The notes beneath the pieces were generated by a model that was given only the letters and a program-made list of their open reading frames with translations, ran no database searches and had not been told where the DNA came from. Below, one piece after another: positions 1 through 64,000 of a DNA stretch of 64,000 nucleotides. The position numbers and the translations under genes were made by a program. Within the stretch, counting starts at the first letter, position 1, and every line of letters begins with the position of its first letter. This stretch comes from Chlamydiales bacterium (lineage in GTDB: Bacteria; Chlamydiota; Chlamydiia; Chlamydiales; FEN-1388). Location of the stretch: NCBI GenBank assembly GCA_041737255.1, contig JBGSSB010000073.1, forward strand, positions 7,954-71,953. Reading direction: 5' to 3'.

Positions 1-37546: not shown

Positions 37547-39286
37547 ATGTTACACATTTCCCAAAAGTGGCGATTAGATGGACTTTTAAATAACCAGTCA
37601 GCCACAGACTTTTCTAAAGATTGGATGAAACAGCTAAAAAAGTTTCAAGAGTCACTTACCAGGCCACAAGAGCTCGCTACAACCATTTTGCTTTTTCAAA
37701 CTTTGAGTGCTAGCTTTCGGGAGTTTTCTTCGTATGCAGGTGCTCTTTTTTCAGAGAATGTCCAGAATAAAGAAGCCCTTGCTCTTACCGCCAAAGCAGG
37801 CGAACTTGAAACGTATTTACAAAAAGCATCATCTGAGCTTGAAAAAAAGCTTTTTGAAGTCGCTGACCTCGAAAAATTTATACAAGAAAATGGTTTAGAG
37901 AGCATTAGCTTTTGCCTTACCGATCGATGCCAAAATGCAAAAGAAAAGATGTCTGTAGATAAAGAGGCCCTCAGCTCAGATCTTGCTCTTCATGGGTATC
38001 ACAGCTGGTATGAACTGTACAAGCAGGCGATAAGCAAAATGCGCTGTGATGTCACTACAGAAGGGGCAAAGGGGAGCTACTCCATAAGCCAACTTGAAAA
38101 CCTTTTTTCGCATGAAAACCAAGAAGTTCGAAAAAATGCTTTTTTGGCTTTGGAAAAAGCCTGCAAACAAGACGAGGCACTATTTTCACATATGCTTCGC
38201 TCTATTATTGGGTTTCGCCTAGAGCTTTATAAACATAGAGGATGGAAAAGCCCCTTACATAGCGCGCTGAAGTCAAATTATATGCAACAATCCACGCTTG
38301 ATATGATGTGGAAAAAGGTATCGGATGCTCAGCCTCACCTTCTGCGCTTTTTAGATGAAAAGGCAAAAATTTTTGGTGTTGATATGCTCTCTTGGTATGA
38401 TTTTGACGCCCCATTTCCACATGCCAACAGCCAAATTTCGTATGAAGATGCCGCAAAGATTATTATAGAGCTGTTTAGCGAAAAGAATAAAGAGCTAGGA
38501 GAGTTTGCCAAGGCCTGCTTTGAAAACAACTGGATAGAGGCAGAAAACAGACCAAATAAAGCCCCGGGTGGATTTTGCGCGCCATTTCCACAGTCTAAAC
38601 AATCCCGCATTTACATGAGCTATACGCCAACGATGCATAATCTTTTAGTACTCGCTCATGAGCTTGGTCACGCCTACCACAACCACGTCTGCTTTGAACA
38701 GCAAGAACTTGCTCAACATTTCCCCTACAGCCTTGCAGAAACAGCTTCAACAACATGTGAGCTTATTGTTCTTGACGGCTTAATTGCAAAAGCAAAATCT
38801 CAAAGTGAAAAAAAGTGGCTCTTCTACGAAAAAGCCCACCGCCATACCATGTTTTTTCTCAATATCCATGCACGATTTTTCTTTGAGCAGGAGCTCTTTT
38901 CAGAAGTATCTAAGGGCACATATCTTGATGCAGAAAAACTTTGCCATATTATGGAAAAGGCGCAAAAAACAGCCTATGGGGATCGCCTCGAAACCTATCA
39001 CCCCCACTTTTGGATTCCAAAAATACATTTTTATATCACAGATATCCCAAGCTATAACTTTCCTTATACCTTTGGATACCTTGTGAGCCAGGCTATCAAT
39101 GCAAAGGCAAAGCAAGAACCTACTTGGTTTACAAAAAACTACCAAAGCTTTTTACAAGATACAGGATCAATGAGCGTTGAGGACTTAGTTAAAAAACACT
39201 TTGGGCTTAACACAAACGAAGAGCTCTTTTGGCAAAAGGCTTTGGACAACGCCCTTTTAGATGTTACGGAGTTTTTAGCATTATGA
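37547..39286 (+). CDS. pepF: Oligoendopeptidase F (M3B metallopeptidase)
   Basis: The zinc motif is LAHELGHAYH and a downstream Glu lies in SLAETAS. The 579-aa length fits. Confidence 0.8.
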   Translation: MLHISQKWRLDGLLNNQSATDFSKDWMKQLKKFQESLTRPQELATTILLFQTLSASFREFSSYAGALFSENVQNKEALALTAKAGELETYLQKASSELEKKLFEVADLEKFIQENGLESISFCLTDRCQNAKEKMSVDKEALSSDLALHGYHSWYELYKQAISKMRCDVTTEGAKGSYSISQLENLFSHENQEVRKNAFLALEKACKQDEALFSHMLRSIIGFRLELYKHRGWKSPLHSALKSNYMQQSTLDMMWKKVSDAQPHLLRFLDEKAKIFGVDMLSWYDFDAPFPHANSQISYEDAAKIIIELFSEKNKELGEFAKACFENNWIEAENRPNKAPGGFCAPFPQSKQSRIYMSYTPTMHNLLVLAHELGHAYHNHVCFEQQELAQHFPYSLAETASTTCELIVLDGLIAKAKSQSEKKWLFYEKAHRHTMFFLNIHARFFFEQELFSEVSKGTYLDAEKLCHIMEKAQKTAYGDRLETYHPHFWIPKIHFYITDIPSYNFPYTFGYLVSQAINAKAKQEPTWFTKNYQSFLQDTGSMSVEDLVKKHFGLNTNEELFWQKALDNALLDVTEFLAL

Positions 39287-39957
39287 CGTTTGTTTTAGAG
39301 CCATCATGGCAAAAAGTGCTAAGCGAGGAGCTAAAAAAACCCTACGTTGAGCAGCTTGCATCCTTTATAGAGCAAGAGCGCGCCAAAAACGTTCCCATAT
39401 ACCCTCCAAAGGAACTTGTTTTTAATGCACTTAGCCAAACCCCATTTGAAAAAGTACGAGTTGTACTTGTTGGTCAAGACCCATACCATCGCCCAGGACA
39501 AGCACACGGCCTTTGTTTTAGCGTGCCAGAAGGTATAAAGCCACCACCATCACTAAAAAACATTTTCAAGGAACTAAAACAAGACCTTGGAATTCCCACA
39601 CCTTCTCATGGCTCCCTCTTGAAATGGGCAAAACAGGGAGTTTTGCTGCTAAACGCAACGCTTACCGTGCGTGAAGGCTCACCTCTTTCACACCATAAGC
39701 GCGGCTGGGAAACATTTACTGATGCTATCATACAATCTTTGGCACAAAAAAATGAGCCTATAATATTCGTTTTGTGGGGCAATAATGCCAGTAAAAAATG
39801 TGCACGTATTCCTGAGCTTTTACAAAATACGCACCACACAATTTTGACAGCCGCACATCCATCACCACTTTCGGCCTACAATGGATTTTTAGGGTGTGGT
39901 CACTTTTCAAAAATAAACAAAGTCCTAAAAGAGCCTATTGATTGGCGGCTCGACTAA
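39283..39957 (+). CDS. ung: Uracil-DNA glycosylase (family 1)
   Basis: LVGQDPYHRPGQAHGLCFSV, LLLNATLTV and HPSPLSA are present. The start ATG overlaps the pepF TGA (ATGA), and the listed 39229 start is an out-of-context extension. Confidence 0.9.
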   Translation: MTFVLEPSWQKVLSEELKKPYVEQLASFIEQERAKNVPIYPPKELVFNALSQTPFEKVRVVLVGQDPYHRPGQAHGLCFSVPEGIKPPPSLKNIFKELKQDLGIPTPSHGSLLKWAKQGVLLLNATLTVREGSPLSHHKRGWETFTDAIIQSLAQKNEPIIFVLWGNNASKKCARIPELLQNTHHTILTAAHPSPLSAYNGFLGCGHFSKINKVLKEPIDWRLD

Positions 39958-40876
39958 GCCGCTCGGAAACCGTCTTCCATAAGCCATCCACAGGAAACTG
40001 CATATCTACCCATGCGGCTTGGATGTTTTCAACATCAAGCTGCCGAAGCACATGATAAAGCCGATGGGCAGCTACTGTTGCATCTTCGGTTTCGGTTAGC
40101 GAAAAAATACGCTCAGCTCCTGGATAGTGCCGATTTGCAAAACCAACCACAACAGAAAGTTTTTTAGGGCAATCGACAAATGGAACATCTGACAAAACAA
40201 GGTGCGCCTTTGGAGCGTAGTGAGCAAGAAGCTGGCCGGGGCAAACCGGGGTGTCACTGTTTGCCTTACAGAGCAATGGAAGGTAGCCAAGCGTCTCAGC
40301 TAGTTGCTCTTGAGATACAGCACCAAGACGAGCAACCTGCCACATATCCTGATGAGCTATAACAATTGTTGATTCAACACCATGCTGACACATTCCACCA
40401 TCAAGCACAGGAAAATCTACACCAAAGTCATGTTCTACATGTTCTAGTTTTGTAGCCGATGGTGAACCGCTCAGATTTGCAGAAGGTGCAACCAGTGGTG
40501 AAACATGCTGTAAAAGCTGAAGAGTTTGACTTTGTTTGGGCATACGAAATGCAGCACTTGGCAAATTTGCACGCACAGCGGGTAGAATCGCTTTTTGCTT
40601 AACGGGAACCACAACGGTAAGGGGGCCTGGCCAAAAAGCCGATATGAGGGATTCTAGCCCCTTAGGCTTGGATGCGACGTACTGAAGACACTCTTCAGGA
40701 TTACCAATATGAAGAATCAATGGATTATGAGCTGGCCGACCTTTCAAAGAAAAGATCTGTTGCACAGCCTGTTCGTTGTTGGCGATTGCTGCAAGACCGT
40801 AAACAGTTTCGGTAGGAATGGCAACAACACCGCCCTGTATAAGCAGCTCTTTTGCTTTTTCAAGATTGATTTTCAT
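39935..40876 (-). CDS. Threonylcarbamoyl-AMP synthase (Sua5/YwlC type: YrdC domain plus Sua5 domain)
   Basis: Blocks are IPTETVYGLAA, KGRPAHNPLILHI, GPLTVV, SANLSG and VESTIV. The C-terminal extension of about 110 aa is typical of Sua5. Confidence 0.8.
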   Translation of the reverse strand: MKINLEKAKELLIQGGVVAIPTETVYGLAAIANNEQAVQQIFSLKGRPAHNPLILHIGNPEECLQYVASKPKGLESLISAFWPGPLTVVVPVKQKAILPAVRANLPSAAFRMPKQSQTLQLLQHVSPLVAPSANLSGSPSATKLEHVEHDFGVDFPVLDGGMCQHGVESTIVIAHQDMWQVARLGAVSQEQLAETLGYLPLLCKANSDTPVCPGQLLAHYAPKAHLVLSDVPFVDCPKKLSVVVGFANRHYPGAERIFSLTETEDATVAAHRLYHVLRQLDVENIQAAWVDMQFPVDGLWKTVSERLSRAANQ

Positions 40877-40978
40877 GCGGACATAACCTATTGATTAAGG
40901 ATACTTTATAACATACACGAGAAAACATGTCACATAAAATAATTTTTAATGTATAATATAAACAGAGACTAAAATCAC

Positions 40979-41398
40979 ATGGGGCATCTTATGATAACGA
41001 AAGAAGAGGTTAAGACAGCTCATGCCCGGCTTTTAACACTTCGCATTGCGCGAATTGGTAATGCAGCTCATGGCTTATTTTTACAGCCTGTAGATTTAGG
41101 CTCAAAGCTTCACTTAAGTACTGTTGTGTACAGGGGTGATAAATATATTCCCATAAGTGTACGAGAGTCTGTAAACTTTCACCTTGAAACGGATTATAAC
41201 CAAATACATACCTGGCTAAGCTTAGATGAAGAGCTTTTTCAAATTACCTTACATCACATTGGAATGTTTTCAAATGTAGGCCTTGAAGAGCTTTATGAAA
41301 TTGTTTCAGAGTTTGAAGATGCCGCATTTAAATGGCGTGAAATTTTCGATGAGAAGGATCGTCAAGATCTTATCCACGTGCCCTTGCAATCTAAATAG
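40979..41398 (+). CDS. Small acidic hypothetical protein (139 aa)
   Basis: An ORF with no recognisable motif. Its size and acidic C-terminus (EELYEIVSEFEDAAFKWREIFDEKD) are compatible with, but do not prove, a class I secretion chaperone. Confidence 0.4.
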   Translation: MGHLMITKEEVKTAHARLLTLRIARIGNAAHGLFLQPVDLGSKLHLSTVVYRGDKYIPISVRESVNFHLETDYNQIHTWLSLDEELFQITLHHIGMFSNVGLEELYEIVSEFEDAAFKWREIFDEKDRQDLIHVPLQSK

Positions 41399-41473
41399 AC
41401 AACATCCACAACAGAATATAAGAAGATAGTATATAGCTAAATTCTTCTTCTTCTTCTTTAGGTAGTGTGGATC

Positions 41474-41628
41474 TGTTCATAACCCTTGTTTTAGGTGATG
41501 TTCATAATGTTGATAACCTGATCATAGAAATGTCGATTAAATGTTTAGGCTGATTATAACTCAAGGGTCTGTTCACAAATTGGGGAAAAGGGCGAAGTTG
41601 TGAACATTGGTTTTTGTAGTTATGAACA
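41474..41628. repeat. Array of the 9-mer TGTTCAYAA: three direct copies followed by two inverted copies
   Basis: TGTTCATAA is at 41474-41482 and 41499-41507, and TGTTCACAA at 41570-41578. The reverse complements are TTGTGAACA at 41598-41606 and TTATGAACA at 41620-41628. A degenerate CTGAACA lies at 41724-41730. Confidence 0.85.
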
Positions 41629-41761
41629 TAGCCATTTAGAGCTCTTTACAACATAAGAAAAATAACAAGATACATAAGACCTTCCATATTGGGCGGGATA
41701 CCCAAGAGACACAAGGGGTGGGGCTGAACATCACGATTCTTTATTTGGCTATTTCGGTCTT

Positions 41762-44170
41762 TTAATTTTTGACCATGTCAGCGATATCTTGCAGACTACT
41801 GCATGCAAAGGTTGTGGGAGAGTGTTCGTGGCCGAGCTTGTTTGATGATAAGACGGGGTGTTCTAGACCTGCGAGCATTCTGCTTATTGCCAAGGGCTTT
41901 ATTCTGCCGTTCTCATAGACCTCTTTTTCGAGGTAGGCCTGGCGACGTGCGGCGTCTAGTGCTTGTTCAAAGTTACGCGATGTATCTTCAATTGGCACAC
42001 CGTTTCTGCGTAAAAAATCGCGTATCTGCTCGTGCGTTGTAGTTGGTTTTGCTTGTAGCGCTTGAAGATTTTGTCTTAAGGCATCACCCCAATCGCTTGG
42101 CATTCTTAAAAGCATCCATTCACAAAATTTTTGTCTTAGTTCCCTATCTTGCTGTAAAATTGGCTCAATGCAGTCTTTGATGATGGAGGCGACCGTGTAG
42201 TGTTTGAAAAACTCTTTTTCCGCTAAGGCCAGATCGAACTGTCCACAAAGATCCTGGTAGTACCGGCAGGTATCAAATCCTGGAATTTTGAGGCGACCTC
42301 CAAGCTGTGCAAGTAGGTAGTTGTAGTCGTTTCTGTTATTGCCTTTCATTGGATCAAGGCACTGCTCAAGAAGAAGCTCGCGGTGTGTGGCTAGTAAAAT
42401 ATAGAGCTCGTCTTCAAAAGAGGCTGGTTTGCTTGTGCATATGGTCCGGAAGAGTTTTGTGATAACTCCAAAATATCTTCCGGCGCAGTGTTCGCCAAGT
42501 TCAAGATCGACTATTTCGCGCAAAAATAGGTTTTTTTTCTCTTGAAGCTCTCTGTCTTGTGGGGAGTCTTGAAACGTAATAATGATATTTTTCAGGCAGC
42601 GCTCTTCCAGAAGTTCGTAGAAGCTGTTTTTTTTTGCCTCATCAGAGTTCATTAGAGCAGGCATTTCTGCTTTTCCATGAATGCGTGCTATAAAAGAACG
42701 GACGTGGTTCGTTAGTTCCTTTGCTGAAACTTGTTTGCCATAAACTTTAAGAGCGCCAGTAACGTACTGTAAAATTTCATCAAGGGGTACATCGCGAGAT
42801 GGTGGATAGGTTTCTAGCTGCGGTAGCGTCTTTTGTAGATGAGCTTTAGAAAGGTTAAGGTAGGAAAACTCAACAAGGTCAAGACTGCAATTTGGGTATT
42901 TATTTTTAAGCTTTTTAAAATAGTCAAAAAAACGACTGATGGGCATTCGCTCTACAACCTTGCTTGCCAAGAGCGAGTCTTGAAAAAGCAAAGCAATTTC
43001 AAATGGGTTTGGTGCGCTGAGTCCTCGAATAAGTGTATCGGGTGATGCTGCGCAATCTGCCAAGAAGGCACCTATCGAGCCCCTCATGAGGGGCTCGCGT
43101 GATGGCTTATAGTGCGACAGGACTTTGCAGTAAAACTCCGTAGATCGCACTCTATCTTCGTCTAACAGGGCTGGAATAAGAAATGCTGATGTCCCGGGTT
43201 TTATAGTTTTTGTATCTTCGTCAATTTCTTGATTAACTCGCGATACATCGGCACCTTTTTGTAACAGTAATAGTGCTACATCAGCTTTATAGTTTCGACA
43301 CGCATCATGAAGGGGTGTGTTAAGGCCCCTGTCTATGGCGTTGACGTCGGCGCCGCGATTAACCATTTCTTCAACAAGTCGACTAAAACCAGCTCCAGAA
43401 GCCATGTGAATAGGGTATTTTCCATCTTTTTGAAGGTGTAGGTTTGCTCCCACCTCTACTAATACAATCGCTACTTTTTCTTGACCTTCTTTGATGGCGT
43501 GGAAAAGAAGTGTGGTTGCGTGCTCTTTTACTTTTTCACCAAAGGCAGCAAGCGGATCTGCACCCAGGTCAATAAATTGCCGGCAAAGCTTGTAGTGTTT
43601 TTGCGCAAAAGCAAGCGTTAACAAAGGGGTGTAGTGGCCAACTGCTTTTGCTATAGATTCCCCTTCTTTGATTAAATCAAGCGCAGCATGAAGTGTAGCG
43701 TTTTGGCACGCTACACTTACTGGGTGTTGTTCTAGCATCAAAGATTCGCGCTTTAAAAATCCACCTCCAAGCTCCTGCAAGCTCTTGTGGAGCTCTTTTA
43801 ATGAGTCATCAGTAGAATTTTTTTGCAAGGCGCGCTTTATGATTCTATCTATAAATAAACAGGTGCGGCTTGCAGCACGGCATGTGCTGATAATGCGCTC
43901 TTTGGGTGTTGTTGGAGATGGTGATGATATCATGTGGACAATGCTACGAGCAGCTTCAACGATATGTTTTGTGTTCTCTATAAGGTTGAAGGATGTGCCA
44001 AAGCGAAATAGCCTTCCTAATGCACTGCTTGAGGTTTCTAAGGCAAGGCCATGTCCGCTTGCATAAACAACTTCACAATCATCAATATCTTCGATGTGTG
44101 TAGCAATATGGGTGGCATCAAATTGTTCAAAAAAATTATCGTTTTGACTTACTTGTATATAGTGAGTCAT
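41762..44170 (-). CDS. Ankyrin-repeat protein (802 aa) with a large uncharacterised C-terminal region
   Basis: ANK units lie at about residues 165-320 (TPLLTLAFAQKHYKLCRQFIDLGADP; TTLLFHAIKEGQEKVAIVLVEVGANL; YPIHMASGAGFSRLVEEMVNRGADVN; NTPLHDACRNYKADVALLLLQKGADV). About 470 further residues have no motif I can name. Confidence 0.75.
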   Translation of the reverse strand: MTHYIQVSQNDNFFEQFDATHIATHIEDIDDCEVVYASGHGLALETSSSALGRLFRFGTSFNLIENTKHIVEAARSIVHMISSPSPTTPKERIISTCRAASRTCLFIDRIIKRALQKNSTDDSLKELHKSLQELGGGFLKRESLMLEQHPVSVACQNATLHAALDLIKEGESIAKAVGHYTPLLTLAFAQKHYKLCRQFIDLGADPLAAFGEKVKEHATTLLFHAIKEGQEKVAIVLVEVGANLHLQKDGKYPIHMASGAGFSRLVEEMVNRGADVNAIDRGLNTPLHDACRNYKADVALLLLQKGADVSRVNQEIDEDTKTIKPGTSAFLIPALLDEDRVRSTEFYCKVLSHYKPSREPLMRGSIGAFLADCAASPDTLIRGLSAPNPFEIALLFQDSLLASKVVERMPISRFFDYFKKLKNKYPNCSLDLVEFSYLNLSKAHLQKTLPQLETYPPSRDVPLDEILQYVTGALKVYGKQVSAKELTNHVRSFIARIHGKAEMPALMNSDEAKKNSFYELLEERCLKNIIITFQDSPQDRELQEKKNLFLREIVDLELGEHCAGRYFGVITKLFRTICTSKPASFEDELYILLATHRELLLEQCLDPMKGNNRNDYNYLLAQLGGRLKIPGFDTCRYYQDLCGQFDLALAEKEFFKHYTVASIIKDCIEPILQQDRELRQKFCEWMLLRMPSDWGDALRQNLQALQAKPTTTHEQIRDFLRRNGVPIEDTSRNFEQALDAARRQAYLEKEVYENGRIKPLAISRMLAGLEHPVLSSNKLGHEHSPTTFACSSLQDIADMVKN

Positions 44171-44177
44171 ACAAAGC

Positions 44178-44507
44178 CTATGCTGATTTTTTGCGCCAGC
44201 TCAGAGCAAACCCTGCAATTACTATGGTAAGAAGACACAATAATCCTGATGGCATAAACTTAACGGCGTACCATCTGTAGGCGAAAAAAAGCGTGAGTAG
44301 AGCTAAAAGAGTAAAGATACTTCTGTCGCCAATTGTTGGGTAGAAGCGAATGAGAAAAAGTGAGCTTAAAAGCAAGATGGCAAAAATTGAGCTCATAAAA
44401 AGTGATGCAAGGCTTCCGGCCATGATGTAGCCAATAACGCCTCCGATTAAAAGTAGAAGGCTGTAGCCCGTTATAAGGGTGTCGAAGCGGTCTAGTAGAT
44501 TTTTCAT
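44178..44507 (-). CDS. TMEM14/UPF0136-family small membrane protein
   Basis: Four TM segments with the block LLLLIGGVIGYIMAGSLASL. The ATG at 44507 is preceded by an AGAGG SD, and the listed 44570 start is an extension. Confidence 0.6.
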   Translation of the reverse strand: MKNLLDRFDTLITGYSLLLLIGGVIGYIMAGSLASLFMSSIFAILLLSSLFLIRFYPTIGDRSIFTLLALLTLFFAYRWYAVKFMPSGLLCLLTIVIAGFALSWRKKSA

Positions 44508-44677
44508 GGTACCTCTTGCTTGTAATTTTAGCTCCGGCTGTGGAAAATCGCCCCCACAATAAAAGGTCACTATTTATGACCATTTCGAACTGCTGGATCT
44601 TAGGATAAAATCAATTTCATTCTGGCTAAAAAGGCCATTGGTTGGCAACATGTTTTAAGATCAAGTGAGATTTATAT

Positions 44678-45679
44678 ATGAGCCAACCTGTTTTTACAAC
44701 TACTCAATTTCCATTTATCCGCCCACGTAGATTGAGGCGACATGGTTGGTTACGGGATATGGTGCAAGAAAACAGCGTTAGCCCTCAGGATCTTGTCTGG
44801 ACAGTAATTATTCGAGAAGATGATGTGGATCCGATTATTCCAGGGATGCCCGGAGCTCCTAGATTGTCAATTTCTGAACTTATAGAATCTGCTAAAGAAG
44901 CAAGAGACCTTGGTATATGTGCGCTTGCATTTTTTCCACACGTTTCACAAGGTTTAAAAAATGAGCAGGCCGACGAGGCGTTAAATCCAAGATCTCTTAC
45001 AGTCCGTGCAATTGAAGCTTTAAAGACTCACTGTCCTGGAATCGGCGTTATATCGGATGTGGCGTTGGATCCCTTTACATCTCATGGTTTTGATGGGCTA
45101 ATGAAGGCAGATCAGGTTGATAACGATGCAACACTCGAGCTTCTTGCAAAAAGTGTTTTGCTGCAAGCGGCCGCAGGGGCTGATGTCATCGCGCCATCAG
45201 AGATGATGGATGGTCGAATTAAAGTTTTACGCGCGGCTCTTGATGCTGCGGGGTATCATGATGTCGCCCTTCTTTCATACTCAGCAAAGTATGCATCGGC
45301 CTTTTACGGACCCTATCGAGGGGGTATTGGATCTCTAGGGAATTTAGCAAAAGGCGACAAAAAAACATTTTATCTTAACCCTGCAAATAAAGCCGAAGCC
45401 CTACGCGAGGTCTCACAAGATTTACTTGAGGGAGCTGATATGGTTATGGTAAAGCCGGGGCTGCCATACCTGGATGTGGTTTCAGCCATTAAAGAGACCT
45501 TTCAGGTGCCAACGTTTGCTTTTCACGTAAGTGGAGAGTATGGATCTTTAAAGTTAATGCACGAGGCGGGGTTTATGGACTTTGACAAAGCCTTTGCCGA
45601 GGTGCTTCTCTCATTTAAACGTGCAGGATGTGACGGTATTTTCACCTATGGTGCATTAGAATACGCCCGTAGTTTATAA
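44678..45679 (+). CDS. hemB: Porphobilinogen synthase (delta-aminolevulinate dehydratase)
   Basis: RPRRLRR is present, the active-site lysine regions are YSAKYASAFYGPYR and MVMVKPGLPYLDV, and the tail reads GCDGIFTY. Confidence 0.92.
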   Translation: MSQPVFTTTQFPFIRPRRLRRHGWLRDMVQENSVSPQDLVWTVIIREDDVDPIIPGMPGAPRLSISELIESAKEARDLGICALAFFPHVSQGLKNEQADEALNPRSLTVRAIEALKTHCPGIGVISDVALDPFTSHGFDGLMKADQVDNDATLELLAKSVLLQAAAGADVIAPSEMMDGRIKVLRAALDAAGYHDVALLSYSAKYASAFYGPYRGGIGSLGNLAKGDKKTFYLNPANKAEALREVSQDLLEGADMVMVKPGLPYLDVVSAIKETFQVPTFAFHVSGEYGSLKLMHEAGFMDFDKAFAEVLLSFKRAGCDGIFTYGALEYARSL

Positions 45680-45779
45680 GGTTTCGAAGTTAGTATTGTT
45701 TTCTTTTGTTTTTCAAATTATATATTATCTGTTATTTTTTTACCTCTTACATGGCAAAATTACCTAAAGAGGTGCTTTT

Positions 45780-48014
45780 ATGACCCCGATTAATGACTCT
45801 GTTTTTAAAGTGCCCCACCCCCCATTACTTGGCTTAGAAACTCTTGCCACTGCAGCAAGCGATAGAGAGCGCCTAACATATGCCTCAAAATGTATTGATG
45901 TGATCCAGACTGTAGAGTTTGAGGAAGAGCGTATAGAAGATTTTTTCTTTGGTGTTTGTGGGGAAGTTTCTGAAGCAGGGCTACAGCACTGTTTTTCTGA
46001 AGAAGAATTAGAAAAGGTGTATGCATTTTTAGAATGGTATCACCTACTTTTAATGGGGTGCTTGCCCGATCCAAGTGGTTGTAAGGAAGAGCTAGATTGT
46101 GTCTTGAAATTTTTCAATCTTGATAGCTGCCTTGATATTTTACACTCAAAAAATAGCAAGCTTGATTTGACTACTAGTCGTTTTACGCTTGAGTGCTTAC
46201 TTACTATTATGGATGGCGCAAACGAGGCAAGGGAAGGACACTATAACGCTTTTCAGGATAAGGTGTGCAAGCTATTGAGTTACCACAGCTCAAAAGAGGT
46301 GGTTTTAGCTAATATAGAAATGCTTTTAACTGAGAAGCCATCTTTACTCTTTACAGAAGCCATATCGAACATGGAGCAAAACGAACGATTTCGATGGGCG
46401 TTGTTTATTTCAATTGTTTCCCAGTACAGCAATGAATTGGATTTTATTGAGCTCTTGGCAAAACAGGTAGCAGATAAAGAGCAGGGCTTCCCTCAGCATC
46501 TACAATCACATCTTATACACCTTTTGGCTGGAGTGAAAAAAAATTACTTAATGAGGCCTTGGGCGTGTTCTGGAGGCACGTCTTCTTATGGTTTGTCGCC
46601 GATTTTATTTGCCAAATTAGATGTTCCTGGGTTGCCAAATTGGATGCCAAATGGAGGTAATACCTGCTACATTTCAGCAACACTATGGCCACTATATTTA
46701 TTGATAGGTGACAAAATTAAAGAAAGTCTTTGTGCTGCTGACGTTGTAGATGCCCCTACCTCAACCCCTGTCGGCGCCTTTAAAGCTTTTTATTTAAAAA
46801 TGGCAGCTTCTGAAAGTACAAACATCACAGCAAAAGAAGTAAGTGAGTTTAGAAAAGCTATGCAGATAGCATTTCCGAGTAGATTTGCTTCATCTTTAAC
46901 ATGTGGGCAAGAAGATGCCTATGAGTTTTTGGCAGGAATTTTGCAGGAGCTGCTGGGCTTAGATTTTCAGGTTGACAAACCAGACGGATTTTATATTTTA
47001 CACAAGTTTAAGCGGACAAATGCTAAGTCCTTAGAAGGTTCAGAATATTATGATTACACCGCAGCACTTGCTCCTTCTTTTAGCCCCCAGCACTCACATA
47101 TCCTTGATATACCACTTGATGTGGGCCGTATGGTACCTGTAGCTTTGAGTGAACTTATTACGACTACTCGGCAAAATGGGCAAGTGGATCGAAATGTTCG
47201 ATTGTACCCTCGTGAAGTACTGAGTGAAAGCAATGTCGATACATATAATATTTTGCCAAAGCATCAAACCATTTCTGTTTATCACTCTGAGCAGTATCAG
47301 GTGGAATCAAGAGATCTTGCTCCAGAGTATTTTTGCGCTCGAATTAAGCGCTTTTCTTCTGACTCGCTTCAAAAAAGAAACGATCTTGTCCAGCCAAATG
47401 CAACCCTGGAATTTAGCTGCAGAGAAAATGAGCAGCAAACGGTACCCTATGATCTCGTTGCCATGACTATACATAGTGGGACAACTATTAACATGGGACA
47501 CTATTACACCTATATTAGACACCAAGTACAAGGTGAGTGGCGAATTTTTAAGTACGACGATATACAAGGCCCTGAACTTTGCGTTGATGAGCAAAAAGCA
47601 TTGCTTGATGTATCGAAAAGCGGGTATATCTTTTATTATAAAAAAAGAAAAGATGGTCTTGAATCCCCTCCTCAATTTATTTTCCCCGATAAGCTTCAGG
47701 AGGCAAAGGCGTGGGTGGCAACAAACGTATCAGGCAGCTTTTTTGTTGATGAAAAAAAGGGCTCATTGATGGCTGAGGATGATCCCACAGCTGAGTCTAA
47801 GGCTCTTAAGGGATTAGCTGAGGTTTTGGGAAAATCTGTCTATGTTATAGATCCAGTAAGAGACAGAGATTTGTTGGTGCTAGATAATGGTTACCCAATT
47901 CCTGGCGACTCTTTTTGCCATGGTGAAGAGTTTTCTCTTGGAGGAATTCAGTACCTATTTAAGCAGTCGGATAAATCGTATGTGTTGTTGACCAGTTTGA
48001 AGTGCCCGGATTGA
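45780..48014 (+). CDS. Eukaryote-type ubiquitin-specific protease (USP/UBP, peptidase C19) domain protein
   Basis: The Cys box is GLPNWMPNGGNTCYISATLWPL (Cys296), the QEDAYEF block is present, and the His box is YDLVAMTIHSGTTINMGHYYTYIR...WRIFKYDDIQG (His574). About 280 aa on the N-terminal side and about 120 aa on the C-terminal side are unassigned. Confidence 0.75.
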   Translation: MTPINDSVFKVPHPPLLGLETLATAASDRERLTYASKCIDVIQTVEFEEERIEDFFFGVCGEVSEAGLQHCFSEEELEKVYAFLEWYHLLLMGCLPDPSGCKEELDCVLKFFNLDSCLDILHSKNSKLDLTTSRFTLECLLTIMDGANEAREGHYNAFQDKVCKLLSYHSSKEVVLANIEMLLTEKPSLLFTEAISNMEQNERFRWALFISIVSQYSNELDFIELLAKQVADKEQGFPQHLQSHLIHLLAGVKKNYLMRPWACSGGTSSYGLSPILFAKLDVPGLPNWMPNGGNTCYISATLWPLYLLIGDKIKESLCAADVVDAPTSTPVGAFKAFYLKMAASESTNITAKEVSEFRKAMQIAFPSRFASSLTCGQEDAYEFLAGILQELLGLDFQVDKPDGFYILHKFKRTNAKSLEGSEYYDYTAALAPSFSPQHSHILDIPLDVGRMVPVALSELITTTRQNGQVDRNVRLYPREVLSESNVDTYNILPKHQTISVYHSEQYQVESRDLAPEYFCARIKRFSSDSLQKRNDLVQPNATLEFSCRENEQQTVPYDLVAMTIHSGTTINMGHYYTYIRHQVQGEWRIFKYDDIQGPELCVDEQKALLDVSKSGYIFYYKKRKDGLESPPQFIFPDKLQEAKAWVATNVSGSFFVDEKKGSLMAEDDPTAESKALKGLAEVLGKSVYVIDPVRDRDLLVLDNGYPIPGDSFCHGEEFSLGGIQYLFKQSDKSYVLLTSLKCPD

Positions 48015-48138
48015 GGCTGTTGATGGAAGTTGCATAAATCACCACAGAGTCACCGAGATCAGTGAAATCATTTGAGAAACAGAGAATGACTGTGCAAATC
48101 CAAAAAATAACCAAAAATTATTTAGCTCGTGTGTAAAG

Positions 48139-48891
48139 CTATTTGACAGTACTTTTGTTTGTGGCAAAAAAGAGGAATTTCTTTAGACAAGAGGCGACTT
48201 CCTGGCGCTCTTCGTCATTTAGTTCATCTTCATGTCGTTTAAAATAGGTGATAAGTCGTTCCAGATTCGTTAAAAGGTTTTGGCAGCTACGAACACCCCT
48301 TTTGTCTTTTGAAGGCAATGGGAAGGCTGTACGGATGCGCTCTAGCATCTCTTGTTTTGTTTCACCGTTGTAGGATGAGATGATCAACTTTTTTTCGTCT
48401 AAAGGTGCCTGACGGCTTGCTAAGGTATACATAACTTGGCGAGGAAGGCTTTCTGCTTTTGTTTTTAGCTCGTGTGGGAGTAGATCGATTAATTCGTAGT
48501 ACATGAGGAAGTTATAGGGCGTTTGACGGTTGCCATAGGTTGCAACTAGCCATGCACTAAAGGCGCCTTCTTTGTAACTTTTGAGAATACGTTGAGCTCG
48601 CATGATGCGCTCACCATGCAAAATAGCCGCTTGGTTTGTAATGGCTTTGATTTCAGAGGTAATGCTAAAGAGCGCCTGAAGATCAGATCCAATGTCATGG
48701 GCTGTATCTGGCGTATGTTTATGCAGAATGTCTTCAAGGCGCAATTTTTCGAGATCTTCGAGCTCGACCGATTTAAAGAGACCGGAAAACCCTGTAAGGC
48801 GACCATCATTGGATTGTTTGGCAAGAGCCTTAATTTTTTGAGATCCGCCCGATGAAAAACGCCCCTCTAACATCTCTTCTAATTTTGTCAT
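48139..48891 (-). CDS. pGP6-D-like protein (chromosomal paralogue of chlamydial plasmid protein pGP6-D; presumed partition adaptor)
   Basis: The core block ILHGERIMRAQRILKSYKEGAFSAWLVATYGNRQTPYNFLMYYELIDLLPHELKTKAESLPRQVMYTLASRQ is collinear with the pGP6-D sequence as I recall it (LLGEKIYNARKIL...FSSWIELVF...AYNALAYYELFINLP...IPYKSAYILAAR). Confidence 0.7.
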   Translation of the reverse strand: MTKLEEMLEGRFSSGGSQKIKALAKQSNDGRLTGFSGLFKSVELEDLEKLRLEDILHKHTPDTAHDIGSDLQALFSITSEIKAITNQAAILHGERIMRAQRILKSYKEGAFSAWLVATYGNRQTPYNFLMYYELIDLLPHELKTKAESLPRQVMYTLASRQAPLDEKKLIISSYNGETKQEMLERIRTAFPLPSKDKRGVRSCQNLLTNLERLITYFKRHEDELNDEERQEVASCLKKFLFFATNKSTVK

Positions 48892-49661
48892 TATTTCAAC
48901 CTCTGGACAATTTCTTTAGCAAGGTTTTTAAAATCTTCTGCTGCACGGCTTGCTTTATCTAGTTTTTCAACTTCAAAAATGGGTTTTCCAAATACTGTCG
49001 CTGAGCTTACACTAACATCTCGGCGCACTTTTGTGCTGAAGCACCCGCCTGGAAAGCTTTTGTCTATAATTTTAAGAAAGCCACTGTTGTTTTTTGCCCG
49101 GGCATTCCAAAATGAAATAACTACTCCCAGTATTTCCATGGGGTGGCGCTCTGCTATAGTGCTCATAAAATCTGAAAGGCGCTCTAGCCCTTTTACACTA
49201 TAAAATTCGCAAGTGGCGCAAACTACGGCGTGATTTGCGGCAATGAGTGCCGATTCTGTTAGCCAGCAAAGCGATGGAGGGGTGTCGATAATAATATAGT
49301 CGTAGTTAACGGTTTCGAGAATCCGTTTAAGCCTTTCGTGTGAATACCTGTCTGCTGCAAGCGCCCCTGTTACTTCCACTCGCTCAAGCCAGGTATCTGC
49401 TGGGACAAGGTCAAGATTTGGAATGCAGGTTTTCTGAATTACCTCTTTTACCTCTTTTGTCCCTAGCAAAACCGGTGCCATGCTATCTACTTGATCAGGA
49501 TCAAGCCCAAGTCCCATGGTAAGGTTGGCTTGAGCATCAAAGTCTACCAGCAGTACCTTTTTCTTGTGAAATTTGGCAAAAGCGGCTCCAAGATGGAGGC
49601 TTGTGGATGTTTTGGCTGTTCCACCTTTGAAGCTGCTAACTGCTAGTATCTGTTTTTTCAT
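48891..49661 (-). CDS. parA: ParA/MinD-family partition ATPase (pGP5-D-like)
   Basis: The deviant Walker A is FKGGTAKTSTSLHLGAA. Also present are VLLVDFDAQANLT and IIIDTPPS. Confidence 0.85.
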   Translation of the reverse strand: MKKQILAVSSFKGGTAKTSTSLHLGAAFAKFHKKKVLLVDFDAQANLTMGLGLDPDQVDSMAPVLLGTKEVKEVIQKTCIPNLDLVPADTWLERVEVTGALAADRYSHERLKRILETVNYDYIIIDTPPSLCWLTESALIAANHAVVCATCEFYSVKGLERLSDFMSTIAERHPMEILGVVISFWNARAKNNSGFLKIIDKSFPGGCFSTKVRRDVSVSSATVFGKPIFEVEKLDKASRAAEDFKNLAKEIVQRLK

Positions 49662-51616
49662 TGCGAGGATCCTTCGCTTGCTTTTTTAGTAGATAATAGC
49701 GACTCAAGGCATTTTTGAGCTCTTTCTTGTTTTAATAAATCAAGTAAAGCCTCTAGCTGCATCTCGCCGTGTATTTCGTTGTTTCGGGTGCGAACATTGA
49801 CGGTTTTATTTTCAACTTCCTTGTCACCTATGGTGAGGATGTAGTTGTATTGTGCCATTTGTGCTTCGCGTACCTTTTTTGACACCGACTCGCTTGTGTC
49901 ATCAAGATATACTTCAAAGCCACTGTTTCTAAACATCTCCGAAACAGTTTTACCAAACTCTACATGCCTGTCGGCAATGGAGATAATGGCAACTTGAGAT
50001 GGGCTAAGCCAAAGAGGGAATCTGCCTGCATAAAATTCGATAAGCGATCCAAAGAAGCGCTCAACAGAACCGTAAATAACCCTATGTAGCATGATAGGGC
50101 GCGCAGCTGATCCGTCTGGGGCTGTGTATTCTAGCTCAAAGCGCTCTGGAAGTGACATGTCAAGCTGAATGGTTCCACATTGCCAGGTTCTTCCTAAGGC
50201 ATCGTGGACGCGAAGATCAATTTTTGGTCCATAAAAGGCGCCGTCGCCTTCTTGAACCACGTAAGGTTTTCCAAATATATCAAGCGCTTGTTTAAGTGAG
50301 TTTGTAGTAAGCTCCCACGCTTCATCTGAGCCTATGGTGTTTTTATCTGGTCGTGTTGAAAGGGCGATATCATATGTAAGCCCAAATGTGGAGTACATTT
50401 CATCAACAAGCTTTAATATGTTAAATATTTCGCTTTGGATGTCTTGTGGCTGCATAAAGATGTGTGCGTCATCCTGGTGGAAGCAGCGAACGCGGAAAAG
50501 CCCTGAAAGCGATCCTGAAGGCTCAAAACGGTGGACGTGACCAATTTCTGCAACTCTCCATGGAAGCTCTCTGTAGCTGTGTTTTTTTGCCTTGTAAAAG
50601 AGCATAGCTCCAGGGCAGTTCATAGGTTTCACTGCAAATTCACGCTCTTCTACGCAGCAGGTATACATATGTTCTCTGTAATTTTCCCAGTGACCTGATC
50701 GCTCCCAGAGTTCCTTAATCATAAGGCTTGGAGTCTTAATTTCTACGTAGTTTGCTCGCTTGTGGCACTCTCTCCAGTATTCAAGCAGTCTGTTCCATAT
50801 AATCATGCCTTTGGGATGAATAAAGGGCATGCCTGGCGCTTCTTCTTTAAGAGAAAAGAGGTCAAGTTTTGGTCCCAACATTTTGTGGTCGCGTTTTTTT
50901 GCTTCTTCTAATCTGAACAGGTAGTCTTTAAGCAGCTTTCTGTCTGGGAAGGAAATGGCATAAATACGTGTAAGCATTTCATTTTTCGAATCTCCCCTCC
51001 AATATGCGCCCGATGTCTTGAGAATTTTGAGCGCTTTAATTTTGCCTAAACGCGGTAGATGTGGCCCGCGGCAAAAATCGAAAAACTCGCCCTGAGAATA
51101 GCCTGTGAGGGCTTGATCTTCAGGAATGCCTTCAATAAGTTCTTGCTTGTATTTGTTGTTTTCAAAACGAGATACGGCTTCTTTTTTTGATTGAAACACA
51201 TATCTCTGACTTGCAAAATTTTCTTCACAGATTGCTTGCATTTCTTTTTCGATACGATCAAAGTCGGCATCAGAAATTGTTAAATCAGCAAAATCGTAGT
51301 AGAGGCCGTTTTCGATTGGGGGACCGATCGTTGGTTTTGCGTTTGGATAGAGCCGAAGAACTGCCTGAGCTAGCACGTGAGCAGTTGTGTGCCAGAAAAC
51401 TTCTTTTCCTTCGGTGTCGTCAAATGACAAAAACTTGAGGCTGTCGCCCTCATTAAGAGGCGTGTCTAAATCGGAGATTTTGTCATTAATGATGACAGAA
51501 ACGGCCTGATGGGGGCCTTTTAAATTGAGCTTTTCAGCTAGATCTTGTGCTTTTGTTCCTGGTGGAACATCTAGGCTGGAAAAGCCGTTTTTGGGATCGG
51601 CATATCGTACTTGCAT
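49658..51616 (-). CDS. thrS: Threonine--tRNA ligase
   Basis: The protein has a TGS domain, the editing-domain motif HTTAHVLAQA, class II motifs (RVRCFHQDDAHIF; GTIQLD...) and an anticodon-binding tail. Confidence 0.95.
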   Translation of the reverse strand: MQVRYADPKNGFSSLDVPPGTKAQDLAEKLNLKGPHQAVSVIINDKISDLDTPLNEGDSLKFLSFDDTEGKEVFWHTTAHVLAQAVLRLYPNAKPTIGPPIENGLYYDFADLTISDADFDRIEKEMQAICEENFASQRYVFQSKKEAVSRFENNKYKQELIEGIPEDQALTGYSQGEFFDFCRGPHLPRLGKIKALKILKTSGAYWRGDSKNEMLTRIYAISFPDRKLLKDYLFRLEEAKKRDHKMLGPKLDLFSLKEEAPGMPFIHPKGMIIWNRLLEYWRECHKRANYVEIKTPSLMIKELWERSGHWENYREHMYTCCVEEREFAVKPMNCPGAMLFYKAKKHSYRELPWRVAEIGHVHRFEPSGSLSGLFRVRCFHQDDAHIFMQPQDIQSEIFNILKLVDEMYSTFGLTYDIALSTRPDKNTIGSDEAWELTTNSLKQALDIFGKPYVVQEGDGAFYGPKIDLRVHDALGRTWQCGTIQLDMSLPERFELEYTAPDGSAARPIMLHRVIYGSVERFFGSLIEFYAGRFPLWLSPSQVAIISIADRHVEFGKTVSEMFRNSGFEVYLDDTSESVSKKVREAQMAQYNYILTIGDKEVENKTVNVRTRNNEIHGEMQLEALLDLLKQERAQKCLESLLSTKKASEGSSQ

Positions 51617-51717
51617 GGGGCTCCTTCGTTGCTAAATCTTAAGTAGTATCGCAAATCGTGGCTTTTTTTTACATTTTTGGTTACTGTAACAAAAATATTG
51701 AAATGTGAGGGTGTTCT

Positions 51718-54678
51718 TTGCCTGGGTTAGAAGATATTTTGAATGATGCATCAGTACCTCCAGAGCACCCCTTTTTTTATGCTCGGATATGCACGTTTCT
51801 TTTGCGGTCAAATGGTAAAAGCGTAAAAACAGATGCAGATATTATAGAGCAGATTTGTTCTGAAGAATTTGATGATCTTTCTCGAAGATTGGATAGAACT
51901 GTAATCCAAGAAGCTCCTCAGGTTCGCAACTTGCTTAGGGCAAGACTTATTGCAACAAAACTTATTGGCGATGATGGTGATCTAAAGCTAGGACTTGTTC
52001 CTCTCTTCATTGATGCTTTAAAACAAAAACTGTACTCAATGGCCCCATCTCGTCAGTTTGATGCTGTACGTGATAAGCATATGCTGCGTGTTTTAGAGCT
52101 CATATATAACAATAAAGAATTTGTTAGGGTTTTGAGACACATAAGTCGACCTGTATCTAATAGGCTTGCCGAACAAATTATTCGCGATACGCTCGTCATT
52201 GCTCCTAATATTCCTATTAACGACGTTCATGTGCGACGAGCAGTGCTTGCAGCTTGGCTTAGCACGCTGCGTCAAAGCTTAGGGTCATGTTTTGCTACGG
52301 CACCGGCAATACTAGTACATCAAGAGCAGCCGCTTGTTTTTTTGCGTGATCTAGATGAAATGATGAACACGGGTTATATGAGAAGAACCTATGGTGGAAG
52401 AGAATATAGCGTTCCAATGAGTGCAACGTGGGGAAATGGTGATCTAAAGAAACCCTTAGTGCTCGAAAGGGACCTTAATCAAAACGAAAATAAGGTTTGG
52501 ATGTCCCCAGGAATTATTGCCGCATTGGATGCTGTGGATTTTTTCCCGGAGGGTATGGTTCAAAAAGAAAAAATTCACCAATTGCATGGGCAATTACAAA
52601 AGGCAGTAGATCAAATTGAGGGGGCCGGCCACATTATTGTTACTAATGCAGAAGAGCTTATCCGCCAGTTGCTATTGTGCCAGTATAATCTTACCGAACA
52701 ACGAGTCCGTGAATTTTTGGATCGACCTAAGAGTATGATGCAAAGTGAAATGATGATGCACATGCCACACGCTGGAATTACATCAAAACCAAAAGCTGAT
52801 TTATTACCTCTTTTTTTAAGGAACTTTGAGACTGCAAAAACAGCGTTTCGTACGTTAGCGGATAATGCCCTATTGAAGGCGTGGGAATTTACACTCGCTT
52901 CATTTTCCGAAATAAACCTTAATTTTACTAGATGGAATTTGTATGCAAGCCTTGGGGTAAACTTTGATGAGCCCGGAGGAATAGGTCAATGTCTTTATCA
53001 GATCCTCTCTTCTAAAGTAGACCAAGCAAATGCTGTATTAAAAGAGCACCAGCTTGAGTACGAGCAAATTTGGGCACAGCTTCAATACTTGCAAGCCCGC
53101 TCTCAAACAGCAACCACAGAAAAAGAGATCACCTGGTTAAAGATGGAGTATCAGTCTCGACAGACTGAGCTTTACCACATAGATAAGATGCGGCAAATGG
53201 CACATGAGCAAGCAGTAAAGGTTGCGGGGCTTAATGAGTTTCTTATAAATGAATATGACAGGCTTTTTTTTGACTTCTTCCAAGAAGTATATGATGCAGA
53301 TCTTCACGATGTTGCAGCCGGCCCCTTTGATGACTGCCCAGCCGGCTTTAGGCTTCTTTATAAGCATGGAAGAGCAAATCCCTCTTTATGGACTCGAGTA
53401 AGCTCTCTTACTGAATTTATAGAGGCGCTAGTTTCTTTCTTTACTATTACAGAATCAGAACTTCGGACTAGCCCTGAAATTAAGGGCATAGAAAATGAAT
53501 TCAGTCTTATTACTACTCAGCTAATAGGCCATGTGAGGAGTGATGAGTTTATGGAATCTGCTTTTTATCGCATGGCAAAAGCACATAACGTAGCACCAAT
53601 AGCCAATCCTCTTGATAACCTTGAAAAAATAGAGAAAAAGCCCTGGGTATACACCTCAGGCGGGTCTATGAGTACTTTAGTGTCAGCGTATTTTCGCAGA
53701 GAAGAGAAGCCAACTGAGACTGCGCGCTGGGTAGAAAATGAGACTGAGCTCTTGGCATTTTTTATCGATACTATAAAGCAGCTACCGGCTCAAGTGTCTG
53801 ATATGTATGTAAAAGAGTGCAACAAATCGATGCTTATTCATTCTCCCACGCATGCTTTTTTATTAAAACCGGGGCTTTTTAAAGAAGCGTGGACAAGCGA
53901 TATGTATACCTACTCATGGATCAAACATAAAGTTATCGAGCCTGCTACAAGGGATATTGATGATCTTGTACTAGTAGAGGTTATGGCAGAAGACATCATC
54001 CGCTCGCTGCTTTATGCTGTTCCGCAAGATTACCGCCCTCGATTTAAACAGGTATTTCAAACCTTGCCTTATTCAACTACGCCACAAGACTTTAGAAACT
54101 CTATTATTAATGCCTTTCATACTGATAGAGGCCTGCGTGGACCAAGAGGTCCAGTACTTACGGCTGATGACGTAGATTCAATATTCTATTCTCATCTGCC
54201 CTATATCGAAGTAGGCGATATTCAACTTCTTTTGCAGGAGGTTCTTGGTAATGTGTTTTCTTATGACCCTAAACTGCAAAGCAGAGTTTCTTTAGTAGTG
54301 CAAACTGTACTAGCTCGCATTACTACAAAAAGTGTGCTTTCAGCAAAACGGCTTTTAGAGCTTGCCAAAGCGATATCTTGTTTAGTTGTAGAGGAGACGC
54401 GAATCTCAAAGGATATACATAAGGCAATTATTGAGGAGTTTCGTGCAAGAAAGAGAATGCTCGTGGCACCATTAATTGTTGCAGATTCAAATTGGGTTCG
54501 AGACTATTTTTCGTTAGTTGTAAGTCCGACAACGGGTGATTTAGAGCTCTGGAGTACGGATTTCTATGGAGTCGAAGGTCGGCCAATTAGTTACTGGAAA
54601 ATGTGGGTAAATGGCTCTAGAAAGTCACCAGAATGGGGAATATTCTTTAAGCCATTTGAATATGTTGCAAGAAATTAA
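51718..54678 (+). CDS. Large hypothetical protein (986 aa, TTG start)
   Basis: A long uninterrupted ORF with GAGGG 5 nt upstream of the TTG. No family is recognised. See the finding on its possible papain-like motif order. Confidence 0.6.
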   Translation: MPGLEDILNDASVPPEHPFFYARICTFLLRSNGKSVKTDADIIEQICSEEFDDLSRRLDRTVIQEAPQVRNLLRARLIATKLIGDDGDLKLGLVPLFIDALKQKLYSMAPSRQFDAVRDKHMLRVLELIYNNKEFVRVLRHISRPVSNRLAEQIIRDTLVIAPNIPINDVHVRRAVLAAWLSTLRQSLGSCFATAPAILVHQEQPLVFLRDLDEMMNTGYMRRTYGGREYSVPMSATWGNGDLKKPLVLERDLNQNENKVWMSPGIIAALDAVDFFPEGMVQKEKIHQLHGQLQKAVDQIEGAGHIIVTNAEELIRQLLLCQYNLTEQRVREFLDRPKSMMQSEMMMHMPHAGITSKPKADLLPLFLRNFETAKTAFRTLADNALLKAWEFTLASFSEINLNFTRWNLYASLGVNFDEPGGIGQCLYQILSSKVDQANAVLKEHQLEYEQIWAQLQYLQARSQTATTEKEITWLKMEYQSRQTELYHIDKMRQMAHEQAVKVAGLNEFLINEYDRLFFDFFQEVYDADLHDVAAGPFDDCPAGFRLLYKHGRANPSLWTRVSSLTEFIEALVSFFTITESELRTSPEIKGIENEFSLITTQLIGHVRSDEFMESAFYRMAKAHNVAPIANPLDNLEKIEKKPWVYTSGGSMSTLVSAYFRREEKPTETARWVENETELLAFFIDTIKQLPAQVSDMYVKECNKSMLIHSPTHAFLLKPGLFKEAWTSDMYTYSWIKHKVIEPATRDIDDLVLVEVMAEDIIRSLLYAVPQDYRPRFKQVFQTLPYSTTPQDFRNSIINAFHTDRGLRGPRGPVLTADDVDSIFYSHLPYIEVGDIQLLLQEVLGNVFSYDPKLQSRVSLVVQTVLARITTKSVLSAKRLLELAKAISCLVVEETRISKDIHKAIIEEFRARKRMLVAPLIVADSNWVRDYFSLVVSPTTGDLELWSTDFYGVEGRPISYWKMWVNGSRKSPEWGIFFKPFEYVARN

Positions 54679-54985
54679 TAGCCTAAGCAGATTTTTCTTG
54701 CAAATCTAAACGGAATTATGCTAATCCGGTCATTAAGTTAATAATGGGCAAAAAAAATTGCGCCATTTGCATTTTTACGGAGTGGAAAAAAATTTGTTCT
54801 GAAGTCATTTACAGTGATCAGTTTAGAGAAATGGCAGGGCAAAATGTGTTTACAAAAATTCCAATCCTACATATACACTGTGGCCAATATTGTTGATGCG
54901 ATTCGATAAATATTGTGCAGCATGAATGTAGTAGTGCTTGCAAATTGGACGCTCAAAAAAGATTTTTTTTAGGGAACTTGCAACA

Positions 54986-56299
54986 ATGGAGAAAACCATG
55001 AAACTAATGAAATACTTATTGCCACTCGCAATGGCAGTATGCGGTATGACCACAATGAACGCCGACGGGGACTTTTCATCAGTCCAGGAAGCTCGCGAAA
55101 GGGATCCAGACGCTGTTCTAGATTACCTTAAGTCAAAGCGCGCTATCACAATGGCGGAAAAAGGTGGCAACTTGACCATCAGCGGAGACATCCAAGTTGA
55201 ATGGGATTATATGAAGTGCAGAACAGACGGCATGAAAATGCGCGGCTCCGGCTCTGCAAAGAGAAAGGCACCAACAAAGCCTGATTATACACCTTTTGCT
55301 ACAAGCGAGTTTGACACTGAAGTTAACTTGATGTTTGACTACAGAACAGATCGCACATGGGCTGCTATCCAGTTCAAATACGACAATCCAATGGGTATTC
55401 GTCAAGCACGTATAGATCCAAGAAAGCGTCCTAACGATAAAGAGCGTAACCGCCTTTTTGGAAGCGGCGTAGTATCTAACATCGAAATGCGCAAAGCGTA
55501 TATGGGCTACAACTTCATCGACGAAGGTACATCACGTTTAGATCTAGAAATCGGTCATCGCCGTCTTTATGACGTGTTTGATTCTGAAGTTCAGTTCTAC
55601 AACTACTTTGATGGTGCATTGTTGAAGTATGCTCATAGCTTTGATGGCTTAACTGATTTTACTGCTAAAGCTGCTGCTTTTGTGGTTGATTCAGCAGTTA
55701 ACCATTTCGGCTACGTTGCTGAACTTGGTTTCCTTAACATTACTGACACAGGCCTTGATCTTAAGTATTCGATCATCGACTGGCAGAGAAATGGCGCGAA
55801 CCGTTATGGACACAAAAAGCCACGTGGTGCTGATTTCCTAGTATCTCAGTACACAGCTGCATACACACTACCAGCTGACATGGTTCCTTGCAAAACTAAA
55901 TTTTATGGCGCTTTCCTCCATAACTCAGAAGCTAAAAAAACTCACTTCTCAAACTACAAGAAAGCTGACAATGCTTGGTATGTTGGTGTGAAGATGGGCG
56001 AAGTTCGCAAGAAAGGCGACTGGGCTGTAGATGTAAACTACCAGTGGGTAGAAGCTCAATCAGTACCTGAAACAGATGTATCTGGTATTAAGAGAGACAA
56101 TCCAACAGGTACTTCTTTCTATGATGAGTCTTGGGGTGGTTTTGCTAACTACAAAGGTTACAAAATTGATGGTTTCTACGCCTTTACTGACAACCTCACA
56201 ATGAACGCTTCTTTCGAGAAAGTTCGTGAGTGCAAACGCAGCATCGGTGGTAAGCATCGCTCTCATCAGTTCCAACTCTCAGCAATCTACGCTTTCTAA
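54986..56299 (+). CDS. Putative outer-membrane beta-barrel porin
   Basis: The signal peptide is MKLMKYLLPLAMAVCGMTTMNA. Alternating amphipathic beta-strand patterns run throughout, with aromatic girdle residues and a C-terminal ...QLSAIYAF ending in Phe. The mature part has only 3 Cys. The exact start is uncertain among 54986, 54998 and 55007. Confidence 0.6.
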   Translation: MEKTMKLMKYLLPLAMAVCGMTTMNADGDFSSVQEARERDPDAVLDYLKSKRAITMAEKGGNLTISGDIQVEWDYMKCRTDGMKMRGSGSAKRKAPTKPDYTPFATSEFDTEVNLMFDYRTDRTWAAIQFKYDNPMGIRQARIDPRKRPNDKERNRLFGSGVVSNIEMRKAYMGYNFIDEGTSRLDLEIGHRRLYDVFDSEVQFYNYFDGALLKYAHSFDGLTDFTAKAAAFVVDSAVNHFGYVAELGFLNITDTGLDLKYSIIDWQRNGANRYGHKKPRGADFLVSQYTAAYTLPADMVPCKTKFYGAFLHNSEAKKTHFSNYKKADNAWYVGVKMGEVRKKGDWAVDVNYQWVEAQSVPETDVSGIKRDNPTGTSFYDESWGGFANYKGYKIDGFYAFTDNLTMNASFEKVRECKRSIGGKHRSHQFQLSAIYAF

Positions 56300-56327
56300 T
56301 CTTAACCGATTAAAAGTGAATGATTCT

Positions 56328-56361
56328 AAAAAAGGGCTCCCAAAAGGAGCCCTTTTTTTTT
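56328..56361 (+). terminator. Rho-independent terminator of the porin gene (A-tract / T-tract flanked, potentially bidirectional)
   Basis: AAAAAA-GGGCTCC-caaaa-GGAGCCC-TTTTTTTTT, read directly. Confidence 0.85.
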
Positions 56362-56600
56362 GCCTACGCCCAAGTCTTATAAAGCTGTCTTAGTGTTTCA
56401 TACATTAATGTGCTATTGATCTCACTGAGCGCTTCTCAGGCAAAAAATCTCTCATCATTTGTCACATTATCGATAAATAACAAGACATGCAGGATCACTC
56501 GATGCCAGGGCAAGCAAAATAATCTTAAATGATAAGAAAAGTATAACGATAAAATGATAAAGGAAACTACAAGTGGCGATGCTCATGTTTCAGCAGTAAG

Positions 56601-56790
56601 TTTGTTCTTGAGCTTTAGCTCTATGGAGTCCGAGCGCAGCATGCGCCGCTCTCAATTTCATCGTAAATCCTTACTTAGATAGAATCAAAGCAACATTGTC
56701 CTTACTCTAGCCTCGAGGCATTTCGTGAAAGAGTCTCGGTCTAAAATGAGAGCGGTGCAAAACTCAAGAGAGCTAAAGCTGAAGGGCAAA
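56601..56790. other. 190-nt element closed by a 22-bp inverted repeat with a second nested stem (candidate structured ncRNA or MITE-like relic)
   Basis: 56601-56622 (TTTGTTCTTGAGCTTTAGCTCT) pairs with 56769-56790 (AGAGCTAAAGCTGAAGGGCAAA) as 19 Watson-Crick pairs, 2 G:U and 1 mismatch. The inner stem pairs 56646-56658 with 56743-56755. A local GCGC-AGCAT-GCGC hairpin and the 10-bp palindrome GCCTCGAGGC (56710-56719) lie inside. Confidence 0.5.
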
Positions 56791-56838
56791 TTCTACATTA
56801 AGCCATTCTTTGAAAAAGTGCATAAGCCCCCCCCCTAG

Positions 56839-57001
56839 GCCGGGGCCTGGCTTCCTATGAACTTGGATCGCCGTACGAACCATAAATAGGTTCAAAATTG
56901 TGGAAATAAAAGGTAGAGCATCGAGGTTTTGAGGGCAAGATTGCATTTGCCGATTGCACCCACAAGTTCCGTTGAGATTAGCAAGGAAGCCAAGCCACGG
57001 C
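56839..57001. other. 163-nt element closed by a 17-bp imperfect inverted repeat with nested hairpins (second candidate structured RNA)
   Basis: GCCGGGGCCTGGCTTCC (56839-56855) pairs with GGAAGCCAAGCCACGGC (56985-57001) at 15 of 17 positions. The next stem is GAACTTG (56859-56865) with CAAGTTC (56963-56969). Internal hairpins are GAACC-ataaata-GGTTC (56877-56893) and GGCAA-gattgcat-TTGCC (56934-56951). Confidence 0.45.
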
Positions 57002-57061
57002 TTGAAGAACGTGCAAATAATGATACGTTAACTGAGTAAATCCTTCAGCTTGCTGTTCAAG

Positions 57062-58840
57062 TTATAGCTGAGTCATTTCAGCTTCGTAAAGCTTTTGTGC
57101 AGGATACCCTTCAGGGAACTGGATTTGCTTTTGTTTGAAGCTAAAAAAGGCAACTGGCACGTGATGCTGCCACGTTGCTTTTAGGGTACGAATACTTTCA
57201 GCATGATGAACTGGAAGAAATATGGCGACAGATGTTCCCCGTTCTAGTGCATTTTTGATGATTGTGCCGGCTGCTGCTTCAGGATTTAGCTCATCTAGTA
57301 CATAGAGTTCATTTTGTAGATTAAAGCGGCGTAAAAGGCGCTTGTATAAGGGTACTGGTGCTCTATTTTCGTTAAGGACAAAGAGGTGCATCCTTCGTGA
57401 TTGAGATCCCGTTAAAATTGCAGACCAGGGCCATGGTGGAAGTGTGGAAAAAAAGAGTGCCGGTGCATGCCCCTCAAGATTTGATTTTCCGTGAACAATT
57501 GCATTAAACTTAAAGCGAGAGAGCAGCATATAAAAAAACCGTGTGACATAGCCGGATATTGCTACTGTTATAGCTGTTACGTAAAATAGCGCAATGATGC
57601 CAACAGCTAAAAAGCCTGTATCAGCTCGTATGCCGAGAACTTCACTTAACAAATAAAGCATTCCTGCCGAAAGCAAGACCCCAAAAAAACCTAAAAAGTT
57701 GGTTGTAGCTATAACTTGGCCCCTGATGGTCTTGGGGCTGGCTAGTTGAATATAGGAATCAAGTGGTACAAGGTACAGTCCACCAAAGATGCCAATTAAT
57801 ACAATGAGGATGATTTCTAGGACTACATAGCTACGAAAGACATTTAGTAGGATAAAGCAAAGGGCTATTCCGTAGCCACCAATAGGAACAAGCCCCAGTT
57901 CTACAGTTTTTCCAGAGAGCTTACCGGCAAGAAGTGATCCTGCACCTATTCCTAGAGCTGTGAGAAGAAAAAGGTAGCCACCCTGCACATCTGTCAGCCC
58001 AAGAGTTTCAAGAGCAAAAGGGATCATGTTTAATTGTGCATATGATCCCATAAATAAAAAGAATGCTGAGCCAAATACAGCACTAAGTAATGAGGGCTGT
58101 TTAGCGATGAGGCGTAGGTTTATAAAGAGCTCGCTAATAAAACGAGGGCTTATTTTCTTTTGCGAGCCTGAGGGCGCGGTTTTGGGGATCTTTAGGCTGG
58201 AAAAAATTCCAAGAACAGCAAAAAGTATGGTAGCACATGAGGCCAGGATAAAATTGTGGCCGCTCATATCAGTAAGAAAAGAAGCTAAAAAAGTGCCTAA
58301 AATAATGGCAACATAAGTAAATGATGCAACTATACCATTTGCTTTTGATATTTTATCTTGTGAAACAATTTCTGGTACGATTCCGTACTTACAAGGAGCA
58401 AAGATAGCGCTGTGACAGGCAAGTAAAAACAGGGCTCCATAGGCAAGTGACTTGCTTTCTAAAGAAAACGACACTAGCCCTAGCACCATCACGCAACATT
58501 CAACAATTTTCACAATAATTATGATGGATCGCTTACTGTAACGGTCGGCCATTGTTCCTGCTGTTGAGGAAAGAAAGAGAAATGGCAGCACATATATGGC
58601 GCCAACGGAGGCTAAAATTTTGTTGCTAGCAGCAGCGCCTTCTAAAGCAATAAAGCAGTAAACGATAAGCAGTTTATAAATATTATCATTCATGGCACCT
58701 AAAAACTGCGTGCAGTTTAAAAAGCCAAAAGGGCCCATCTGCAGTTTAGCAAACTGGCGTTGAAAAAAGGAAAAGCGAGAATTAGTCACATCACACGGAA
58801 GTTTATTCATAAAAACATCATATTTTATCTTACAGTCCAT
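57062..58840 (-). CDS. MFS transporter (lysophospholipid-transporter LplT-like) fused to a degenerate acyltransferase-like C-terminal domain
   Basis: About 420 aa form a 12-TM MFS core (MADRYSKRSIIII; LSGKTVELGLVPIGG). A soluble tail of about 170 aa follows (FNAIVHGKSNLEGHAPALFFSTLPPWPWSAIL...), laid out like a PlsC-type domain but without an H-x4-D motif. Confidence 0.55.
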   Translation of the reverse strand: MDCKIKYDVFMNKLPCDVTNSRFSFFQRQFAKLQMGPFGFLNCTQFLGAMNDNIYKLLIVYCFIALEGAAASNKILASVGAIYVLPFLFLSSTAGTMADRYSKRSIIIIVKIVECCVMVLGLVSFSLESKSLAYGALFLLACHSAIFAPCKYGIVPEIVSQDKISKANGIVASFTYVAIILGTFLASFLTDMSGHNFILASCATILFAVLGIFSSLKIPKTAPSGSQKKISPRFISELFINLRLIAKQPSLLSAVFGSAFFLFMGSYAQLNMIPFALETLGLTDVQGGYLFLLTALGIGAGSLLAGKLSGKTVELGLVPIGGYGIALCFILLNVFRSYVVLEIILIVLIGIFGGLYLVPLDSYIQLASPKTIRGQVIATTNFLGFFGVLLSAGMLYLLSEVLGIRADTGFLAVGIIALFYVTAITVAISGYVTRFFYMLLSRFKFNAIVHGKSNLEGHAPALFFSTLPPWPWSAILTGSQSRRMHLFVLNENRAPVPLYKRLLRRFNLQNELYVLDELNPEAAAGTIIKNALERGTSVAIFLPVHHAESIRTLKATWQHHVPVAFFSFKQKQIQFPEGYPAQKLYEAEMTQL

Positions 58841-58924
58841 TCTAGAACAACAACATAAAATAGAGGAGCAAAAAAGTATCCGGTCCTTGTTGTTTGCTCC
58901 CTGATCTTCTATACTTCTCTAATT

Positions 58925-61855
58925 ATGAATAAAGACATATGCCCTACAGTCTATATGAGCAATAGCATTGAACAGCTATTCGTTCGGCTAAAAGAGGAAA
59001 TTGGCTCTCAGCTACAAAATCCCTTTTATACAGTAGAAATTATCGTTCCGGATGCGCACGTAAAAACTGTGGTGGCTTTAGAGCTTGCAAAATCTAGAGA
59101 TGTTTTATTTGGAGTTGAGCTTACCACTCTCCTAGAGCTCTCCCAAAAGGTTTCGGGCACTAGCTTTTTAGATATGGTTATAGCGGCGACGGGTGTAGGC
59201 CTTAATGGTGAGGCTGCGGTAAAGCTTGCTAATGAACTTGTTTTAGAGATGTGGTATGGATGTGTAAAGGAAGCAGAAAAGCCCCCAGCGTATCATTTGG
59301 CAAAACAAAGACTCTCTTTGCGAGCAATACAACAAAGAATCCCAGATCAAACGCATCTCTTTGGGGTCTCTGCGCTCTGTCCACTTGTGAATGATTACTT
59401 ATTTGAGAGATGCTCACATGCGGATGTTATCTATTACGTCCTTTCTGCTTGTATGCATTTTTGGAGTGATATCTGCTCTGATCAAGAAGCAAAAAGGCTT
59501 ACTCGTAGAGTAAATGCAAAGCATGCGCAAGCACTGGCGGGCTATTTATACGATCGCTCCAAACTTTTGGCTAACAATGGTACTCGTGCAAGAGAATTCA
59601 TGAGCTACTTAGAAGAAAAACTTTCTGATTTTCATGAAGAGTATGTCATAAAGAATTGGGTTGCTAAAGACGTTGCCTACTCTGAATCTCTGCGTCTAGA
59701 GGCTGTCTGTAGGGTTATTGAGTCCCAGCCTACCCTATTAGACGTTCTGCAAAATGATTTATTACTCATGGGAAGGGGCGACCATAAAAGAATTGATTTT
59801 TCTAAATCAGATGGATCTGTTGAGCTACATAAAGCACCTACAGCTGCTCGAGAAGTAGAAATTTTATACCAATACATTCAGAAATTGCAGCCAACGCTAT
59901 CAGGACAGATTGTAGTTTTTGCCCCCGATATAGAGGTGTATAAACCTTATATCCAAAGTTTGTTTACTCATAACACTCAAATTATAGCAGCTAAAGAGGG
60001 TGTGATTTTACCACTGTTTTTACAGATAGTGCAGATGCCTTATAAGCGTATGCAGGCAAAAAAAATCTTTGAGCTATTTCAGTGTCGTCCCTTCCGTAAA
60101 AAATGTGGCATAGAGGCCGACGATTTATCAATGCTGGCAGCTTGTTTAGAGCTATTTGATACAAGCCAAGAGGCCTTTAAAGAGCAGGCTATTTTATCTT
60201 GGATTACATCATCAAAGCGATTGATAGAGCTTACAACAGGGGATGCTGAGGTAATAGGAAAGTGTCTTGCTACACTTGAGAGCCTTTATGGTGATATAAC
60301 CATTCTTACTGCAACGAAAACAAAGTCTTTAGATGAGTGGGTAAAGCTTTTTCTAATTATACTTGAGAAATATTTTGAACCATCGCTTGATGATGCAGAA
60401 GAGTTTTATGCAATCAAAGAGGCTCTAAAAATAGTCTGTCAAAATGAGAGCGCTAGTCATTTAGAAGCAATTGATCAAGAGCAGGCTTTAAGTATTGTTA
60501 AAGTGGCCATAGATGCTGCAGTAGAAAAAAGAGAGCATATTGCTCTTGCTCCAATTGTCTTTGCAAGTCTTGGGTGTGTGAGGATTCTTCCAAGGGAGGC
60601 TGTCTGTTTTCTTGGCATGAATGAAGGGTCGTTTCCTCGAGCTTCGTCGCAGTGGCTCAGAAAACTTGGATTTTTACATTCTGCAAAACCGCCCTATACA
60701 GTATCTACAATAGACCGTCATCTTTTTATTGAGGCGTTACTTACAACAACGCGTATGCTCTATATAAGCTACCAAAGCTACAGCTATGAAGACCGTAGTT
60801 TTTTGGAGCCAGCGGGAATCATCGAGGATATACTTGAAACACTTGATCTAGCTTGTACTATAGGCAATAAAATGCCTTCAGAGGTGCTTATAAATGACCA
60901 TCCGCTAGAATCGTGTAGCCAGGAGGGCTTAGTTCCACAGATACAAGTGCAGACATCTGTTTTGAAGTCGGTAAGCTCTGATTTTTCTGAGGTTATTTAT
61001 ACACACGAGCTGAGCCAGGTGGCAAGATCACCTCTAAAAGCCTATATGCAGCAAGGTCTTGGCTTATACTTGCGTGAATATAAGGCTAAAGTGCGCGCCA
61101 CAGAATTTGAAGTGCTAGATCCCAGGACTTTTGGTAGCATGAAAAAGCAGACATTTACTATGGCTGAAGATGAAGCTCGTTGCTATGCGCTGCAGCAGTA
61201 TCGATTTTTACCTATGGCGCTTAAGGTAGCCGCCTGCGAGCTTTTTGACGATGATATAGAGGCCCTTAAGAAGAATGCAAAGATCCTAGGAGTACAGATT
61301 GATGCATCTGTTGATATAGAGCTTTCTCTTACATCTAAAAGTGTTGAAGAGGTGTCACCGGGGATCTGGAAAATACCAGCTCTTACCTTCGTTATAGATG
61401 GAAAAACAGTTGCATTGGCAGGGCGTATTACGGGTCTTTATAAAGAAGGTGTTGTGGTATTTGATAAAAAGTCAAAACCTGCACTTTTTAAAGCGTGGCC
61501 AGAGATTCTTTTGGCAAATGTGCTAGCAGAGTCCTTTTCTATACAGCCAAAAGTTTTGTTTATTAAAGATGCTAAAGAGCAATCTTTTGCAATTGAGGAC
61601 CCCAGTAAGAGGCTTTCTGAGTATATAGCCTACGCGCTAGATTGTCGGAAAATGCCCTCATGTCTTTACCCAGACTGGATAGATGAGCTTAGTGCAGAAG
61701 AGGCCCCATCAGCAAAACTTACCGAACCCTCTGATTTTATAAAGAGCGATCCTTATCTCGAGCTGTATCTATCACGGGCTTCTTTAGGTGAGCTCAAGGC
61801 AGAATGGCCGCGATGGAAAGTCTATGTACAGAGTATTTTTAGGGGGGCTTTATGA
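58925..61855 (+). CDS. recC: RecC-like subunit of a RecBCD-type helicase-nuclease
   Basis: The N-terminus VYMSNSIEQLFVRLKEEI resembles the RecC start (VYHSN..L...L). The 976-aa size fits, and the stop overlaps the start of a clear recB (ATGA). Confidence 0.6.
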   Translation: MNKDICPTVYMSNSIEQLFVRLKEEIGSQLQNPFYTVEIIVPDAHVKTVVALELAKSRDVLFGVELTTLLELSQKVSGTSFLDMVIAATGVGLNGEAAVKLANELVLEMWYGCVKEAEKPPAYHLAKQRLSLRAIQQRIPDQTHLFGVSALCPLVNDYLFERCSHADVIYYVLSACMHFWSDICSDQEAKRLTRRVNAKHAQALAGYLYDRSKLLANNGTRAREFMSYLEEKLSDFHEEYVIKNWVAKDVAYSESLRLEAVCRVIESQPTLLDVLQNDLLLMGRGDHKRIDFSKSDGSVELHKAPTAAREVEILYQYIQKLQPTLSGQIVVFAPDIEVYKPYIQSLFTHNTQIIAAKEGVILPLFLQIVQMPYKRMQAKKIFELFQCRPFRKKCGIEADDLSMLAACLELFDTSQEAFKEQAILSWITSSKRLIELTTGDAEVIGKCLATLESLYGDITILTATKTKSLDEWVKLFLIILEKYFEPSLDDAEEFYAIKEALKIVCQNESASHLEAIDQEQALSIVKVAIDAAVEKREHIALAPIVFASLGCVRILPREAVCFLGMNEGSFPRASSQWLRKLGFLHSAKPPYTVSTIDRHLFIEALLTTTRMLYISYQSYSYEDRSFLEPAGIIEDILETLDLACTIGNKMPSEVLINDHPLESCSQEGLVPQIQVQTSVLKSVSSDFSEVIYTHELSQVARSPLKAYMQQGLGLYLREYKAKVRATEFEVLDPRTFGSMKKQTFTMAEDEARCYALQQYRFLPMALKVAACELFDDDIEALKKNAKILGVQIDASVDIELSLTSKSVEEVSPGIWKIPALTFVIDGKTVALAGRITGLYKEGVVVFDKKSKPALFKAWPEILLANVLAESFSIQPKVLFIKDAKEQSFAIEDPSKRLSEYIAYALDCRKMPSCLYPDWIDELSAEEAPSAKLTEPSDFIKSDPYLELYLSRASLGELKAEWPRWKVYVQSIFRGAL

Positions 61856-64000
61856 GTTTTGATGTGCTCGCTCGTGATTTACAGGTGAATCAACATATTC
61901 TATGCGAAGCTTCAGCCGGTACTGGCAAAACATTTACTATTGAGCATCTTTTTGTTCGTCGCTTAATTACCTCCCCTAAATGCTCAGTTAAAAATATAGC
62001 CGTACTTACCTTTACGAATGCAGTTGCAGGTGAGCTAGTCTTACGGCTTAAGAGAGCTCTTGAAAAGGCAATCGAAGATTTGCGAACAAAAAATGAAAAG
62101 GCTCCTGACTATATTTTTGCCATCATCGAGCAGGGGCATCAAAACGAGGTTGCAAACGAACTAGAAGTTGCACGAGATGAAATTGAATTTGCCGCGATTG
62201 ACACTATTCACGGCTTTTGTTTTCGCTGCTTGTCAGAGTATGTAACAGGAATCCTCAATGGTGATAAGGGAAAGTTTGCAACGGGAGCTGATGTTAGTTT
62301 TTGTATTGAAGAGTTTTTTAGAAGCGGCTTAGCATCCACTGTAGCGACTCATGCTGAGCTAAAAGTTCTTTTAAAAAAACATAGATCTGATTTTGCAGTG
62401 CTTTTAGAAAAGCTTTCTGAGGCTCTTTGGGCCGAAAAAGCAGCATGTGTAGGAGCTGTTACTGAGCTTGCGAAGTCTTTACAAAATATCCAGTGCCCGT
62501 GGGGGCCAGATGAGCTTTTAGCAAAGCTCGAAGAAGCATCGCACCATTTTAAGGGCATCCGATCAAAAGATGGGGAGCTAAAAGAGGGTGTGTTTGAATC
62601 AATGCAGGCTCTGAAGTTGTTTGTAGAGCATCCTAAAAGCGACATAGCTCTTAAAGGGCTTATTGAAAACCCCCTATTTGCCTCAGAGCTTTTTTCGGAT
62701 CCTAAAGCAAAATCGCTTGGGATGGAGATCCCTGTTTTAGCCTACGTACGCGAAATCGAACCATTGCTTATGGAGCTTGCCCATCCTGATGCTGTCTTTG
62801 AGAGGATGAGAGAAAGCTGTAAAAAGTTTGTAGAAGTTGAGCTTGAGCGCCGAGGTCTGTATTGCGTTGAAGAGCTTTTGTTGCGCATGGAAAAAAAACT
62901 TAGCGATCCGGCCTTTTGTGCCTATGTAAAAGAGCGCTTTTCTTGTGTCATCGTAGATGAATTTCAAGATACAGATTTACATCAGTGGAACATCATACAA
63001 ACTCTTTTTGTGAAAAATTGGCCTGGTGTTCTCTATTTGGTAGGGGATCCCAAGCAAGCAATTTATTCGTTTAGAAAGGCTGATGTCTACTGCTACATGC
63101 AGGCTAAGGTTCTTGAAAACCAGGCTGTGGTTACCCTTTCGAAAAACTTTCGATCAAGTCCTGATTTGGTTTCTGCGTTAAATACGTTATTTTGTGGCCC
63201 ACATACACCATCACTTTTTGTTTTGCCAAAGCTTAAAACAAGCCTTGATGTACCGCTGATTTCGTCGGGAGAAAAAGCTGAAAATCTATGCTCAGAAGAT
63301 GTTGGAGCTATTCATTTTTTTCAGGCAGCGACAACGCTTGGGAAAAAGCGAAACTGGCCCACTGAAGAGTTAGAAAAAGGATGCTACTACCCATATATTG
63401 CCCACGAGATAATGTCCCTAAAAGAGCAGGGACTGGCCTTTTCTTCTATAGCTGTATTAATAAAGGATCGATATCAAGCCGATAAACTTGCAACCTATTT
63501 GGCTTCCAGAGGGGTTCCTTGCTATTGCTGGAAAAAAAGAAGCGTTATTGAATCAGAGGCGCATAACTTCCTTCAGAGACTGTGCGCGTGTGTTGCTAAC
63601 TCAAAAGATCGCACTGCGCTTATAGACCTAATGATACAGAAACCCTTTGCCTATTCAAGCCAGCAGTGCGTGCGCTTGCGCGAGGATCTTCTCTTTTGGG
63701 CAGAGCATGTAACGCATTTGCATGAACTAAAACAAGGGTTTGATGAGGCGCAAGTTGCGGGGTTAGTCACTACACTGTTACAGAGTGTCTGGCCTGAGAG
63801 TGCAATGACGATGAAAGAAGCTGTTTGGAATGATAAGGAGTTTTTATTTGATCTTGAATCGCTTGTTGAGCTTTGCCTAGATCATTGCCAGACCCTCGAG
63901 GCGCTTCAAGAATATCTTCAAGCTTTAAAGAGATTTGTCAAAAAAGAAAAAGAGCAGCTGACTAGTCACTATGATCCACACGAAGAGGCCGTGCAAATTT
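61852..64000 (+). CDS. recB: RecB-like UvrD/Rep superfamily 1 helicase, N-terminal part; the 3' end lies outside the window
   Basis: Frame 1 is open from the ATG at 61852 to the window end, and it is not in the ORF track because no stop is reached. Walker A is CEASAGTGKTFTIEHL, motif II is CVIVDEFQDTD (about 62950) and motif III is LVGDPKQAIYSFRKAD (about 63040). Confidence 0.85.
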   Translation, partial: MSFDVLARDLQVNQHILCEASAGTGKTFTIEHLFVRRLITSPKCSVKNIAVLTFTNAVAGELVLRLKRALEKAIEDLRTKNEKAPDYIFAIIEQGHQNEVANELEVARDEIEFAAIDTIHGFCFRCLSEYVTGILNGDKGKFATGADVSFCIEEFFRSGLASTVATHAELKVLLKKHRSDFAVLLEKLSEALWAEKAACVGAVTELAKSLQNIQCPWGPDELLAKLEEASHHFKGIRSKDGELKEGVFESMQALKLFVEHPKSDIALKGLIENPLFASELFSDPKAKSLGMEIPVLAYVREIEPLLMELAHPDAVFERMRESCKKFVEVELERRGLYCVEELLLRMEKKLSDPAFCAYVKERFSCVIVDEFQDTDLHQWNIIQTLFVKNWPGVLYLVGDPKQAIYSFRKADVYCYMQAKVLENQAVVTLSKNFRSSPDLVSALNTLFCGPHTPSLFVLPKLKTSLDVPLISSGEKAENLCSEDVGAIHFFQAATTLGKKRNWPTEELEKGCYYPYIAHEIMSLKEQGLAFSSIAVLIKDRYQADKLATYLASRGVPCYCWKKRSVIESEAHNFLQRLCACVANSKDRTALIDLMIQKPFAYSSQQCVRLREDLLFWAEHVTHLHELKQGFDEAQVAGLVTTLLQSVWPESAMTMKEAVWNDKEFLFDLESLVELCLDHCQTLEALQEYLQALKRFVKKEKEQLTSHYDPHEEAVQI

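What the first reader, a model, noticed from the sequence alone, without database searches (positions are those of the whole stretch)
41399..41761. Convergent spacer with an ordered 9-mer array (three direct, then two inverted), DnaA-box-like cores and a (TTC)5 tract, close to hemB and the parA operon
Both flanking genes end here, so no promoter is required, yet the spacer is 362 bp long and highly organised. TGTTCATAA occurs at 41474 and 41499 and TGTTCACAA at 41570. The exact reverse complements follow: TTGTGAACA at 41598 and TTATGAACA at 41620. A degenerate sixth copy lies at 41724. Five exact matches to a 9-mer with one degenerate position within 155 bp, in a 3-direct plus 2-inverted layout, is very unlikely by chance. 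The left edge carries two inverted ATCCACA cores: ACATCCACA at 41402-41410 and TGTGGATCT at 41466-41474, each 7 of 9 against the DnaA box TTATCCACA. They bracket an AT-rich stretch that contains (TTC)5 at 41442-41456. The half-site TGTTCAC is one T short of the parS half-site TGTTTCAC. The third and fourth copies form TGTTCACAA-N19-TTGTGAACA. From memory, oriC in Chlamydiaceae genomes has been placed next to hemB, which lies 3 kb away here. A ParA/pGP6-D-like operon with no known centromere lies 6.5 kb away. The plausible readings are iterons or DnaA boxes of a replication origin, a partition (centromere-like) site, or an operator array for an unknown regulator.
Basis: partly seen in the sequence, partly recalled or inferred. 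Interest (0 to 1): 0.65.

Follow-up and report, generated by a model that had tools for sequence, protein, structure and literature searches.

The report
Chlamydial chromosome replication origin (oriC)
The organised spacer is most likely the chromosome's replication origin in an uncultured environmental chlamydia: an easily melted AT-rich patch flanked by binding sites for the initiator protein DnaA, in a layout shared by at least a hundred related lineages but with an unusual (TTC)n repeat where other bacteria carry "DnaA-trios".

Summary
Five of the six TGTTCAYAA copies in the 64-kb window lie within 155 bp (chance about 1e-14), and the (TTC)5 tract and the two inverted ATCCACA cores are where stated. 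The window's cumulative GC-skew minimum (40,438) lies 1 kb from the spacer. In five related assemblies the minimum falls 0-1.3 kb from the orthologous spacer, even in a genome where hemB is on another contig. The 9-mers are lineage variants of the DnaA box. Orthologous positions in relatives read TTATCAACA or TTATCGACA, and the consensus over 102 distinct lineages is TTATNAACA. DoriC already uses TTATCAACA for Parachlamydia and Simkania.

The left 230 bp (41399-41630) is a conserved origin core. It consists of a box, a GAAGAAGA tract, a TATATA-rich centre, (TTC)n, a 6-nt spacer and tandem boxes TGTGGATCT/TGTTCATAA. These are followed by an array of forward boxes about 11 bp apart, then inverted boxes. 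This resembles E. coli oriC (opposed DnaA arrays beside a DUE) and the Firmicute basal unwinding system. The trinucleotide repeat on the polarity-correct strand is TTC, however, not an A-centred trio.

The centromere, operator and RNA readings are not supported. No binding or unwinding has been shown; all evidence is computational.

The parts
41370..41378 (+). TTATCCACG, 8/9 to the E. coli DnaA box, inside the last codons of the upstream ORF. A possible peripheral box; membership is uncertain.
   Evidence: The orthologous site in L002 reads TTATACACA, but conservation could equally be due to the protein coding.
41402..41410 (+). Left flanking DnaA-type box ACATCCACA, with its CCACA end facing the AT-rich centre.
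   Evidence: TCCACA is invariant in 8 orthologous spacers. In other lineages the box reads TTTTCCACA or TTTCCACA. It is present in 31% of 102 modules against 5% of shuffles, at 54.5 bp (IQR 53-56) from the right box; the window distance is 55 bp.
41411..41441 (.). AT-rich centre (77% AT) containing the purine tract AAGAAGA (41420-41426), which is the inverted partner of the TTC tract. Proposed site of first strand opening (DUE).
   Evidence: 41415-41455 is among the 0.17% least stable 40-mers of the window. The TATATA-rich centre and GAAGA tract recur across lineages. As single-stranded DNA, 41399-41485 folds as a palindrome with z = -2.7.
41442..41459 (+). (TTC)5TTT pyrimidine tract, in the position that DnaA-trios occupy in the basal unwinding system.
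   Evidence: conserved in all 8 orthologues. Runs of 3-6 units occur in 89 of 102 modules.
41460..41465 (.). 6-nt G-rich spacer AGGTAG between the repeat and the boxes.
   Evidence: The modal spacer length is 6 nt in 102 modules; the consensus is cag..g.
41466..41482 (-). Tandem boxes TGTGGATCT (41466-41474) and TGTTCATAA (41474-41482) at an 8-nt offset. This is the most conserved element of the origin.
   Evidence: TGTGGATCTGTTnATAAC is nearly invariant in the clade. The general form TGTGGAAnTGTTnATAA was found in at least 120 metagenome stretches.
41499..41578 (-). Array of forward boxes of the TGTnnAYAA family: 41499 TGTTCATAA, 41508 TGTTGATAA, 41519 TGATCATAG, 41531 TGTCGATTA, 41542 TGTTTAGGC, 41551 TGATTATAA and 41570 TGTTCACAA. 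Start-to-start spacing from 41499 to 41551 is 9, 11, 12, 11 and 9 bp (11-12 bp from 41508 to 41542). Proposed DnaA-oligomerisation array facing the DUE.
   Evidence: The box positions align across 8 orthologues while the middle dinucleotide varies. The phylum-level consensus has three forward boxes 11 bp apart. The motif is 48-fold enriched in the spacers against the flanks.
41598..41628 (+). Two inverted boxes, TTGTGAACA (41598-41606) and TTATGAACA (41620-41628), forming the opposed array.
   Evidence: Orthologues read TTATCAACA or TTATCGACA. The consensus over 102 modules has 4-5 inverted TTATnAACA boxes 11-12 bp apart.
41631..41761 (.). Remainder of the spacer. No conservation was shown for it, and it is probably not part of the origin core.
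   Evidence: This stretch was not aligned across relatives (the alignment stops at 41660, and its columns beyond the last inverted box are mostly gaps). No terminator-like site was found. The '41724 copy' lies here.

Best explanation
Window 41399-41630 is the chromosomal replication origin (oriC) of this environmental chlamydia. The 9-mers are lineage-specific DnaA boxes with consensus TTATNAACA; the window mostly has TTATGAACA.

Proposed mechanism (inferred, not shown): DnaA binds the tandem high-conservation boxes at 41466-41482. It then oligomerises along the roughly 11-bp-phased forward array (41499-41578). The two inverted boxes (41598-41628) nucleate an opposed sub-complex, as in the left and right halves of E. 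coli oriC. The complex opens the AT-rich centre (41411-41441). This centre is bracketed by two inward-facing boxes 55 bp apart and by a GAAGAAGA/TCTTCTTC inverted repeat.

The (TTC)5 tract lies where DnaA-trios lie in the Firmicute basal unwinding system: tandem boxes, a short G-rich spacer, a 3-nt repeat, then AT-rich DNA. I therefore infer that the DnaA oligomer holds the pyrimidine strand as single-stranded DNA, by analogy also with the T-rich upper strand of the E. coli DUE.

Shown: the sequence anatomy, its conservation, and its coincidence with the GC-skew switch. Inferred: DnaA binding, the site of unwinding, and which strand is engaged.
For: (1) GC skew. Skew is negative over 1-40000 and positive over 40001-64000. 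The cumulative G-C minimum is at 40438 and the keto minimum at 41027.

(2) Skew in relatives. In independent related assemblies the minimum lies at or near the orthologous spacer: L020 6752 against spacer 6451-6721, L026 5964 inside 5872-6104, and L022, L003 and L002 within 1-1.3 kb. In the assembly where hemB is on another contig (L006) there is no switch at hemB. So the switch tracks the spacer.

(3) Box identity. Orthologous boxes in relatives read TTATCAACA or TTATCGACA, which is 8/9 to the E. coli box. DoriC's lineage-specific boxes are TTATCAACA (Parachlamydia, Simkania), TTTTCAACA and [AT]TTTCCACA (supplement of PMC8287927; PMC2275245).

(4) Enrichment. TGTNNAYAA occurs at 18.2 per kb in 8 spacers against 0.38 per kb in 162 kb of flanks. 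The window's densest 300-bp bin is this spacer.

(5) AT-rich element. It is in the top 0.17% of least stable 40-mers.

(6) Conservation of non-coding DNA. It holds across 8 close relatives, across L028 and L029, whose pGP6-D homologues are 49-55% identical to the window's, and across 102 distinct metagenome versions sharing the same order of elements.

(7) Neighbours. Recurrent neighbours across lineages are hemB, ung, orf139 and thrS-parA-pGP6D. This matches the published placement of chlamydial oriC by skew, next to hemB and away from dnaA (PMC3932018, PMC2878342).

(8) Skew in metagenome loci. Skew rises across the module in 29 of 42 loci with at least 1.5 kb on both sides (p = 0.01).
Against: There is no experimental evidence of any kind: no DnaA binding, unwinding, marker frequency or autonomous replication.

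The window comes from an 86-kb metagenome contig, so the genome-wide skew and the copy number of the module per genome could not be checked.

The strict E. coli box (1 mismatch or fewer) occurs only twice here. The published A-centred DnaA-trio rule is not met next to the conserved boxes.

Thirteen of 42 metagenome loci do not show the expected rise in skew. Several contigs carry two copies of the module (L028, L077, L091, L093, L095).

The metagenome set was ascertained with a pattern that already required TCTTCTT and the 17-nt core. Conservation of those parts in that set is therefore by construction.
Confidence: 0.85

Rival explanations
1. The box array is a centromere-like partition site bound by the partner of the nearby ParA, the pGP6-D/CT583-family protein (UPF0137). 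It would serve this role instead of, or in addition to, origin function.
For: The thrS-parA-UPF0137 operon is closely linked to the spacer. It is 6.4 kb away in the window, separated only by a Tmemb_14 gene in L020, and directly abutting it in L029. Origin-proximal centromeres are the rule in bacteria (general knowledge). No canonical ParB or parS was found in the window, so the ParA has no known site.
Against: The boxes are plainly DnaA-box derivatives: a TGTGGAT core, and orthologues reading TTATCAACA or TTATCGACA. They match DoriC's chlamydial DnaA boxes. In other lineages the module sits next to hemB or ung without parA nearby. No similarity was found to any PLSDB plasmid, including chlamydial plasmids that encode pGP5-D/pGP6-D. 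An AT-rich centre with a 3-nt repeat is an unwinding feature, not a centromere feature.
Confidence: 0.06
2. The array is an operator or regulatory array for an unknown transcription factor, or DnaA acting as a titration or regulatory site like datA or DARS rather than as an origin.
For: Clusters of DnaA boxes outside oriC are known in E. coli (datA, DARS; PMC4585315, listed). Several contigs carry two copies of the module.
Against: In the window both neighbours converge on the spacer, so there is no promoter to regulate, and no promoter-like site was found in it. Neighbour orientation differs between lineages while the module stays the same. The coincidence with the skew switch in six assemblies is not expected for a titration site.
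Confidence: 0.06
3. The spacer encodes a small structured RNA, or it is only a pair of terminators for the convergent genes.
For: Convergent spacers often hold terminators. The left end can fold as a hairpin.
Against: No Rfam family was found at gathering score or at E<0.3, and no tRNA or tmRNA. RNAalifold pairs only the inverted boxes, with an unfavourable covariation term of +0.77. No terminator-like site was found in the spacer. The conservation pattern is of 9-mers with free middle bases in both orientations, which fits protein sites rather than helices.
Confidence: 0.02

Closest known systems
Predicted oriC of Chlamydiaceae and other Chlamydiales in DoriC/Ori-Finder (placed by GC skew, upstream of hemB; lineage boxes TTTTCCACA, TTTTCAACA, TTATCAACA)
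   Same: The origin lies at the cumulative-skew minimum, is not linked to dnaA, and is linked to hemB. That link is direct in four lineages found here and 3 kb in the window. The box family is the same: the window's TTATGAACA is one mismatch from DoriC's TTATCAACA, and the flanking boxes elsewhere read TTTTCCACA.
   Different: Those entries are coordinate predictions with a motif count. Nothing I could find (six literature searches bearing on chlamydial origins) describes the ordered module: inverted boxes 55 bp apart, a GAAGAAGA/TCTTCTTC dyad, (TTC)n, tandem boxes, then phased forward and inverted arrays. I could not fetch Chlamydiaceae DNA to test whether the pathogens share it.
E. coli oriC (DUE followed by left and right DnaA-oligomerisation regions with boxes in opposite orientation)
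   Same: An AT-rich unwinding element lies at one edge. The nearest box reads 5'-TGTGGAT on the T-rich strand, like R1. An array of same-orientation boxes at about 11-bp phasing is followed by boxes in the opposite orientation. A gap of about 26 bp after the first boxes corresponds in position to the IHF site between R1 and R5M.
   Different: The box consensus is TTATNAACA rather than TTATNCACA. A second, inward-facing box lies on the far side of the DUE. There are no 13-mer repeats or GATC clusters. There are 8-9 forward boxes and only 2 inverted boxes in this clade. The origin is not next to gidA/mioC or dnaA.
Basal unwinding system (BUS) of Bacillus subtilis and other bacteria: tandem DnaA-boxes 6 and 7, a GC cluster, DnaA-trios (3'-GAT-5')n, then AT-rich DNA (PMC6669920, PMC8287927, PMC10721633)
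   Same: The geometry is the same. A distal 9-nt box and a proximal box lie at an 8-nt offset, as in the B. halodurans entry AATAGGTGT|TTGAGTGT|TCGG|GAT.... Then come a short G-rich spacer (modal 6 nt), 3-6 copies of a trinucleotide, and AT-rich DNA.
   Different: On the strand fixed by box polarity the repeat is 5'-TTC-3', whose centre base is T or C in every frame. It is not the A-centred 5'-TAG-3', so the defining (NAN) x3 rule fails. The A-centred GAA repeat lies on the other strand, with the polarity of the box on the far side of the DUE, 33 bp away.
parS/ParB chromosomal centromeres
   Same: Short inverted-repeat DNA sites near the origin and near a parA gene.
   Different: There is no 16-bp parS palindrome and no ParB domain protein in the window. 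The box's middle bases are unconstrained. The sites are asymmetric 9-mers arranged head to tail.

Membership tests
DnaA-dependent chromosomal origin (oriC) | Lies at the switch of GC skew (cumulative G-C minimum) | tested here: met
   The window minimum is at 40438 and the keto minimum at 41027; the spacer starts at 41399. The same holds in L020, L026, L022, L003 and L002. There is no switch at the unlinked hemB locus L006.
DnaA-dependent chromosomal origin (oriC) | Cluster of at least 3 DnaA boxes with mean spacing under 100 bp | tested here: met
   Met with the lineage motif. There are 4 exact TTATNAACA and 6 exact TGTNNAYAA matches in 155 bp, plus weaker aligned boxes. With the strict E. 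coli box at 1 mismatch or fewer there are only 2.
DnaA-dependent chromosomal origin (oriC) | AT-rich DNA unwinding element beside the boxes | tested here: met
   41411-41441 is 77% AT, and 41415-41455 is in the least stable 0.17% of 40-mers.
DnaA-dependent chromosomal origin (oriC) | Non-coding sequence conserved among relatives, element by element | tested here: met
DnaA-dependent chromosomal origin (oriC) | Adjacent to dnaA or dnaN | tested here: not met
   No dnaA or dnaN was found among the window ORFs. This feature is known not to hold in Chlamydiales (PMC2878342), so it is not disqualifying.
DnaA-dependent chromosomal origin (oriC) | DnaA binds the boxes, unwinds the DUE, and the fragment supports initiation | not testable with these tools
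   This needs purified DnaA1 and DnaA2, footprinting, P1 or KMnO4 assays, and marker-frequency analysis.
Basal unwinding system (DnaA-box / DnaA-trio module) | One or two DnaA boxes oriented toward the unwinding site | tested here: met
   TGTGGATCT and TGTTCATAA lie at an 8-nt offset with the TGTGG end toward the AT-rich DNA. The polarity convention was checked against the E. coli entry in the supplement.
Basal unwinding system (DnaA-box / DnaA-trio module) | At least 3 consecutive A-centred trinucleotides (3'-NAN-5') within 16 nt of the box, on the strand where the box reads 5'-TGTGGATAA-3' | tested here: not met
   The repeat there is (TTC)5. The published rule, run on the spacer, finds nothing next to the boxes at 41466 and 41474.
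Basal unwinding system (DnaA-box / DnaA-trio module) | Short GC-rich spacer between box and repeat, with AT-rich DNA beyond the repeat | tested here: met
   AGGTAG (6 nt) in the window. The modal spacer is 6 nt with consensus cag..g in 102 modules, and a TATATA-rich region lies beyond.
parS/ParB centromere | 16-bp palindrome TGTTNCACGTGAAACA, and a ParB (ParBc) protein | tested here: not met
   No match with 3 mismatches or fewer in or near the spacer, and the window count is at chance. The ParA partner is UPF0137, and no ParB domain was found.
Plasmid-type iteron origin | Direct repeats of 17-22 bp at regular spacing next to a rep gene | tested here: not met
   The units are 9 bp and occur in both orientations. 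There is no rep gene. There is no BLAST match to 72,556 plasmids.
Structured non-coding RNA | Rfam match or covarying helices | tested here: not met

The most novel reading that the evidence does not exclude
In Chlamydiota the origin's unwinding module keeps the geometry of the bacterial basal unwinding system but replaces the A-centred DnaA-trios with a pyrimidine (TTC)n repeat. In many lineages, including this one, the module is two-sided: inward-facing DnaA boxes 55 bp apart and a GAAGAAGA/TCTTCTTC dyad surround a TATATA centre. This would imply that chlamydial DnaA recognises single-stranded DNA differently from the Bacillus and E. coli paradigm. Alternatively, the work may be divided between the two paralogues DnaA1 and DnaA2, or the origin may open symmetrically, for example through a cruciform or hairpin.
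Probability: 0.3. Interest if true: 0.8.

Novelty: new variant of a known kind. Interest (0 to 1): 0.6.

Why it matters
I found no report of an experimentally dissected chlamydial replication origin in the searched library; in the papers read here, origins in this phylum are placed only by GC skew and motif counts. The phylum is also unusual in having two dnaA genes, neither at the origin (PMC2878342). This finding gives a base-resolved, testable architecture: which 9-mers are boxes, where the DNA should open, and which strand should be held. The architecture is shared by at least 102 distinct lineages found in metagenomes. It is also a natural test of how general the DnaA-trio rule is, because the module has BUS geometry with a different trinucleotide. 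In practical terms it offers a sequence signature for locating oriC on fragmentary chlamydial MAG contigs, where skew alone is too noisy.

Tried and rejected
- Rfam at gathering score and at permissive E-value, ARAGORN, and promoter/terminator scans found nothing in the spacer.
- RNAalifold on 8 orthologues paired only the inverted boxes, with no covariation.
- The hemB-upstream spacer (44571-44677) was considered as the 'real' oriC. It is 107 bp with no module and a single TGTGGAAAA inside the neighbouring CDS, so I rejected it. The skew switch follows the other spacer even when hemB is unlinked.
- The divergent spacer 40877-40978 is AT-rich but holds a good sigma-70-like promoter for orf139 and no boxes.
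- A canonical BUS search using the published rule found only two weak, off-target candidates.
- A parS search was at chance.
- BLAST of the spacer against PLSDB plasmids found no match.
- I tested whether orf139, the gene that always flanks the origin in this clade, might be an origin-binding factor. Its model instead resembles class I type III secretion chaperones.
- L027, a more distant relative, has a group II intron where the spacer should be, and no module was found there.
- Six literature searches bearing on chlamydial origins found no experimental characterisation of a chlamydial oriC.
- Sequencing-run look-up gave only assembled DNA contigs, with no raw reads and no RNA. Marker-frequency and transcription tests were therefore impossible.

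Full report
**1. The observation**

TGTTCAYAA has six matches in the 64-kb window, five of them between 41474 and 41628. Shuffles give 1.69 +/- 1.37 per window, and none of 100 reaches six. A Poisson estimate for five or more in 155 bp is about 1e-14.

The spacer lies between two convergent ORFs, 40979-41398 (+) and 41762-44170 (-, an ankyrin-repeat protein). Pfam confirms hemB at 44678-45679. It also confirms a ParA (48891-49661) with a pGP6-D/UPF0137 partner (48139-48891).

The 'sixth copy' at 41724 is only 6/9 and lies in the part of the spacer that was not aligned across relatives. I do not count it.

**2. Position relative to replication**

GC skew is negative in every 2-kb bin but one (+0.004 at 34-36 kb) from 1 to 40000 and positive in every bin from 40001 to 64000. 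The cumulative G-C minimum is at 40438 and the cumulative keto minimum at 41027. These are 1 kb and 0.4 kb from the spacer. In Chlamydiales the cumulative-skew minimum is the accepted marker of the origin. The two dnaA genes are not linked to it (PMC2878342). No dnaA, dnaN or parB was found among the window's ORFs.

**3. Close relatives**

A hemB-based scan of species-representative genomes, plus look-ups of homologues of the 139-aa ORF, gave eight independent orthologous spacers: the window, L002, L003, L004, L020, L022, L024 and L026. The left 230 bp aligns throughout. In order, the alignment shows:
- an invariant TCCACA box just after the stop codon;
- an AGAAGA tract;
- an AT-rich centre;
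- (TTC)n;
- a short spacer;
- the nearly invariant TGTGGATCTGTTnATAAC;
- a series of TGTnnAYAA boxes at fixed positions, those in the middle of the array 11-12 bp apart start to start;
- one or two boxes in the opposite orientation.

The middle dinucleotide of orthologous boxes changes freely (TC, TG, CG, CT, GC, TT). In L004, L020 and L024 the boxes read TTATCAACA and TTATCGACA, which is 8/9 to the E. coli DnaA box. The relaxed motif occurs at 18.2 per kb in the eight spacers against 0.38 per kb in 162 kb of flanking DNA.

Where at least 5 kb is available on both sides, the cumulative-skew minimum lies close to the spacer:
- L026: inside the spacer;
- L020: 31 bp from its end;
- L022, L003 and L002: 1-1.3 kb away.

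In the L020 assembly hemB is on a different contig (L006). There the skew rises monotonically with no switch. The switch therefore follows the spacer, not hemB.

**4. Distant relatives**

The right-hand neighbours vary. They include an ankyrin gene, Tmemb_14, hemB, a UCH-like gene, or directly the parA-pGP6D-thrS operon.

Through homologues of the pGP6-D-like protein I reached two more distant genomes.
- L029 (55% identity) has the same module directly between the UPF0137 stop and the orf139-like stop, with nine relaxed boxes in 300 bp.
- L028 (49% identity, a 2.67-Mb contig) has two copies of the module flanking an ankyrin gene, with the local skew minimum between them.

A pattern scan of metagenome contigs used TCTTCTT-N4-10-TGTGRANNTGTTNAYAA. 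My own rough estimate, not a tool result, was that only a handful of chance hits would be expected. Most hits show features the pattern did not ask for:
- a TATATA-rich centre;
- a GAAGA purine tract (45% against 7% in shuffles);
- a TTTTCCACA-type box 54.5 bp (IQR 53-56) upstream of the right box (31% against 5%); the window distance is 55 bp;
- arrays of boxes downstream.

After removing sequences more than 90% identical, 102 distinct modules remain. Their gapped consensus reads as follows: TATATA, TCTTCTTCTT, cag..g, TGTGGAa.TGTT.ATAAct, about 26 nt, three forward TGTT.ATAA boxes 11 bp apart, then four or five inverted TTAT.AACA boxes 11-12 bp apart. A frequency matrix from 491 box instances outside the anchored core gives T-G-T-T(55%)-N-A-T/C-A-A(67%).

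Neighbouring genes detectable by tblastn were ung (15 loci), orf139 (5), parA, pGP6D and thrS (3-4 each) and hemB (4). In those four hemB loci the module lies 100-170 bp upstream of the gene. Skew rises across the module in 29 of 42 loci with enough flank (binomial p = 0.01). This is a modest result, as expected for short flanks.

Two caveats apply to this set. It was ascertained with part of the module, so conservation of that part is by construction. Most loci were not assigned taxonomically beyond these neighbour genes.

**5. What the boxes are**

Ori-Finder proposed TTTTCCACA as the chlamydial DnaA box (PMC2275245). The supplementary table of Pelliciari et al. 2021 lists the DoriC lineage motifs:
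- [AT]TTTCCACA for C. trachomatis;
- TTTTCAACA for C. abortus, C. psittaci, C. felis and C. pecorum;
- TTATCAACA for Parachlamydia and Simkania.

The window's TTATGAACA is one mismatch from the last of these and fits the TTATNAACA consensus derived here. The flanking boxes belong to the TTTTCCACA type.

**6. The unwinding region and the BUS comparison**

The AT-rich stretch 41415-41455 is among the 0.17% least stable 40-mers of the window. It is bracketed by two boxes whose CCACA/TGTGG ends face inward, and by the inverted repeat AAGAAGA...TCTTCTT. As single-stranded DNA, 41399-41485 folds as a palindrome (z = -2.7).

The same supplementary table fixes the polarity rule of the basal unwinding system. 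Trios lie on the strand where the box reads 5'-TGTGGATAA-3', 5' of the box (E. coli entry AATAGGTGT|CCCGTCACGC|TAGGATTAT, written 3'->5').

On that strand the window reads 5'-(TTC)5TTT-AGGTAG-TGTGGATC-TGTTCATAA-3'. The geometry is that of a BUS. There are tandem boxes at an 8-nt offset, as in the B. halodurans entry. There is a short G-rich spacer, with a modal length of 6 nt. A trinucleotide repeat of 3-6 units follows, then AT-rich DNA.

The repeat is TTC, however. Its centre base is never A, so the defining (NAN) x3 rule fails. The A-centred GAA repeat is on the other strand and has the polarity of the left box, 33 bp away, beyond the 16-bp limit.

I therefore do not file the module as a canonical BUS. 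I do think it works like one, or like the E. coli arrangement in which the T-rich strand of the DUE is held by DnaA bound to the adjacent array. The published BUS predictions for chlamydiae are weak (3-6 trios, low scores). That is consistent with the canonical trio being absent from this phylum's origins.

**7. Rival readings**

*Centromere for ParA/pGP6-D.* The close linkage to the parA operon favours it. Four points count against it: the DnaA-box identity of the sites, lineages where the module is next to hemB or ung with no parA nearby, the absence of any plasmid match and the absence of any parS. The two functions are not mutually exclusive, and a separate site for the ParA partner may still lie nearby.

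*Operator or titration array.* This is disfavoured by the convergent gene arrangement, the lack of promoter-like sites, and the coincidence with the skew switch in six assemblies.

*RNA gene or terminators.* There is no Rfam hit, no covariation and no terminator-like site.

**8. Known or new**

That chlamydial origins lie at the skew minimum, often next to hemB, and contain TTTTCCACA- or TTATCAACA-type boxes is already in DoriC/Ori-Finder and in genome papers. I could not find two things in the literature available to me (six searches bearing on chlamydial origins). One is the ordered, widely conserved architecture. The other is the substitution of (TTC)n for DnaA-trios within BUS geometry. 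I rate the finding as a new variant of a known kind.

All functional statements are inferences from sequence. Nothing here shows binding, unwinding or initiation.

Noticed in passing
window 40979-41398 (+): The 139-aa ORF that always flanks the origin in this clade has no Pfam or NCBIfam match. Its family has only 23 clusters at 64% identity or more, with weaker homologues (30-40%) next to the module in 5 metagenome loci. Its AlphaFold model (pLDDT 70.5) matches almost exclusively class I type III secretion chaperones (SycE, SpcU, ExsC, SycH, VecA; Foldseek probability 0.9-0.99, E about 0.01). It is probably a T3SS chaperone, perhaps for the neighbouring ankyrin protein.
   Followed up: partly
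window 48139-51616 (-); L020 6722-10609; L029 7267-10738: The thrS-parA-UPF0137 (pGP6-D/CT583 family) operon is tightly linked to the origin. It is 6.4 kb away here, separated only by a Tmemb_14 gene in L020, and directly abutting the origin spacer in L029. No ParB or parS was found, so the DNA site of this ParA system remains unknown.
   Followed up: partly
L028 ~17440-17780 and ~20100-20540; L077 (two copies 5.3 kb apart); L091 (2.1 kb); L093 (460 bp); L095 (220 bp): Several contigs carry two copies of the origin module in the same orientation. In L028 they flank an ankyrin gene, with the local skew minimum between them. These could be duplicated or bipartite origins.
   Followed up: partly
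L027 15403-17233: In this more distant relative a group II intron reverse transcriptase gene sits where the origin spacer is expected, between the ankyrin genes and the orf139-like gene. A second copy of the same gene lies 15 kb away. No origin module was detected in the 20-kb locus.
   Followed up: partly
L002 ~6975-7150: The non-conserved right part of the orthologous spacer in L002 holds a long, near-perfect inverted repeat: AACCGCAGAGAAAACAGCCGAGAGCGAGAGAGAGGAAATACAGAG ... and its complement. It is absent from the window and could be a hairpin terminator or a small inserted element.
   Followed up: no
window 41483-41498 and the equivalent +18..+44 of the module in other loci: The gap of about 26 bp between the tandem boxes and the next box has a conserved length. 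It often contains a T-tract followed by an A-tract (32% against 8% in shuffles), and in some lineages a TTCTCTAGAGAA palindrome. It occupies the position of the IHF site between R1 and R5M in E. coli oriC.
   Followed up: partly
window 15112-16458, 22906-24228, 25374-26438, 34060-35259, 36270-37331, 41762-44170, 45780-48014: The window contains many eukaryote-like or effector-like genes: an LRR/F-box-like protein, a MORN-repeat protein, a tyrosine phosphatase, a Fic-like protein, a Schlafen AlbA_2 protein, an ankyrin protein and a UCH-type deubiquitinase-like protein. This is typical of amoeba-associated environmental chlamydiae.
   Followed up: no
window 39000-45000: Near-identical DNA is present in assembled hot-spring, biofilm, freshwater, mine-drainage and wastewater metagenomes (up to 87% of sampled words). 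No RNA runs or raw reads were available.
   Followed up: no
window 51554-51569: A palindromic TGTTCCTGGTGGAACA, with 3 mismatches to parS, lies inside the 5' part of the thrS gene. The window-wide count of such matches is at chance level.
   Followed up: no

Follow-up and report, generated by a model that had tools for sequence, protein, structure and literature searches.

A dispersed palindromic repeat with a conserved arm hairpin in the spacer between convergent porin and MFS transporter genes of an environmental Chlamydia-like bacterium

REPINs and BIMEs are inverted doublets of REP stem-loops that are mobilised by RAYT tyrosine transposases, and a survey of GTAG- and CGTC-tagged REPs extends to the PVC superphylum, but the elements in it are tagged differently from the repeat reported here (PMC3733652). 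Palindromic mobile repeats are little described in Chlamydiae: searches of full-text literature turned up neither a MITE nor a REP family for this group, and no paper with the core sequence that we report below. IS200/IS605-type and RAYT HUH transposases read their ends as hairpins, and integron attC sites are imperfect palindromes that have R''/R' core sites at their ends, with the consensus RYYYAAC ... GTTRRRY. The palindrome that we describe here, Element A, is one copy of a dispersed family and lies in a spacer between two convergent genes.

The stretch of DNA that we analysed (64 kb, called the window throughout) carries a thrS / parA-like / UPF0137 (pGP6-D) cluster, recC, and a gene for a UCH-domain protein. 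Its porin-like protein has as closest named relative a protein annotated as coming from a Chlamydiales MAG, and the source of the window is an environmental Chlamydia-like bacterium. The UCH-domain protein is a eukaryote-type ubiquitin C-terminal hydrolase of 744 aa whose gene adjoins the chromosomal UPF0137 (pGP6-D-like) gene (45780–48014 and 48139–48891), and both are typical of environmental Chlamydiae. Elsewhere in the window, a 399-aa minus-strand ORF with HATPase_c_4 and Fic-like C-terminal domains contains three tandem 21-nt units (34342–34425, alternating TGTTTC.../TGTTAT...CTGGTG), which would yield a 7-residue protein repeat.

The porin-like gene and the MFS transporter gene converge on a spacer of 762 bp, in which the largest ORF is 57 aa long. 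This agrees with an earlier, purely sequence-based description of the window (the original prediction), which had seen no ORF of 60 aa or more in 700 bp of the spacer and a textbook intrinsic terminator, which is indeed present, just after the porin gene. A gap of this size had also been called exceptional in the window, which it is not: the region 35260–36269 (~1 kb) has no ORF longer than 87 aa and is a larger apparent gap. We found no recognisable intrinsic terminator belonging to the MFS gene, and a promoter scan found no sigma-70-like site in the spacer. At another point in the window where genes converge, a 19-bp hairpin (19261–19313, 95% complementary) precedes a T-rich run and probably terminates transcription in both directions; the surrounding region, 19140–19440, is among the most stable 200-nt segments on both strands.

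Two foldback structures, Elements A and B, had been proposed in the spacer, and we found the stems of both where they had been drawn. The longest local inverted repeat in the 64-kb window is in Element A. Its outer arms are at 56601–56629 and 56762–56790, and inside them is a second pair at 56642–56658 and 56743–56759 (17 nt, 88% complementary). Element A is also the most stable plus-strand 200-nt segment across the 64 kb, with a plus-strand minimum free energy of −68.3 kcal/mol (z-scores relative to shuffled sequence: −4.7 plus strand, −3.4 minus strand).

Element A exists in many copies. The spacer is present almost exactly in four public metagenomes, from hot spring, biofilm and mine drainage, whose contigs we aligned to the region. 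Contig depth over approximately 56592–56820 is roughly 5–16 times that of the flanks in these four metagenomes, climbing sharply at 56592–56604 and dropping after ~56820, and it stays level across both flanking genes, porin and MFS, and across Element B. At 80% likeness, contig depths across the left arm add up to 54–63 versus ~6 in run X1, and to 85–107 versus 6.7 in run X3; copy numbers obtained in this way derive from summed k-mer depths of fragmentary metagenome contigs, not from a closed genome. Behind the surplus are 11–17 divergent contigs in each run, 80–95% identical to Element A, that enter unrelated flanks (five or more distinct ones on the left). In all four samples the depths of these variants follow that of the genome itself, which speaks for paralogs within one genome and against orthologs from other species; some of the copies could belong to co-occurring relatives. 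The original prediction had mentioned foldback or MITE-type relics as look-alikes of a stable RNA, and had stated in advance that many dispersed copies would speak against an RNA gene. Such copies are what we found for Element A: an excess of depth, divergent copies with different flanks, and members in unrelated gene contexts. The 64-kb window itself contains only the Element A copy and one 48-nt fragment.

The copy in the window is degenerate. Its base is the minority one at positions 56623, 56630, 56633, 56675, 56677, 56731 and 56742, so the family member in the window has diverged. At three of these positions, most other copies in these metagenomes differ from it (56623, T; 56630, G; 56633, C or T) and are thereby nearer to the family consensus CTTTGGAGTGCG than the window copy is. 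The left arm of the window copy retains the core, and the distal hairpin of its right arm is lost (56743–56773); other copies retain the right-arm hairpin (GGTGCATTACTGCACC), as seen in their loose ends at 56759.

To the right of the arms, the loose ends of other copies stay similar to the window through CCCTAG(G/A)CC(G/C)GG to ~56848. Beyond 56820 the tails of other copies read ...ATCAACCCCCTAGG and ...ATCAACACCCTAGACCCGGCCC, where the window has ATAAGCCCCCCCCCTAGGCCGGGGCC. A second MFS gene (32372–33727) ends, with a TAG codon, within a partial inverted copy of this right-end module elsewhere in the window, and the 333-nt convergent spacer that follows contains a possible 47-aa ORF (by eye). 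Together, the tails and the partial copy indicate that the C9 tract, which is located exactly where the original prediction had put it, belongs to the right-end module and is not a separate feature between two elements. The proposal of two independent structures with a C9 tract between them is therefore right only in part: Element B does not match the arm profile, but the C9 tract and the first bases of the left stem of Element B lie inside the A-type right-end module. The length of the tract varies between populations: the single contig of run X4 has C7 (two bases fewer), and other copies of the repeat have C5 or CACCC at this position.

A family member is also present in the same spacer, with the same porin/MFS synteny, in a contig from a related MAG (L001) whose porin is 74% identical. 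The palindrome in the L001 spacer is better preserved and is nested, with 49-nt arms at 94% lying inside further arms of 40–47 nt. By eye, its inner arms have three blocks in common with Element A; a BLASTN comparison of Element A to the L001 inner repeat did not detect the similarity, which appears only in the arm alignment and in the arm profile (the profile was built from the same arms, so its E-values for training members are circular). The exact core of Element A (GCGCAGCATGCGCCGCTCTYAAT) had zero matches when scanned against public metagenomes. From the blocks of L001 and Element A we built a degenerate two-block pattern (GGAGTNCG N5-20 YCGCTCTYAATTT), which we scanned on public metagenome contigs. 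It gave 37 matches, approximately three quarters of which are chance matches in coding DNA. The true members among them are in contigs L011, L014, L018, L031, L032 and L043, in L017 and L038, which have higher G+C content, and, more weakly, in L029. These members show features that the pattern did not demand–a hairpin between the blocks and, mostly, a second inverted arm nearby.

The porin and MFS genes are absent from all of these member contigs. Copies are found in either orientation and at contig breaks, and contigs L014, L031 and L043 break inside the element. None of the loci examined has arms flanking an ORF, neither a scan of viral contigs nor a BLASTN search of plasmids found a match to the repeat, and a protein search for copies with called genes, using the 42-aa ORF that runs across the left arm, found nothing. 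The two units of L011 are joined by a perfect hairpin of ~25 bp (AAATGTCCAAACTCGAGAGTCGAGC / GCTCGACTCTCGAGTTTGGACATTT), and the TTTGGACATTT module of this contig is also present in L001 and L043. In L017, the small ORF at the start of the element overlaps the stop of a preceding 68-aa ORF; Pfam gave no confirmation for our guess that this copy interrupts a hicA gene beside hicB, and we dropped it. The neighboring genes in L017 and L038 look non-chlamydial (sulfatase, Tad-pilus genes).

Table 1. Positions of features in the window, of family members at other loci, and of foldbacks in the orthologous spacers of relatives.
Feature	Sequence	Position	Strand	Description
Porin-like gene	Window	54938-56299	+	ORF
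Porin-like gene intrinsic terminator	Window	56328..56361	+	13-bp perfect stem (arms 56328-56340 / 56346-56358), 5-nt loop, T run after
Degenerate copy of dispersed palindromic repeat (Element A + right-end module)	Window	56592..56848, approximate	.	From depth profile and loose ends of other copies
Outer inverted repeat of Element A, left arm	Window	56601..56629	.	Pairs with 56762-56790; 29 nt, 83% complementary
Left-arm family core of Element A	Window	56624..56658	.	TGGAGT-CCGA-GCGCA-GCA-TGCGC-CGC-TCTCAATTT; hairpin with variable tip; aligned with 18 arms from other loci
Right arm of Element A	Window	56743..56790	.	Inverted core copy, distal hairpin lost; AAAATGAGAGCGG-TGCAAA-ACTCAAGAGAGC...
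Right-end module of repeat	Window	56796..56843	.	Includes C9 tract and CCTAGGCCGG; homologous tails in other copies
C9 homopolymer	Window	56827..56835	+	Can pair with GGGG at 56842-56845
Element B, single-copy imperfect foldback	Window	56839..57001	.	163 nt; closing stem 56839-56856 / 56984-57001, 18 nt, 89% complementary
MFS transporter gene	Window	57062-58840	-	ORF
Partial inverted copy of right-end module	Window	33719..33766	.	48-nt match, 71%, to 56796-56843; BLASTN E 2e-4 within spacer
Family member	L011	1-520		Two units back to back, central regions in opposite orientation
Family member	L014 + L031			Two halves of one locus, broken inside element; between enoyl-ACP reductase gene and Sel1-repeat gene
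Family member	L017	2065-2445		Higher-G+C contig; starts ~12 codons into small ORF
Family member	L018			Between convergent small ORFs
Family member	L038	735-905		Between prepilin-peptidase-like and TadE-like ORFs; contig 61% G+C
Family member	L043			3' of trmD-rplS-rnhB-like ORFs (named by eye from translations)
Foldback	L003	5300-6032		~600-nt self-complementary stretch, 71%
Foldback	L004	5315-5627		Arms of GATCTT-type repeats
Foldback	L005	5273-5594		Arms of AAGGACATAA-type repeats
Foldback	L045	5262-5482		Arms of CGGGCA repeats
Foldback	L046			Arms of CGGGCA repeats
Foldback	L049	3298-3479		Porin-downstream spacer

All 19 arms–that of the window and 18 from other loci–align over one core of ~30 nt, made up of TGGAGT, GCG, a variable self-complementary tip, CGC and TCTTAATTT. 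With its surroundings, the order of parts is a small variable hairpin, CTYTGGAGT, GCG(G), the variable tip and loop, (C)CGC, TCTTAATTT, and often GACCAC. When the arms are folded singly, every one of the 19 yields the same hairpin of 28–31 nt, which has a GAG/CTC foot, a 1x1 T·T mismatch, GCG/CGC and a distal stem, and lies between CTTTGG and TTAATTT. The distal stems are always self-complementary (GTAA/TTAC, GTGAA/TTCAC, GTGCA/TGCAC, GCGAA/TTCGC, GCGA/TCGC, GCAG/CTGC, GCGCA/TGCGC), and there are at least seven different self-complementary tips among the arms. Pair counts on the MAFFT alignment of the arms are too low for the distal stem, because bulges shift its register, and the folds of individual arms are the better evidence.

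Two inverted arms are present in the window and in L001, L017, L018, L031, L032 and L038. Because the arms are inverted copies of each other, the whole element is palindromic. In L018 complementarity extends almost to the center, so the ~245-nt unit is a single palindrome with side hairpins, and by virtue of its two-fold symmetry the repeat folds equally on both strands. The termini of the L018 copy are sharp (CTATAGTTTATACTTTCG...CGAAAGTATAAACTATAG) and abut unrelated GC-rich hairpins, which differ in sequence from copy to copy. No target-site duplication is evident at this one complete, sharply bounded copy (the flanks are ...TGCCC and TCTCA...), and a duplication of TA inside CTATAG is possible.

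Element A is very probably a copy, now decaying, of a non-autonomous DNA repeat that is multi-copy, non-coding and palindromic throughout and belongs to the REPIN/BIME-like or MITE-like class. We infer that the repeat has been mobile, and that a transposase or recombinase encoded elsewhere would act on it in trans by recognizing the arm hairpin, whose conserved foot, fixed mismatch and covarying tip are as might be expected of a site that a protein recognizes in hairpin form. Copies would persist where they are harmless, just past terminator-like hairpins at the 3' ends of genes and especially between convergent genes, and the porin/MFS spacer would be a permissive site of this kind, holding a copy whose right-end module includes the C9 tract. 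Any read-through transcript that reached the element would form a long double-stranded hairpin, with possible effects on termination or possible processing by RNase III.

A more radical reading, which we regard as unlikely, is that an undescribed enzyme of mobile elements, specific for hairpins and found in Chlamydiae and other bacteria, recognizes the arm hairpin as its site, or that the hairpin is an RNA module partnering an enzyme of this kind. It could play such a part because its foot is invariant, its stem has the T·T mismatch, its tip covaries, and it is common to low-GC Chlamydiales MAGs and contigs of 51–61% G+C. If this reading is correct, the site or module would represent a new transposition system and not another REP or MITE family. 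Of our results, the one most worth following up is that a single conserved hairpin recurs in genomes that differ widely in G+C content, and the core that is shared with the much higher-G+C contigs provides a handle for finding the enzyme that spreads the repeat.

Element B is less exceptional than Element A. Relative to shuffled sequence it has z-scores of −3.9 (plus strand) and −4.5 (minus strand), it is outside the 25 most stable 200-nt segments on either strand, and comparable stems, alike in length and quality, are found at other places in the window, some of them within genes. In the four metagenome runs, only the genome's own contigs cover Element B at ≥80% likeness, and it matches neither the arm profile nor the spacers of relatives. 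Most likely it is a relic of an older foldback insertion, a reading made by analogy, or an imperfect inverted repeat at chance level that has no function.

The porin terminator is the only segment of the spacer that is conserved in the relatives L003–L006. Every orthologous spacer that we examined has some long hairpin after this terminator, and the foldbacks of the relatives (Table 1) differ from one another and are unrelated in sequence. The site downstream of the porin gene seems to tolerate, or to attract, several kinds of palindromic DNA. Eight independent Logan contigs from relatives with 77–80% porin identity all end 26–272 nt past the porin stop codon, which fits the effect that repeats and long palindromes have on short-read assemblies. 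L005 has an amino-acid permease gene and an ArgR gene between its porin and MFS genes (5595–7477), which are absent in the window, L001, L003 and L004.

The recurrence of long hairpins in every orthologous spacer could also mean that the foldbacks are cis-acting structures at the 3' ends of the porin and MFS transcripts–extra terminators, RNase III targets or stabilizers–that are kept for strong insulation, and the MFS gene's want of a recognisable intrinsic terminator and the T-rich family termini that abut GC-rich hairpins would suit such a role. We think this improbable, however, because the spacer sequences are unrelated between close relatives, so that any selection would be on shape only, because Element A is multi-copy elsewhere, and because no T run follows the minus-strand stem of Element B.

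The strength of the predicted folds, with Element A ranking first among plus-strand segments, had led the original prediction to interpret Elements A and B as genes encoding stable, structured ncRNAs such as 6S-like rods; a multi-copy family of sibling sRNAs would be a variant of the same idea. Compensatory changes that keep the arm hairpin across copies would be compatible with such a gene, as would the L001 family member, which lies in the same spacer beside a porin of 74% identity and could therefore mean long retention and hence some function. The Rfam scan that had been recommended, which we ran on both strands of the window and on seven related loci at gathering and permissive E-value thresholds, nevertheless matched no real family, even for the well-preserved copies. 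The signals that it gave were terminator look-alikes and sub-threshold models of plant and animal miRNA precursors, the latter because the element is a long hairpin. Among RNA sequencing runs, none was found to contain the region. An RNA gene also sits badly with a spacer that has no promoter-like site, with copies that occur in either orientation and at contig breaks, and with symmetry on both strands, in which each arm repeats a local hairpin in inverted form, as fits a repeat at the DNA level. On these grounds we consider the ncRNA reading very unlikely. That the spacer, or Element B in particular, is what is left of a protein gene that once stood between porin and MFS and has decayed, as the permease and ArgR genes of L005 might suggest and as translated homology could have revealed, is scarcely credible and can be set aside, because TBLASTN searches with the L005 permease and ArgR, an 86-aa ORF of L003 and both MFS proteins found nothing in the spacer, and its ORFs have no Pfam match.

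With Element A read as a dispersed DNA repeat, a candidate ncRNA gene is replaced by the annotation of a repeat family. The repeat also explains why assemblies break just downstream of the porin gene in this chlamydial clade, and its core offers a way to follow insertions in environmental chlamydiae as strain markers.

Among described systems, 6S RNA and other rod-like ncRNAs resemble Element A in being long imperfect rods closed by a terminal stem, but Element A has no Rfam match, promoter or terminator, is strand-symmetric, and has many dispersed copies. The ends of the repeat (CTATAGTTTATAC...GTATAAACTATAG in L018 and TTTGTTCTTGAGC...GCTGAAGGGCAAA in the window) do not fit the consensus for the core sites of integron attC sites. 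The Rickettsia palindromic elements (RPEs) are also palindromic repeats, of 100–150 bp or more, that have spread through the genome of an obligately intracellular species. However, RPEs are often located in frame inside genes whereas all the chlamydial copies seen here are extragenic, and there is no sequence similarity between RPEs and the A-type repeat.

MITEs such as Correia/NEMIS, ERIC, RUP and Nezha are closer. Like them, the A-type repeat is in the range of 70–300 bp, has no coding capacity, is dispersed in multiple copies, and could, if transcribed, fold as a whole into one hairpin, and the L018 copy has terminal inverted repeats (CTATAGTTTATACTTTCG). We take the TATAG at the start of these termini to resemble the Correia terminal repeat, and a CTAG or TA target would presumably fit IS630-type elements. 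Unlike MITEs, the A-type repeat has no known parent IS with matching ends (there was no match in plasmid and viral collections), and the conserved mismatch and covarying tip of its internal hairpin are more like those of a REP.

The comparison to REPINs and BIMEs has two sides. The A-type unit is larger (190–270 nt) and has extra nested palindromic modules, it is not known to be linked to a RAYT gene, its copy number appears to be in the tens and not in the hundreds, and the foot of its hairpin has neither GTAG/CTAC nor CGTC/GACG, the core reading CTTTGGAGT-GCG...CGC-TCTTAATTT. On the other side, the repeat is non-coding, multi-copy and extragenic, is often located between convergent genes, and, at L018, shows no evident target-site duplication. 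As in a REP, each arm–all 19 of them–is a short imperfect palindrome (28–31 nt) with conserved flanks that is repeated in extragenic DNA, Element A being 5–16 times deeper in contigs than its surroundings, and, as in a REP doublet, two such units in inverted orientation together form a long hairpin.
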